Below are positions 1 to 64,000 of a stretch of DNA of 64,000 nucleotides, in pieces. Within the stretch, counting starts at the first letter, position 1. Each line of letters starts with the position of its first letter. Below the pieces are notes generated by a model. It was given only the letters and a program-made list of their open reading frames with translations, made no database searches and had not been told where the DNA came from. The position numbers were made by a program, and so were the translations under genes. Source of the DNA: Spirochaetia bacterium (GTDB lineage Bacteria; Spirochaetota; Spirochaetia; WTKD01; G963693115); assembly GCA_965226055.1 (NCBI GenBank), contig CBDDCA010000004.1:32001-96000 (forward strand), given 5' to 3'.

Positions 1-241
1 GCATAATGTATGGAGAACCACTTTGTGGCCATGTTACTTTTATTGTTGAGGTAATGATAAATGTTGTCCAATCTATGGTTGAGTGGATAGAATCAATAAC
101 AATGGAATGAGGGTTAGTAGTATTCCATGTTTCAACTTGTGCTTCAAGTGTTTGTGCATGTAATGTGAGAGAAAATTGAGTGCCTATAAAGAGCAAAATG
201 TACAAGCACAGCATACAATGTTGAGATATGATTCTGTACAT
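1..241 (-). CDS. Hypothetical exported protein, 5' part only (runs off window edge)
   Basis: Manual translation from ATG at 241 gives MYRIISQHCMLCLYILLFIGTQFSLTLHAQTLEAQ..., open to base 1. Signal-peptide-like (LHA|Q); starts 4 bp after the upstream gene's stop. Confidence 0.6.
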   Translation of the reverse strand, partial: MYRIISQHCMLCLYILLFIGTQFSLTLHAQTLEAQVETWNTTNPHSIVIDSIHSTIDWTTFIITSTIKVTWPQSGSPYIM

Positions 242-245
242 ATGT

Positions 246-1436
246 CTATAACGATGGAATATAGCGTTCATTGCCTACTCCAAAATAAATTCCTACCCAT
301 TCCCATTTTCCGTTAATATCAGGGCGATCAGGTAATGCTATTTTTTTTATAACAAAATACCAAACAGGGACTCGTCCCCATCCACTTGTTTTCCATAACT
401 TAGTATTTTCGGTAGAGTAAGGGCTGAAATTTTTAGCTACAGAAATATTTGAGCGTGTCAATATAGGTTTAATATCAAAGTTAGGAATAAATGTATTAGA
501 ATCAGTAAGTTTTTCAAACCAATGTGCAGTAAAAAATATAGGGGATTGTAGACGTTTAATTTGTACACTATTGTATGAGTATAATGTTTGAAGTATTGAC
601 GTACGGGCAGCACTTGCGTTTTCCCAAGTGGTGCTGTTTTTCTGTCTTGAAAGCACTCTTCTTCGTATGCGCAGAAAAATGTCTTCTCTCATTTCTTTTG
701 CTTCAAGTATGAGATTATTTTCGTCATAGGAGAGATAGTTTTGATATGCTGTATATGCTTTGTTCCATTGTGCTGTGTCATCATAGTGTTTTCCAAGAAA
801 ATAATAGATATTCCCTTTATTTGGAATTCTATTATTGAAATGCTGTAAAAGAAGGGTTATTGTGGTAATATATGTATAAGGATCTTGTTCAATAGCACTT
901 AATTGTGTAAGACTATTGTATAGAATGTTTTGCATTTTTTTTGATGATGAAGTTTTGAGCAAATCATAATTATGTATGATATCGTTAAGGTAGAATTGTG
1001 CATAGGAAGTATTATGTAATGCTAAAAATTCTAAGCCAAGAAGGTATTTGTAATACATCATCAAGGATAGTAGAGTATTGTTATTTTGCATTGTACGTTG
1101 AGCGTGGTGTATATGGTTCTGGAGTAGCTGAATAAAGGTATGAGAATCAGCAGTATCTTGTTTTTCATATATATTTGATGCTATTTTTTCTATAAGATAC
1201 ATAGAAATTATTTCATTGTTCTTATGCTTTTGATATGAGTGATAAAAGAAATCTTTTGTATTAAGAGTATGTGTCTTAAAATATATACCTGTTATAAAGA
1301 TAGCAAGAGGGATAAGCAAGGACAGTATGCTTATCCATATGAATACATATCTCTTCTTATTTGTAGCTTTGTTCTCTTGTATTGCAGTAGAGGAGGGGAG
1401 TACAGGGGGTTTACTTTTTTTAGCGGTGATGCTCAT
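246..1436 (-). CDS. Membrane-anchored TPR-containing protein (spirochaete-type)
   Basis: N-terminal TM helix, TPR-like IYYFLGKHYDDTAQWNKAYTAYQNYL, C-terminal WYFVIKKI...GKWEWVGIYFG. Start moved from TTG 1454 to ATG 1436, which follows a TGnTATACT element. Confidence 0.65.
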   Translation of the reverse strand: MSITAKKSKPPVLPSSTAIQENKATNKKRYVFIWISILSLLIPLAIFITGIYFKTHTLNTKDFFYHSYQKHKNNEIISMYLIEKIASNIYEKQDTADSHTFIQLLQNHIHHAQRTMQNNNTLLSLMMYYKYLLGLEFLALHNTSYAQFYLNDIIHNYDLLKTSSSKKMQNILYNSLTQLSAIEQDPYTYITTITLLLQHFNNRIPNKGNIYYFLGKHYDDTAQWNKAYTAYQNYLSYDENNLILEAKEMREDIFLRIRRRVLSRQKNSTTWENASAARTSILQTLYSYNSVQIKRLQSPIFFTAHWFEKLTDSNTFIPNFDIKPILTRSNISVAKNFSPYSTENTKLWKTSGWGRVPVWYFVIKKIALPDRPDINGKWEWVGIYFGVGNERYIPSL

Positions 1437-1636
1437 AATGGTATAGTATAACAAGTTATTTTATATAACTTATGTACTATTATAGTACACTTATGAGTCA
1501 AAAGTAAGAATATTGCCTTATTTTTTACATTAGTATTCTCTTTCTCCTGTAGATATGTAGTGGGTATTTGTGCAAATTTTGTAGTATATAGTCCGTTCTA
1601 TTTTTGAATATAGATATAGTAACCTGTATGTAAAGT

Positions 1637-1885
1637 ATGTCAGATGTGAACGAATTGTTTGGAAATGCTATACGAACTTTACGGAAGCGAAGCGGTTTAT
1701 CACAGGATACGCTTGCTCATAGGGCAGAAATAGATAGAACTTATATGTCTTCTATTGAAAGAGGAAAAAAGAATCCTACTATCAAAGTGATTTATAAGTT
1801 ATCTGTAGGATTAGGCATTACGGTATCTGATATAGTAAATGAATTTGAGAAAAATATACCGAATGATGAATCATCAAATGATTAG
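1637..1885 (+). CDS. XRE-family HTH regulator resembling R-M controller (C) proteins
   Basis: 82 aa, LSQDTLAHRAEIDRTYMSSIERGKKNPT; the DRTY..IERG.N recognition-helix signature is typical of C proteins. Confidence 0.8.
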   Translation: MSDVNELFGNAIRTLRKRSGLSQDTLAHRAEIDRTYMSSIERGKKNPTIKVIYKLSVGLGITVSDIVNEFEKNIPNDESSND

Positions 1886-2083
1886 TTTTATTATAGTGTA
1901 TATTATTCAAAAAATCAGATGTGTAGAGGTTGAGGTAATGTAATCATATATATTATAATGAATGTATAGTTATTGTATTGTATTACAATACTGTCAACTA
2001 TATTGGTGATGTGTTAAGGGAGAGGCAAGACACACAATAATTTTTTTATTTTTGCTATTGCAAAAGATACCGATTTTATTATT

Positions 2084-2752
2084 ATGGAAACAGAAATAAC
2101 AATCAATGATTTATCCACAGCTATAAATGAGATAAGAGATCGTTTACCTAATAATCAAGGTTGGTCTACACCTAGCGTGATAATATTTACAATTATTGGT
2201 ATTTTGATAGCATTGTTTATATTTTTTGTCTTGTCTGAAATTTTTCAGATTAAAAAAAGAATGAAGGATATTGAAGTAAATATAAAAAACATTTCTATTG
2301 ATACATCAAATCTGGACTTTATTAAAAAATTTATTAGTTTGTTTTTTAAGAATGATGGAGTTGATTTAACTACTATTAGTAGTCCAATTACATTAAACGA
2401 GAGAGGGAAGGATCTCTCAAGAAAAATACAAGCTGATGCTATAATAGGAAGAAATTATGAATCTTTCAAAAAAAATGTATGTAAAGAGGAATCAATAAAT
2501 GCTTATGACATACAACAAAATTGTTTTGATTTTTCAAGAGAAATTATAAAAGAAAAACAGTATTTTGAAGTGGATGAATACGAGAATATGAAATCTATCG
2601 CTTTTGATGAAGGTATTACGATAGAAAGCATGTATATTATCTTTGGTATATTATTAAGGGATAGAATATTAGAAGAAATGCAATTACCTCATGATGATAT
2701 TGATAAACATGATCTCAGTACAACAAACAGCACAACAAATCAAGAAGAATAA
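2084..2752 (+). CDS. Hypothetical protein with single N-terminal TM helix
   Basis: 222-aa ORF, hydrophobic VIIFTIIGILIALFIFFVL, very AT-rich; no recognised motif. Confidence 0.65.
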   Translation: METEITINDLSTAINEIRDRLPNNQGWSTPSVIIFTIIGILIALFIFFVLSEIFQIKKRMKDIEVNIKNISIDTSNLDFIKKFISLFFKNDGVDLTTISSPITLNERGKDLSRKIQADAIIGRNYESFKKNVCKEESINAYDIQQNCFDFSREIIKEKQYFEVDEYENMKSIAFDEGITIESMYIIFGILLRDRILEEMQLPHDDIDKHDLSTTNSTTNQEE

Positions 2753-2876
2753 ATGAAAGTTTGTATCACTAAAAACAATAGATAAGTCAGTACACCCCGT
2801 ATAACCCATTAAGTGAACACTCCGAAAAGTATTGTATATAGGACTATTGATTTACTTATGTTCTATTTCTGTTCTA

Positions 2877-3827
2877 CTATCGTTTTTCTTTGTCGTAAGG
2901 AATAGCAAGTGCTTTTGGGGCATTGTTGTTTTTGCTAAATAGTACTAACGCTACAATAGTGAGTATATACGGTAATGTCTTAAAAATTTCTTTAGGAATA
3001 AAGCTGAGGGCAGGAACGCTCGTAGAGTAGATTGCTGTTACTTGTAAAAAACCAAAGAGAAGTCCTGCTCCGAGCACTCCTAATGCTCGCCATTTTCCAA
3101 ATATCATAGTAGCTAATGCAATAAACCCTGTTCCATGAATACTGAGTACTGTGTATTGAGTGTCTTGTGTAAGCACCATAACACCACCAGCTAATCCTGC
3201 AAGAAACCCTGAGCTAAGTACAGAAAAAAATCGAATTGTGTACACACTTACTCCTGCACTCTCTAAGGCTCCGGGATGTTCTCCTGCAGCTTTTAATCGT
3301 AGTCCTATGACTGTTTTGTTGATAATAAACCAAACAAGAGCAACAAGTATGAGAGCAACATATACTGAGCTATAGATATTACTAAAAAATATTGGTCCAA
3401 TAATAGGAATATCTGATAATATAGGGAATGTAGATTTTACAAACCCACGAGTAAAATTTTCTGTTCTTTGTTGATTAAATATAATCTGACAAAAATAAAT
3501 AGTGACTCCAGTTGCTAAAAAGTTGATGCCAGCTCCTGATACTATTTGGTCTCCTTTTAATTGTATGCTTATGAAGGCATGTATCGCTGAGAAAAGCATA
3601 CCAATAATAGCTCCCAGAATAATAGAAATCCATGGAGCAAGTGTAGGAATGTTTTGTTCTAAAAAAACTACAGTAGTAGCAGCCGTGAATCCCCCTAGCA
3701 TCATAAGTCCTTCTAGTGCTATATTTGTTACTCCACTGCGTTCAGTAATGAGTCCTCCTAATCCAGCAATAATGATAGGAGCCGAAAGTATAAGAGTAAG
3801 GGTGAGTATAGCATATATGACTGTCAT
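2877..3827 (-). CDS. Nucleoside/sugar ABC transporter permease (BPD_transp_2)
   Basis: ERSGVTNIALEG, GLRLKAAGEHP and GFIALATMIFGKW motifs. Confidence 0.92.
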   Translation of the reverse strand: MTVIYAILTLTLILSAPIIIAGLGGLITERSGVTNIALEGLMMLGGFTAATTVVFLEQNIPTLAPWISIILGAIIGMLFSAIHAFISIQLKGDQIVSGAGINFLATGVTIYFCQIIFNQQRTENFTRGFVKSTFPILSDIPIIGPIFFSNIYSSVYVALILVALVWFIINKTVIGLRLKAAGEHPGALESAGVSVYTIRFFSVLSSGFLAGLAGGVMVLTQDTQYTVLSIHGTGFIALATMIFGKWRALGVLGAGLLFGFLQVTAIYSTSVPALSFIPKEIFKTLPYILTIVALVLFSKNNNAPKALAIPYDKEKR

Positions 3828-5014
3828 TGAGATTCCTCCTTTTCGTTATGTATGGTAGGAGAGGGATCGTGTTCATTTTGAGTTTGTTTTTTCTGTCCAT
3901 GCTTTCTTTTTTGTAAATAGTGCAAAAACATACGAATGCCATGTTGCATAGCTACTATGATAATTATTGTAGCAATTATTATGGTGATAATATCGCGTGG
4001 TATTTTACGCGTTTGCATAATAGGTTGTGCTGATTTTAATGATCCAAACAATAACCCAGCTAGCAGCACTCCTATAGCAGCATTATTGCCTATGAGAGCA
4101 ACCCCAATTCCGTCAAAGCCATAGTTTTCAAAGCCAGCAAGCACACGACCGTAGCTAAAAGTGCCAATGGAGATTACTACTCCTGCTAGTCCTGCAAAAG
4201 CACCGGATATCATCATAGACAAGACAATATTAGTATTGACTTTAATGCCAGCAAGATGTGCAGCTTTTTGGTTGTAGCCTGTAGCTTTTAATTCATATCC
4301 AAACGTAGTTTTGTTGATAATAATCCAAAATGCTATAATAGCGAGTATCACTACAATAAGTCCCCAGTGTAAACGGGAATTACGGGTAAGAGAAGAAAGA
4401 AAATCACTGTGTAATAATGCTGATTCTGGCAAAGGGTTTGTTTTTACCATGCTGTTTCTGGGGAGCTGTAAGTAACCAAAATTGGTAAAATACAAAGCAA
4501 CATAGTTTAGCATAATGGTAACTACTACCTCGTGAATATTAAATTTTGCTTTTAATATTCCGGGAATGGCTCCCCACAATGCTCCTGTAATGAGACCTGC
4601 AATAATTACCATAGGAAGAAGGAGTATTTTTGGAAGTTCAGGAAACAGTAAGCCTGTGCTTACGGCTGCCCAACTTCCCATCATAAGCTGTCCTTCTGCT
4701 CCAATATTAAACAATCCTACCCGTAGTGCAAAGGCTACTGATAATCCAGTTAAAATAATTGGCATGACATACACAAAATATTCACCAATATAACGTGAAT
4801 TAAAGAAATTTTTGCTTGAGTTAGACTGTAGATTTATCCCAAATGTTCCGCGTAATATGGCAATAAAGAGATCTATAGGATTGTATCCTGTGATGATCAT
4901 AAGAAAGACACCACTTAACAGTCCACAGAGTACTGCTATTATTGGGATGGATATTTTTTGTTTTGCAAGTAAACGTTTTGCTATTGAAGCTGTCAATGGT
5001 ATTTTTTCTTTCAA
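3824..5014 (-). CDS. Nucleoside/sugar ABC transporter permease
   Basis: GLFNIGAEGQ, EVVVTIMLNY and GFDGIGVALIG motifs; 4-bp overlap with the next gene. Confidence 0.92.
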   Translation of the reverse strand: MKEKIPLTASIAKRLLAKQKISIPIIAVLCGLLSGVFLMIITGYNPIDLFIAILRGTFGINLQSNSSKNFFNSRYIGEYFVYVMPIILTGLSVAFALRVGLFNIGAEGQLMMGSWAAVSTGLLFPELPKILLLPMVIIAGLITGALWGAIPGILKAKFNIHEVVVTIMLNYVALYFTNFGYLQLPRNSMVKTNPLPESALLHSDFLSSLTRNSRLHWGLIVVILAIIAFWIIINKTTFGYELKATGYNQKAAHLAGIKVNTNIVLSMMISGAFAGLAGVVISIGTFSYGRVLAGFENYGFDGIGVALIGNNAAIGVLLAGLLFGSLKSAQPIMQTRKIPRDIITIIIATIIIIVAMQHGIRMFLHYLQKRKHGQKKQTQNEHDPSPTIHNEKEESQ

Positions 5015-5030
5015 TGGTGTTGCCTTTTCA

Positions 5031-6596
5031 TTATTTTTTATTTTTTCCTATCATCATAAGTCCTATTTCTATTGGATCTATATTTTCAGAAGAAAGAATA
5101 TTTACTATACTTCCATTATACATAACTGCAATTCTATCAGAGAGTTTAGTTATTTCATCTAACTCCATAGAGATAAGAAGTATTGCCTTACCTTTGTTTC
5201 TTTCTTCAATGAGTCTGCTATGAATATATTCAATAGCACCAACATCAAGTCCACGTGTTGGCTGTACCACTAACAGTAGCTTTGGTGAATAATCTATCTC
5301 ACGAGCTATAATTGCTTTTTGTTGGTTTCCGCCTGACATATCTGATACGATACTATTTCGTCCTTGCCCAGAACGTATATCAAAATCTTGAATAAGTGTA
5401 TCTGCCAATGCATGGATAGCATTAAAGTTGAGTATGCTGTATTTAGAGTAGGGGGCTGTACGATATTTTTTTAGAATAATATTTTCGGACAGTGTAAAGT
5501 GAGGAATAAGTCCGTCTTTTTGGCGATCTTCAGGAATAATGCCTATACCTTGTTGTATACGTTCATAAATATTTGTGTGTTCTATACTGATCTCATCAAG
5601 TAGTATCTCACCATTTTCTATTTTTCGAGTGCCTACTAATGTTTCAAACAATTCAATTTGTCCATTTCCTTCGACTCCTGCTATTCCTAAAATTTCCCCT
5701 TTCTTTACTTCTAAAGATACCGAATGTACAACTGTTTTATTATTCTTTTTTGCACTTAGATTTTGTATCTTTAGTACAGTGTTGCTATCTGGTATATTGC
5801 TCTTTTGTATGCCCTGTGATAAACTGCGTCCTACCATCATTTCTGCAAGCTGTTGCTCGCTTGTATCTTTTACATTGACAGTTCCTATGTATTTTCCTCT
5901 GCGTAATATTGTACAATGTGCTGCTACCTGTTTTATTTCCTTGAGTTTATGTGTAATAAGGATAATAGATTTTCCTTCTTGTATCAATGATTGCATAATA
6001 TTCATAAGCTCTTCAATTTCACTGGGAACAAGAACAGCAGTAGGCTCATCAAATATCATAACTTCTGCATTACGGTACAGCATTTTTAATATTTCAACTC
6101 TTTGTTGCATACTTACTGGTATATCCTTTATGAGAGCGTGTGGATCAATACTGAGATTATAGGTCTCTGATATTTCTTCAATTCTTTTTGTCGTTTCTTT
6201 TAGAAAAAGTCTATTGAACGATTTTTTTGGCTCAATGCCAAGTATGATATTTTCTGCTACTGTAAATGTATCAATAAGCTGAAAATGCTGATGTACCATG
6301 CCAATGCCTAGTTTGTTTGCTATCAATGGATTACTAATGGTAACTTTTTCTCCACGAAGGTATATCTCTCCTTCTTCGGGACTGAGGAGTCCAAACAGAA
6401 TGCTCATGAGAGTACTTTTTCCCGATCCGTTTTCTCCTAAAAGAGCATGGATGCTATTTTTTTCTACTTGTAAAGAAACTCCATCATTTGCAACGATACC
6501 GGGAAAGCTTTTACGAATTCCTAGCATTTTTACTATGTATGTATCGTGATTATGAGAATCTGATTGCGATGTAACATTTTTTTTGTTTACAAGCAT
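5031..6596 (-). CDS. Nucleoside/sugar ABC transporter ATP-binding protein (two NBDs)
   Basis: GENGSGKST Walker A, DEPTAVL, SGGNQQK, QPTRGLDVGA. Confidence 0.95.
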   Translation of the reverse strand: MLVNKKNVTSQSDSHNHDTYIVKMLGIRKSFPGIVANDGVSLQVEKNSIHALLGENGSGKSTLMSILFGLLSPEEGEIYLRGEKVTISNPLIANKLGIGMVHQHFQLIDTFTVAENIILGIEPKKSFNRLFLKETTKRIEEISETYNLSIDPHALIKDIPVSMQQRVEILKMLYRNAEVMIFDEPTAVLVPSEIEELMNIMQSLIQEGKSIILITHKLKEIKQVAAHCTILRRGKYIGTVNVKDTSEQQLAEMMVGRSLSQGIQKSNIPDSNTVLKIQNLSAKKNNKTVVHSVSLEVKKGEILGIAGVEGNGQIELFETLVGTRKIENGEILLDEISIEHTNIYERIQQGIGIIPEDRQKDGLIPHFTLSENIILKKYRTAPYSKYSILNFNAIHALADTLIQDFDIRSGQGRNSIVSDMSGGNQQKAIIAREIDYSPKLLLVVQPTRGLDVGAIEYIHSRLIEERNKGKAILLISMELDEITKLSDRIAVMYNGSIVNILSSENIDPIEIGLMMIGKNKK

Positions 6597-6768
6597 ACCT
6601 CTATCGCCACTTCTATTACTAGAATAGCATATATTAATCTATTTTGTTTTTAAATACTATTGTTATAGGAAACTAGAAATTCTCTTCTGCTTGCTATAAA
6701 TAAAAAAATACGCTCTATAAATTATATTGTACAAAGACAAAAAATATAAAATATGTTATTATAAAACT

Positions 6769-6921
6769 ATGAGTAATAAAACAAGCAAAGATAGTTATTC
6801 AGAGAAAAAAAATGCGTCTAGTAGTAACACATCATCGTTTGATGTTAGTAAATACATGATAGCACAAGAAAGTGTAGAACTATTTCGCAAAAACAGTAAA
6901 GGGCAAAAAGGCAAGAAATAG
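6769..6921 (+). CDS. 50-aa basic small protein (SFxxSKYMxAQE family), copy 1
   Basis: MSNKTSKDSYSEKKNASSSNTSSFDVSKYMIAQESVELFRKNSKGQKGKK; paralog of equal length at 52736-52888. TGnTATTAT lies 6 nt before the ATG. Confidence 0.65.
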   Translation: MSNKTSKDSYSEKKNASSSNTSSFDVSKYMIAQESVELFRKNSKGQKGKK

Positions 6922-6929
6922 AATAAAAA

Positions 6930-7216
6930 TTTACTAACAGGATAACTATAAAAAAGTATCAGTAATACTATTGCTAGTGTAGAATATATTGTCAGACTCC
7001 ATCTGCTGTATTATAGATAATATTCCCTGTATCATAGGCATGATTGCCACTATTAGTATTATACACCCTGTTAATAATACTGTAGCTTTTGAACTATTTT
7101 TATCTGATATTGTTCTGATATTATTATTAAGATTTATTGCATTCTCATAAATAAATTCTAGCATTTTAGGATCTTTTTCTAAGAGTTTCTCATCTATGTT
7201 TAGTTTTTTCTTCCAT
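6930..7216 (-). pseudogene. Frameshifted, truncated paralog of the 3-TM protein at 52077-52721
   Basis: ATG 7216 is followed by an extra A in an A-run. LEFIYENAINLNNNIRTISDKNSSKATVLLTGCIILIVAIMPMIQGI matches LNFIYDNAIKLINSIKTVSDKHNSKATVLLTSCILIIVAMIPIIKGI. TM2 (STLAIVLLILFIVILLV) lies in another frame and the C-terminal half is missing. Confidence 0.8.
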
Positions 7217-7345
7217 AGGTAGATTATAACAAAAACAAAGCAAATAGTAGATATTATAGGATATACAAATGGAAATTCTCTTTGCTTGCTATAAATAAAA
7301 AAAGTGATATAATAAAAATAAATTGTTCAATATATAGGAGGTTAT

Positions 7346-8404
7346 ATGAGAACATTATTTTCATTTATTGTGATAGTGAGTATACTGCCATCACTTGCAT
7401 TTGCTGGAGGTGATAATGAAGGTGCTTCTACAGCAAGCTATAGTATAGGACTTGTTACTGATATTGGTGGTATAGATGATAAGTCTTTTAATCAAAGTAC
7501 ATGGGAAGGAATTCTTCGCTTTGAGAAAGATTTCTCAAGTCAAGGGGGACTCAATGTTACTTATTTACAATCAGAGTCTGATGCTGATTATATTCCAAAC
7601 TTAAGTACATTAGCAGATGAAGGGTATCAGCTTATTGTCGCACCAGGGTTTCTTTTTATAGATTCTATTGCTGAGGTGTCACGTAATTATCCTGATACTC
7701 ATTTTCTTATTATTGACTCTGTTGTGGGAGAGAGAGAAAATGTCGCGAGTGCAGTATTTTCCGAACATGAAGGCTCTTTTCTTGTAGGGGTAGCAGCTGC
7801 AATACAAGCAAAGAAAGATGGAGCTAAGAAAGTTGGTTTTATTGGAGGTATTGATTTTGATGTTATTCAACGTTTTGAATCAGGGTTTGAAGCAGGCGTA
7901 GCGGCAGTAGACAGTAGTATTGCAGTAGTGGTAGAATACGCAGGTGATTTTGCAAACCCTCAAATAGGACAAACCATCGCTACAAAAATGTATGATAGTG
8001 GTATTTCTGTTATTTTTCATGCTGCTGGAGGAACAGGAAATGGTATTATCAAAGAAGCAAAAGACAGAGCAATACAAAACAATAAAGTTGTTGCATGGGT
8101 CATAGGGGTAGATAGAGACCAATATGAAGAAGGTATTTTCAATACTGCAAGCAAACAATCAGTGATTCTCACTTCAATGCTCAAGCGTGTAGATGTTGCT
8201 GCATATTCGGTGTCAAAGCAAGAAACAGAAGGAAACTTTCCTGGACAAGAAGTGTTATACTTTGATTTATCGCAGGATGGTGTTGGTATTCCAGCAAAAA
8301 ATCCAAATTTAGACAATGACACACTCATGATAATAGATGAATGGAAACAAAAAATAATAGACGGAAGCCATACAGTTCCTAATACCCCAACACGTTTACA
8401 ATAA
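7346..8404 (+). CDS. BMP-family (PnrA/TmpC-like) nucleoside ABC substrate-binding protein
   Basis: GGIDDKSFNQSTWEG, FHAAGGTGNG, IGVDRDQ, TSMLKRVD; SD AGGAGG; divergent from the cognate ABC operon. Confidence 0.93.
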   Translation: MRTLFSFIVIVSILPSLAFAGGDNEGASTASYSIGLVTDIGGIDDKSFNQSTWEGILRFEKDFSSQGGLNVTYLQSESDADYIPNLSTLADEGYQLIVAPGFLFIDSIAEVSRNYPDTHFLIIDSVVGERENVASAVFSEHEGSFLVGVAAAIQAKKDGAKKVGFIGGIDFDVIQRFESGFEAGVAAVDSSIAVVVEYAGDFANPQIGQTIATKMYDSGISVIFHAAGGTGNGIIKEAKDRAIQNNKVVAWVIGVDRDQYEEGIFNTASKQSVILTSMLKRVDVAAYSVSKQETEGNFPGQEVLYFDLSQDGVGIPAKNPNLDNDTLMIIDEWKQKIIDGSHTVPNTPTRLQ

Positions 8405-8410
8405 TACTAT

Positions 8411-8446
8411 AAGTATACAAGGCATGAATTACTGCCTTGTATACTT
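8411..8446 (+). terminator. Stem-loop after bmp gene
   Basis: aagtatacaaggca-(8 nt)-tgccttgtatactt, perfect 14-bp inverted repeat. Confidence 0.75.
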
Positions 8447-8553
8447 CTCTCAATACTAAACTATATGTCTGCTGCTTTTTTCTCTTTTGTTGTATGTAAT
8501 GCTTGAATCTGCATTACAGATATAGAAATTAAATATTTGGCATAATAGAGATT

Positions 8554-11500
8554 TTGCAGTATACTGATTTTATTGATAGGATCATACGAAAAGGTAACAC
8601 TGTATTGTTGAACTCTACTTCTAAAATAACTCATTACTACAAAAATGTTATTGAATACTCAGATCTTGCTGAGGTGAGTGTCTTAGCAGATCCAACAGGC
8701 AATTACCCTTGTGATGGCTATACCATTACACAAAAAAACCTTTTGTACGGACAAATTGATACAACAACAGTATATAAACTCTTTGATAGCTCAAAAGATA
8801 ATGTAATTGATATCACTATTGCCTTTGATGCTTTTAAGCATAGCAAGAAATTCAAATCGGCTATGTGGGCAACAGCATCCCTTAAACGTGATGGCACTTT
8901 GAAGATATCAGATTTTCCAAGTTACACAATTTCTAAATCTTACTTAGCTCCTTTTGTTAATACTATTTCTGTTGGTTCTTCATGGGATGAATTTGCAAAT
9001 ATTCAAAACAGTTACCGTTTAACTGATATTCAGGAATGGAGTGATTATATTCAAGCTATTTTCTCAGTTAAAAAAGAGCTTATTAAAAAAATTGAAATAG
9101 ATTTTAAGGGAATGATGTCCGAAATAAAAGATACTAAACACTATATTTTTCAGGGTAATTTAATTGCAAAAATAAATACAAACATCCTTTCCATGTACCA
9201 AGAAAGCTCTAGGCTTAAAAACACGCATTCAATGCTTTCAAAAAAAGTTGCGAAGGTAGCTTTACAAGGTAATAAGTATAAAAAAGATGCGAGAATTACA
9301 TTAACATCTAAACTTTCTGGTGCGCTTCCAAAAAGTCAATTCATCCCGAATATTGAACAATGGAAAAGTATTGAAACTGTATTGAAATCTAAGCATGGTC
9401 AAATGACTGCTGTTCAAGGACCACCAGGAACAGGAAAAACAAGTTTACTTCAGTTTGTGATTGCGTCAGAAGTTGTTAATTCAGTGTGTAACAATGCTAG
9501 CCACCCGACACTCACGACAATTTGTTCAACAAATAATCAGGCTGTTACAAATGCAGTGGAAAGTTTAATTTTAGATTCTTCGGATAGATGGCTTCCAACA
9601 GATGTTGGGCTTGGTATGTATGTGCCAGCTAGATCTGATGGGGTAGTGATACCTAACATCACCATAAATAAAAGCTCCAAAAGCAATAAAGTATATATAA
9701 ATAGTGATTATCTTGAGCCATTCATGCAATGGAATCAATTTTCTAAGATAAAAGAAACATTCATAGCAAATGCTAGAAAAAATCTACAGCTTAATAATAA
9801 TGCCAATCTTCAAGAAATAGAAAAAAAGCTAAAGAAAAAAGTATTGGCTTCCCAAAGAAAGATTGCATTTTCTTTTTTTACATTAAAGATTAAAAATCTT
9901 TTGAGTAGCTATTTGCTTAGTATTTTTAGTAAAAATGATACAAATTATTACAATAGCTTGAAGAAAAACAAATGGAATTATTACCTTACATTAATGAAGC
10001 AGTCTTTTACTGATGCTCTACATTATTGGGAAGCTCGCTTTATTGAAGAGATTGATGCTCTCTTTACTGTTCAAGGGAAAGAGAGAAAACTTGCATTTAA
10101 GTCGTCTCTTGATGTGATTGAGACTATATCTTTGCTCACCCCATTTATTGGTATGACCTTACATCAGCTTGCTAAACATTTTGGAGGAGCTAACAATCCT
10201 AACATTGCTACAGAATCTATAGGTCTACTTATTTTAGACGAGTCAGGACAAATATGTCCTGAAACTGGTTTTTTCTCATTATTGCTTGCCAAAAAAGCTC
10301 TCGTGGTTGGTGATAGCATGCAATTGGAACCTATTCATTCTATCTCTGAAAATGAAGATGATAAGCTAATAAAAAAGAATAGAATGAAAGATTTCTTCAA
10401 ATCTTCTCAAGGCAATTTCATGAACATGGCTGATACTGCTGCTGACTATAGCACTTGTTTGTTGGAGCATTACAGATGTCACTCTGATATTATTGCTATA
10501 TCAAATGAGCTTTGTTATCAAAACAAGCTTGTCCCTAAAACTACTAAGGATCATGGATTATATCCACCTTTATCATTTCTAGATATATATGGGGTTTGCC
10601 AGAAAGATACTTCAGGTAGTTTAAAAAATAGAGATGAATCAGATAGTATTATTTCTTGGATATTTCAAGAAAGAAATAAAATTGAAGCATATTACAAACA
10701 AGACATTAACAATGTTATTGCTGTTGTTACGCCTTTTAAGAAGCATGCAGATACTATTCGTCAAGGTCTTGTAAAAAATGGTATTAAAGGTGTTATTGTT
10801 GGAACAGTTCATAAATTGCAGGGTACTGAATTTCCGATTGTTGTGTTTGCTCCAACCTATACTATTGAATATGTAAGACACGCACTTGAAAATAAAGGAA
10901 AATCTATGTTCTTTGATATTTCTTCTAGCATGATTAATGTTGCAGTTTCTCGAGCAAAGAAAACATTTATTTACATGGGCGATCCAAGAATCTTACATTA
11001 CGGTAATGACAATGAAAGTTTGCCAAGCCAAATTTTAGCAAAGCACCTTAAGAAGAATGCTATTGCATTAGCCTTTAAATCTAAAGATAGTGCTCTTGCT
11101 AAATTGCGTGCCAATATAGAGAGAATTGCATCTTTAGATGCTCATAGAAATATTTTGAAACAAGCGTTTCAAGATGCTCAAGATTGCATAGTGATATCAA
11201 GTCCATTTATTACAAAATATGCAATCGTAAAAGATTCAATAGAAAAGCAAATTTGTAACGCTGTAGAACGTGATGTAAAAGTTAAAATTTTTTATGATTC
11301 AAAACTCAATAGTGTGAGACGTCATGAGCTTAAAGATTCTATACAACTGTTGAAACAAGCAGGGGCAGAAGTAATCCATAAAGAAAGGCTTCATAGTAAA
11401 GTTTTGTACATTGATAATAAAATGATTATTGAGAGTTCATTTAACTGGCTTTCTGCTGTTAGAGATCTATCCTCAGAATATCAACGCTATGAATCTTCTC

Positions 11501-11589
11501 TCGTGTATAGAGGAGAGCTTGCTGCAAAAATGATAGCTGATGTAGAAAAAGAATTTCTACATAATTATAGTCAACAAAAAACTCAGTAA
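8554..11589 (+). CDS. SF1 (Upf1/DNA2-like) helicase fused to C-terminal PLD nuclease domain; Mokosh type II (MkoC)-like candidate
   Basis: GPPGTGKT, ILDESGQ, VGDSMQLEP, LLEHYRC, GTVHKLQGTE, NVAVSRAK; C-terminal HSKVLYID...SFNWLS (HxK PLD motif). Start codon uncertain. Confidence 0.8.
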   Translation: MQYTDFIDRIIRKGNTVLLNSTSKITHYYKNVIEYSDLAEVSVLADPTGNYPCDGYTITQKNLLYGQIDTTTVYKLFDSSKDNVIDITIAFDAFKHSKKFKSAMWATASLKRDGTLKISDFPSYTISKSYLAPFVNTISVGSSWDEFANIQNSYRLTDIQEWSDYIQAIFSVKKELIKKIEIDFKGMMSEIKDTKHYIFQGNLIAKINTNILSMYQESSRLKNTHSMLSKKVAKVALQGNKYKKDARITLTSKLSGALPKSQFIPNIEQWKSIETVLKSKHGQMTAVQGPPGTGKTSLLQFVIASEVVNSVCNNASHPTLTTICSTNNQAVTNAVESLILDSSDRWLPTDVGLGMYVPARSDGVVIPNITINKSSKSNKVYINSDYLEPFMQWNQFSKIKETFIANARKNLQLNNNANLQEIEKKLKKKVLASQRKIAFSFFTLKIKNLLSSYLLSIFSKNDTNYYNSLKKNKWNYYLTLMKQSFTDALHYWEARFIEEIDALFTVQGKERKLAFKSSLDVIETISLLTPFIGMTLHQLAKHFGGANNPNIATESIGLLILDESGQICPETGFFSLLLAKKALVVGDSMQLEPIHSISENEDDKLIKKNRMKDFFKSSQGNFMNMADTAADYSTCLLEHYRCHSDIIAISNELCYQNKLVPKTTKDHGLYPPLSFLDIYGVCQKDTSGSLKNRDESDSIISWIFQERNKIEAYYKQDINNVIAVVTPFKKHADTIRQGLVKNGIKGVIVGTVHKLQGTEFPIVVFAPTYTIEYVRHALENKGKSMFFDISSSMINVAVSRAKKTFIYMGDPRILHYGNDNESLPSQILAKHLKKNAIALAFKSKDSALAKLRANIERIASLDAHRNILKQAFQDAQDCIVISSPFITKYAIVKDSIEKQICNAVERDVKVKIFYDSKLNSVRRHELKDSIQLLKQAGAEVIHKERLHSKVLYIDNKMIIESSFNWLSAVRDLSSEYQRYESSLVYRGELAAKMIADVEKEFLHNYSQQKTQ

Positions 11590-11592
11590 CAA

Positions 11593-12486
11593 TTAAAATT
11601 TTTCGACAATTGGTTGAAATACTCGTATAAAAGTCTCTAATTTTTCTTTGAACCATGCATGATATTCAGGCCAGTTATTTTTATTTTCAATATCAGCAGA
11701 TTTTTCCGAATCTGATTTTAATTTTATAATGGAGTGTTTTCTATCATCTTGCCATTCTAAAGCTTCTCCAAATGATTTCTCAATAGTATCTTTTTGCTCA
11801 TAAAGCTCTTTAAATTTTTCCTTCATTTTTTTATATAGGCATATTCTAGCAGTTAATTTTTTAGCTCGCGTATTGCAAAAAATGCATAATTTCACATTTG
11901 TTTTTAGAGGAAAATATGCGTAGCCTTGATTTACTGAAGAGGAATCTGGTATCTCTGGATTTTGCTTAAGATATTCAAAGAGAGCAGAGTAGTATTCTGA
12001 TTCAGGTGGCTGTGATATTATGTTAAATTTTGGTGCAGGAAGAGAATTATCAATACACCAGAGTTCAATCTCTAAGCCAAAAAAACGTAAATTTTCATTA
12101 GTGTTTTTGTTGAGCCAATCAAGTGCAGTTCTGTGTTCTTCTGAGAATTTTTCTGCTATCCAGATAATAGTGGCATTAACGGCATCAAGACCAGCAGCAT
12201 AGGTCGTCAGTTGTCCAAGATGTTTATGATCTGTTTTCTTAAACTGATTCTCAATCAAAATTAAAGAGTCATCTTCATTTTTACAAACTATATCGGCACG
12301 AAATGGACCAATTCTTTTTTCTGTTTCTACTTTTTCTACAGACTCAAGGTGAATATTGCCACCAATCGTATCTCCCAAGCGTTTAAGATTTTCTTCTTCT
12401 GCGAGCCAGGGTGTGAAGTCACGTTCCTCATGTCCCCAAATCTCTCGAAGTTTCACAGGTTTTAATTCCCCTAATTTTTTTTCCAT
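11593..12486 (-). CDS. DUF4268-domain protein with N-terminal PD-(D/E)XK (NucS-like) nuclease fold
   Basis: LREIWGHEERDFTPWL, RADIV..IENQF..TDHKHLGQLTTYAAG, C-terminal IEKSFGEALEW. SD AGGAGG precedes ATG 12486. Confidence 0.85.
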   Translation of the reverse strand: MEKKLGELKPVKLREIWGHEERDFTPWLAEEENLKRLGDTIGGNIHLESVEKVETEKRIGPFRADIVCKNEDDSLILIENQFKKTDHKHLGQLTTYAAGLDAVNATIIWIAEKFSEEHRTALDWLNKNTNENLRFFGLEIELWCIDNSLPAPKFNIISQPPESEYYSALFEYLKQNPEIPDSSSVNQGYAYFPLKTNVKLCIFCNTRAKKLTARICLYKKMKEKFKELYEQKDTIEKSFGEALEWQDDRKHSIIKLKSDSEKSADIENKNNWPEYHAWFKEKLETFIRVFQPIVEKF

Positions 12487-12730
12487 AATCAACCTCCTGC
12501 TCCAAGTATATAATACTTATATCCTATTTACAAGCAATCTATAATTAAATTCATGAGTTCAAAGATTAAATGCGACAAAGGAGCAAAAAAAGAGCAAGAA
12601 AAAATCTCCAATATACTGTAGCATAATAATGGAAAAGTTAGTATTATATATAGATATTTACAGTATCATTACATACTTAGACATATATATATGATACACT
12701 AAATCTAGTACCCGAAAGGTATGCAAAAAT

Positions 12731-14305
12731 ATGATAAGAAATGGAGAGAGACATATGATGAAAAAAAAGGATAAACAGAGAGAAAGAAACAGGCATACAT
12801 CCATGTATGGAATGTATCGGTATTGTGTTTTTATTTTGTTGATACTCATGAGTGCATTGTTATATACTTGTACTGCACCTAAGAGTACCGATTCTACTGA
12901 TTACGATATTAAGTTTTATGTGAGTAGTGTGGAAAAAAGTAATGTTGTTACAAATAGCGTAATTTTACAAGCTACTAACTTTAGTACTAAGTCAGATATT
13001 CCAAAAGTAACATGGGAAAATAAATTGAGTGATCCTAGTAAGTGGCTAGTACTTATGTATAAGCGAGGATCAAGTGATATATTCTTTTCAAGTATTGTAG
13101 ATGGAGATAGCACTACTAAAGAAGCTGGAGTTGCCGATTATGTCAATACCAGTAATTTTTCTACTCATCAAGATTTTCCTGTAGAGTATCGTGTATCAGT
13201 AACAAGACTTGAAGCAGGAACATGGAGCATTGACTCTGCTTCGGGGAACATAACAGTCAGCGGAGGAAAATTGACACAGGAGCTTACATTAGAAAAGAAA
13301 GCTCAGATTGATATTGCACGATATGGTGAAGAGGAATATACTACTCGGATTGAAGGAAAAAATGCCTTTAAAAATAGAGATTCAGACGCTCAGAAAATTA
13401 TAGACGCCTCTCTCAGTGGGAACACTGCAGGCATTCCTCTTATAAAAACACCAAGTGCGTTTGAGTTGACAAGTACCAGTATGAGTAATGGGGAAGTTAT
13501 AGGGATATTACCAGACGAAAAAGGCTTTAAGCATAGTTCTGGTAATTGTTCGGGGTACTTAGGAGAAAGTGTTTCGCCAGCATTAGATTGGTCAAAAAAA
13601 ACAGCAAAGTCCAATAACAGTACTTTTGTTGTTCTTGCTTATGATCCTGTTCAAAAAAATCCCGTTGGCAAATTAAATGAAACAGCAGCCTCTCCTTACT
13701 TTTCATTGTGGTTTCAGTATAATATCCCTGTTAATGTAAAAAAAATGCCCGAAGGAGATGGAGGAAACGGTACTAGTGATAAGAAAGATGAGGATAATCC
13801 CTTATTTGACAGTACGCCTACTCCTAAGGCAGGGACCTTGTCTCATAATGTATATTCTCTCTCATCGAGTGAGCTATTGGGATTTTATAATCTTACTAAA
13901 TGCTATGATACTGCAAAGCCAGATCTAACAACGCTTCCTATCCGAAAGCGATATGATGGACCCTTGTCAAACCCATACTCAGGGAGGCATTATACACGTT
14001 TTCTTGTGTTTGAAGTTGATAATGGCAGTCTTGCAGAATTTAAAGATGCGTCAGTTGAGAGCTTACAGCAAAATAAAGTGGAAAGTGCCACAAGAAGAGC
14101 TGAGCTTAAAAAATTTGGTTTTGATAAAAAAGTTTCTGGATCTTCTGTTGATATGTTAGTACAAAATTTTATTGACATAGATAGAACAAAAATTAGGAAC
14201 AATGATTTTACTGATTTGAATGTAAATCATAAGAATGGTAAAGTAAAAGTGTTGGGAGTGTCTGTGCTACTATTTGCTATAGATGCAGCAACATTGCCAT
14301 TTTAA
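12731..14305 (+). CDS. Lipoprotein with C-terminal divergent PEBP (YbhB/YbcL) domain
   Basis: Lipobox-like LLYTC; FELTSTS...GESVSPALDW...FVVLAYDP...WFQYNIP...YDGP...GRHYTRFLVF follows the PEBP pattern. True start is probably one of the downstream Mets. Confidence 0.65.
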   Translation: MIRNGERHMMKKKDKQRERNRHTSMYGMYRYCVFILLILMSALLYTCTAPKSTDSTDYDIKFYVSSVEKSNVVTNSVILQATNFSTKSDIPKVTWENKLSDPSKWLVLMYKRGSSDIFFSSIVDGDSTTKEAGVADYVNTSNFSTHQDFPVEYRVSVTRLEAGTWSIDSASGNITVSGGKLTQELTLEKKAQIDIARYGEEEYTTRIEGKNAFKNRDSDAQKIIDASLSGNTAGIPLIKTPSAFELTSTSMSNGEVIGILPDEKGFKHSSGNCSGYLGESVSPALDWSKKTAKSNNSTFVVLAYDPVQKNPVGKLNETAASPYFSLWFQYNIPVNVKKMPEGDGGNGTSDKKDEDNPLFDSTPTPKAGTLSHNVYSLSSSELLGFYNLTKCYDTAKPDLTTLPIRKRYDGPLSNPYSGRHYTRFLVFEVDNGSLAEFKDASVESLQQNKVESATRRAELKKFGFDKKVSGSSVDMLVQNFIDIDRTKIRNNDFTDLNVNHKNGKVKVLGVSVLLFAIDAATLPF

Positions 14306-14329
14306 GCAGGAGTAAAAAAGGAGTCTATA

Positions 14330-14983
14330 ATGTATGATAGATATAGTATAAAAAGAAAAATCAGTATAATAGTACTGTTTTTTTTAATGGTAAGTTTTGT
14401 GTATGGAGCAGAAGAGGAGTTGTCTATGAAAAAAGCGTATTTTGCAGGAGGGTGTTTTTGGTGTATGGAAGCTCCTTTTGAAAAGCTAGAAGGAGTAAGT
14501 GAAGTTCTTTCGGGATATACAGGAGGAAAAGAGCTAAACCCTACCTATAAGCAAGTAGCAAGTGGAAGGACAGGACACTATGAGGCAGTAGTCGTAGTAT
14601 ACGATGAAGAGAAAATTACTTACGAGGAGCTGTTGCAGGTATTTTGGAGACAAATAGACCCTACTGATGGAGGAGGGCAGTTTGTTGATAGAGGAAAACA
14701 CTATGCCACTGCTATCTTTTATACAAATGAAGAAGAAAAGCGTCTCGCTGAGGAATCAAAAGTGTTTTTACAAAAATCAGGATGGTTTAATCGTCCCATT
14801 GTTACCGAAATTATTCCTTTTGATACATTTTATGTTGCAGAAAAATATCATCAAGACTATTATAAAACAAATGCATTGAGCTATAAATTTTATCGTGCTG
14901 GTTCAGGAAGAGATCAATTTTTGAATCGTGTATGGGGAGAAGAAGCAGATGATATTGATGAGATACCGATGAAACCCCAATAG
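14330..14983 (+). CDS. msrA: Peptide methionine sulfoxide reductase A with signal peptide
   Basis: AGGCFWCME, GYTGG..NPTY, TGHYE, AEKYHQDYY. Confidence 0.95.
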   Translation: MYDRYSIKRKISIIVLFFLMVSFVYGAEEELSMKKAYFAGGCFWCMEAPFEKLEGVSEVLSGYTGGKELNPTYKQVASGRTGHYEAVVVVYDEEKITYEELLQVFWRQIDPTDGGGQFVDRGKHYATAIFYTNEEEKRLAEESKVFLQKSGWFNRPIVTEIIPFDTFYVAEKYHQDYYKTNALSYKFYRAGSGRDQFLNRVWGEEADDIDEIPMKPQ

Positions 14984-14998
14984 AGAGTAACACAAAAT

Positions 14999-15424
14999 AT
15001 GGCAGAGGATACAAAGCAAGAAACTATTGAAGAGAGTAGCCAGTTTCTTCCACAGTTTTCTCTTGAAGTAGAGGGGCAGAACCTTATACCAGTGATTGTG
15101 CAAGAACAGTCGACAGGCATGGTACTGATGTTTGCTTATATGAACAGAGAAGCGTTGCAGCTTACCATTGATAGTAAGGAAGCAGTATTTTACAGTCGTT
15201 CACGAAAAACATTGTGGCGTAAAGGAGAAACAAGTGGTAATGTATTGCGGGTACACTCTATACGCTGTGATTGTGATCAAGACACATTACTGCTTTTTGT
15301 AAGTATAGAAAATAATGGGCTTGCATGCCATACACAGAGAAAAAGCTGTTTTTATCGTACCGTACATAAAAACGATGAAAAAGACGCAACGCATAAGACA
15401 TATACACTCCATTTTTTAGAATAA
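14999..15424 (+). CDS. hisI: Phosphoribosyl-AMP cyclohydrolase
   Basis: [31 protein letters not shown]. Confidence 0.92.
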
Positions 15425-15431
15425 AAAATAT

Positions 15432-16655
15432 ATGGTATTAAAAGCTCCTATGATAAAAATACTACGATGCATACAAGCACTAAGAGGGCATGTAATAGAA
15501 ATCTTTCTTTTTTTCATACTTATATTTGTTCATGCAAATATACATGCTCTTGATATAGATGCGGATATTAAGTTTGTCGCACTCCCTGATAATAACGGAT
15601 ACTCTGTAAATGCAGTTAACAAAGAGCCATTTCCAATATACATACATATTGATTTTTCACTTGTTTCTTACACTTCATCGGTAGAGTTGCCTGCAATCAT
15701 TAAGCTAGAGTCTGGAACAACAGATACTATTGTACAGTTACATAAGATAGAAGGACAGCAACGTTTTTCTTACTCAGTACGTTATTCTTTTATGTTTACC
15801 GAACCACGTACTACTGTTCCTGATGATTACTTGTACTATTTTCCATTTAAGCATGGGACTGCTCATAGAATAGGGCAGGGATGGAATGGAAGTTTTTCTC
15901 ATAGAGGGCAAAATACCTATGCTGTTGATTTTAACATGGATGAAGGAACTGAGATTTATGCAGCAAGAGAAGGCATAGTAGTCTCTTTGAAAGAAGATTC
16001 TAAGATAGGGGGAGCTTCTGCAAGATATGCAGATCATACAAACTATGTATTAGTACAGCATAGCGATGGCAGCTTTTCAAATTATGTTCATCTTCAATAT
16101 AACGGAGCATTGGTGAACAAAGGAGATACAGTACAGGTAGGAGACGTGATAGGATTAAGTGGTTCTACTGGTGTTTCAACGGGACCTCACTTACATTTTG
16201 ATGTACGTATATTTAATACTGAGGGAAAATTTTACAGTATTCCTTTTATGTTTAGTGGAAAAGATGGAGTTTCTATTAGTCCTTTAGTAGGAAGAACCTA
16301 CTATGCGTACTTTCCCAATAAGGAAGCATTTACTGAAATAAGAGGGGAAAATATAAAAATATCAGATTATGATTCTTATAGAAAAACTCTTGATGCTTCT
16401 TTCTCAAAATCTGAGATCAGTATACGAACTGAACCATATGATGATCGTCTTGTTGTATTTATTGCAAATGGGAATGATGCTGCCATAGAGGCAACAGTGA
16501 ATCTTAGTCTCAACAATTTAGAATCGCTACTTGGTAACCCCATCAATATCAGTATACAAGCACGAGAAGAGCTATTCTTGACAATATTGCTAGTAAAAGA
16601 TCTTGCAAAAAGATACGGATTACAATCACGCATACGCTATAAAAAGCCTCAATAG
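15432..16655 (+). CDS. M23 family metallopeptidase
   Basis: H..YAVDF..GTEIYAAREG, YVHL, GSTGVSTGPHLHF. Confidence 0.9.
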   Translation: MVLKAPMIKILRCIQALRGHVIEIFLFFILIFVHANIHALDIDADIKFVALPDNNGYSVNAVNKEPFPIYIHIDFSLVSYTSSVELPAIIKLESGTTDTIVQLHKIEGQQRFSYSVRYSFMFTEPRTTVPDDYLYYFPFKHGTAHRIGQGWNGSFSHRGQNTYAVDFNMDEGTEIYAAREGIVVSLKEDSKIGGASARYADHTNYVLVQHSDGSFSNYVHLQYNGALVNKGDTVQVGDVIGLSGSTGVSTGPHLHFDVRIFNTEGKFYSIPFMFSGKDGVSISPLVGRTYYAYFPNKEAFTEIRGENIKISDYDSYRKTLDASFSKSEISIRTEPYDDRLVVFIANGNDAAIEATVNLSLNNLESLLGNPINISIQAREELFLTILLVKDLAKRYGLQSRIRYKKPQ

Positions 16656-16753
16656 TTGCTATAGTATTACAAAATTGTAATACTGGAGTAATGTTTATGA
16701 AGTGTATATATACTATATTAGAATATATATAATACCTCCTCTTTATATATGTT

Positions 16754-16786
16754 AGCACCTTACAATTTGTAAGGTGCTTTTTTTTT
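16754..16786 (+). terminator. Rho-independent terminator
   Basis: agcaccttacaa/ttgtaaggtgct inverted repeat followed by a T-run. Confidence 0.85.
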
Positions 16787-16829
16787 GTAGTGATATATTT
16801 TTTTAGTGCCTATTTTTAGTATATGGAGA

Positions 16830-17795
16830 TTATAAAAAGTATTGTACGATATTCATAACTGAAGGAGTATATGAAGTACCAAAGAGATTGAGGTGGTTGA
16901 GGAGATGATATAAATTATAGATATGTTTTCTTTCTTGATATGCTTTTTCTAAGGGAAGTATGTCATTATATGTGTTATAAAATTGAGCATCACAAGATCC
17001 AAAAAGTTCTGTCATAGCAATGTCTGCTTCGTAATGTCCATAGTATACAGCAGGGTCTATGAGAAGAGCCTGTTCTTTTTTCACGCATAAATAGTTTCCG
17101 CTCCATAAATCTCCATGAAGAAGAGAAGGCATTGATATATCAGGGATAAGAAGAGGGAGTTTACTGCACAGTTGTTCTATTTTTTTAGCATCATGAGGAG
17201 TAATACGTGTATTATGTATTGCTAACTGTAATTGAAAGAGCAATCGTTCGTTAGTAAAAAAATGTAGCCAAGAATGATGTAGCGTATTTTTCTGTACTGT
17301 ATCTCCTAGATAATTATCATGAAAAAAACCAAATAAGGGGCGCTCTGTATGTTGTGTATTGTTATCAAGTACAGAAGGATGCATATGCATATGTGCAAGT
17401 GTCTGTGCAAAATGTTCCCAAAAATGAGGAGATGCTTTGTGCTGTTCCCAATACTCAAGCAATAAAGTACTGTTATTGTTGTTATTGCTTACAATGCCAT
17501 ATACATGCACTGTAGCAATACTATGTGTCGAAGCTATAGTCATAAGCCCACTCGCTTCTGCTTGGCATCTATCCATAGCTTGGTTTCCTTGATATTCTTT
17601 ACTTACTATTTGTTTCAAAACACTATTGCTTGAAGAGTGTTTTGTTTCATCGTGAAGTAACAGTATATGCGTGGAAGCACCATCTCTGACACTTAATGGA
17701 GACTTTCTTTGTATTATCGTTGATGGAGTAAACAGCTGTGTTACTGCTTCTTTCATAGAAGAAAAGATTGGAGCACTAGAATAATATTTTCCCAT
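16830..17795 (-). CDS. Fructosamine kinase family protein
   Basis: FGFFHDNYLG, PSLLHGDLWSGN, LIDPAVYYGHYEADIAMTELFG, YNLYHLLNHLNLFG. Confidence 0.9.
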   Translation of the reverse strand: MGKYYSSAPIFSSMKEAVTQLFTPSTIIQRKSPLSVRDGASTHILLLHDETKHSSSNSVLKQIVSKEYQGNQAMDRCQAEASGLMTIASTHSIATVHVYGIVSNNNNNSTLLLEYWEQHKASPHFWEHFAQTLAHMHMHPSVLDNNTQHTERPLFGFFHDNYLGDTVQKNTLHHSWLHFFTNERLLFQLQLAIHNTRITPHDAKKIEQLCSKLPLLIPDISMPSLLHGDLWSGNYLCVKKEQALLIDPAVYYGHYEADIAMTELFGSCDAQFYNTYNDILPLEKAYQERKHIYNLYHLLNHLNLFGTSYTPSVMNIVQYFL

Positions 17796-17814
17796 ATATG
17801 TTATAATACCCTAT
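17796..17814. promoter_or_regulatory. Putative bidirectional leaderless promoter
   Basis: 19-bp gap between divergent ATGs; TATAAT on + and TATTAT on -, each 7 nt before its ATG; no room for an SD. Confidence 0.55.
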
Positions 17815-18690
17815 ATGGTACTATGTGATGATCTAAAGTATATTTATAAAAAATCTAACAAAGGGCTTACTAAGCTGAGTGTTGCTTTACAAAAGGAACA
17901 TGTATACGGTTTGTTAGGAAAAAACGGTTCAGGGAAAACTACATTACTTTATATTATTTCCAGTTTATTGTTTCCTCAGAACGGGGCTTGTACTATTGAT
18001 AGTATATCAGCTACCATGCGCAACCCTAAAGTATTACAGAACTTTTATGTGTTTCCAGAAGATATATTTGATATATCAATGAGTGCGCAGAAATTTGTTG
18101 ATCATTACTCAATGTTTTACCCTAACTTTGATAGATATTATTTTCAAACATTAGCACAAGATTTAGATATACAAGATAGCTTGTCTTCCTTATTACATAA
18201 ACTTTCGTTGGGGCAGAGAAAAAAGGTGTTTATAGCATTTGCATTGGCAACAAAGGTGCAGGTATTATTGTTTGATGAGCCAACAAACGGTCTTGATATT
18301 CCAAGTCGTACTGCACTCAAGAGTGTGATATATAAAAATGCTCATAGCAATAATCAGATTGTACTCATATCTACCCATAACATCAGAGATATAGAAAATT
18401 TAGTAAGCAGTTATATTTTTATTGATAAAGGAGAACATTTATTTACTGTTGATACCGAAACGATTTTTACAAATTTTATCTTAAAGAAACATGGGACTCC
18501 TACACAAAAAAATGCATTGTACACTTGTAAGGTATTTGATGGATACGCGTCTCTTCTTGAAAATAAGAGACATAAACTAGAAGAGTTTGATCTTGAAATA
18601 TTTTTTACTATGGCATTAAATGAGCAAGGATTACAAAATATGCTTGCTACACTAGGACAGCCAGTTATATATGAGCAAACAAATATATGA
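17815..18690 (+). CDS. ABC-2 type transporter ATP-binding protein
   Basis: GKNGSGKTT, LSLGQ, DEPTNGLD, ISTH. Confidence 0.9.
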   Translation: MVLCDDLKYIYKKSNKGLTKLSVALQKEHVYGLLGKNGSGKTTLLYIISSLLFPQNGACTIDSISATMRNPKVLQNFYVFPEDIFDISMSAQKFVDHYSMFYPNFDRYYFQTLAQDLDIQDSLSSLLHKLSLGQRKKVFIAFALATKVQVLLFDEPTNGLDIPSRTALKSVIYKNAHSNNQIVLISTHNIRDIENLVSSYIFIDKGEHLFTVDTETIFTNFILKKHGTPTQKNALYTCKVFDGYASLLENKRHKLEEFDLEIFFTMALNEQGLQNMLATLGQPVIYEQTNI

Positions 18691-19517
18691 AATTTTCTTG
18701 CAATAATAAATGGGTACTTGTTACAGGAGCAAGCTCAGGGATTGGTAGGGCATTATCCTATGCTTTAGCAGAAAAAGGGGCTCAATTACTTCTTATTGGA
18801 CGTAATACCGCTGAGCTAGAGCACAGTCTTGCTGAATGCTATAAACGGAGTAAGCGATCTCATAAGGAAGTACAGCATTATATATACACTGTAGATCTTA
18901 GTAAAGAAGAACACATTCATCCGTTTATGCAATTTCTTGAGCAAAAAAATATTCATACTGATGTGTTACTCTTAAGTGCAGGTACTAGCATGCATGCAAA
19001 AGTGATAGAGAGTACTGTACAGTTGTACAGGAGCATGTACGAATATAATTGCATAACATCTATATCAATTACTCAGGCCTTGTTGCCAGAACTTATTGAA
19101 CGTAAAGCGATGATTGTATCGATGAATTCGGTGCAATCTGTTATAGGTGTTCCTTTTCATGGAGCGTATGCTGCTGCCAAGCATGCAGTGTCAGCCTACT
19201 TAGAAACTCTTGAACTAGAAGAACCAAATATAGATATTGTAGAATTAAAGTTAGGATGGATTCGTGATACTAATATTAGAAAAAATGCCTTAGCAGGCGA
19301 TGGATCTATTAGCCATACTCGAAAAAATAATAAGAGGGATCATGGATCAAGTATAGCTTTAGATGACTGTATAAAAAAAATAATATATGCCATTGAGCAT
19401 AAGAAGCGATATATGTATGTACCTCAGTCTTGGAAGCATATTTTGTTTGCAAAGTATGCCTTTCGTACACTCTTACATAAAAAAATAAAACAGAAAGCAT
19501 ATAAAGATAGTGCATAA
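18687..19517 (+). CDS. Short-chain dehydrogenase/reductase
   Basis: TGASSGIG and YAAAK catalytic motif. Confidence 0.9.
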   Translation: MKFSCNNKWVLVTGASSGIGRALSYALAEKGAQLLLIGRNTAELEHSLAECYKRSKRSHKEVQHYIYTVDLSKEEHIHPFMQFLEQKNIHTDVLLLSAGTSMHAKVIESTVQLYRSMYEYNCITSISITQALLPELIERKAMIVSMNSVQSVIGVPFHGAYAAAKHAVSAYLETLELEEPNIDIVELKLGWIRDTNIRKNALAGDGSISHTRKNNKRDHGSSIALDDCIKKIIYAIEHKKRYMYVPQSWKHILFAKYAFRTLLHKKIKQKAYKDSA

Positions 19518-19555
19518 TACATGTTATATGAAACATTATTATGAAAGGATGATAT

Positions 19556-20317
19556 ATGAACAAACAAAACACATTTTTTTATAGGCTCATTAATAGCCAA
19601 TTCATTCGATATAGTAAGCTCGTAACCCATACTCATGGAATACCGTTTCTACAAAGCATACTTATGTTTATACTTATTACTGTAGGATTTAGCTTACTTC
19701 ATATAGTTCTATATAATGTAATTTTTTATAATCTTTCTCTCCTTATACAAGATGTGTTTACGAACCTTGCTTTAATAACCCTTATGATAATTATTATAAG
19801 ACATACAAGCAGAGTATTTTTTCATCTTCATAACAAAAGAAATATTTCTTTGTTTCATCCGCTTCCTATAACACAAAAAGTGAAATTTATTGTATTATGT
19901 GGGTTTGTGTATGTATTTCAAACAATAGTATCCTTCTTGAGTTTTGTCCTTATAGCGTTTGTTATAAACTATATGTACACTCTGGCTTCAATACCCAATC
20001 TCCCGTTAAAGCTATATGAATTGTTGGATGCAATAAATATACGAACAATATTTGATTATGTTACTGTGATAACATGTTTTTTCTTTGGTGCTATATATTT
20101 TAAGTCCCGACATATGAATAAAACAATATTAGCAATGGTGGTAGGCTCTCTTTTACTCTCGTTTTTAGTTGCTATGGATCTTCCTGTGCTAAGCACGATG
20201 TTTTTCTATAATGATGAATGGACGGCAGATATTGTTATAAGTATCCTTATCAATGGACTAGGAATACCCTTCACCTATATCTTGATGAAAAAGCATACTA
20301 TAGCAAAAGTAAAGTAG
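19556..20317 (+). CDS. Multi-TM membrane protein, probable ABC-2 permease
   Basis: About 6 hydrophobic segments, LP..QKVKF and FFFGAIYF motifs; in operon with the ABC ATPase. Confidence 0.65.
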   Translation: MNKQNTFFYRLINSQFIRYSKLVTHTHGIPFLQSILMFILITVGFSLLHIVLYNVIFYNLSLLIQDVFTNLALITLMIIIIRHTSRVFFHLHNKRNISLFHPLPITQKVKFIVLCGFVYVFQTIVSFLSFVLIAFVINYMYTLASIPNLPLKLYELLDAINIRTIFDYVTVITCFFFGAIYFKSRHMNKTILAMVVGSLLLSFLVAMDLPVLSTMFFYNDEWTADIVISILINGLGIPFTYILMKKHTIAKVK

Positions 20318-20335
20318 CCATATCATCATTAAACA

Positions 20336-20632
20336 CTAGGAGAAAGAGAACAGAAAGAAAAGAGAGAGTAATAGTATAAAAATACTTACTAACAGTACAT
20401 GTTTTCTTTTTTTGAATACAAGGAAGTCAATGAGTAAGCCCAATGAAGTGAAAAAAGGAGAGCCTATGACAATACATGAAAGGAAGAATTCTATACTGTT
20501 TTTTATAGTGCCATTTTCTGTTATTGAAAAAACATTCATGCTGACTATAAGTAAAGACAGTCCTATAATAAGTAATTGTAGGCTATAAAGTATTGTGTAA
20601 GTATATTGATATTGTATTTTTGTTTTTTTCAT
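20336..20632 (-). CDS. Small hypothetical membrane protein
   Basis: Three hydrophobic segments; start set at MKKTKIQ to avoid overlap with the upstream gene. Confidence 0.5.
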   Translation of the reverse strand: MKKTKIQYQYTYTILYSLQLLIIGLSLLIVSMNVFSITENGTIKNSIEFFLSCIVIGSPFFTSLGLLIDFLVFKKRKHVLLVSIFILLLSLFFLFSFS

Positions 20633-20658
20633 TATTGTAATAGGAACATTATTATAGA

Positions 20659-21471
20659 TTATTCTGTTAATGCAGAGTATACCATAGTAGCTGATATAAT
20701 AAAGTTTACTAATATGAATAACCAAGATAATTGTTTATTTTTTATTCTTGAAAGAGTATATTTTCCAATGTATGTTCCTATATATCCTCCTGTAATGAGC
20801 AACATAGCAGTTACTATATCTATTTGTATTGATTGAGTATACACTAATAATGCAGGTACTGTCGAAAAGCTAATAATAAATGAGCTTGTAGCAATAGCTA
20901 TTTTAATGGGAACTTTACAGATAAATACCATAATGGGAACAAGTACACTTCCTCCTCCTAATCCAAGCATCCCTCCTAAAAATCCTGCAGTACTTGCAAT
21001 ACCCACTGCTGTCTTTATCCGAATTGGCACATATTGTATGCTATTGTTGTGGGAATTTTTTTGATTTGTATCTTGTTTTTCAGTATACTCATGAAAGAAG
21101 AAGCTGTTTTTATTGGTACTCAATGTAGGCTGAGTGATACGTAACATATACAAGCTTAAAATAAATACTGAACAAGCAAAAAGTATTTTGATAACAATGG
21201 TATAGGTAATGAGGCTGACATTTGCTCCTATAAAAGAGCCAACAATAGCAGTGATAGCAAGTACTAAGCCTAGACTTATATTAGTTTTGTTTTCTCTTAA
21301 GAATAAAATATTAGAAAAAAGACTGCGACATAAAATACAGATAAGTGATAATGTGATAGCAGTATGAATGTTAAAATCAAATACAATGCTGAGAAAAGGA
21401 ACCATAATAACCCCACCCCCTAATCCAAAGAGTGTTCCTATAAACCCTGCTAAAATGCCAACTAGTATCAT
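20659..21471 (-). CDS. TauE/SafE sulfite-exporter family protein
   Basis: Duplicated GLGGG..VP motifs and AIATS. Confidence 0.88.
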   Translation of the reverse strand: MILVGILAGFIGTLFGLGGGVIMVPFLSIVFDFNIHTAITLSLICILCRSLFSNILFLRENKTNISLGLVLAITAIVGSFIGANVSLITYTIVIKILFACSVFILSLYMLRITQPTLSTNKNSFFFHEYTEKQDTNQKNSHNNSIQYVPIRIKTAVGIASTAGFLGGMLGLGGGSVLVPIMVFICKVPIKIAIATSSFIISFSTVPALLVYTQSIQIDIVTAMLLITGGYIGTYIGKYTLSRIKNKQLSWLFILVNFIISATMVYSALTE

Positions 21472-21499
21472 ATATGTTTGAAGTATTATTAGTATAGTA

Positions 21500-22282
21500 T
21501 TAGTAAATATCTGCTCGCACTATTGTTTTTGTAAACCCGAGATCTTTGAGTACGCTAGATATAGTAAGATACCCTTCTTTTTTAAGTTTGTCAACTATGA
21601 CTCGGTAATATCCATTATTGTATTCAATGATGGCATATATTTCATGTTCGTATAATCTATTTATAAGCCGTTGTGCATTTGTTCGTTTGCTATAACTTGC
21701 CACTTGTATACTGACTGTATCATTTTCATTCTTAAAGTATTTTTCAGCACTGCTAAAACCACTGGGTTTTTTCTTTTCTATTTCTCCTAAACTTATAATT
21801 TCTATGTTCACTAAGGCAAGTCCCGATGCAATCATGCCTAATTCTTCTGCTGCCCGTTTAGAGACATCAATAACCCTGTTTTCAATATAAGGACCTCTAT
21901 CATTTATACGGACAATGACTGAGGTATTGTTTGCTTTATTTGTTACTTTTACAATACTATCAAAAGGTAAGGACTTATGAGCAGCAGTCATTTCATTCAT
22001 ATTAAAACGCTCACCATTTGCAGTCAATCGGTTATGAAATTTTTCAGCATAATAAGATGCGTAGCCCTCTAGTTCATATGTTTTATTCTTTTGATCGTCA
22101 TACATTTGTGTTTTTGCATGTTGTATAGTATCTGTTGAAACACTCACTCCATCATGGACATAGAGTAAATCAAAATTGTTGGGCACATACTCAGGTGGCT
22201 CATCATAGTTTTGGGCATGTATAGGATACATAGCTCCAAATACACTGAGAATAGTAAATAGAAAATACTGCATGATCTTCAT
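21500..22282 (-). CDS. rlpA: Septal ring lytic transglycosylase RlpA with SPOR domain
   Basis: [32 protein letters not shown]; C-terminal IQVASY..NA. Confidence 0.9.
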
Positions 22283-22355
22283 ACTCGTAACTATCGTCAG
22301 TTTTATGGCATTTCTTAATATATAAATACTTACTCATATCTGTTATACTATATAT

Positions 22356-24401
22356 ATGAGTAAAGCAGTGCATTGGGCTGATATATATGCAGAAAAAGTA
22401 ATTCGTGATAAAGGTGAAAAAGAGTGTTATGTATGTGCTTCTGGTATTACTCCATCAGGCACAGTACATATTGGTAATTTTAGAGAAATTATATCAGTTG
22501 AGTTAGTGATACGAGCTCTTAAAGATATGGGCAAAAATACTCGATATGTTTTTTCTTGGGATGATTTTGATGTGTTTCGTAAAGTACCCAAGAATATTTC
22601 TAATGCAAGTGATTATGAAGCATATCTGAGAGTTCCTATTGTTGATATTCCAGATCCCTGGAATCGTGCAAACAATTATGCAAAAGGAAATGAGCTTGCT
22701 ATTGAGAGCTTGTTAGGTCGTGTAGGAATTTTCCCTGAATACATATATCAGGCAAAAGAATATCGAAATGGAACATATACTGAAGGGATACGTCTTGCAC
22801 TGCAATATAGAAATGATATTCTTGAAATTCTCAATGCTCATCGTGATACTCCTTTAGGAGATGATTGGTATCCAATTAGTATTTTTAGTGCTTTTACCAA
22901 TAGAGATAATACAAAGATTCTTCACTGGGATGGAGAGTGGAATGTACGCTATGTATGTCTTGATACTAACAAAGAAGATACTATTGATATTAGAGATAGT
23001 TCTTTAGTAAAATTATTATGGCGCATTGATTGGCCTATGAGATGGAAACAAGAGCAAGTGGATTTTGAGCCTGCAGGAAAAGATCATCATTCAAAGGGAG
23101 GCAGTTTTGATACTGCAAGAGAAATTGTAGATGTAGTGTATCATTATGAAGCCCCTGTAACCTTTCAATACGATTTTGTTCGTATAAAGGGAGGAACAGG
23201 CAAAATTTCATCTTCTAGTGGAGATGTGATTGGCCTTGAAGATGTTTTGAAAGTATATACCCCTCAGCTTGTTCGATTTTTGTTTGCAGGAACAAGACCT
23301 AATTCGGAGTTTGCTATTTCTTTTGATGTTGATGTGATTAAGATATACGAAGATTATGATAGATTAGAGAGAGAATATTATGCAAGTACTGCAGATGATG
23401 CAAATGCTAATCCTAAATTAGCAAAGCGAAGACGTATGTACGAACTATCACAGACACATCATGTAAGTAAAGTACAGCCTTTTCAAATTCCATTTCGTCA
23501 TCTTTGTAATTTACTGCAAATTTATCATGGAGATCAAAAAGCAGTAATTTCTCGGTTGCAAGAAAATGGTGAATTAAGCGATGTCCAAATACAAGAACAC
23601 GGTGAATATCTTACTTTGAGAATGACTTGTGCATGGAATTGGATACGGCATTATGCTCCTGAAGATTTTAAGTTTCGTTTGAAGGATCCTTTGATTAAAA
23701 TTTTCATTGAAAAATTGCAATCATTCATTAAAGATTTAAGTGAGCAGTCAAAATCAGAGGATGTTTTTGAAAAATTAAAAGTATCAATAAAAGAGTTAAG
23801 ACAAGAATCAAAAAAATACCCTGCAATAAAAATAAGCGAATTTTTAGAAAAGATAAGTGACTTTTTAGAAAAAATAAGTGACGATGATGAAAAGATGATT
23901 AAATTTTTCATTGAAAAATTACAATCATTCATTAAAGCCTTACATGAGCAGTCAAAATCAGAGGATGTTTTTGAAAAATTAAAAGTATCAATAAAAGAGT
24001 TAAGACAAGAATCAAAAAAATATCCAACAGCAGAGATAAGCAACTTTTTAAAAAAGTTTAACGATGAAGATGTAGAGGATTTCTTAAAAGAATATGGAAA
24101 GAATTTAGATATAAGAGTATGGCATGAAGACATAATAAAGATTTCATTAGATAAAGATTTAGGGGATAAAATTATTGCTGCAAGGACATATCTTAGAAAA
24201 AATTTAGCAGAACGATGGGATAGCTTAGATGATAAAGGGATAAATGAGCTCATATATGAAGCAATACACAAACACCAATTAGATAATATAGGGTTTTTTA
24301 AGGATATATATAAACGTTTAATCGGAAAAGAAAAAGGCCCACGTTTAGGTAATTTTATGCGTATAATTGGAAAAGATCGTATTTTGGAGTATCTTGCATG
24401 A
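22356..24401 (+). CDS. lysS: Class I lysyl-tRNA synthetase with C-terminal repeat insertion
   Basis: HWAD, SGITPSGTVHIGNFRE, WRIDWPMRW, EPAGKDH, KISSSSG, KGPRLG. Confidence 0.95.
   Translation: MSKAVHWADIYAEKVIRDKGEKECYVCASGITPSGTVHIGNFREIISVELVIRALKDMGKNTRYVFSWDDFDVFRKVPKNISNASDYEAYLRVPIVDIPDPWNRANNYAKGNELAIESLLGRVGIFPEYIYQAKEYRNGTYTEGIRLALQYRNDILEILNAHRDTPLGDDWYPISIFSAFTNRDNTKILHWDGEWNVRYVCLDTNKEDTIDIRDSSLVKLLWRIDWPMRWKQEQVDFEPAGKDHHSKGGSFDTAREIVDVVYHYEAPVTFQYDFVRIKGGTGKISSSSGDVIGLEDVLKVYTPQLVRFLFAGTRPNSEFAISFDVDVIKIYEDYDRLEREYYASTADDANANPKLAKRRRMYELSQTHHVSKVQPFQIPFRHLCNLLQIYHGDQKAVISRLQENGELSDVQIQEHGEYLTLRMTCAWNWIRHYAPEDFKFRLKDPLIKIFIEKLQSFIKDLSEQSKSEDVFEKLKVSIKELRQESKKYPAIKISEFLEKISDFLEKISDDDEKMIKFFIEKLQSFIKALHEQSKSEDVFEKLKVSIKELRQESKKYPTAEISNFLKKFNDEDVEDFLKEYGKNLDIRVWHEDIIKISLDKDLGDKIIAARTYLRKNLAERWDSLDDKGINELIYEAIHKHQLDNIGFFKDIYKRLIGKEKGPRLGNFMRIIGKDRILEYLA
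23692..24060 (+). repeat. 204-bp-period tandem duplication inside lysS
   Basis: IK.FIEKLQSFIK.L.EQSKSEDVFEKLKVSIKELRQESKKYP occurs twice (starts 23692 and 23896), nearly identical at DNA level. Confidence 0.9.
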
Positions 24402-25126
24402 TGAATGATAGTGCTATATCGTATCAAGGTGTCTCATTAAAACAAAAAGTAGGGGAATATGTTGTTGATGCATATATAAAAAGCTCTATGGCAATAGGGT
24501 TAGGGTCTGGGACTACTGCCATTTATGCAGTACGTAAGATTGCTGCTATGTACAAGGAAAAAAAATTACACAACATATTTTGTTGTAGTACAGGTCCTGG
24601 TACACAGCTTGAAGCACAGACGTTGGGATTACCTTGTATGAATATGGATCATCCATTGTTGACAGAACTTGATGTTGTTATAGATGGAGCAGATGAGTTT
24701 GATACAAATGCGTATGTATTAAAAGGAGGGGGAGGATGTCATTTATATGAAAAACTTGCTTTATACAGTGCAAAACAAGGAGTTATGATAGTACAAGCAA
24801 ATAAAAAAGTGGATGCTTTAGCTATACGTTTTCCTCTTGCTGTTGAGTGCATTCCTCTTGCTCAAAGCAGAGTATATACTGCATTACAGAAATTGCTCCC
24901 TATAGCCTCTATTGTGTTAAGAAAAGATGCAAAAAATATCGGTCCTTGGATTACTCCTGAAGGAAATTATATTTTTGATGTATTGCTATCAAAAGCGGTA
25001 GATGTCTCTTTTTTTGAGGATGCTATAAATGCTATACCAGGAGTTATTGAAAATGGTTTTTTTAGTAAGAAGAAAGTGATAATAGTAAGCATTGATAATG
25101 AAGGAACAATACAAACGCTTAATTAA
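24398..25126 (+). CDS. rpiA: Ribose-5-phosphate isomerase A
   Basis: GLGSGTT, IDGADE, KGGGG, IPGVIENGFF. Confidence 0.93.
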   Translation: MMNDSAISYQGVSLKQKVGEYVVDAYIKSSMAIGLGSGTTAIYAVRKIAAMYKEKKLHNIFCCSTGPGTQLEAQTLGLPCMNMDHPLLTELDVVIDGADEFDTNAYVLKGGGGCHLYEKLALYSAKQGVMIVQANKKVDALAIRFPLAVECIPLAQSRVYTALQKLLPIASIVLRKDAKNIGPWITPEGNYIFDVLLSKAVDVSFFEDAINAIPGVIENGFFSKKKVIIVSIDNEGTIQTLN

Positions 25127-25175
25127 GACTGTGTCTCAATAGAGGCAAAAACAATACAGTAATATATAGTTTCTT

Positions 25176-26123
25176 TTATGCTACTGTAGCGTTACGCCAA
25201 TTTTTCTGTACTTTTACCTTTAATTGAAGATTGACAGAAAAATCAAAAATATCATTGATAGCTTTTGAGGCTCGTTTGCGTATGTTTGCTATCATGCTTC
25301 CTTTTTTTCCAACAACAATAGCAAGCTGACTTTTTGTATCAACAATAATTTCTACTAATACTGCTATTGCTGTTGTCTTTCCTGCTTTGTTTGTAGTAAG
25401 TACAGTACTCCTTGCTAGTTTTGTATTTATTGCATGAGGAAGTTCCTGTGATAAAAAATGAATAGCTGCAGACCTTACTTGTTCACAAATGCGAAATTCA
25501 CCTTCTTGGTCAGTATAATAATCAATAGGATAATGAAAAGTATCGTTTGGAAGATACTTTGCCAATGTAGTAAGCAATGTTTCTAAGCCATATTTTTGCA
25601 ATGAAGAAATTGCTACAAACTCCGTTTGAGAAACTCGCTGGGATAATTGTTTTGTAGCAGGATGTTCTTGTATAATAGTATTGATTTCTGATTGTGATAG
25701 CGAATCATGTTCTTTTTGTATTAGATCTATTTTTGTAAATGCAACAACTAGCGGTTGAGGAGCTTTGTTTAGTATTTGTATAAGAGCCATTTCTTCATCC
25801 CCTATTTTTCGGCTTGTGTCTATAAGGGAAAGAATGACATCACAGTGTTTAATAGCAGTGGTAACTTGAGCACTAAGATGCTTATTGTATTTTTTTTCAG
25901 AAATATGATAACCGGGACTATCAAGAAAAATATATTGAACTTTTTCTGTATTGACTATGATACGTATAATAGTACGGGTAGTTTGAGGGTATTGAGAGAC
26001 TATTGAGGCCTCATGCTTACACAATGTATTTAAGAGAGTTGATTTACCTGCCGATGGGCGGCCTATTACTGCTATAAACCCACATTGTGTTAATGAGGGA
26101 TGTTCTGTATGTTGTATATTCAT
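25176..26123 (-). CDS. era: GTPase Era
   Basis: GRPSAGKSTL, PQTTR, DSPG, TKID, QELPH, KH domain VGKKGSMI. Confidence 0.93.
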   Translation of the reverse strand: MNIQHTEHPSLTQCGFIAVIGRPSAGKSTLLNTLCKHEASIVSQYPQTTRTIIRIIVNTEKVQYIFLDSPGYHISEKKYNKHLSAQVTTAIKHCDVILSLIDTSRKIGDEEMALIQILNKAPQPLVVAFTKIDLIQKEHDSLSQSEINTIIQEHPATKQLSQRVSQTEFVAISSLQKYGLETLLTTLAKYLPNDTFHYPIDYYTDQEGEFRICEQVRSAAIHFLSQELPHAINTKLARSTVLTTNKAGKTTAIAVLVEIIVDTKSQLAIVVGKKGSMIANIRKRASKAINDIFDFSVNLQLKVKVQKNWRNATVA

Positions 26124-26287
26124 ATTTTTTTATTGGGAACTATAAATGGTGTCAAAAAATTTTATTCTGTTGAATCTTTTGATATCTCATTGAATTCTTA
26201 AATTTGCAATAAGAATTTAATGCTTTTTTTTTATTGCAAGAACGAAAAGGTAGTTGTGCATTTGATAATTCTGTCTTTCTCCTTTTG

Positions 26288-27052
26288 TTAATTATTAAAT
26301 TCATAAGCCATAATAGAACTTTCTTTTCCTTTTATATTTATCTCTTTATTGGTAAATAAATGACAAAGATAAAAATCTTTTTTGATTATATTGAAATAAG
26401 CATTAGTATTAAAATAAGTTCTACCTGCAGGAGCAGAAGATAAACGACAAGCATAATTGACACTTTCTCCAATAGCAAATAATTGATTTGTTCTTACTTT
26501 AAAAAATACTTGTCCATAATCAATGCCTATACCTATTCCTATATTTAGTATATCTAACTTAAATTTTTCATTTTTTGTATATTTCTTATACCATTTTTTA
26601 AAATTTTTGTGTAATTCTATTGCACATTGCATACAACTTAAATATGATTTTTCATCTATTTCTTCTATAAAATGACATAAAATACCATCTCCTGTAAACT
26701 TATCGTATATTCCGTTATGTTTTGTTATTATTTCATTTGATGTACTTATAATATCTTCTATAAAAGAATAGTAATCATTCATACTTTTACAAACAACCAT
26801 TAAATCTGTGCTTTTTCTAATATCTAGACATAATGTATACGTTGCTAAAAGATTAATTTGTTTTGTAGAAGTATCAGTATCAGTATCAAAAAAAGCGTAT
26901 TTATCATCTAACTTTTTTAAATTTTCTATTACTTCTATATTTGCTTGATGTTTAAAAAAATCATCATATATTTTTTTCTCATTTTCAAGGTCTTTTTGTA
27001 AAGATTGTACATATTGAGAGTCATCATCATTTTTACTTTTTTTATCTTTCAC
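26288..27052 (-). CDS. Class III adenylate/guanylate cyclase domain protein
   Basis: LDIRKST, DKFTGDG, IGIGIDYG, IGESVNYACRL; soluble, N-terminal coiled/charged segment; very AT-rich. Confidence 0.85.
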   Translation of the reverse strand: MKDKKSKNDDDSQYVQSLQKDLENEKKIYDDFFKHQANIEVIENLKKLDDKYAFFDTDTDTSTKQINLLATYTLCLDIRKSTDLMVVCKSMNDYYSFIEDIISTSNEIITKHNGIYDKFTGDGILCHFIEEIDEKSYLSCMQCAIELHKNFKKWYKKYTKNEKFKLDILNIGIGIGIDYGQVFFKVRTNQLFAIGESVNYACRLSSAPAGRTYFNTNAYFNIIKKDFYLCHLFTNKEINIKGKESSIMAYEFNN

Positions 27053-27058
27053 GAATAT

Positions 27059-27616
27059 TTATTTCAAATTAAGAATAAAATTTTCATAGTATTTAACTAT
27101 AAGATTTTTAGGTATTTCTACATTAGGTAATCCAGTATAGCTTTCATACCATGGAGAACCTTTTATATGGGTAAGATTTACCAAATTTGTAATTGATACT
27201 TCTTTATATACATTACAAATGTTATGTATAATTTTTGTAATTTCACTGTCCTCTACTTCTTTCTCGTTTTTAATGCTATAAGACTCTTTACTCTCTAATA
27301 AGAAATTTTTTGGATTCCTAACATCGCGAAGTAAGTCATATACATCAGGAACAACAGGTCCTAATTTCCATGCCTCTATTCTTTCTGAGAATAAATATTG
27401 TTTTTTTAGAGTACTAATAACCCCAAAACAAATATAAATTAGCTTTAATGTCCTAAGCACATCAATCTTTTTTTGTTCTTTCTTTTCACTAAACAAATCA
27501 TGAAAAAATTTTACAATACTGTTACTAACACGAAAGGCATTGGTAATAGGATTTTTATTTATATTGTTTTCTAACATAACCACATATATTATATTTAAAA
27601 TCGGATATATTGTCAA
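27059..27616 (-). CDS. Panacea-domain (DUF4065/SocA/GepA) antitoxin-like protein
   Basis: LKLIYICFG...LFSERIEAWKLGPVVPDVY...LVNLTH..SPW. Start may be the downstream Met (MLENN...). Confidence 0.88.
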   Translation of the reverse strand: MTIYPILNIIYVVMLENNINKNPITNAFRVSNSIVKFFHDLFSEKKEQKKIDVLRTLKLIYICFGVISTLKKQYLFSERIEAWKLGPVVPDVYDLLRDVRNPKNFLLESKESYSIKNEKEVEDSEITKIIHNICNVYKEVSITNLVNLTHIKGSPWYESYTGLPNVEIPKNLIVKYYENFILNLK

Positions 27617-27770
27617 TGTAAATTAAATTATTTGATAATTAAAATAAGAAATCAAACAGAAGTACCAAAAACCTCATAAAAGGTAATTTTCTCATTTAGG
27701 GTAACATTATATATAGTTCTCTTTTCTGTTTGTCTTGCATAGCTTGCACACAAGTACTATTATAGAATAT

Positions 27771-28481
27771 ATGAGATTAAATAAAAAGGAACATAATGAA
27801 TTAAAGACAAAAGGAGCTTTCGGAGAAATTGAAAGAAAGAGTCGAATAGTATTTATTGCTGATCCTATTGATAAAGATTTGGCAGCTAAGGTGAATAAAA
27901 CTCTTTTATTATATGATGAAATAAGTAATGATCCTATAAAAATATTTATCAACTCTCCTGGAGGAGAAGTATATTCTGGTTTTTTCATTTATGATTGTAT
28001 ACGTTTTTTGAATTCTCCTGTATATATTATTGGTGCAGGATTAGTAGCAAGTGCAGCAGCTCTTATCTATCTTGCGGTTGATAAGGAATATCGATATTGT
28101 TTACCACACACTCGTTTTTTACTCCATCAACCTTTATCTGGGATGAGGGGGACTGTGAGTGATTTAGAGATTCATGCAAAAGAGTTAGATAACATTAAAA
28201 AATTGATTAGTGATATTATTGCTACACAAACAACACAAGATATCTCTAAAGTAGGTATTGATATTGATAGAGATTATTGGCTACATGCATATGATGCATT
28301 GGAATATGGCTTAGTATATCAAATTATCCAAAATAAAGAAGATGTACCATTACTATTTCCTACGGATAAAGCAAAGAAAAAAGATTCTATAAAAAAAGAC
28401 AGCAAAAGTAATACAAAAAGTACAAAGAAAATAACTGTATCAAAAAGCTCTGTAAAAAAAACAACTTCCAAAAAAGAGTAA
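27771..28481 (+). CDS. clpP: ATP-dependent Clp protease proteolytic subunit with Lys/Ser-rich tail
   Basis: INSPGG, VASAA (Ser), HQP (His), DRDYW (Asp); start set to ATG 27771. Confidence 0.92.
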   Translation: MRLNKKEHNELKTKGAFGEIERKSRIVFIADPIDKDLAAKVNKTLLLYDEISNDPIKIFINSPGGEVYSGFFIYDCIRFLNSPVYIIGAGLVASAAALIYLAVDKEYRYCLPHTRFLLHQPLSGMRGTVSDLEIHAKELDNIKKLISDIIATQTTQDISKVGIDIDRDYWLHAYDALEYGLVYQIIQNKEDVPLLFPTDKAKKKDSIKKDSKSNTKSTKKITVSKSSVKKTTSKKE

Positions 28482-28729
28482 CAAATACATATCCTATTTT
28501 TCTGTATTCTATTTTTTTATATGTATTCCTTGTATTGTAGATATATGCAAAAATAAAGTATAGAGTTTTACCCTCAATGAGTGATGCATTTAAAATATGT
28601 AATGCTTTGAATATCACTTTAGATATTATGATAGTTATGTTTTTTATTTAACTTATTTTATGTATAATATAATATACGATTATGCAAAAAATCATGTAAA
28701 AAATACCTATTTGGAGTTTTACTATTTCG

Positions 28730-29908
28730 TATGAACCCTTTTGATAAAATCAGTATACCGTAAAATTTCTATTATGCCAAGTGTGTAAAGTTCGTGTTGT
28801 AAGGAAAGTATCAACAATAAGAGGGCGCAGAGTAAGTACACAAGGATCCAGAGAGGGACTTTTTTCTTTGAGTAATACAGCAGGAGAGCCGTGTTTATAA
28901 GAGTTATAGCGTTGATGATTAAAGCTATATTGATACTCACTACTTAAGTGTAAAAAAGTACTGAGAGTAGGATTCTGCATTTTTGCATAGCATTCAGTTT
29001 CAATAAGTTTATGAGAAGCCTCGACATCAGAATTGTAAGTAGGAGAAGCATATGGGATAGTAGTATGGCGTGCCTCGTATGCCGCAAGAGAAGCAACAAA
29101 AGCAGACTGTTTTGTACTAAAAGCCCCTGAGATAAACTCAGAGCCATTATCAGTTTGAATAGTAATAGAGGAAGTATCAACGTGAAAAGAAGCAAGATGA
29201 GTAAGCAGATATTCAATAAACAAAGCGGTATGAGAAGAGCTTTTTTGAGTGGCAAAGCATATCCATAAAGCCCCCGTAGCGACATCACGTGCGGTGATTT
29301 GATACTTTGGGAGACAAAACTTGCGTAATGAGAAGTATAATTCGGGGATATCAGTAAGATATTTAATGTCTACTTGTATTTTGTGACAAAATTGAAGTAG
29401 TGTTTTCCATAGGCGTACTTCTTGGTTTCTTTGTGCTTTTTGCTTTTTACTTGTCTTATAATACCCCATCTTTCTTAGATACTTAATAATAGTTTTTATG
29501 GAATAAGGAATGGTATACTCTCGTTTTATATGAGAGGCAATACATCGTTGATGATAGTGCTGTAATGTTTCGCATATCTCTTTGAGTTTTAACTGATAGT
29601 AAAGTATCATAGTATCTGGATGCTCTACTGAAGCAGGACGTCTATCATAGAGCATAGCTTTAGGCTTCTCTTTGTATCTTTGCAACCACTTGCGTACGGT
29701 ATTAGGAGATACATGAAAGATACGAGCAGTACTTTTGATACCGTGTTCTTTCGCAGAAAGTGCTATAGCTAAGCGTACCTTATGCAGTTCTTTTTGATTT
29801 CTTGTATTATAAAGTGTAGAGTATATCATGTACTCACCCCCTTTTTTTTGTTTTTGTTTATTATTTCCATGATAGTATAATTACTATCATGGATTTTGGG
29901 GGTTCACA
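28730..29908 (-). mobile_element. IS481-like insertion sequence
   Basis: Imperfect terminal inverted repeats TATGAACCC (28730) and GGGTTCACA (ends 29908, i.e. 5'-TGT on minus) flank a single DDE transposase. Confidence 0.6.
28750..29829 (-). CDS. DDE transposase/integrase (rve) with N-terminal HTH, IS481-like
   Basis: TARIFHVSPNTVRKWLQRY HTH; QVDIKY, IQTDNGSEF, NSDVEASH. Confidence 0.88.
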   Translation of the reverse strand: MIYSTLYNTRNQKELHKVRLAIALSAKEHGIKSTARIFHVSPNTVRKWLQRYKEKPKAMLYDRRPASVEHPDTMILYYQLKLKEICETLQHYHQRCIASHIKREYTIPYSIKTIIKYLRKMGYYKTSKKQKAQRNQEVRLWKTLLQFCHKIQVDIKYLTDIPELYFSLRKFCLPKYQITARDVATGALWICFATQKSSSHTALFIEYLLTHLASFHVDTSSITIQTDNGSEFISGAFSTKQSAFVASLAAYEARHTTIPYASPTYNSDVEASHKLIETECYAKMQNPTLSTFLHLSSEYQYSFNHQRYNSYKHGSPAVLLKEKSPSLDPCVLTLRPLIVDTFLTTRTLHTWHNRNFTVY

Positions 29909-29981
29909 CAAGATGGTAAAAGTACATAAAAAATACCTATTTTTATTGAAAGAATCAATGATATTTATTAGTATATACTAT

Positions 29982-30545
29982 ATGAGTGAGAAAATGATGT
30001 TATTAGAAGAGTTATACCCTGATGTTCCTTCTGTAGAAGATATATTAGGGGTAGTAAAGTTTCGTATTATTATTGAAGTTGAACAACAGACAGTAAAAGA
30101 AAAGTATGTAACTCCAGTAATGCATTTTATGGTACATAAAATTGATTCTAATTTACATGATTATGCATATGAATGTGCATGTCTTGAATTAGGTAAATTT
30201 CATGTTAAAAGTTGTGATGATGAATCAAAAAGAGATGATACAATTACAAGTTTGATACAAGAAACTGCAAACAAAATAGCAGAGAGCATACGATTGAATG
30301 TATTTGATCATAAGAATAATTTTTTTGAAGAAATGGTACAATCAGATTTTATGGATGAATATTGGAGAGTGTATAGATTATATTCTTATACACAAGATAG
30401 TAAACATGAAATTCCTATAAATATACATGAACAAGAAAGAAAAGAAATACAGGAATTTGTCGCTGATATAAATTTAAGTAAAGAGACAGGTATAAATAAG
30501 AATGATCAACAATCTTCATATCTTAGAAAAGTAGCAAATGAATAA
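29982..30545 (+). CDS. Hypothetical protein
   Basis: Open frame; the ORF-track start (29889) falls inside the IS end, so start set at ATG 29982. No motif recognised. Confidence 0.55.
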   Translation: MSEKMMLLEELYPDVPSVEDILGVVKFRIIIEVEQQTVKEKYVTPVMHFMVHKIDSNLHDYAYECACLELGKFHVKSCDDESKRDDTITSLIQETANKIAESIRLNVFDHKNNFFEEMVQSDFMDEYWRVYRLYSYTQDSKHEIPINIHEQERKEIQEFVADINLSKETGINKNDQQSSYLRKVANE

Positions 30546-30831
30546 TAGTACCATATATGTGGAGTTAAATTGTTTTTTGAGATTTCTTGTTTATTTACAG
30601 GACTATGTAGGTTCTTTGTCGTTTAACGATAAGCATATATTTACTAATTTTAAATGTATTTATAAGAAAAATAAATCATAATATGCTTTACTGCACACAT
30701 GAGTGATTGGGAAGCAGTATAAAAATTCATAGAAAAAGAAGTATCTCAAAAAGTGATATTTTTAGGTTTTCGTTACATACTTATGTACTAATACTTTCAG
30801 ATATAAGAGATATATGATAAAAAAAAGTGTA

Positions 30832-30890
30832 TTTTTTTTTTTTTTTTTTTTAATTTATGTATTGACAAAATGAGAAATAGTATATAAAAT
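30832..30890 (+). promoter_or_regulatory. Sigma70 promoter with upstream T20 homopolymer
   Basis: T-run 30832-30851; TTGACA 30862-30867; 17-bp spacer; TAAAAT 30885-30890; SD AAGGAG at 30912. Confidence 0.75.
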
Positions 30891-30923
30891 GTAAGAATAA
30901 AATTATATCATAAGGAGTGATGT

Positions 30924-33900
30924 ATGATAAGAAATAATATAACACGAAAAATGTGGGGGGGGGGGGGGGTAAACTCTCTTTTCTCGTATATATAGTGATA
31001 GCTGCTATACTCATAGCATGTACAGATAGTAGTAGCAGTTCATCAGGAGGAGGGTCTGATCCTACTCCACCGACACCGACAACACTTGGGTCAGTATCAG
31101 ATTTATCGATAACATCAGTAGCAGATAATGGATCACTAGAGCTCAGCTGGGAAGCACCAGTAGCAGCAGACAGTGTGGTCATCACCGCAAGTCCTGTAGG
31201 CACTACAGGGCAGTCCTTTAGCGTAACAGTACCCGCACAGGAATATAAGGAACTCTTTCTGGGAAGGCTAAAATACGAGCTAAAAGGCTTGAAAGAGCAT
31301 ACCGCCTATACGATAGAGGTAGAAGCGCAATCAGGAAGTCAGAAGTCGTCAAAGGTATCGCAAGAAATTATTACCGCAGCGGATACCACTGCCCCGCAAG
31401 ATAGCTTTTTTCATGTAGGAGTAGAGAAAGCAGGAGACAACCAGCTCAAAGTAGTATGGGACACAAAGAGGCTAGGGAAAGGCAAAACCGATATAAGCAA
31501 AGCAGAAGTGCAAATAGAAAATGCATCAGGAGAGGTAGTAGCGAAAAAAGAAATAACCAATGTAGAGAGCGGAGAGCTTGCATTTTCGGTAGCGACAAGC
31601 AGTAATGTACGCTACGATGTAAAGATAGTCTATGAAGATATCAATGGCAACAAAGCAAGCGTAAAAGAAGAATTGACAGATATAGATCCCTCAAAGCTCG
31701 GAGAAGCAGTGCCTGCGTTACAAGCATCAAATGTAAAAGTAGAAGCAAAAGATAAAACAGGAGCAGCAGCAGATGAGAGTCTGCTTATTACATGGGGGAA
31801 TTACGATGTAAGCGGTGAAGTAGAACTGTTGGTAGTGGTAGAGACAAGCACGGGACAAGTAGTAGCAGATGCCCGTGTGACAAAAAACAGTGTTGCCCAA
31901 GTAGCAAATGCGACAGAAGAAAAAGGGATGCTGTATGTAGGGCAGAATGGCGTAGCAGTAACCAAGCTCTATGGAGTACAGAGCTACAAAGCGATAGTGC
32001 GACCCTATAAGAACGGGAGATACTATACGGCAGTAGAGAAAGAAGGAACAACCACCGATAAGCAGACAGAAGCAGTAACAAATGTGGGAGTAGTAGCAGG
32101 GCAAACCAGAGTGATAGTAAGCTGGCAAGCACCGCAAGTAGGAGATTATGCAGGAGTAAAGATAACAGTAATGCAAGGGATAACAGTAGTAAAGACAGAG
32201 ACGATAAGGAGCAGTAGTGTAAGGAATGCCGAAATAACAGGCTTGGAAGCAGCAACAAAGTACAAAGTGAAAGTCGTATCGCTTGATAGTGCTGATAACG
32301 AAGGAGCAGCAGCAGAAAAAGAAGTGACAACGCTCACAAATGCAGATACAGAAGCACCTGATGCCGTAGGAAGTATCACCAGTAGAGTAGTACTTTCAGG
32401 AGGCAAGAAAGCGTTGCGTATAGAGTGGGGAGCACCAAATACTACACTTGCGAAAAATCAAGACATAAAAGAATATCTAGTAAGTGTAGCAGAGAAAGAA
32501 GCCCCCAATACCGAAGTGTTGCCATCGACAGCAGTGAAGTATCCAGCGACCCGTTTCTATAAAGAAATAGCAAGTTTAGAATCAGGAAAGACCTACGAAG
32601 TAAAGATACTGAGTAAAGATTATGCAGGAAACGAGAGTGAAAAAACAGCAGAGGTGACAGTGCCAGCAGCACTGGCAGCCCCCTCAAAGGATGGAGTAGA
32701 AGGGATTACGCTTGATAAGAGCGGGGCAATAAGAGCAAAGGTAGCATTTAAGACAGGCCCTGGAAGTAGTATCTATTATCGAGTAAGGATGAACGAAGGA
32801 GCAACAGTCGTAGCAGAAAAGAGCATAACAGGAAGTACAAAAGAAGTATACTTTGGGATAGCAGATGGCCTAGAAGTAGCAAGCACAGAAGGAACAGCAA
32901 AAGAGTATGGGTTTTTTCTAATAGAAATAAAAGGCGGGCAAGTAAGTCCCGCAACAGACATAGCAAGTACAAAGCTCAAAGTATGGGATAGTGTATCGAC
33001 AGCCCCCCCTATGCCCAGTGGAGCAACCTTGAAAGAAGCACAATCATTTAAGGGGATCTATGAGTTTAGTATAGGAACATTTGGAGCATCGTATAAAACA
33101 CCAGCAGGGACGGAGTTATCACAATCACAAGTAGAGTATAGAGTGTACATAGCAGAAGGAGACCATAGCACCCTAGACGAAATACAAGCAGAAAGCGGAG
33201 TAAGAAGCCGTGTGGTACAAGGAAGCAATAGTGCGACCAAGCACAGTATCACCTTTGCAGGAGAAGACAAAAAGACCTATACGGTAGGAGTAGCAGCGAT
33301 AAATACACTCAATAGCACAAAAGTAGCAAGCGGAACAGCAGGAACAATAAAGAAGCTGACAATGGAAGGAGTACAAGCAGTACCTCCAGCCCAGTCCTTA
33401 GTGAATGATATCTTAGCAGTGAGTAAGTCGCTGACAAAAGAAGGGACAATAAAAATAGAAGTGACCGAGTTGACAGCATTTACCAATGCAATAGATGCGT
33501 CAGGAAATCCGATAACAAGTAATGCAGGGCTGGTATATACCGTATATGGCTTGCAAAAAGATACGAACCCAGCAAATGCACAAGAAGTAGTAAGCAATGG
33601 AAGAAAAGTAGCCATAGGAAGTGCAAGTGGAGGCAAGTATACCCAGGATGGAGTAGATAAATTAGGCTTGACAAGCGAAACACCAAAGGTACAAATAGCA
33701 ATAAAAGGGAAAGCGCAATATCATTTTGTGGTAGAAGTAGCAGTAAAAACAGATACGACCAAGAAAGTATACGGAGCAGTAGAAAGTGTGACAACAGGCT
33801 CGCAAGCAAAAGCACCGCTACAAATTGCAATAAACCCGCTCTTGACAGTAGAGGAAACAAACCCAATACCAACAGGCACGATAGACTTGGAACTCACAGA

Positions 33901-36900
33901 GTTGACAGACTTTTCAAGTGCACAAGCAAAAGACGATACAGGAACAGCAATCACCAGTAATGCAGGACTGGTATATACCGTATATGGCTTACAGAAAGAT
34001 ACGAACCCAACAGATAGGCAAGAAGTAATAACAAACGGGAGAAAAGTAGCCATAGGAAATGCAAGAGGCGGCAAGTATACAGTCTCTGGTTTGAGTAAGT
34101 TAGGGCTTACCACAGATGCAGGAGGACAAATAGATATAGTAGAGAGAAAGCAGTATCATTTTGTGGTAGAAGTAGCAATAAAGACAGATGTGGCAAAGAA
34201 AGTAGTAGGAACAATAAAGACGGTAGTACTGTCATCAAAAGCAGTAGCGCCTGCGCAGTCCTTAGTGAACGATATATTAGTGGTGGATACATCAACAACA
34301 GTAGGAGCAGTAAAAGTAGATCTCACAGTATTGACGCAATTTACGAATGCAAAAGATGATGTAGGAGTAGATATTACTAGCAATGCAGGACTTATCTATA
34401 CAGTATATGGACTACAAAAGACAGGAACAGCCCCAAGTATACAGGATATAGTAAACAATAACAAGAAAGTAGCATTAGGAGCAGTAAGTGGCGGAAAGTA
34501 CACAATCAATGCACTCACAACACTCGGAGCAAGTCCCTCAGTAGAAACGATACAAGGCAACAGAGATTACTATTTTGTCGCAGAAGTAGCAGTAAAAACA
34601 GATACAACAAAGAAAGTGTACAGTACTGTAGAGACAGTAAAGACAGCGTCAAAAGCAGTAGCACCTCAGCAGTCCTCAGTGAACGATATATTAGCAGTGA
34701 GTAAATCGACAACAGTAGGAGAAGTAAAGCTAGAAGTAACAGTACTCACGAGCTTTACAGGACTCAAAGCAGACACAGGAGCAGCGATAAACGATAACAC
34801 AGGCCTTAACTACACAGTGTACGGCTTACAGAAAGATACCACACCTACGAAAAATGAAGTACTTGCAGGAAGGAAAGTAGCCATAGGCACAGTAAGTGCA
34901 GGCAAGTATACAGTCAATAGCTTAGATAAGTTAGGGCTCACTACAGACTCTTCAGCACAAGTAGGGATACTTGGCAATAAGCAATATCATTTTGTCGTAG
35001 AGGTAGCAGTAGCAACAGATACGACTAAGAAAGTAGTAGGCAATATAGAAAGTGTGACGACAGATTCAGAAGCAGTAGCACCATCAGCAGGGGCATTGTC
35101 TGGCAATTTTTCTATGGAACAATCAAGTAGCACAGGAGCCGTAAAGCTCACATTACGAAGATTGACAAGTTTTACAGGACTCAAAGCAGACACAGGAGCA
35201 GCGATAAACGATAACACAGGGCTAAGCTACACAGTGTACGGCTTACAGAAAGATACGAACCCAGCAAATGCACAAGAAGTAGTAAGCAATGGAAGAAAAG
35301 TAGCCATAGGCAGTGCCAGTGGAGCAAACACTGCAGGAGTATACACAGTAGAAGCATTGGATAAGCTAGGATTAACAAGCGATTCAGCAGCACAAGTATC
35401 GCTTGTAGTAGGCAAGCAGTATCATTTTGTAGCAGAGGTAGCAGTGGCAACAGACAAGACAAAAAAAGTATTGAGTACTATAGAGAGCATTACAGTATCA
35501 CCAGCAGTACCGCCAGAACAATCCTTAGTGAACAATATACTATCGCTGGGACAATCAAGCACAGTAGAAAAATTAAAGCTAGAACTCACACAACTGACAC
35601 AGTTTACGAATGCAAAAGACAGTACAGGACAAACAATAACAGATAACAGTAATCTTGTATATACCGTGTACGGCTTACAGAAAGATACGAACCCAGCAAA
35701 TGTGCAAGAGATAGTAAGCAATGGAAGAAAAATAGCCATAGGCACAGTAAGTGGAGGCAAGTACACAGTGGAAGCGTTGGATAAGCTAGGGCTAACAAGC
35801 GATTCAGCAGCACAAATAGACCTAGATGGAGGCAAGAAGTATCATTTTGTGGCAGAGGTAGCAATAGCAAGAGCACCAGGAAAAAGAGTGTACAGTACGG
35901 TACAAAGGATAACAGTGTCTCAAGCAACCCCTCTAAATCAATCAGTGATAGCAGATAACCTCATACTAACAGCAGATTCTGTAGGAGGCATCATTGTGGA
36001 AGTTACTCTGGCCACTGCATTTACTGATGCAAAGAAATTTAATGGAACATCGGTAACTGCAAACAGTGATCTTGAATATAAAGTATATCTGCTAAAAGAT
36101 ACAGGAAGTACACCAACAGCAGCAGAAGTTCGTCAAGGAACAAAAATAAGTGTTTTGGTGGATTTAGTGGAAGGAAAATCTCTTTATTCTGCTAGTAAAA
36201 ATTTCTTTGTGGTGGAACTAAACACAAAGTATCATTTTGTGTTGGAGGTAGAAATAAAATCAGATACAACAAAAACAGTATATAGCAATGTAAAAAACAT
36301 TACCTCAGCAAACAATGTGTCACGAGCAGAAGCTCCCCATAAGGCATTGCTTGCAAATAAGTTAGCAGTATCACAGTCATCCCCAATAGGAGCAATAAAG
36401 CTGGTGTTGACACAGTTGTCTGATTTTGAGTATGGTAGTACTTTTGATAGAGTATATACAAGAGTAGACAGTGGAAAAAGAATAAATAGTAATGAGCATT
36501 TAGAGTATAAGATATTTGGTATTCAACAGGATACAGTGCCTACTGCAAAAGAAGTGATAGATAAGGGATCAGAAATAGCACTTCCTGCACTAAGTGGATC
36601 TACAGTGAAAGGAGGAAGATATACACTAAATGCACTTTCAACAGTAGGCGGATCTTCTATTAAAGGAAAGCAGTATTATTTTGTATTTCAAATAGCAGTA
36701 AAATCTGATCTTACTGCCAAAGTAGTGTCAGATGTGGAAAGTATTCTTGTTGATACCCTTGTTCCTACTGAGGTAAATGCCATTACATTTACTTCAATTT
36801 CAGGAGGAGCTAATGGCACGGCAACAGTACAATGGAATGCTCCTACATTGGGGAATAATTATAAGACAAAGACAGGAACAGCATTGCAAGCCAGTCAAGT

Positions 36901-38581
36901 GTCATATAAAGTATATCATGCAGAAAAAGGAGCAACAGCAAGAACAGTAGCACAGATTAAAGCAGCAGATAATAGCCCTATGACAATAGGAGCAAATGTA
37001 AAGACAGCAGGATTGACAAGCCTTAAAGCAGGGGTAAATTACGAAGTAGTAGTACAAGCAGTAAACAGTACCGATACTACAAAAATGTCAGAGGGTAAGA
37101 GGGCAGAGTTTAAGACAGCACAAGGAGCAGCACCTGGTACTCCTACTGTAGCACTAGAAGCAAATGGCAATACAATAGAGGTAGATGTTACTGCACCGAG
37201 TTTTAGAGGAACAAAGACAGATGGTACAGGATTGACAGAAGATGAGATCAACTATACATTATATTACTATGCATCGACAAGTACCTTGACAGCAGCACAG
37301 GTAAAAACACAAGCAGGAACAGCAAGTGATCCAAAGGTAGGAGGAGTAAAAAATGATGTAACATCGAAAGCAATATATGTACTAGACAATCTCAACAAAG
37401 GACAGAAGTACTTTATTACCGTAGAGGCAGTAAATAGCATTGTAAACAATAGATCTGCCCCTACTTCTGCAGAAAGTGTTACCACTGCAACCTTTACTAT
37501 AGAGTTGCAAAATAGTAATAGTACATATACAGTAGGTACTGCTATTACGCCAATAACAATAACAAAAGATCCAAGCAATGCAACATTTAGCTGTACTATT
37601 GATGCACTAACGAAAGAGACAGGCTTACAATTTTCTGTAAGAGATGGTATCACTGGCACGCCTAACAAATCGAATGAGCATGATCCTTTTATCAGAGAGT
37701 ATAAATACACTTTAGTATGTACAGGAACAGGATTGCATGCAGGACAGCAAAGGCGTAGCATTACAATACAAACAGAGCTACAAGCAGTACAAGGAAAAGC
37801 AGCTAATTACTATAGGCCAACGACAAAGAATACGTTGAGAGATATTATAGATGCAGAGGTAAAGGCACAGAATAAACAAGATCCTAATCTTAACATGATA
37901 GATACCAGTGCTATTACTGATATGAATAATTTATTTTCTGATGTAGGTGGTTATAACTATCAATCTCTTAGAAAAAATGCATTTAATGGAGATCTTTCAA
38001 ATTGGAATACAAGTGAAGTTATAGTTATGGATTATCTGTTTTTTCAATTATTAGTGTTTAATCAGGATATATCGGAATGGGATGTAAGTAATGTCGTTAG
38101 TATGGACTCTATATTTAGAGGTGCTGTGAAATTTAATCAGGATATATCGGAATGGGATGTAAGTAAAGTTACTACTATGGAGTATATGTTTTATGGTGCT
38201 AAAAAGTTTAATCAGGATATATCGCAATGGAATGTAGGTAAAGTTGCTAATATGGATGCTATGTTTGCTGCAGCTTCAGCATTTAATCAGGATATATCAT
38301 CTTGGAAAGTGAGTAATGTTGAGAATATGGACACTATGTTTACTGCAGCTTCAGCATTTAATCAGGATATATCATCTTGGAAAGTGAAGGAAATTGTAGA
38401 CATCGGACAAATGTTTTGGATGGCAGCGAAATTTGATCAAGATTTATCAAGCTGGAATGTATGTACATCGCAAACTTTTAAGAGCTTGAAGGTGTTTAAG
38501 GATACTCCTATGGAGAGTAAAGACGCTCAATACCCAACAGCATTGGATAAAAATACCGATAAAAGATGTTTAGGGTTTTAG
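30924..38581 (+). CDS. Giant surface lipoprotein (FN3-like domains, ~8 x 140-aa repeats, Ig-like domain, C-terminal DUF285/BspA repeats); phase-variable, frameshifted at poly-G
   Basis: Main ORF 30953-38581 with lipobox ILIAC and Ser-rich linker. The SD-preceded ATG 30924 is out of frame across G15 (30955-30969). C-terminal FNQDISxWxV repeats. Confidence 0.85.
30955..30969 (+). repeat. G15 homopolymer in signal-peptide coding region
   Basis: 15 consecutive G in an AT-rich genome; G13 or G16 would fuse ATG 30924 to the main ORF. Confidence 0.9.
33377..36760 (+). repeat. About eight tandem ~420-bp (~140-aa) domain repeats
   Basis: Recurring L.YTVYGLQKDT...GRKVAIG...GKYT...YHFVVEVA..TD..KKV. 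Units begin near 33377, 33808, 34241, 34655, 35072, 35504, 35924 and 36329. Confidence 0.85.
37980..38460 (+). repeat. 75-bp DUF285/BspA-type coding repeats
   Basis: tttaatcaggatatatc at 38057, 38132, 38207, 38282 and 38357 (25-aa period). Confidence 0.9.
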
Positions 38582-38607
38582 GGGGATAATCATCCTATAT
38601 AGGAGAC

Positions 38608-38645
38608 AAAAAAGGAATACAAGATGTTCTTGTATTCCTTTTTTT
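38608..38645 (+). terminator. Rho-independent terminator (bidirectional-type)
   Basis: aaaaaaggaatacaaga-tgt-tcttgtattcctttttt. Confidence 0.88.
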
Positions 38646-38712
38646 CTATAATTGAAAGTAATGTCTCATATTGTACCACTAATTAGAGTACTTATAGTAA
38701 AATAATAAAAGT

Positions 38713-39423
38713 ATGTTTTTTATGGTAGCATATCCAATACTTATTCTCTTATTTTTACATGCAAAAGGAACTGTATGTTTTCATAAAATGATACGTATAT
38801 TTTACATAAGTACAATATTTGTATTGCCATTAAGTCCTTTTGTGCTTATTCTTATTCGTTATATGTATAGAAATATAGATTATTTACTGCTCTTTGAAAA
38901 TATTCCTTTTATTCTTATCCATATTGCTGTATTACCTATAGCTCTTGTCCTTATTTTATTTTTTCTGCTTCGTACATTTGTATGGTGGAAATCACAGGAT
39001 ATAATTATTGTGATTATTTTTGTAGAATTGATGATAAATATATCAAATATCGTTATAGGATATTCTTTTTTTAGTTTTGCAGATGTGCTTATTATTCCAC
39101 TAGTAAAAATGGCAAGTATACAGCTATTTATATGTTTTATGCTTTTACAAAACATTACTCTTCATACTGGTAAGATAGCAGATAATACAGCTGCCTCTGT
39201 TCAGTCTAAAGATTCTAATGATGCACTTCTTCTTACTCTATGTAAGAGTACCACCATTGTATGTTTCATAGCTTCGTTTGTAAATTCGGTAGTAGTGATA
39301 TATTTTAGCAATCTTTCATTTTATTTTGCTGCATATGCTTATTCGTTGTTTTCTGTAATAGCTGGTTGGGGTGGCTTAGCGTTATGTTATTATGCAAAAG
39401 GTAAGCTATATAACAATGTATAA
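38713..39423 (+). CDS. Hypothetical multi-TM membrane protein
   Basis: About 7 hydrophobic segments. Confidence 0.6.
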   Translation: MFFMVAYPILILLFLHAKGTVCFHKMIRIFYISTIFVLPLSPFVLILIRYMYRNIDYLLLFENIPFILIHIAVLPIALVLILFFLLRTFVWWKSQDIIIVIIFVELMINISNIVIGYSFFSFADVLIIPLVKMASIQLFICFMLLQNITLHTGKIADNTAASVQSKDSNDALLLTLCKSTTIVCFIASFVNSVVVIYFSNLSFYFAAYAYSLFSVIAGWGGLALCYYAKGKLYNNV

Positions 39424-40471
39424 ACTTTCTCTCTTCTTTCTATTGTGTATTTTGGTAATATTGTCATGCTCAGAGAACGCTCCAGAACAGAAAGCACAAG
39501 CAGATACACAAGAAAGCACAAGTACTCAAGATACAGAAGAGCAAAGTACCATATCAAGTGATGATGTTCTTGTAAATGAACAAGATACTAATGCTAGTCC
39601 TTTCAAAAAGAGAATAGCTCATAGTATGGATGTAGCACTTGTAAGCGATCCTTTTTTTCCTGCTATCTTTAATACACTTAATTTTAATAATTTTGAGCTT
39701 TTTTATTATAATGCAATGCGCTTAGGGATGAATGCTCAACTATTTACTTTGCTTGATACTGCATATGATACCACTGCTTTACAAGATACATTTTTAGCAA
39801 GTTATACGCCTCTGAATAATAGAGATATAGGTAATATACTGTATGCAAAAGATATAATTATATCTCCTTTATTGTCTCAGTTTAATCCTGAGTTTGTAAG
39901 CATGCTTCGCAACTATAGAAAAGCTGTGCAAAGAAGTACTCCTCTTGTGTTTTCTATAAAACCAAGAAATAATAGAGAAACAGATCTACAAGTTGATAAT
40001 GCATATGCGTTGCATGCTATGGCAAAAGATATAGCAACCATGTTTATTGATAATGATACATTAGAACGATTAGTTATTTTAGCTGATCTTAAAAATCCAA
40101 TACAGGTATCTGAGAATATTCGTATAGTGTTACAGCATTTATATCAAATTGCCCCTACCATTTCGACTGAGATATTTTGGAAAGCACGGCATTTAGGAGA
40201 AGAACAACAAACTATACAAGATGCTTTTAACCTAAACAGTAGTTCGGTAGTGTTTTTACTTTTTGTGGGGAGTCATCTTGATGTGGTATTACAATATATG
40301 TTTGAGAACAAAAGTCAATGGATAAATAAGGTATTTATAGTGCAAACATGGAAATCAACATTACATTTTTTTGGAAAAGAAGGGATAGTAGTAGCAAGTG
40401 TGGATAACGGATTAGATTCTTTTTTTAGAAAAAAAACATACGCTTATTCTCTCTTAAGGCAATACAAGTAG
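39416..40471 (+). CDS. Hypothetical lipoprotein
   Basis: MYKLSLFFLLCILVILSC lipobox followed by a polar linker. Confidence 0.65.
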   Translation: MYKLSLFFLLCILVILSCSENAPEQKAQADTQESTSTQDTEEQSTISSDDVLVNEQDTNASPFKKRIAHSMDVALVSDPFFPAIFNTLNFNNFELFYYNAMRLGMNAQLFTLLDTAYDTTALQDTFLASYTPLNNRDIGNILYAKDIIISPLLSQFNPEFVSMLRNYRKAVQRSTPLVFSIKPRNNRETDLQVDNAYALHAMAKDIATMFIDNDTLERLVILADLKNPIQVSENIRIVLQHLYQIAPTISTEIFWKARHLGEEQQTIQDAFNLNSSSVVFLLFVGSHLDVVLQYMFENKSQWINKVFIVQTWKSTLHFFGKEGIVVASVDNGLDSFFRKKTYAYSLLRQYK

Positions 40472-40564
40472 TAGTGAAAGTATACGAGAAAGCATTTCTT
40501 TTTGCACTTAGTTTTGAATTGCTATAGAAATTTCAAACTTGAATTTCAAAAAATTTCTGTGAGC

Positions 40565-40594
40565 TTGACATATTTTTAACAATTATTGTATACT
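40565..40594 (+). promoter_or_regulatory. Sigma70 promoter for tRNA-secE-nusG operon
   Basis: TTGACA-18 bp-TATACT with TG just upstream of -10. Confidence 0.65.
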
Positions 40595-40627
40595 ATTACT
40601 AGTATAGTGGCAATTTATATATGAATT

Positions 40628-40700
40628 GCCCTTGTAGCTCAGCTGGTAGAGCACATCCATGGTAAGGATGGGGTCATCGGTTCAAGTCCGATCGAGGGCT
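40628..40700 (+). tRNA. tRNA-Thr(GGT)
   Basis: Acceptor GCCCTTG/CGAGGGC, anticodon stem CATCC/GGATG with loop ATGGTAA, T-loop GGTTCAAGTCC; CCA not encoded. Confidence 0.95.
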
Positions 40701-40702
40701 TT

Positions 40703-40775
40703 AGGTCAGTAGCTCCAATGGTAGAGCGACGGTCTCCAAAACCGTATGTTGTAGGTTCGAATCCTACCTGACCTG
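40703..40775 (+). tRNA. tRNA-Trp(CCA)
   Basis: Acceptor AGGTCAG/CTGACCT, anticodon stem ACGGT/ACCGT with loop CTCCAAA, GGTTCGAATCC; lies directly upstream of secE. Confidence 0.95.
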
Positions 40776-40802
40776 AATAATAAAGTGATATAAGGTGTAA
40801 GT

Positions 40803-40988
40803 ATGAAAAAAATAAAAACATTTATTAAAGAGTGTATTAGTGAGTTAAAAAAAGCGAGTTGGCCAACAAAGGATGATGTTATTCTTTCTACACGCGTAGT
40901 AGTAATATCTGTAACAGTATTGGCGATTATTTTAGGTTTTGCAGATTATTTTTTATTCTCAAGCCTAAATTTTCTTTTTGGCTTATAA
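40803..40988 (+). CDS. secE: Preprotein translocase subunit SecE
   Basis: FIKECISELKKASWPT plus one TM helix; synteny. Confidence 0.93.
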   Translation: MKKIKTFIKECISELKKASWPTKDDVILSTRVVVISVTVLAIILGFADYFLFSSLNFLFGL

Positions 40989-41027
40989 TATAGTAATCTA
41001 TTAAATAATAAAATGGAACTGTAAATA

Positions 41028-41582
41028 ATGAGTAAAAAATGGTATGTAGCTCGAGCTGTTTCAGGGCAAGAAAATAAAGTAGTCAATCTTATTCAATCAA
41101 TGAAAGAAACGGGAGATTTTCCTGTTGAAGTCGGAGGTGTTCATATACCGGTAGAAATTATATCTATGTCACGGAAAGGAAAGCAGTATCAACAAAAAAG
41201 AAGGTTGATTCCAGGATATTTTCTTATGGAAATAGATTTTCCTGATGCTGGGTGGCATTCTATGGTTATGTATCTTAGAAATATAGATGGGTTTATTGGT
41301 TTTGCAAGTGTAACAGGAAAAGAAGATAAGCCGCAACCTATCACTGAAGAGGAAGCAAAAGGCTTGCTTGATTACGGCAAAGGAGCTTCAAAAACAACAT
41401 TAGCTGTGAAGCAGTTATATGCAAAGGGAGAAGTAATTAAAATAGTGAAGGGGGCATTTAGCTCTTTTAATGGAACAATAGTAGAAGTTGTGCCAGAATC
41501 AGAGCTGTTGCGAGTAGAAGTTGAAATATTTGGTCGTGTAACTCCCATAGAGTTAGAATACGATCAAGTAGAAAAAATATAA
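41028..41582 (+). CDS. nusG: Transcription termination/antitermination factor NusG
   Basis: WYV...SGQENKV, PGY, KOW motif, VEIFGRVTPIELEYDQVEK. Confidence 0.95.
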   Translation: MSKKWYVARAVSGQENKVVNLIQSMKETGDFPVEVGGVHIPVEIISMSRKGKQYQQKRRLIPGYFLMEIDFPDAGWHSMVMYLRNIDGFIGFASVTGKEDKPQPITEEEAKGLLDYGKGASKTTLAVKQLYAKGEVIKIVKGAFSSFNGTIVEVVPESELLRVEVEIFGRVTPIELEYDQVEKI

Positions 41583-41621
41583 AATAAAACATGCTAATTT
41601 GCATGGGAGAGAGAAATAAAA

Positions 41622-41714
41622 ATGTGGGAGTTTGTATATAACTAAATGAAAGGCATACTGCTTTGCTTAAATGAGAGCTTTGCTGTTTAGTGAAAAACAA
41701 ACATTGTACCACAT
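41622..41714 (+). promoter_or_regulatory. Putative L1-binding autoregulatory leader upstream of rplK
   Basis: ATGTGG-GAG-TTTGT ... ACAAAC-ATTGT-ACCACAT can pair, leaving a GGAG internal loop next to the rplK SD. Confidence 0.45.
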
Positions 41715-41723
41715 GGAGGTAAT

Positions 41724-42152
41724 ATGGCTAAAGAAATATTTCGTCAAGTCAAGTTTCAGGTAGCTGCAGGAAAAGCAACTCCAGCACCACCAGTAGGAAC
41801 AGCACTTGGCCCTTTAGGAGTGGCAGCTCCTCAGTTTTGTACTCAATTTAATGAGCGAACAAAAAATATTGAACAAGGAATGAAAGTGCCTGTTGTAGTA
41901 ACGGTATATGAAGATCGTTCTTTTAGTTTTGTAGTAAAAACACCCCCTGCGGCGGTGTTGATAAAAAAGGAACTGGGACTCGAAAAAGGGTCAGCAGTAC
42001 CTCATACAACAAAAGTAGCAACTATCAATCAAGAGCAGTTACGTAAGATAGCTGATATAAAGCTCCCTGATCTCAGTGCTAACAGTGTTGAACAGGCAAT
42101 GAAAATTATTGCAGGAACCGCGCGTAGTATGGGCGTAAAGGTGGAAGGGTAG
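41724..42152 (+). CDS. rplK: 50S ribosomal protein L11
   Basis: [24 protein letters not shown]. Confidence 0.97.
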
Positions 42153-42155
42153 CAT

Positions 42156-42836
42156 ATGTCAGCAAAAAAAGTGAGTAAAAGAAAAAAAAGCCTTAATGTA
42201 CTTGTTGATAAAAATAAGCTATATACAAGTAATGAAGCAGCAAAGTTAGTAAAAGAAACTGCTACTGCAAAATTTGATGAAAGCATTGAAATATCAATTA
42301 AGGTAAATATTAAAAAAGGGCAGAGTGTACGTGATACTATGGTATTGCCATATCAAGTAAGTAAAGAACAGAAAATTCTTGTGTTTGCACGTGGCGATAA
42401 AGCAAGCGAAGCAAGTGAAGCTGGGGCAAGTTATGTAGGAGATACTGATCTTATTCAGAAAATTCAGGGGGGATGGATGGATTTTGATGTAGTCATTGCT
42501 ACTCCTGATATGATGAAAGATGTAGGGAGGTTAGGTCCCATTCTTGGAAGAAGAGGGCTTATGCCAAACCCTAAAACAAAAACAGTTACCGTTGATGTTG
42601 CTCAGGCAGTAAAGGAGCTACAAAAAGGACGTCTTGAAATTCGTGCCGATAAAACAGGAGTAATACATCTTGTGGTAGGAAAAGCATCTATGGACATACA
42701 AAGCATTGCTGAGAATATTGAAGCTGTTATGAAAGAAGTAAAAACAAAAAAGCCTGCAGAAGCAAAAGGAGAGTTTATTATCTCTGTAGCTATAGCTTCA
42801 ACTATGGGGCCAGGAATAAAAATAGTATCAATATAG
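42156..42836 (+). CDS. rplA: 50S ribosomal protein L1
   Basis: KFDES, LGRRGLMPNPK, STMGPG. Confidence 0.97.
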   Translation: MSAKKVSKRKKSLNVLVDKNKLYTSNEAAKLVKETATAKFDESIEISIKVNIKKGQSVRDTMVLPYQVSKEQKILVFARGDKASEASEAGASYVGDTDLIQKIQGGWMDFDVVIATPDMMKDVGRLGPILGRRGLMPNPKTKTVTVDVAQAVKELQKGRLEIRADKTGVIHLVVGKASMDIQSIAENIEAVMKEVKTKKPAEAKGEFIISVAIASTMGPGIKIVSI

Positions 42837-42894
42837 TATACAAATGAGTAGTATATTGGTATACATACCGTAAAAAAAGTATTTAGGAGGAAAA

Positions 42895-43419
42895 ATGAAG
42901 CCAGGAAGAATGCAAAGACAAGAGAAAGTAGAGAAAATAAAGCAGTATCTTGATAATTCAGATTCTTTTGTTATTAGTGATTACAGAGGACTTACTGTTG
43001 AACAGATAAGTGAAATACGCAGAGAACTTATGAAACATGAGGCAGAAATGCATGTTCATAAGAATAGATTTATAAAAATAGCCTTAAAAGACAAAGAGTA
43101 TCCCCAAGAAGTGATAGAGCAAATGACAGGGCCAAATGCTGTTGTGTATATACAAGGAGATATAAGTGCAGTACTTAAAACATTATTTGGATATGTCAAA
43201 AAAGAGTATCCTATTGAAGTACGTGGTTCATATGTAGATACTGGATTCTTAGATAAACAACAATCAGAAACATTATCAAAATTACCAAGCAAAGAGGTTA
43301 TGCTTGCTATGGTAATGGGGACCATGCAAGCTCCAGTGAGAAACTTGGCTTCAGGATTACAAGAAGTTATAGCGAGTTTTGCAAGAGCAGTACAAGCTGT
43401 AGCAGATTCAAAAAAGTAA
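42895..43419 (+). CDS. rplJ: 50S ribosomal protein L10
   Basis: DYRGLTV, KN, LSKLPSKE; synteny. Confidence 0.95.
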   Translation: MKPGRMQRQEKVEKIKQYLDNSDSFVISDYRGLTVEQISEIRRELMKHEAEMHVHKNRFIKIALKDKEYPQEVIEQMTGPNAVVYIQGDISAVLKTLFGYVKKEYPIEVRGSYVDTGFLDKQQSETLSKLPSKEVMLAMVMGTMQAPVRNLASGLQEVIASFARAVQAVADSKK

Positions 43420-43487
43420 AATAAAATTCGATTTTAGTCTTCTATAGTAAGCCTGCTATTGTCGAATAAAAAAAAGGAGAAGATAAT

Positions 43488-43871
43488 ATGGCGTTAACAA
43501 AAGATGAATTGTTGGAAGCTATTTCCAATATGTCAGTATTAGAGCTTTCAGAGCTTGTAAAAGCAATGGAAGAGAAATTTGGTGTTTCTGCTGCAGCCCC
43601 TGTTGCAGTTGCTGCTGCTCCAGCTCAAGGAGGCGGAGATGGTGGTGCTGATGCAGAAGAAAAAACGAGTTTTGATGTAGTTATTAAGTCAGTGTCTCAG
43701 AAAATACCAGTAATTAAAGTAGTAAAAACTATTACTGGACTCGGACTTAAAGAAACAAAAGAGCTTGTTGAAGGTGAAAACCAAAAAATAAAAAGTGGTA
43801 TTCCAAAAGCAGAAGCTGAGGATATCAAAAAGAAAGTGGAAGAAGCTGGCGCTACTGTAGAAATAGTATAA
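43488..43871 (+). CDS. rplL: 50S ribosomal protein L7/L12
   Basis: [30 protein letters not shown]. Confidence 0.97.
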
Positions 43872-43901
43872 GCAAGCTATTCTTTATATTACAATTTTTT
43901 A

Positions 43902-43934
43902 TACCTCTTTTTTCTTCACAAGAAAAAAGAGGTA
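43902..43934 (+). terminator. Hairpin (attenuator/terminator) between rplL and rpoB
   Basis: tacctcttttttctt-cac-aagaaaaaagaggta perfect inverted repeat. Confidence 0.65.
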
Positions 43935-43955
43935 CATCTACTATATGGAGGCATA

Positions 43956-46900
43956 ATGATTGCACCTAAAAATGCAGTGGGACGACAAAATCTTAGTGAT
44001 ACTGATGGGCGTTATGATATAGATATCCCAAACCTCATAGGAATACAACTCAATTCATTTGAAAATTTTATTCAGTTATCCCGTATTAAAAAAGGGGAAG
44101 AATTAAAAAATCAAGGATTAGAAGAGATTTTTAAGGAAGTATTTCCCATTGAAAGTAATAAAGGAGCGTTGATACTAGAATATAGTTCCTATTTTCTAGA
44201 GTTTGATAAGGTAGTATATACCCCAAAAGAATGTATGGAAAAAGGAATAAGTTACGCAGCTCCCTTACTCATTCGTGTAAGTTTATTTTCAAAAGAAACA
44301 GGAGAGATACGTGAACGTGAACTCTATTTAGGAGATATGCCTCTTATGACTGAGCGTGGAACTTTTATTATCAATGGGGCAGAACGTGTAATGGTAAGTC
44401 AAATACACAGAAGTCCTGGGGTAGTGTTTGAGTGGGGAGGAAGTAGTAGAATACGTGAATCTCTTACTGCTCGGATTATTCCGTATCGTGGTTCTTGGAT
44501 AGAGTTTGAAATTGATGTGAGAAAAAAATGTGTGTGGGTGCGTATTGATAAATACTCTAAGGTGCTTGCTACTCTGTTTTTACGTATGGTAGGCTTTGAT
44601 ACTCGAGAGAGTATTGTGAGTGCTTTTTACTCTGATAGTGAAATGGTGGATATTACAAAAGTACCTGCTGTAGAGTTGGATGGTCGAGTTTTGTACAAAA
44701 CTATAGTAGTAAAAGATGAAGATGATACTATTCTTTTTAAGAAACTTGCAGGAGAAAAAATTCTTGTTGCTGATATTGATGATATGTTAGCGTCAGGCAT
44801 AAAAAAAATATCTCTTATTAAAGGTATTGATTCTTCACAGACAACTGATATGCTACTCTTAAATTGTTTTGAGCAAGAACTGGCATTGCACCAAGAAGCA
44901 GGGGAATTAGAACCTCAATTTGAAAGAGTATGTAAGGTATTTATTACGGCCTTAAAAATGAGTGATCGTAATGAGCCCGAGATTGCACAAAAAGAACTGC
45001 ACGGTATGTTCTTTGATAGTAAACGCTATGATTTAGGGAGTGTTGGTCGGTATAAAATAAACAAAAAACTGAACTATAAGAAAGATATTAAAGATACTAC
45101 CCTCATGCAAGAGGATTTAGTACATACTCTCAAGCATCTTATAAAGCTGTATAAAGGAGAGGAACAGGTTGATGATATAGATCATTTAGGAAATAGAAGA
45201 GTAAGAGCAGTAGGAGAACTGATAGGGCTTGAGTTTAAGAAAGCACTTATCCGTGTCTCAAGAAATGCAAAAGAAAAACTTTCAATAAAAGAGAGGCGAA
45301 GTGACTTAAAAATACAAGATTTACTCACTATAAAACCTATACTGAGTGCAATTAAAGAATTTTTTGGTTCATCGCAATTATGTCAATTTATGGATGAAAT
45401 AAATCCTCTGGCAACGCTTACTCATAAAAGACGATTAAATGCGCTAGGTCCTGGAGGACTTACAAGAGAAAGAGCAGGTTTTGATGTTCGTGATATTCAT
45501 TTTTCTCATTATGGGAGAGTGTGTCCTATTGAATCGCCCGAAGGTCCTAATATTGGGCTTATTATGTCTCTGACAAACTATGCACAGGTAAATGAATATG
45601 GTTTCTTAGAAACTCCGTATCGAAAAGTAGAAAAAGGAAAAGTAACTAATAAAATAGAATATCTTTCTGCAATGGAAGAAGATTATTCTATCATTGTACA
45701 GTCTGATGCGATATTGAATAAAGATGGTACTTTTAAGCAAAAATTAGTGCCAGCACGAAGTAAAGGAGATTATTTTAATGCTTCTCCTGATGAAGTGCAG
45801 TTTATGGAGGTGTCTCCTAAACAGTTAGTGTCTGTATCTACTTCGCTTATTCCTTTTCTTGAGCATGATGATGCAAACCGTGCTCTTATGGGTTCAAATA
45901 TGCAACGTCAAGCAGTGCCTTTGCTGAAGCCACAGGCTCCTAGGGTAGGGACAGGTATGGAGCTTAAGGCAGCATATGATTCTGGAGTAGTACAAATAGC
46001 AAAAAGAGCTGGTCAAGTCAAGAAAATTACAAACGATGTTATAGAAATAGTTTCTAAAAATGAAAATGCAAAAGAGCATATTGATACATATCCTCTTATT
46101 AAATATAAGCGTACAAATCAGGATACATGTTATTCTCAAAGGCCTGTCGTAAAAGTAAATCAAAATATCAAAGAAGGAGAAATTATTTCCGATGGTCCTT
46201 CTACTGATGGGGGAGAGTTAGCTTTAGGTCGTAATGTGCTTGTAGGATTTTTGCCATGGAATGGGTATAATTTTGAGGATGCTATTGTAGTGTCTGAACG
46301 TGTTGTTCAAGAAGATGCGTTTACTTCTATTCACTTGAAAGAATTTCAGGTTGAAGTACATGAAACGAGACAAGGGGTAGAAATAATAACAAATGATATT
46401 CCTAATGTATCAGAAAGAATTTTGGGTAAACTTGATGATACAGGCATTATAACAGTAGGATCAAAAGTATATGCAAATGATATTTTAGTAGGAAAAATAA
46501 GTCCAAAAGCTGATTCTGAAATAGAACCAGAAAAAAGATTGATAACACATGTATTTGGTGAAAAAGGAAAAGAAGTACGCGATACTTCTTTGCGTTTGCC
46601 TCATGGTGTTGATGGTACTGTTATTGATGTCAAGCGATTGTCTCGAGAAACAGGGGATAGATTATCACCAGGAGTACAAGAAGTAGTAAAAGTTATTATT
46701 GCAGCAAAACGAAGATTAAAAGAAGGGGATAAAATGGCAGGGCGTCACGGAAACAAGGGAGTAATTGCAAAAATTGTTCCTGTAGAAGACATGCCTTATA
46801 TGGAAGATGGTACCCCGCTTGATATTTGTTTAAGTCCCTTAGGAGTGCCTTCACGTATGAATATTGGACAATTACTGGAAGCTGAGCTTGGCTTTGCAGT

Positions 46901-47471
46901 GCATAAATTGGATAAGTATGTTACTACGCCTATTTTTGAATCAGCGACACGTGAAAAAATCAATGAGTTGAAAAAAGAGGCAGGTATTCCAGAGTCGAGT
47001 AAGGTTACTTTGTATGACGGAAAAACAGGAGAAGCCTTACAAAATCCTGTAACAGTTGGAGTATTGTATATGTTAAAGTTGCATCATCTTGTTGATGAAA
47101 AAATGCATGCACGTTGTACTGGTACTTACTCTCTTGTTACACAGCAACCACTTGGAGGAAAAGCACAGTTTGGCGGACAGCGGCTAGGAGAGATGGAAGT
47201 ATGGGCATTGGAAGCATATGGTGCTTCTCATACATTGAATGAATTTATGACAGTAAAATCTGATGATTTACAAGGGCGATTGAAGATTTATGAATCTATC
47301 GTGAAAGGAAAAAATTATACCGAAGGGGGAGTGCCAGAATCATTTCGGGTTCTTATGCACGAGTTGCGTGGTTTGGGCTTAAATATTACTGTATTTTCTC
47401 CGTCAGGAAATCAAGTAGCTTTAACTGAAAGAGATGATGAAATTATCAAAAAAATGGAACAGAGTTTTTAG
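43956..47471 (+). CDS. rpoB: RNA polymerase beta subunit
   Basis: GTFIINGAERV, GDKMAGRHGNKG, GGQRLGEMEVWALEAYGA. Confidence 0.98.
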   Translation: MIAPKNAVGRQNLSDTDGRYDIDIPNLIGIQLNSFENFIQLSRIKKGEELKNQGLEEIFKEVFPIESNKGALILEYSSYFLEFDKVVYTPKECMEKGISYAAPLLIRVSLFSKETGEIRERELYLGDMPLMTERGTFIINGAERVMVSQIHRSPGVVFEWGGSSRIRESLTARIIPYRGSWIEFEIDVRKKCVWVRIDKYSKVLATLFLRMVGFDTRESIVSAFYSDSEMVDITKVPAVELDGRVLYKTIVVKDEDDTILFKKLAGEKILVADIDDMLASGIKKISLIKGIDSSQTTDMLLLNCFEQELALHQEAGELEPQFERVCKVFITALKMSDRNEPEIAQKELHGMFFDSKRYDLGSVGRYKINKKLNYKKDIKDTTLMQEDLVHTLKHLIKLYKGEEQVDDIDHLGNRRVRAVGELIGLEFKKALIRVSRNAKEKLSIKERRSDLKIQDLLTIKPILSAIKEFFGSSQLCQFMDEINPLATLTHKRRLNALGPGGLTRERAGFDVRDIHFSHYGRVCPIESPEGPNIGLIMSLTNYAQVNEYGFLETPYRKVEKGKVTNKIEYLSAMEEDYSIIVQSDAILNKDGTFKQKLVPARSKGDYFNASPDEVQFMEVSPKQLVSVSTSLIPFLEHDDANRALMGSNMQRQAVPLLKPQAPRVGTGMELKAAYDSGVVQIAKRAGQVKKITNDVIEIVSKNENAKEHIDTYPLIKYKRTNQDTCYSQRPVVKVNQNIKEGEIISDGPSTDGGELALGRNVLVGFLPWNGYNFEDAIVVSERVVQEDAFTSIHLKEFQVEVHETRQGVEIITNDIPNVSERILGKLDDTGIITVGSKVYANDILVGKISPKADSEIEPEKRLITHVFGEKGKEVRDTSLRLPHGVDGTVIDVKRLSRETGDRLSPGVQEVVKVIIAAKRRLKEGDKMAGRHGNKGVIAKIVPVEDMPYMEDGTPLDICLSPLGVPSRMNIGQLLEAELGFAVHKLDKYVTTPIFESATREKINELKKEAGIPESSKVTLYDGKTGEALQNPVTVGVLYMLKLHHLVDEKMHARCTGTYSLVTQQPLGGKAQFGGQRLGEMEVWALEAYGASHTLNEFMTVKSDDLQGRLKIYESIVKGKNYTEGGVPESFRVLMHELRGLGLNITVFSPSGNQVALTERDDEIIKKMEQSF

Positions 47472-47534
47472 AGATTATGTTTACAGTAGTAGCATATAAG
47501 AGATACATAGTAAAATAAAGTAGGAGTGCAGTGT

Positions 47535-50500
47535 ATGCAAAAATTTTCAGCAGCAAACTTAGATATAGATAATGTAAAATTAAGCTTAGCTTCTCCAGAA
47601 CAGATTCGTTCGTGGAGCTATGGTGAGGTAAAAACACAAGAAACAATAAACTATCGAACTCTTAAGCCCGAAAAAGACGGTCTTTTTTGTGAAAAAATAT
47701 TTGGCACTACAAAGGATTGGGAATGTCAATGTGGAAAATTTAAGTCAAGTCGTTATAAAGGCGTTATTTGTGATAGGTGTGGAGTAGAGGTAACTCATAG
47801 TAAACTGAGGCGTGAGCGTATGGGAAGTATAGAGTTAGTTTCTCCTGTTGCTCATGTATGGGTATATAAATCTGTGCCTTCTAAGCTAGGAGATTTTTTA
47901 GGTATTTCTGGTGCTAATTTACGTTCAGTATTATTATATGATAAATATATAGTTGTAGATCCAGGGAATACTGATCGTAAGCAAATGGATGTCATCAGTA
48001 AACGAGAATATGAAGATTTAGAGCAACGAAATGTTGAATTTTCAGTAGGAAAAGGAGCAGAAACAATAAAACAGCTTCTTATGCAGATAGATTTAGAACA
48101 GCTTATTCAAGATCTTAGGCGTGAAATGAAAGAAAAGGATAGTAAATCTAATTCTCAGTTGCTAAGACGTCTTGAAATAGCTGAGCAATTTCGTCATTCA
48201 GGAAATAAGCCTTCATGGATGATCATGGATGTTATTCCAGTTATTCCTCCTGATTTACGTCCTATGGTGCAATTAGATGGAGGTCGTTTTGCAACCTCTG
48301 ACTTAAATGATTTATATCGCCGTGTTATTCGGACAAATGATCGTGTAAGAAAAATGATTTCTATTCGTGCTCCACAAATTATGATAGAAAATGAAAAGCG
48401 AATGTTACAACAAGCAGTAGATGTACTGTTTGATAATACCAAAGATACAAAACTTACGACAGGAAGAAAATCGAAATGCCTAGCTGATATGCTACGAGGA
48501 AAGCAAGGAAGATTTCGACAAAATCTTTTAGGAAAACGAGTTGATTATTCTGGACGTTCGGTGGTGGTAGTGGGGCCTGAGCTAAAAATTCATCAGTGCG
48601 GAGTGCCTGTAAAAATGGCAATGGAACTGTTTAAGCCGTTTATTGAGCAAAAACTTATTGATAAGGGAGTTGTATTTAATGTTAAACGTGCAAGAACGCT
48701 TATTGAACAAGAAGCTGAAGAAGTGTATGAAATACTTGATGAGGTAGTAAGCGAGCATCCAGTACTGCTTAATCGAGCTCCTACTCTCCATAGGTTAGGG
48801 TTTCAAGCCTTTGAACCTATATTGGTAGAAGGGAAAGCATTGCGACTTCATCCGCTTGTATGTCATGCATACAATGCTGATTTTGATGGAGATCAAATGG
48901 CGATACACATACCTCTTTCACAGGCATCACAAACGGAATGTTGGGGGCTTATGTTATCTGCTCGAAATTTACTCAATCCTGCCAATGGAGAGCCAATTGT
49001 CTTTCCTTCACAGGACATGGTATTAGGAAATTATTATCTTACAGGAATACGTAAGGGAGCAAAAGGAGAAGGGAAGCGGTTTAGAAATACACAAGAGGTT
49101 ATGTTTGCACTAGAATCTGGATATGTAGATTATCAAGCATGTATTGTAGTACGACATAGAGGAAAATTGCTTGAAACTACGCCTGGACGTATTATTTTTT
49201 CTTCTGCATTACCAAATGAAATTCCATTTCAAAATAAGACTTTTGATGAAAAAGCACTGCGTACTCTTATCAGCACCGTATATAATGAATATGGTACTGC
49301 TATTTTGGTTGATATGCTTGATATTCTTAAAGAGTTAGGATTTAAGTATTCTACTTTGTTTGGATCTACTATTGGGGTAGGTGATATTATTATTCCTGAT
49401 AATAAACCAGAGCTTATTAAAAATGCAGATAAAGAAATTACAAATATACAAAATCAATATCAATCAGGAATTATTACAAACGAAGAGCGCTATAATCGTG
49501 TAGTAGAAATTTGGAATAAGACAAATAATCAGCTTACTGATGATCTTATGGATAATCTTGAGAGGGATATGAATGGATATAATCCTATATTTGTTATGGC
49601 ACATTCAGGAGCAAGAGGAAGTAAAAATCAAATACGACAGCTTGGAGGAATGCGCGGTCTTATGGCAAAGCCTTCGGGGGATATTATTGAACTTCCTATT
49701 CGTTCTAATTTTAAGGAAGGTTTGAGTGTATTAGAGTTTTTTATTTCTACTAATGGGGCAAGGAAAGGGTTGGCAGATACTGCTCTTAAAACAGCGGATG
49801 CAGGGTATCTTACGAGACGGCTTGTGGATATTGCACAAAATGTAGTGGTGTCTACCGAAGATTGTGGTACTATTAATGGAATAGAGGTAAGAGCAATTAA
49901 AGATGGGGAAGAGATAGTCGAATCTCTTGCTGATCGTATTAAAGGATGTTATACGCTTGAACGTGTTATACATCCTATTTCAAATGAAATGGTGCTTGAT
50001 ATTAACTCAGAAATAACCGAAGAGAAAGCAAAATATATAGAAGAAATAGGGATAGAACAGGTAATTATTCGTTCGGTGCTTACTTGTGAAGCAAGACATG
50101 GGGTATGTCAAAAATGTTATGGATACGATCTTGCAACTAATCATACCATTGGTATTGGTGAAGCGGTAGGGGTGATTGCTGCACAATCTATTGGACAGCC
50201 AGGGACCCAGCTTACTATGAGAACATTTCACGTAGGGGGAGTTGCTACCAGTGAAAACCAAGATAATTCTATTATTCTTAGTTATCCTGTGCTAATAGGA
50301 AGCATCAGTGGGAGTAAGGTAACTTTAGGTGATGGAAGCATCATGATGACACGGAAAGGGTATTTGAAAGTATCGCGTATTTTTAATCAATACTCTCTTT
50401 CTGATGTGAAGAAATTGCATGTGAAAGATGCTCAAAAAGTACCTAAAGATTTTGTTATTGCAGACTTAAAAAATAAAGAAAGTATACATACTGATAAGCC

Positions 50501-51770
50501 TTGTATTGCAAGGGTTATTGATGATATATTATTACTGGTGAATGTGGAGCAGGAAATTGAACTTCGTACTGGAACTAAACTGACAGTAGAAGAAAATCAG
50601 ATAGTAGCAGAGAGAGAGAAAATTGCTGAGTTTGATATTTTTAGCGAACCTATTATTAGTGAGTTTCAGGGATTTGTAAAATATGAAGATATTATTCCCG
50701 GTACTACTATGCGAGAGGAAATAAACCAAGAGACAGGGCGTAGTGAGAAAAAGATTATTGAAACAAATTTGCCTTCTATTAACCCTCGTATTATTGTGCT
50801 TGATCAGAATGGGGAAGAGTTAGGAGTATACTCACTTCCTTTTAATTCTTATCTCAGTATAGATAATGGGCAAGAGGTAGAGATTGGACAGATTATGGCT
50901 AAGATGCCTCAAGAAAGTGTAAAAACACGTGACATTACAGGGGGACTTCCTAAGATTAGTAAGCTCTTTGAAGCTCATAATCCAAAAGAAATATCTGCAG
51001 TGTTAGCTAAAATTGATGGGACAGTGAAAAGTATTCAATCAAAGGATAGGGGGCGTACAGTAGTGATTGAGGATATTTTTGCAAAAAAATATGAACATCA
51101 AATACCGTTAGGAAGGCATATGCTAGTGCGAGCAGGGGATCAAGTAAAGGCAGGAGAACTGCTTTGTGAAGGGGAAATTAGTCCACATGATATGTTAGAT
51201 ATTTTAGGAGAAAATGTATTACAGTTGTTTCTTATCAATGAAATTCAAGAAGTATATCGATTGCAAGGGGTGAATATAAACGATAAGCATATTGGAGTAA
51301 TTATTCGTCAAATGATGCGCATGTTAGAAGTAGTACAGGTAGGAGATACTCCTCTTATTCAAGGGCAGCTTATTGATAGATTTAAGTTTCGTGAAGAGAA
51401 TGAAGCTATTATTAAAAAGGGTGGACAACCAGCTATTGCAAAACCATGTTTGTTAGGAGTAAAGAAAGCAAGTATCAATGTTGATTCTTTCCTTTCTGCT
51501 GCTTCTTTTCAAGAAACAACAAAAGTACTTACCAACAAAGCGATAGAAGGAGCAGTGGATAACCTTAATGGATTAAAAGAAAATCTTATACTAGGGCAGC
51601 TGATTCCTGCTGGGACAGGATTATCGTATTATAGAAATATAGAGTTGTTTGATAAAGATTCAAAAAATCTTGATGATAAAGTGCAAGAAATTTTGGAACA
51701 AAGAGAGTTTGAAAAAGAAGAAATTCGCAAGAATGCTCAAATTGAAGAACAAAATGATCCAGTGTTTTAG
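47535..51770 (+). CDS. rpoC: RNA polymerase beta' subunit
   Basis: Zn finger [26 protein letters not shown]; ATG 47535 follows SD AGGAG. Confidence 0.98.
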
Positions 51771-51774
51771 GTAA

Positions 51775-52005
51775 TCAGGGTATGAAACTTACATATGTAC
51801 ACAAACATCCTTTGTGGTAGAGTAGGTCTTTCTTATACTGCTTTGTAAGTGCTACTTGCCTCTGTGCAAGTAATATTTTTGTGTCGAGGCTCTGTAGAAA
51901 AGATGCTATCTTTTGTTGTTCAGGGAGGGAAGGGAGCGTTATTTTTATAGCTGCCAAATTTGTAGAATTTATGGCAGGATAGTGTGAAAATCTTTCATGT
52001 CGCAT
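51775..52005 (-). pseudogene. Type I R-M specificity subunit (HsdS) C-terminal fragment
   Basis: YPAINSTNL..IKITLPSLPEQQKIASFLQSLDTKI...KQYKKDLL conserved HsdS helix; no TRD, no hsdM/R nearby. Confidence 0.75.
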
Positions 52006-52076
52006 GTAATGCTTGAACTCGTGATTTGTATGTCTATAGCCTCTACAATTTGTTTTGTATTTGTTATAATCTATCT

Positions 52077-52721
52077 ATGGAAGAAGAAGTCAAAATAAAT
52101 TGGAAATATATAGTAGATGAGAAACATTTTAAAAAAAACCCTGAAATACTAAACTTTATTTATGATAATGCAATAAAACTTATTAATAGTATAAAAACAG
52201 TATCAGATAAACATAATTCAAAAGCTACAGTTTTATTAACAAGCTGCATACTAATAATAGTTGCAATGATACCTATAATTAAAGGAATAATACCTGCAGT
52301 ACCAAAAGATATATATCTTAATAGTATGATAAGTACTATTATACTATCAGTTCCATTACTATTATATTTGATATTGTTTGTGCTTGTTTTCGTATATATT
52401 TTTCGTGCAGCTCTGAAATTTAATAATATATTAGGAATAGAGAGTGAAGTTTTTCCATACCCAACTCCTTCAGCTTTTTTTGATAATGAATTATATAAGA
52501 ATAATAGTATAAAAATAAAAATAGGAATAATACGATTATTAGAAGATATAATACATGAAAACTATGAAAAGACAGTACAAAAAGATAAACTATTTCTTCA
52601 AGGAAAAAAAATGTTTCAAAAAGGGATTGTTTTGTTGTGCTGTGCATTCATATTATTTTTGATAATGCACATAGTGATAACACCATTATTAAAATATATG
52701 TTACTTTTAGGGGTGCTATAA
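52077..52721 (+). CDS. 3-TM membrane protein of the repeated convergent module
   Basis: Three hydrophobic segments (SKATVLLTSCILII, second TM, C-terminal TM after QKDKLF). TGnTATAAT 6 nt before ATG 52077; paralog pseudogene at 6930-7216. Confidence 0.75.
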   Translation: MEEEVKINWKYIVDEKHFKKNPEILNFIYDNAIKLINSIKTVSDKHNSKATVLLTSCILIIVAMIPIIKGIIPAVPKDIYLNSMISTIILSVPLLLYLILFVLVFVYIFRAALKFNNILGIESEVFPYPTPSAFFDNELYKNNSIKIKIGIIRLLEDIIHENYEKTVQKDKLFLQGKKMFQKGIVLLCCAFILFLIMHIVITPLLKYMLLLGVL

Positions 52722-52735
52722 AATTGTTATATGTA

Positions 52736-52888
52736 CTATTTCTTTGCGTAATTGTTTTTTTCTTTATTAGTTTTTGAGGGGAAATTTACATTTTCTTGTG
52801 CTCTCATGTACTTGCTAATACTAAAAGATGGTATGGTATTAGAAAAATTTACTTCTTTTGTAGTATTTTCTTTTTTCATTTTACTCAT
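52736..52888 (-). CDS. 50-aa basic small protein (SFxxSKYMxAQE family), copy 2 (not in ORF track)
   Basis: MSKMKKENTTKEVNFSNTIPSFSISKYMRAQENVNFPSKTNKEKNNYAKK; same length and motif as 6769-6921; TGnTATTAT 6 nt upstream. Confidence 0.65.
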   Translation of the reverse strand: MSKMKKENTTKEVNFSNTIPSFSISKYMRAQENVNFPSKTNKEKNNYAKK

Positions 52889-53049
52889 AAGTTTATAATA
52901 GCATATTATATAGTTTTTTAGTCAATGAAAAGCACAAGTTCAAGTATTAAATGTGAAAAAGAAGTGCAAAATCCACAGTTACATTATTTTTTTATTTACT
53001 TTATAATAGTAACTAAAGAAAGTAACTATGAGTACTGAGAGAGGAAGTT

Positions 53050-54054
53050 ATGCAAAGTTTTTTTAATCAACCAAACCAAGTTGTTGATGATATGCTAAAA
53101 GGGTTTGTAAAGCATCATAGGTCTCTAGTGTCCACTACTTCTAATCCAAGAGTCCTTAAATACAAGGATGCTCCTATTGCCAATAAAGTTGGTATAGTGA
53201 CAGGAGGAGGGTCAGGACATAAACCTGCTTTTATAGGATATATTGGGCGTAATATGGTAGATGCTGTAGCGGTAGGCGAGATATTTTCGTCTCCTACGGC
53301 ACAGGCTTTTTTAGATGCGTTTAAGGCTGCTGATAGTGGAAAAGGGGTAGCCTGTTTGTATGGTAACTATGCAGGTGATAATATGAATGTGAAAATGGCC
53401 ATAAAGATGGCTTCTGCACAGGGAATTACTGTAAAAACTGTGGTGGCAAATGATGATGTACCATCAGCATCTCTTAATGAGAGGGAAAAAAGGCGGGGAG
53501 TAGCAGGCGAAATCATGATGTGGAAAGTTGCTGCGGCTTTAGCTGCACAAGGATCAGATTTGGACACGGTCATATCTGGGGCACAGAAAGCAATAGATAA
53601 TACTCGAAGCATAGGAGTTGGTTTAGCTCCTTGTAGTATTCCTGAGGTAGGTAAGCCTAATTTTACGATAGAGGAAGGCAAGATGGAGTTTGGCATAGGG
53701 CATCATGGGGAACCAGGTATTCGTATTGAGGATCTTAAAACAGCAGATGAAATAGCCACAGAAATGGTAGAAACAGTAGTGCAGGATAAACCTTTTGTGT
53801 CAAGTGATAATGTAGTAGTGTTATTATCAGGGTTGGGAGCAACAACCTTTATGGAACAATATATTTTGTATAATAAGGTGGAAGAAGTACTACAGAAGAA
53901 AGGTATACAGGTACATGCATCATATGTAGGAAACTATTTTACTTCTCTTGAAATGAAAGGGGCAACATTGACACTTATGAAAGTGGATGATGATATGAAG
54001 TCTCTTGTTGATATAGAAACTGAGAGTATGGGACTTACTCAATTTCAAAGGTAG
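53050..54054 (+). CDS. dhaK: Dihydroxyacetone/tetrose kinase subunit DhaK-like
   Basis: GGGSGHKP, GEIFSSP, NYAGD, RRGVAG, GIGHHGEPG. Confidence 0.9.
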   Translation: MQSFFNQPNQVVDDMLKGFVKHHRSLVSTTSNPRVLKYKDAPIANKVGIVTGGGSGHKPAFIGYIGRNMVDAVAVGEIFSSPTAQAFLDAFKAADSGKGVACLYGNYAGDNMNVKMAIKMASAQGITVKTVVANDDVPSASLNEREKRRGVAGEIMMWKVAAALAAQGSDLDTVISGAQKAIDNTRSIGVGLAPCSIPEVGKPNFTIEEGKMEFGIGHHGEPGIRIEDLKTADEIATEMVETVVQDKPFVSSDNVVVLLSGLGATTFMEQYILYNKVEEVLQKKGIQVHASYVGNYFTSLEMKGATLTLMKVDDDMKSLVDIETESMGLTQFQR

Positions 54055-54060
54055 TATAAT

Positions 54061-54717
54061 ATGTCTGTTTCATATCCTATTATTCAGGTATCAATAGATA
54101 CCAAAACTATAGAAGAAGGTGTTCGTCAAGCAAAAATAGCTCTAGCGTCAGGAGCTGATTGGATAGAGGTTGGTACATCGCTTATAACATTTGAGGGATT
54201 ATCTGCAATAGATTCTTTTGTGTCTCTTGTTGATTCACAAAAAGTATTAGTAGATTATAAGACACTTGATGGAGTAGCTCAGTATTTTGAAGCAACAGGG
54301 CAACGAGGGGCACATATTGCTACTACAATGGCAATTACAAATGAGTACAGTCTCAAAAAAGCCATAGAAGCTGGTCGTAATCATAATGTAAAAGTAATGG
54401 TAGATTTATTTTCGTTTCCCGTTGAGAACATGGCAAAAAAAACACAGCAAATACAGGCATTAGGAGCAGATTATGTTCTTGTGCATCTTGGTATAGATGA
54501 ATTTCGTGATCCTCAAGGAGAAAAAGATCCTCTCAAAGGATTAGATGAAGTAGTCTCTGTGGCAACTATTCCAGTAGCGGTGGTTGTGTTTACATTGGAG
54601 CAAGCCATTGAGGCAGTAGCACGAGGGGCACGTATTATACTCATAGGTACGCCTATTATTGAATCAGAGAATGCTCAGGAAGAGTTAAGTGAATTTATAA
54701 AGAGAATAAAGCAATAA
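54061..54717 (+). CDS. OMP decarboxylase/HUMPS superfamily enzyme (HPS/KGPDC-like)
   Basis: IQVSID, DWIEVGT, VDYKTLD (DxKxxD), VHLGID. Confidence 0.8.
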   Translation: MSVSYPIIQVSIDTKTIEEGVRQAKIALASGADWIEVGTSLITFEGLSAIDSFVSLVDSQKVLVDYKTLDGVAQYFEATGQRGAHIATTMAITNEYSLKKAIEAGRNHNVKVMVDLFSFPVENMAKKTQQIQALGADYVLVHLGIDEFRDPQGEKDPLKGLDEVVSVATIPVAVVVFTLEQAIEAVARGARIILIGTPIIESENAQEELSEFIKRIKQ

Positions 54718-54746
54718 TATCGCAAATATAATTAGGAGGTTATTAT

Positions 54747-55130
54747 ATGAATATTATTCATGAGAGTAACGCTGAAGCACAAGTAATTGATGCACCATTT
54801 AAGCGTGTTATACGACATATTTCTGCTCCGTGGACTTTAGGTAGTACACAGTTGTGGTTAGGGACTACTTCTATAGAGCCAGGCTATACGAGTAATCCTC
54901 ATTCTCATAAAGATCAAGAAGAAGTCTTTTACTGTGTTTCAGGGAAAGGAAGAATCAGAGTTGATGATGAAGAAGAAAATTTTTCTCCAGGAGATGTGTG
55001 TTATGTTCCTGCTGGGTGTGTTCATCAGCTTATCAATACAGGAGAAGAAGTTCTCAAAGTAGTAGCTGCTGTTTCGCCCCCTTTTGAGCAAGAGCAGTTT
55101 AAGAAAGATCATGCAATAGATGAAAGTTAG
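54747..55130 (+). CDS. Cupin domain protein
   Basis: PHSHKDQEEVFY..SGKG, GD..YVPAGCVH. Confidence 0.88.
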   Translation: MNIIHESNAEAQVIDAPFKRVIRHISAPWTLGSTQLWLGTTSIEPGYTSNPHSHKDQEEVFYCVSGKGRIRVDDEEENFSPGDVCYVPAGCVHQLINTGEEVLKVVAAVSPPFEQEQFKKDHAIDES

Positions 55131-55140
55131 GAGGTATATT

Positions 55141-56169
55141 GTGTTGAAAAAAAGTATATTTTTTATATGTATAGCATTATTATATGCAAGTGCGGTAGTA
55201 TGGGCAGGAGGAGAAAGTGAAGGTACAAAAGATTCAGATACTTCTGTGTCTTTTACTTTAGCTCATAATCATAAAGAGAATGGTATGTATCATATTGGTG
55301 CTATCAAATTTAAGGAATTAGTTGAATCTCGGACTGATGGTATGATAACTATTGATATTTTTTCGGGAGGACAGTTAGGGGCAGATAGGGAGATACAAGA
55401 AGGCATTGAGCTTGGTACTATTGATATGGGTGTTTCAAGTTCCCCTGTAGCAAGTATCAATGATTATGCAAAGCTATTGGATGCTCCTTATTTATTTGTC
55501 AATAGAGAGCATGTCACTGAGGTGTTAGATGGCGATTTAGGAAAAAGAATTTCGGCTCCTTTAGACAAGAAAAATATCAAGCAACTAGCGTTTTGGGAAA
55601 ATGGGTTTCGGCAAATTACCAATAATAAGAGACCTATTGTTATACCATCTGATTTAAGTGGCTTAAAGTTACGCACTCCAGAAAATGCGGTAAGATTAGA
55701 GACATTTAAGACTTTTGGAGCAAACCCTACTCCTATGTCATTTAAGGAAGTGTTTGGAGCATTACAGCAGGGAGTAATAGACGGTCAAGAAAATCCTCTT
55801 GCTGTTATCAATCAAGGCTCTCTTTTCGAAGTACAAACATATCTTTCGATATCAAACCATGTGTATTCTGCAGCACACTTTTTGATGAATAAAGAAAAGT
55901 TTGATGCATTATCTCAAGATATGCAAAATATCCTCTTAGAAGCAGCGGTTGAAACAGCAAAATATACTCGTAGCGTAGGAAAGGATCAAGATATAACATT
56001 AATAGGAAAATTACAAGATGATGGTATGGAAGTAAATGAGGTAGATACAAGTTCATTTGTAGATGCAGGAAAATCAGTGTGGGGGAATATAGTATCGTCT
56101 AATATGTATCCAGATGCACAAGAAATAGTAGATGAAATTTCGGTATTAGGACAAAAATATCTGAAATAA
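55141..56169 (+). CDS. dctP: TRAP transporter substrate-binding protein
   Basis: GQLG..RE, ENGFRQIT, GLKLR, ALQQGVIDGQENP; GTG start after SD AGGAGG. Confidence 0.92.
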   Translation: MLKKSIFFICIALLYASAVVWAGGESEGTKDSDTSVSFTLAHNHKENGMYHIGAIKFKELVESRTDGMITIDIFSGGQLGADREIQEGIELGTIDMGVSSSPVASINDYAKLLDAPYLFVNREHVTEVLDGDLGKRISAPLDKKNIKQLAFWENGFRQITNNKRPIVIPSDLSGLKLRTPENAVRLETFKTFGANPTPMSFKEVFGALQQGVIDGQENPLAVINQGSLFEVQTYLSISNHVYSAAHFLMNKEKFDALSQDMQNILLEAAVETAKYTRSVGKDQDITLIGKLQDDGMEVNEVDTSSFVDAGKSVWGNIVSSNMYPDAQEIVDEISVLGQKYLK

Positions 56170-56187
56170 ATTATATTACATTATTGT

Positions 56188-56709
56188 ATGAGTACTTATT
56201 CTAGTAGTCCAGTGGCAAGAAAGATTATTACTATTTGTAATAAGATTATTGATTTGTTTCTTGTTTTCCTTGTAATAGGAATGTCTCTTGTAGTACTCAT
56301 ACAGGTATTATTTAGGTATGTATTTGTTTCTCCTTTATCGTGGCCAGAAGAAACAACACGTTTAATGCTTGTATGGCTGAGTTTCTTAGGAGGCTATGTT
56401 GCCTTAAGAGAAAATCAACACATGAGTTTTATGCTTCTCATTAAAAAGATTGCTCAGCCTTATCGTGTAATACTTGAAATTGTACGTGAAATATCTATTA
56501 TTATATTTCTTATTGTTATTGTCATTGAAGGTACTAGATTTTCTTTGAAATTTCATGATGTATCGTTTACCTATATTAACATCAGTCTAGGAATTTTTGC
56601 TTATTCGGTATTTCCTATTGCTGGAACATGTATGCTATGTAAGTCAGTAGTCAATTTCTGGGATCTCATTAGTAGCACATTTCTAAAAAAGGAGAAAGAG
56701 CAAGCATGA
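56188..56709 (+). CDS. dctQ: TRAP transporter small permease
   Basis: QVLFRY..PLSWPEE, 4 TM. Confidence 0.9.
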   Translation: MSTYSSSPVARKIITICNKIIDLFLVFLVIGMSLVVLIQVLFRYVFVSPLSWPEETTRLMLVWLSFLGGYVALRENQHMSFMLLIKKIAQPYRVILEIVREISIIIFLIVIVIEGTRFSLKFHDVSFTYINISLGIFAYSVFPIAGTCMLCKSVVNFWDLISSTFLKKEKEQA

Positions 56710-57986
56710 CTGCAGTACTTGTATTTTTTCTTTTGTTTATGTATATTTTTATTGGAACTCCTATTGTATTTTCATTAGGGTTGGCTGCTTTTGGTTTTCT
56801 TATTTTGGTGTTGAACGATATTCCTCTCACAATTATTGTACAAAATTTATATAATGGTGCAAATAGCTTTACTTTGTTAGCGGTGCCTTTGTTTATTTTT
56901 ACAGGCTCTCTTATGAATCTAACAAATATATCAAAGCATATATTTGATTTTGCTGCTTCATTGGTAGGGCATCTAAAAGGAGGGCTTTCTGCAATCAATA
57001 TTGTTACAAGTATGTTGTTTGCGGGAGTATCTGGGACTTCAGTGGCTGATACTGCAGCAGTGGGAGCAGTAGTGATTCCTGCTATGAAGCAAAGAGGATA
57101 TAAAGCAGATTTTGCTGCTGCTGTAACAGCGTCTTCTTCTACTATTGGTATTATTATTCCTCCTAGTGTTCCTATGATATTATATGCGGTTGCAGAAGGT
57201 ATATCAGTGACGAAATTATTTATTGCAGGTATTTTACCTGGTATTTTAATTGGGCTTGCATTGCTTGTAGTTTCTACCATTATTTCTATAAAAGAAAATT
57301 ATGGGAGCGAAGATACTTTTTCTGTAAAAAAAGTATTTGTTAGCTTTTTTGTTGCTATTCCTGCTTTGTTGTTGCCAGTGATAATATTAGGGGGTATATT
57401 GGGAGGAATATTTACTCCTACCGAAGCTGCTGCAGTAGCGGTGTTCTATGTATTGTTTTTAGGGACCATAACAAGACAATTAAATATACATAAGATATAT
57501 ACAGCAGCAAAAGAGACAGTTATATTTAGTGGATCAGTATTGATGATTATAGCAAGTGCAAAAATAGTTGCATGGGTATTTGCTCGTGCAGCAATACCAC
57601 AGACTTTGGTGGAACCTTTTTTAAGTATCACTAAGTCTCCAGTATTGTTTCTTTGGATTGTCTCTGGTATTCTTATTGTAGCTGGTACATTTCTTCATGG
57701 TACTGCTATGCTGGTTATTCTTGTGCCGCTTTTTATTCCTCTTATGGAATCATTTCATATTCCTCATCTACAGTTTGCTATGACAGTAATTATTTGTTGG
57801 GGAATAGGACAGCAGACACCGCCTGTAGGGTCAGCATTATTTATTACTTGTTCTCTCGCAAAGGTGGATGTATGGGAGCTTACAAAAGCTAATTTGCCGT
57901 TTATATGTGCTATGATAGCAATATTAGCAGCAGTTATTCATATGCCATTTTTATCGGTATGGTTACCTAATCTTATATTGCAGTAA
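56706..57986 (+). CDS. dctM: TRAP transporter large permease
   Basis: LLAVPLF, SGTSVAD, IIPPS, FTPTEAA, TPPVG. Confidence 0.93.
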   Translation: MTAVLVFFLLFMYIFIGTPIVFSLGLAAFGFLILVLNDIPLTIIVQNLYNGANSFTLLAVPLFIFTGSLMNLTNISKHIFDFAASLVGHLKGGLSAINIVTSMLFAGVSGTSVADTAAVGAVVIPAMKQRGYKADFAAAVTASSSTIGIIIPPSVPMILYAVAEGISVTKLFIAGILPGILIGLALLVVSTIISIKENYGSEDTFSVKKVFVSFFVAIPALLLPVIILGGILGGIFTPTEAAAVAVFYVLFLGTITRQLNIHKIYTAAKETVIFSGSVLMIIASAKIVAWVFARAAIPQTLVEPFLSITKSPVLFLWIVSGILIVAGTFLHGTAMLVILVPLFIPLMESFHIPHLQFAMTVIICWGIGQQTPPVGSALFITCSLAKVDVWELTKANLPFICAMIAILAAVIHMPFLSVWLPNLILQ

Positions 57987-57994
57987 GGAGATAT

Positions 57995-58990
57995 ATGAAA
58001 AAAAAGAGAATCGCTATTTTATTGGGAGATCCTACTGGGATTGGTCCAGAACTTATTATAAAAGTACTATCTACACTTAAGCCTCATCCGTCTATTCAAT
58101 ATGTACTTATTGGAGACAAAAGAGTACTAGAGCAGGCCTTTGAAATAGTAAAAGTACGTATTGTATTGCCAATTATTGAGCGTATAGATGAAAATATATC
58201 TGAGGAAGATATAGTATTTTATGATTACGCTACAATATCAAGTACTGAATATGAGATAGGTACAGTGAATATCAAAGGAGGACTTTCTGTTGTAACTACT
58301 CTTAAGTATGCTATTGAGTTGGCAAAAAAAGAGCTGATACATGGGATACTCTTTGCACCATTTAATAAACAGGCTATGCATGAGGCTGGTTTGCCTTTTG
58401 AAAGTGAGTTAGAATATTTTAAGGATACTTTTTCAATTCCGACTATTCCGGGAGAACTTAATATTGTTGGAGATATATGGACAATGCGGGTAACATCACA
58501 TGTTCCACTAAAGCAGGTAAGCAGTTTGCTCAGTATTGATACTATTGAATATGCAATAGAATTTCTTAATACACAGCTTGTTAATGCTGGTAGAGGAGGA
58601 GCGAAAATTGCGGTATCAGGCTTAAATCCACATAATGGAGAAAATGGTTTATTTGGTACAGAAGAGCAAGAGTATATTACTCCTGCCATTGAAAGAGCAA
58701 AACAAAAACAGATACATGCTGTGGGTCCTTTTCCTGCAGATACTTTATTCTTACGCTTAGAAAAAGAAAAGATAGATGCCATTGTGTGTATGTATCACGA
58801 TCAAGCTCAAATTGGATTAAAATTGCTTGGTTTTGATAAAGGCATGACACTTCATGCAGGGTTTCCTATTCCTATTGGTACGCCTGCACATGGAACAGCG
58901 TTTGATATAGCAGGAAAAAATATTGCATCTGCTTCAGCGTGTGAACATGCACTTTCGATAATAACTTCAATAGTGGAGCGACAAGCATGA
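57995..58990 (+). CDS. pdxA: PdxA-family decarboxylating dehydrogenase (catabolic PdxA2/TphB-like)
   Basis: GDPTGIGPE, APFNK, GLNPHNGE, GPFPADT, MYHDQ, TPAHGTAFDIAG. Confidence 0.88.
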   Translation: MKKKRIAILLGDPTGIGPELIIKVLSTLKPHPSIQYVLIGDKRVLEQAFEIVKVRIVLPIIERIDENISEEDIVFYDYATISSTEYEIGTVNIKGGLSVVTTLKYAIELAKKELIHGILFAPFNKQAMHEAGLPFESELEYFKDTFSIPTIPGELNIVGDIWTMRVTSHVPLKQVSSLLSIDTIEYAIEFLNTQLVNAGRGGAKIAVSGLNPHNGENGLFGTEEQEYITPAIERAKQKQIHAVGPFPADTLFLRLEKEKIDAIVCMYHDQAQIGLKLLGFDKGMTLHAGFPIPIGTPAHGTAFDIAGKNIASASACEHALSIITSIVERQA

Positions 58991-59376
58991 GTATAGGCAT
59001 ATCTTTCCAGTTGGAACATGTTGGTATTGGAGCAAAAGATACTACTACACTTGCACAGTGGTATTGTGAGATATTTGGGCTACAAATTGTATATCAAACT
59101 TCTGATGAAATTCCTATTTATTTTTTAGGGCATCCTGCTATTGATTTTAAGCTAGAAATATTTCCTCTTGATGTTCCACAAAAGTTTGAAGAAACAGGAA
59201 TACATATTAGCTTTAAGGTATCAAGCTTAGACGAAACACTGAGTTATTTTGATAATAAAGGCATAGAATATGGTGCTGTAAAGCATCTTATGAAAAATGG
59301 AAAGACTGTATTTTTCAAAGATCCAGTAGGACATATATTACAAATAGTGGAACGTCCTATACAATTATGGGAATAA
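58987..59376 (+). CDS. VOC/glyoxalase family protein
   Basis: EHVGI..D...WY..IFG, HISFKV, FFKDPVGHILQI. Confidence 0.85.
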   Translation: MSIGISFQLEHVGIGAKDTTTLAQWYCEIFGLQIVYQTSDEIPIYFLGHPAIDFKLEIFPLDVPQKFEETGIHISFKVSSLDETLSYFDNKGIEYGAVKHLMKNGKTVFFKDPVGHILQIVERPIQLWE

Positions 59377-59401
59377 TAAAGACATAAGAAAGGAGTCAAA
59401 A

Positions 59402-60052
59402 ATGAGGTCATTTAAGAATGCTCAAGGGGCAGGTATTGTTCATAATATGATAGCTTGTATACAAGATAATAAGGAATTTCTAAGTGAAATTGACGGAAAA
59501 ATAGGGGATGGTGATCATGGTATAAACATGAACAAAGGATTTACTCTCTGCAAAGATCGCCTTGATAAAAATGATGGCTTGAGTACAGCGTTGGACAAAC
59601 TTGGGAATGTTTTACTGACTGAAATTGGTGGTTCTATGGGACCAATATATGGCATGTTTTTTATTGCTATGAAAAACAACAGTGAAGGAGAAGAGGATAT
59701 TGATATAAAGGTATTCTTTACTATGTTGCAGTCAGCATATACGGAGATTGCTGAGATAGGGGGGGCAAAAGTCGGTGATAAAACAATTATGGATACTCTT
59801 GTTCCTGCCTTGCAAGCATATGAACATGCAATGTCTGATAATAAGAGCTTTGTAGAAGCATTACAGGATATGGATGCTGCTGCAGAAAAAGGCTATAAGT
59901 CGACAGAAGATTTAGTGGCAAAAATAGGAAGAGCAAGTAGGTTAGGAGAGCGTTCACGAGGAGTGCTAGATGCAGGAGCAACTTCGTGTTACCTTTTGTT
60001 GCATAGTATGAAAGAAACGATACTAACATTATTACAAGGAGAAGATATATGA
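59402..60052 (+). CDS. dhaL: Dihydroxyacetone/tetrose kinase subunit DhaL-like
   Basis: IGDGDHG, GGSMGPIYG, GDKTIMD, GRASRLGERS, DAGA. Confidence 0.9.
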   Translation: MRSFKNAQGAGIVHNMIACIQDNKEFLSEIDGKIGDGDHGINMNKGFTLCKDRLDKNDGLSTALDKLGNVLLTEIGGSMGPIYGMFFIAMKNNSEGEEDIDIKVFFTMLQSAYTEIAEIGGAKVGDKTIMDTLVPALQAYEHAMSDNKSFVEALQDMDAAAEKGYKSTEDLVAKIGRASRLGERSRGVLDAGATSCYLLLHSMKETILTLLQGEDI

Positions 60053-60489
60053 AAATAGCGATAGGATGTGATCCAAATGCTCAAGAATTAAAGCAGTCAA
60101 TTATTACTATTATTACAGAGCTTCATCATGAATACAAAGATTTTGGCAGTGATGATACAATATATGCAAATGTGTCTATTGAAGTTGCACAGTCAGTTGT
60201 GTCAGGAAAGTTTGATAGAGGGATATTGCTGTGTGGCACTGGTATAGGAGTATCTATTTCTGCAAACAAAGTACAAGGTGCATATGCAGCGTTGGCTTCA
60301 AGTGTGTATGCTGCTTCGAAAGCAGTCACTAGTAATAATGCAAACATATTGTGTATAGGAGCGTTTACAACAGGAAGAGAAGTTGCTTTAAGTATAGTAC
60401 GCACCTATCTTAGCACAAAATACGAGCAAGGAACTCCCTCTGCTGCAAAAATTGCACGCTATGTAGCGTACGATACTTCAAATAAGTAA
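60049..60489 (+). CDS. rpiB: RpiB/LacAB family sugar-phosphate isomerase (possibly DerI-like)
   Basis: IAIGCD, RGILLCGTGIGVSISANKVQG, SNNANIL. Confidence 0.85.
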   Translation: MKIAIGCDPNAQELKQSIITIITELHHEYKDFGSDDTIYANVSIEVAQSVVSGKFDRGILLCGTGIGVSISANKVQGAYAALASSVYAASKAVTSNNANILCIGAFTTGREVALSIVRTYLSTKYEQGTPSAAKIARYVAYDTSNK

Positions 60490-60553
60490 TTATGTTATAG
60501 TATATGTAGCAATATATTTTTAGAGAATGTAATTTTATGGAATGTAGGGAGTA

Positions 60554-62389
60554 GTGATAATGGACATAAATCCACAAAACCAAAGTATCAAAGAATGTTT
60601 AGGAAAAACTTATAGGATTGATTTTTATCAGAGAGAATATGTTTGGAATAAGAAAACTGTCGAAATTTTGCTGAATGATGTTTTTTATCAATTTGAATTA
60701 TCGTATGAAGAGCATAAAGGTAAAGAGATTGAATCTAAGACAATGAGTGAGTATAATTGGTACTATTTGAGTACTTATGTCACAAATAGGATTAAAGGTG
60801 AAGAATATATTGTTGATGGGCAGCAAAGGTTAACGACATTATCAATTATTGCGATAAAGCTCTATCATTTAACACAAGATGAAAAATTAAAGAACTTTCT
60901 ATCAGGTTTGATTAGAGGGCATGATCCATATGAAGGAGATATTTTTTGGATCGATCATAAAAAAAGAAAAGAAGTGATGACTGCTTTAATGAAGGATGAT
61001 ACTTCAAAGGAATTTATGGATATTACCAGTAAAAATATACATGATAGATATAAAGAAATTTCATTTTATTTTGATAAGAAAGCATTGGATGATAAAAAAC
61101 TAAAATCTTTTATTCATTATTTTTTAGAGAGATTGGTGTTGGTTGAATTAGAAATACAACAAGATGATACCCCTATGATATTTGAAGTTATTAATGATAG
61201 AGGGGTAGCATTAAACCCTTTTGAGATTCTCAAAGGAAAATTGTTAGGAGCGTTGGAAAAGGATGATATTGAAGAATATAATAAAAGTTGGGAACACGCT
61301 ATTGCAATAATAAAAGGGAAAGAAGATGATTTTTTTAGGAATTATCTCAAGGCAAAATTTACTTCTAATAGAGCTAGTGATATAGTAAAAAGAATTAATA
61401 ACGATTACCATAGATATATTTTTGAAAATAATGAAATTGCTAAAAATCTAGGATTTAGAAAAACAGATGAAGAGCATAAAGGCAACATAAAAGAATTTAT
61501 TGAAAAAAATATGAGCTACTATACTGCATTATATAAGAAGATCATAGAAAATACAGATAATAACGAATACCTAATATACAATCATGATATTAATGGTTTA
61601 TCAGGTCAATATCAAAATATTATGGCAGCTTGTGAAATTGACGATAGGCAAGAACAAGAAAAAATTGAAGCCATAGCTAAAGAAGTAGATAGGCTTTTTA
61701 TATTACTCCATTTAAATAATATTCATGAGAGTAATGATTTTAAAGATATATCATTTAGTATGAATAAAGCTGTTAAAGAAAAGCCTATCTCTAAATATAG
61801 AGAAATTTTTAATGAAACAATACATGAACGCATTAGAGAAAAGTACCCATTATCAAATTCATCTGAATTATTGAGTTATTCTATATTTAGGAAACAAGGA
61901 TATGATACATTAAATATAAGAGTACTCAGATATATATTAGCAAGAATTGAGGAATATATTTGCAAAAATTCAAAGATAAATATGCAAACAAATATTTTTC
62001 ATCTTTCTACAGGAACAAGAAGTTCTTACAGTAATTATCACATTGAATATATTTTTGCTGATAATGAAGAAAATAGAATATATTTTGATTCAGAAGATAG
62101 TTTTTGGGAAGAAAGAAATCGTTTAGGAGCTTTGTTACTCTTAAAAGGGAAAGATAATCAAAGTTCTGGGAATGAAAAGTATAAAGATAAGCTAAAAACA
62201 TATAGTAATGGTTTAATGCTATGTAGAACCTTAACACAAGATTGTTATAAATCAAACCTTGATTTTACAAAGTGGAATGACACTTTAGAAGAGCCATTTA
62301 AGCCTATTGATGAATTTAATCTAGATGCGCTGGAGCATAGAAGCAAAGTTTTACATACTCTTGTAAAGCGTATATGGGAAGTAGATTAA
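60554..62389 (+). CDS. DUF262-DUF1524 protein (GmrSD-like type IV restriction family)
   Basis: YQREYVW, IVDGQQRLTT, FEVINDRG; C-terminal IEYI...NRLGALLLL...NQSSGN. Confidence 0.88.
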   Translation: MIMDINPQNQSIKECLGKTYRIDFYQREYVWNKKTVEILLNDVFYQFELSYEEHKGKEIESKTMSEYNWYYLSTYVTNRIKGEEYIVDGQQRLTTLSIIAIKLYHLTQDEKLKNFLSGLIRGHDPYEGDIFWIDHKKRKEVMTALMKDDTSKEFMDITSKNIHDRYKEISFYFDKKALDDKKLKSFIHYFLERLVLVELEIQQDDTPMIFEVINDRGVALNPFEILKGKLLGALEKDDIEEYNKSWEHAIAIIKGKEDDFFRNYLKAKFTSNRASDIVKRINNDYHRYIFENNEIAKNLGFRKTDEEHKGNIKEFIEKNMSYYTALYKKIIENTDNNEYLIYNHDINGLSGQYQNIMAACEIDDRQEQEKIEAIAKEVDRLFILLHLNNIHESNDFKDISFSMNKAVKEKPISKYREIFNETIHERIREKYPLSNSSELLSYSIFRKQGYDTLNIRVLRYILARIEEYICKNSKINMQTNIFHLSTGTRSSYSNYHIEYIFADNEENRIYFDSEDSFWEERNRLGALLLLKGKDNQSSGNEKYKDKLKTYSNGLMLCRTLTQDCYKSNLDFTKWNDTLEEPFKPIDEFNLDALEHRSKVLHTLVKRIWEVD

Positions 62390-62481
62390 ATTAGAGTTTC
62401 TCACCACTACCGAAAAGGAAAGAAATACAAAAAAGTAATGATAGAAGCATTGTGGAGAGGTGATAATGAAGTGCTATTTGT

Positions 62482-63006
62482 TTATGTTTCTTGTTGTGTA
62501 CTATTAGTTTGCGGGCTAATATTTTGTGTGCTGTTAGTTTGTGTGCTAGTATTTTGCGTGATGTGGGATATTTCTTGAATAAACTGCTCTACACTTTCAA
62601 AATTTTTATATACTGACAAGAATCGAAGGTATGCAACGATATCAATTTTTTGTAACTTTTCTAGTAGTATTGTTCCTAAAAAAGATGAGGCTATTTCATG
62701 TTGACTTCCTGCATGTGTTTGTGCCATTTCTTCTATAGAGTCTAATAGTGAAATGACTGTCTCTACAGGAACAGGCCGTTTTCTTATAGCTAACTCAATG
62801 CTTTGTCGTAATTTTTCTCTATCAAAGACTTGTCTTACATGGTTTTTCTTTACTACTATGAGGGGATTTTCGTCTATTCTTTCGTAAGAGGTAAAACGAT
62901 GCCCACAGGAAAGACATGCTCTGCGTCTACGGATAATTGCTCCATTTGCTAAATCACGCGTTTCTAATACTTTATCTTCACTATTATGACAGCGACTACA
63001 TTTCAT
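62482..63006 (-). CDS. nrdR: Transcriptional repressor NrdR
   Basis: MKCSRC, IRRRRACLSCGHRFTSYE, ATP-cone, VAYLRFLSVY. Confidence 0.95.
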   Translation of the reverse strand: MKCSRCHNSEDKVLETRDLANGAIIRRRRACLSCGHRFTSYERIDENPLIVVKKNHVRQVFDREKLRQSIELAIRKRPVPVETVISLLDSIEEMAQTHAGSQHEIASSFLGTILLEKLQKIDIVAYLRFLSVYKNFESVEQFIQEISHITQNTSTQTNSTQNISPQTNSTQQET

Positions 63007-63031
63007 AAGCTATACTCATATTTTTTGTATA

Positions 63032-64000
63032 CTATATATCATTATACAATAGACGAAGATTCTCGATGGTAAGATGCTGGTGTAAAATTTTATAGAATAT
63101 AGCATATGGCTTTTTGTTCTTATGTTTTTTAGGAGAGTTAATATGCTTTAGTATAGTTTCAAATGACTGAAGAAAGGCTTGTGTTCCATAATGTTTAGAA
63201 ATTACTTGTAATGCAATTTTTCTTAAGCTAGGATTGTTTTTGTGTTTGTTGTTACGTGAATAATCTAATGCTGTGTTACGTTTATTTCGAGAAGATACTG
63301 TTGCATTGCTTCTATACTTTTCAATGATGTTTCTGCTAGGGGCAAATAATACAAGGGTATCATATATTTTTTGTAATAGTTTTATGTTTGCATATGTAAT
63401 ATCTCTTCTAAATGTATCAAAATTCTTAAGAAGATATTCTTGTATAGCTGTACTAAGAAATGAAAAATCTATGGTATTTTTTTTTAGTATACTATCAATA
63501 GAGGCAATTAAAGATTCTTTTGTAGCTTCATCAACTATATCAGGAAGCATATCAATTTTAGTTTTATAAGAAAAATGTAACACATTATCAGAAATAATAC
63601 TAGGTAATGACTGAATGATATGCTGAGGAATAGTAATACTTTTATACCATGTTGATGGCCAATATAAAGAAAAGATATATTCAAATTGTTTTGTTTGTGC
63701 AATACTCCTTGCAACTAAAGGGGAGTTATACAACACAGAATCTAAGTAGCTAAATCCAAACCCTTCAAGTACAGAGCTTGAAATAATAGCATCGCTGTAG
63801 CTACAAATTTCTTGAAAGCTAAAGGGGCATTTTTTTTGTGTTCCTAAAGAGAATATTCCCGGCACTTTTCCTGTATGTATCAGTCTTTCTATAATAGTGG
63901 AGTATGGGCGTTCTTGCTCTGATTCTCCGGGCAGAGTGATGTTGACTACACAAGGGATGGCAAAGCGAGCTTCAAACATTTTTGTGATGAGCATTGCTTC
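63032..64000 (-). CDS. Glycosyltransferase family 1/4-like protein, 3' part (runs off window)
   Basis: SDAIISSSVLEGFGFSYLDS (ExFG motif); frame is open to the window edge. Confidence 0.6.
   Translation of the reverse strand, partial: EAMLITKMFEARFAIPCVVNITLPGESEQERPYSTIIERLIHTGKVPGIFSLGTQKKCPFSFQEICSYSDAIISSSVLEGFGFSYLDSVLYNSPLVARSIAQTKQFEYIFSLYWPSTWYKSITIPQHIIQSLPSIISDNVLHFSYKTKIDMLPDIVDEATKESLIASIDSILKKNTIDFSFLSTAIQEYLLKNFDTFRRDITYANIKLLQKIYDTLVLFAPSRNIIEKYRSNATVSSRNKRNTALDYSRNNKHKNNPSLRKIALQVISKHYGTQAFLQSFETILKHINSPKKHKNKKPYAIFYKILHQHLTIENLRLLYNDI

Follow-up and report, generated by a model that had tools for sequence, protein, structure and literature searches.

A convergent gene pair within a restriction-system gene

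A stretch of 64,000 nucleotides from an uncultured member of the Spirochaetia, which was analysed as a whole and is referred to here as the window, contains a gene for a predicted membrane protein that faces, tail to tail, a reading frame of 50 codons. The window holds a second pair of this kind. This raises the question whether such a pair is a genuine unit, what the two products are and whether, as was put forward in a preliminary description of the locus, the membrane protein could be a toxin or abortive-infection effector kept in check by its small partner. Judged from sequence, the pair is a self-contained two-gene cassette of ~0.9 kb that has increased in number within a single genus of uncultured Spirochaetia. 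We consider it very probable that the first gene specifies a remote inner-membrane relative of PycTM of ~200 aa and the second, in tail-to-tail orientation, a fast-evolving micro-protein of 41-104 aa, and that most of these genes start a few nt behind an extended -10 element, so that their mRNAs would be leaderless. The comparisons below mainly involve this genome (G000, 2.2 Mb) and that of a sister species (G001). The features of the first copy are as follows.

51775 to 52005, minus strand: C-terminal remnant of hsdS (76 aa; PF01420, E 1.7e-9)
52024 to 52918: duplicated cassette, copy 1 (~0.9 kb from promoter to promoter; 68% similar to a paralogous cassette of the sister species)
52042 to 52076, plus strand: promoter of the membrane gene (-35-like hexamer at 52042; TG and -10 hexamer ending at 52070)
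52077 to 52721, plus strand: membrane gene (ATG at 52077; 214 aa, three predicted TM segments, N-in)
52722 to 52735: spacer of 14 nt between the convergent stop codons
52736 to 52888, minus strand: micro-protein gene (50 aa, hydrophilic)
52889 to 52926, minus strand: promoter of the micro-protein gene (TG and -10 hexamer at 52895-52903; -35-like hexamer near 52921-52926)

Re-reading of the open reading frames reproduced the described arrangement, in which the membrane gene and the 50-aa frame are exactly 14 nt apart. The cassette and its flanks (51946-52961) stand in place of most of an hsdS gene. At the same site the sister species carries an intact hsdS of 397 aa, the flanks being 96-97% identical. 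The cassette has a GC content of 0.24, the window one of 0.34. The idea of a repeated two-gene unit that varies between species was borne out, considering the ~0.9 kb shared with the paralogue, the hsdS site, the parallel divergence of the partners, the conserved small frame and the recurrence of the leaderless-type promoters. In four DNA runs, all from one study, the contigs were identical to the window across 51900-53040, which provides no information on variation.

The cassettes occur singly among housekeeping genes (MnmA, RNase Y, TrkH, GroEL, rpoC and others) and not in defence islands, and none of 10 scanned neighbours carries a domain linked to defence or to mobility (E 1e-5). A neighbour at C6:590k that looked RelE-like by eye was dropped, since Pfam returned nothing for it at that threshold. 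A role as phage holin or lysis cassette was likewise discarded, as the neighbours in this genome are housekeeping genes, with no endolysin or prophage context; neither phage records (tblastn) nor viral contigs contained a match. Scans of the wider family with NCBIfam and PHROGs yielded scattered single matches only, including one of 22 members that matched a PHROG of unknown function. One metagenome relative (L052) adjoins, in divergent orientation, a gene that by eye resembles an amidase.

The membrane protein and its kinship with PycTM

A hydropathy scan placed TM segments at residues 50-68, 88-106 and 183-201 of the copy 1 protein, in agreement with the three that had been noticed before. 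The N-terminus and the central loop are rich in Lys and Arg, and the protein is therefore predicted to be oriented N-in, both its N-terminal helix and a central segment of 76 residues being cytoplasmic. The AF2 model (pLDDT 77.8) matched nothing in PDB or BFVD at E <=0.001, a result of little weight for a model of three long helices. Direct scans of both copy 1 proteins against Pfam and PADLOC gave nothing significant, and in a word-index search the membrane protein matched itself only.

A functional lead came from profile comparisons. In the anti-phage system Pycsar, PycTM (PF18967) acts as the transmembrane effector, and the account given in PMC11224242 has it disrupt membrane integrity. When a profile of the wider family was aligned with 11 genuine PF18967 proteins, hhalign returned 96.7% (E 4.1e-10, score 65.5, 143 columns), as compared to a score of 16 for reversed controls and of at most 29.2 for 20 block-shuffled ones. 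The genus profile connects to the distant relatives at 99.6% (E 5.5e-24) and these in turn to the 11 PF18967 proteins at 96.7% (E 3.7e-10), while the genus-only profile reached PycTM at 69% (E 4.3e-5) over 41 columns only. The Pfam model itself detects nothing: a six-frame search of the whole genome gave no PF18967 match at E <=10, the domain was absent among the matches of the copy 1 protein at E <=1, and it was absent among the families listed at E <=10 for 12 members from the genus. Because of this and of the 69% for the genus-only profile, the kinship with PycTM rests on intermediates.

Within the wider family, PF18967 reached E 0.004 for one of 22 members, and a bona fide PF18967 gene in another genome (G094) was also matched by the family profile. 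The PADLOC models for PycTM gave weak matches (best E 0.0011), and in an Atlas feature search PycTM was found on 10% of the members of the third-ranked cluster. Other PADLOC models matched a few family members without reaching significance (RTasSLATT, best E 0.12; 2TM Effector, best E 0.0066). The membrane gene family is very probably a remote homolog of PycTM, connected to it via the distant relatives.

The resemblance extends to size (170-215 aa) and to architecture. Like PycTM, the family proteins begin with a cytoplasmic N-terminal helix, which is followed by two TM segments, then by a turn containing proline and a second cytoplasmic helix, and finally by a C-terminal TM segment; the predicted layout of the first gene product is N-in with a TM hairpin, and the family is sparse. 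There are also differences, as the Pfam model is blind to the protein, an adjacent PycC cyclase is lacking, there is a convergent micro-protein partner and the number of copies is around 10 per genome. In the ORF lists around all loci of this genome no cyclase was found, and the four genes in the genome that encode a cyclase domain (PF00211) are each at least 30 kb away from any cassette. Genuine Pycsar loci in the same class (L058, L059 and L061) do have an adjacent cyclase, as read by eye from ORF translations.

The small frame as a gene

The copy 1 micro-protein has 11 Lys and Arg residues against 4 Asp and Glu, a mean hydropathy of -1.35 and a low-complexity sequence, except for ~20 conserved residues that form a central core. 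Its ATG lies 6 nt behind the TG and -10 hexamer. The same distance separates the ATG of the membrane gene from its extended -10 element, which is the best promoter-like site there (10 of 12 matches, TG present). The leaderless-type promoter described for each gene was thus found again, and it recurs in the family: the layout is shared by six of the seven listed membrane genes of this genome, the strict extended -10 motif precedes seven of its eight family small genes, and in most copies the small frame begins 6-7 nt past the box. Also in line with the preliminary description, there is no terminator-like hairpin between the two genes of copy 1, the sole one across 51700-53200 being located at 51853 on the plus strand.

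Conservation of the frame was evaluated at 16 loci of the two species. It is free of stops in all 16. Of the remaining frames, those on the antisense strand are open in 4, 4 and 1 loci, and the two on the sense strand in none. In three of four orthologous pairs the dN/dS of the small genes is 0.30-0.45 and in the remaining pair 1.24; for paralogues the range is 0.24-0.74, the amino acid core being kept though the DNA has diverged. The membrane genes show values of 0.47-0.78. Given the frame that is open at every locus and the start layout behind the extended -10 element, the small frame is a real, fast-evolving micro-protein gene that probably has a leaderless start. The expectation that the peptide ORF would be conserved in other copies was in this way confirmed for the reading frame. 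A small hydrophobic frame on the opposite strand (52752-52898, plus strand) and its counterparts in other copies were rejected as the real gene, since that frame is open in just 4 of the 16 loci.

That the peptides are 50 aa long and basic had been presented as a common trait and does not hold for the family: partner length varies between 41 and 104 aa, and there are acidic members as well as members with a C-terminal hydrophobic tail. The Pfam scan of the small protein gave no match and hence no recognisable DNA-binding domain, and with the peptide as query all scores in the Atlas search stayed below 0.8. A word-index search of a collection of 5.8 billion proteins with the small-ORF alignment returned eight proteins, all from this genome or the sister species, and the small-ORF profile, applied to the other loci, likewise detected relatives in no genome but these two.

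A paired family with decaying membrane genes

This genome contains 10 membrane-gene loci and 8 relatives of the small frame, and the numbers for the sister species are similar. A search of 44,354 six-frame genome segments with the small-ORF profile gave 8 matches with an E of 4e-6 or better (the next being 0.72), all of which converge on a membrane-family locus, including one outside the training set. Conversely, 8 of the 10 membrane-family loci have a family small partner. The sister species has 8 distinct family small genes (including L070), each convergent beside a membrane-family gene or its remnant. The supposed co-occurrence of the two genes is therefore upheld from the side of the small frame (8 of 8 matches paired), but not fully from the other side, where no family partner could be recognised for three membrane genes that are apparently intact. 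At two of these (C6:754k in this genome and L044 in the sister species) there are unrelated small convergent ORFs, and at the third (L020B, sister species) there is no small convergent ORF. The spacing of the convergent genes varies from 54 nt apart to a reading-frame overlap of 62 nt. The divergence of the partners is correlated (Mantel r 0.83 for 11 pairs, a value reached by 0 of 5000 permutations; for the 6 loci of this genome only, r 0.52 and 172 of 5000).

The second copy in the window has the following features.

6671 to 6708, plus strand: left direct repeat bracketing copy 2 (~38 nt)
6769 to 6921, plus strand: micro-protein gene, copy 2 (50 aa, intact)
6946 to 7216, minus strand: remnant of the membrane gene, copy 2 (frameshift after codon 8; ~90 N-terminal codons kept; 3' part deleted)
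7267 to 7303, plus strand: right direct repeat bracketing copy 2

Of the tail-to-tail pair that had been reported here, the small gene is indeed intact; its product is exactly 50 aa long, shares the reported core motif with copy 1 and differs from its orthologue in the sister species by two residues. The membrane gene, by contrast, is a frameshifted remnant. Its frame from 7216 on the minus strand shifts within a run of A residues and meets a stop after 8 codons, and the surviving ORF (72 aa, 6946-7164, minus strand) comprises the N-terminal helix and TM1 only. The sister species has an intact orthologue of 197 aa, and relative to this one the deletion covers TM2, TM3 and the helix in the centre. 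The 21-nt exact core of the bracketing repeat has no other occurrence in the genome. Transposon-like ends were rejected as a family feature, flanking direct repeats being present at copy 2 alone, and a repeat in the array at C5:509-510k proved to be the promoter common to two tandem membrane genes and not a transposon end.

Copy 2 is one of five loci at which a broken membrane gene accompanies an intact family small gene, the others being C5:498k in this genome and L038, L046 and L070 in the sister species. The lesions in the membrane genes of the orthologous loci C5:498k and L038 differ. The 60-aa small frame at C5:498k nevertheless differs by a single residue between the species, with both membrane orthologues broken. 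Such an asymmetry, in which the small gene outlasts the membrane gene, is as expected if the long gene is harmful.

Beyond the genus, an alignment search recovered one metagenome contig (L052) and nothing in viral contigs, and with P0008 as query neither genome nor metagenome contigs yielded a match. In the distant relatives L025 and L027, which belong to other genera, the small ORF lies on the same strand as the membrane gene and behind a ribosome-binding site. The small-ORF profile did not detect the small ORFs that adjoin L025, L026 and L027. By eye, the C-terminal ends of the small ORFs adjoining these three and L052 look alike, which is a lead only.

Functional interpretation

The profile link with PycTM and the repeated decay of the membrane gene lend partial support to the suggestion that the membrane protein is a candidate toxin or abortive-infection effector. 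Our preferred reading, which we adopt tentatively and to which we assign somewhat less than an even chance, is that of a PycTM-like membrane toxin that is independent of a cyclase and held by the micro-protein, in a cassette resembling toxin-antitoxin or abortive-infection systems. The free membrane protein would be a latent toxin that perturbs the membrane without a cyclic-nucleotide signal such as the cCMP or cUMP of Pycsar, and the micro-protein would be a cognate antidote or regulator that acts on the cytoplasmic helices. As a terminator between the genes is lacking, their transcripts may overlap at the 3' ends, which could add antisense control. Once phage or stress stops host expression, a short-lived partner would be lost and the toxin freed, resulting in toxin-antitoxin or abortive-infection behaviour. 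Several observations count against this reading. Protein antitoxins are not usually encoded convergently, and the copy number, ten in 2.2 Mb, is high for defence. The reliance of the PycTM kinship on intermediates, the lack of an adjacent cyclase, the housekeeping-gene settings, the orthologous small-gene pair with a dN/dS of 1.24, the values of 0.47-0.78 for the membrane genes and the apparently intact membrane genes without a family partner also weigh against it, and the hydrophobic C-terminal tail of some partners could equally well belong to a membrane subunit as to an antidote.

Part of these observations would be accommodated by a non-toxic membrane complex, which we regard as unlikely but worth serious consideration. 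The 3-TM protein and the micro-protein, tail-anchored in some copies, would then be envelope or signalling subunits of a family that expanded like other paralogues of host-associated spirochaetes and whose redundant copies decay. The location among housekeeping genes, the hydrophobic tails of several partners, the high copy number and the relaxed constraint on both genes (dN/dS 0.3-1.2) all agree with this, and because the membrane gene is four times longer it would receive chance hits first, which could explain part of the decay asymmetry. Less easily reconciled with such a complex are the profile-level kinship with a pore-forming defence effector, the position of copy 1 inside a restriction-system gene, the low GC content, the presence/absence differences between the sister species and the small gene at C5:498k that is intact and nearly unchanged beside broken partners.

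Control could also be exerted mainly by antisense RNA in the manner of type I systems, the transcript of the small gene silencing the 3' end of the membrane mRNA and the peptide being secondary or the RNA dual-function. The genes converge within the spacing given above, strong extended -10 promoters face each other and copy 1 has no terminator-like site in between. We nevertheless consider this improbable, since it does not account for a small frame kept open at all 16 loci, unlike the antisense frames, nor for an amino acid core that is conserved across paralogues with diverged DNA (dN/dS 0.24-0.74). In addition, the same-strand arrangement at L025 and L027 makes antisense pairing impossible there, and a candidate toxin of 214 aa is not a small hydrophobic peptide. 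A reversal of roles, with the small protein as a secreted or membrane-active leaderless bacteriocin-like toxin and the 3-TM protein as its immunity factor, is very improbable: a small cationic peptide (11 Lys and Arg against 4 Asp and Glu in copy 1) beside a multi-TM protein resembles bacteriocin/immunity pairs, but an intact small gene next to a broken membrane gene at five loci would amount to self-harm, the peptides are hydrophilic and of low complexity (copy 1 mean hydropathy -1.35), some paralogues are acidic and export or processing genes are not adjacent.

Comparison with known systems

Type I toxin-antitoxin systems with convergent transcripts that overlap at their 3' ends include txpA/RatA and bsrG/SR4 of Bacillus. 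The cassette resembles these in its candidate membrane-acting toxin, in being a small chromosomal unit present in multiple copies and in its converging promoters without a terminator in between. It differs in that the candidate toxin is a 214-aa protein with three TM segments instead of a peptide of less than 60 aa, and in that a protein is encoded, in a conserved frame, on the opposing transcript, the 50-aa ORF of copy 1 being hydrophilic. Type II systems form one operon that is autoregulated, usually with the antitoxin gene first, and their toxin arrests growth unless the cognate protein binds and neutralises it. Here the likeness lies in a two-gene unit that is inherited and duplicated together, in the fast evolution of the small partner and in the decay of the long gene while the small one persists; the genes of the cassette are, in contrast, convergent with their own -10 boxes and form no operon, the small protein is without a recognisable DNA-binding domain and the toxin candidate is a membrane protein. 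With the SLATT and 2TM effectors of CBASS and retron-type defence the cassette shares the idea of a small helical membrane effector, but an adjacent nucleotide-signalling or reverse-transcriptase partner is absent.

Put in its strongest form, the preferred reading would make the unit a new class of minimal, self-contained conflict cassette, in which a descendant of the Pycsar pore-former has become independent of the cyclase and is silenced by a cognate, rapidly co-evolving leaderless micro-protein together with 3'-overlapping transcription. This form, in which a protein antitoxin and an antisense one would be combined and a 0.9-kb unit would spread, is possible but on balance doubtful. If it is true, the unit has invaded sites between genes and, in one case, a gene of a restriction system; effectors of the PycTM type can then pass from control by a second messenger to direct control by a protein, and toxins are regulated at a further, hidden level by such micro-proteins, which gene callers may report too rarely. 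Should the mechanism hold, it would show a family of defence-type membrane effectors at work without a nucleotide-signalling partner, under a micro-protein that belongs to no known family. The full-text literature searches listed no paper on a PycTM-like gene with a convergent micro-protein, although non-canonical PycTM operons may be present among the supplementary candidate operons of PMC13069673. With just two genes, each behind a leaderless promoter, in 0.9 kb, the cassette offers a compact system to study how such effectors stay inactive, and a clean case of a conserved, translated-looking ORF of ~50 codons.

The strict promoter motif (extended -10, 5-7 nt and ATG) is found upstream of 0.8% of the long ORFs (13 of 1620), and of the 49 strict-motif sites with an ORF of at least 30 aa downstream, 10 belong to the family loci. 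Leaderless promoters also serve ordinary-looking genes in this spirochaete lineage.

Layout of copy 1

The window lies in contig C4 of a 2.25 Mb assembly (G000; 6 contigs, 89% complete) and is AT-rich (GC 0.34). Between rpoC and a DhaK-like gene, named by eye, three features were found:

ends 51770: rpoC, left neighbour
51775-52005 (-): remnant, 76 aa, of a type I restriction specificity gene, hsdS (PF01420, E 1.7e-9)
52077-52721 (+): membrane gene of copy 1, 214 aa from the ATG at 52077
52736-52888 (-): small ORF of copy 1, 50 aa
starts 53050: DhaK-like gene, right neighbour

Reading of the ORFs bore out the preliminary description of copy 1 as a convergent pair, with 14 nt separating the two stop codons. 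The reported absence of a terminator hairpin between the genes was likewise confirmed by a pattern scan of 51700-53200, in which the sole terminator-like match lies at 51853(+), directly past rpoC. The membrane protein has three hydrophobic stretches (residues 50-68, 88-106 and 183-201). Its K/R residues cluster in the first 49 positions and in the central segment of 76 residues, which indicates an N-in, C-out topology. An AlphaFold2 model made with a 12-sequence alignment contains three long helices (22-71, 84-120 and 138-210; mean pLDDT 77.8). The product of the small ORF is hydrophilic, with 11 K+R versus 4 D+E.

A family with strict pairing

Membrane gene and small ORF constitute a family with strict pairing. 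Single-protein and profile searches of G000 recovered ten membrane-family loci: C4 at 84k (copy 1) and 38.9k (copy 2), C6 at 149k, 590k, 754k and 887k, and C5 at 277k, 498k and, as two tandem genes, 509-510k. A profile built from 14 small ORFs of this and the sister species G001 (4 of the 14 one codon short) gave eight matches at E 4e-6 or better among 44,354 six-frame segments of G000, the next scoring E 0.72. All eight are tail-to-tail with a membrane-family locus, including the one outside the training set (C5:498438-498671). The convergent 41-aa acidic ORF at C6:754k is not recognised by the profile, and in the C5 tandem the second gene, truncated ahead of its last TM segment, has no convergent small ORF. 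Within the fetched loci of G001, seven distinct small genes were found by the profile and that of locus L070 by alignment search; every one is convergent with a membrane-family gene or remnant. The spacing between paired reading frames ranges from a 54 nt gap to a 62 nt overlap.

The tandem locus (L080, C5:508400-510460) has an arrangement of its own. Both membrane-family genes have a common 31-nt identical promoter stretch, the first encodes 293 aa through an internal insertion that brings extra hydrophobic segments, and the small gene lies between the two, divergent from the second.

Judged from its sequence, the small ORF is itself a gene. Its called frame is free of stops in all 16 loci from the two species; the three antisense frames of the same loci are open in 4, 4 and 1 of them, and the remaining two sense frames are closed throughout; as a yardstick, arithmetic from base composition predicts a random 50-codon frame to be open around 2-3% of the time. 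Three of the four orthologous pairs have a dN/dS of 0.30-0.45 and one of 1.24, and paralogue pairs range from 0.24 to 0.74. The preliminary description of a basic peptide of 50 aa, low in complexity save for a core, holds with respect to the core (~20 conserved residues) and the low-complexity sequence on both sides, but length and charge are no family traits: the products measure 41 to 104 aa and some are acidic. Four of them (C6:590k, C5:277k, C5:510k and L018 of G001) end, at the C-terminus, in a tail that is hydrophobic or amphipathic. A hydrophobic ORF on the opposite strand (52752-52898(+)) was discarded as a by-product, its frame being open in just 4 of the 16 loci.

A conserved leaderless promoter had been proposed for each gene. 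In most copies of both genes the start is indeed found 6-7 nt past a -10 hexamer with a preceding TG, but the membrane genes at C6:149k and C6:887k have a ribosome-binding site instead. The strict extended -10 motif is found ahead of 0.13% of all ATGs and, among 1620 long ORFs, ahead of 13 (0.8%); 10 of the 49 strict sites with an ORF of at least 30 aa behind them belong to family loci (three membrane genes and seven of the eight family small genes). The remaining sites include ordinary-looking full-length genes, identified by eye, that start 5-7 nt past the extended -10; by N-terminus these are ABC ATPase-like, dehydrogenase-like and thiamine-enzyme-like, examples being C6:741907(-), C6:771652(-) and C6:778384(+). 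Leaderless starts therefore appear to be used in this organism, which suggests that its leaderless mRNAs are genuine.

Decay, turnover and distribution

The second copy, reported as a repeat of the convergent module at 7216(-)/6769(+), retains the outline and a 50-aa ORF, but its membrane gene is broken:

6769-6921 (+): small ORF of copy 2, 50 aa, sharing the core motif with copy 1
6946-7164 (-): membrane remnant, 72-aa ORF, keeping the N-terminal helix and TM segment 1 alone; the remainder is deleted

Read from 7216(-), the membrane gene meets a stop after 8 codons. At the orthologous locus of G001, which adjoins the same lipoprotein gene, the membrane gene is intact and encodes 197 aa; the two 50-aa small ORFs differ by 2 residues. 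A direct repeat of ~38 nt flanks copy 2 (window 6671-6708 and 7267-7303); its 21-nt exact core has no further occurrence in the genome, and no such repeats flank the other cassettes. It could represent a target duplication or a local duplication.

Altogether, a decayed membrane gene accompanies an intact family small gene at five loci: copy 2 (early stop, 3' deletion) and C5:498k (internal deletion) in G000, and L038 (premature TAG), L046 (two stops) and L070 (5' truncation) in G001. C5:498k and L038 are orthologues with different lesions; between their small ORFs (60 aa) a single residue differs. Loci of the opposite kind are fewer and ambiguous, with two intact membrane genes next to an unrelated convergent small ORF and one without any.

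On either side of copy 1 the two species share 96-97% identity, but 1016 bp (51946-52961) stand in for 1133 bp that carry, in G001, the remainder of an intact 397-aa hsdS (L048 3298-4491(-)). Within the replacement, 52024-52918 (GC 0.24) is similar to a paralogous cassette from promoter to promoter. Across the loci, identities among membrane genes are correlated with those among their small partners (Mantel r 0.83, 11 pairs, reached by 0 of 5000 permutations; r 0.52 for the six G000 pairs alone, reached by 172 of 5000), which shows duplication as a unit and, since kin share history, is no independent proof of co-evolution.

Single-protein searches gave matches strong enough to call in 2 of 41 genomes, the window's own included, and thus among the 40 relatives only in the sister species. 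A profile search gave a match in 16 of 401 genomes of the class, outside the genus better than 1e-5 in only four (G272, G347, G007 and G188). To date, the cassette is limited to a single uncultured genus of Spirochaetia. Its neighbours are housekeeping genes, 7 of 10 scanned having ordinary metabolic or transport domains and 3 having no match.

In other genera, distantly related membrane genes also have a small hydrophilic ORF (39-71 aa) directly adjoining them:

L025 (G347), 1978-2193 (+): small ORF
L027 (G188), 2014-2181 (+): small ORF
L026 (G007), 1923-2105 (-): small ORF
L052, 3282-3401 (-): small ORF

Two share the strand of the membrane gene and follow a ribosome-binding site; the other two are convergent. 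Their C-terminal ends are similar by eye, but at L025-L027, the three of these loci that were scanned with the small-ORF profile, none of the ORFs was matched.

Kinship with PycTM

Copy 1 has no significant Pfam or PADLOC match, and in a word-index search of 5.8 billion proteins its membrane protein matched only itself. A 12-member genus profile retrieved 30 proteins at E 0.001 or better from 1.84 billion cluster representatives; 12 of these scored 1e-10 or better, most of them from the same genus, and the rest were singletons of 155-212 aa from various sources that align with the same element order. PADLOC models of PycTM (PF18967) reached E 0.0011 at best, on 3-4 of the 12 genus members, PF18967 matched 1 of 22 members of the wider family (genus plus distant relatives) at E 0.004, and an Atlas feature search placed it on 10% of members of the third-ranked cluster. 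PF18967 had no match in G000 at E up to 10; it exceeded the cut-off in 11 of the 401 genomes, and one such gene, in G094, overlaps a weak match of the membrane-family profile.

For profile-profile comparison, 12 genuine PF18967 proteins were extracted from the class, of which 11 were aligned. The wider family matched this reference at 96.7% (E 4.1e-10, score 65.5, 143 columns, copy-1 residues 37-200), as against a score of 16 for reversed alignments and at most 29.2 for 20 block-shuffled versions. Compared with the distant relatives alone, genus members matched at 99.6% (E 5.5e-24) and the distant relatives matched PycTM at 96.7%; the genus profile alone matched PycTM weakly (69%, 41 columns). 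We conclude that the membrane protein represents a family sister to PycTM, to which intermediates connect it; by the Pfam criterion it falls outside PycTM itself.

In Pycsar, PycTM acts as the membrane effector; passages of PMC11224242 and PMC13069673 describe it as activated by cyclic pyrimidines of an adjacent cyclase and as disrupting membrane integrity. Some genuine PycTM genes of the class lie beside apparent cyclase genes (by eye), others alone. No cassette has a cyclase neighbour, and the four cyclase-domain genes of G000 are large and distant from the cassettes. In contrast to Pycsar, the cassette has a PycTM-like protein without neighbouring cyclase, partnered by a convergent micro-protein gene. 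A full-text literature search, its reach ending at supplementary tables, found no description of such pairing, and we file as new a putative PycTM-like effector configuration that is cyclase-less, micro-protein-partnered, convergent and predicted to be leaderless.

A possible toxin-antidote pair

Our tentative reading, with somewhat below even confidence, is of the cassette as a toxin-antidote pair in which the membrane protein would be the harmful partner. Four observations jointly fit it: kinship to a pore-forming effector of defence, strictly paired genes, their turnover from one species to the other and a decay that leaves the small gene intact. Convergent genes with no terminator in between would bring in antisense control as well. 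The main rival, a harmless membrane complex that merely expanded, we consider rather unlikely. Control of the membrane gene by RNA only is improbable, given that the reading frame of the small ORF is conserved and that in distant relatives the small ORF runs in the same direction as the membrane gene and has a ribosome-binding site in front; a comparably small chance is left to readings beyond those named. Reversed roles for the two proteins seem very improbable, as intact small genes beside dead membrane genes are hard to square with them.

Other features of the region

The conserved segment of the hsdS remnant (~51798-51945) has more than 20 matching places in G001 (79-89% identity), several of them in pairs separated by ~600 bp, the pattern that numerous hsdS genes or half-genes would give, and metagenome contigs break and branch exactly at this segment. 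Type I specificity genes may form a large set here, one that possibly shuffles. Elsewhere in the window, a single 2542-aa ORF (30953-38581(+)) lies under a GC-rich, strongly A-skewed stretch (32-36 kb; GC 0.42-0.43, AT skew 0.35-0.40). By eye it carries many tandem domain repeats, with C-terminal repeats of the BspA/DUF285-type surface-protein kind, and similar C-terminal repeats occur in genes adjoining the C6:149k and C5:498k cassettes. Rfam matched nothing in the window but two adjacent tRNA genes (40628-40775(+)).
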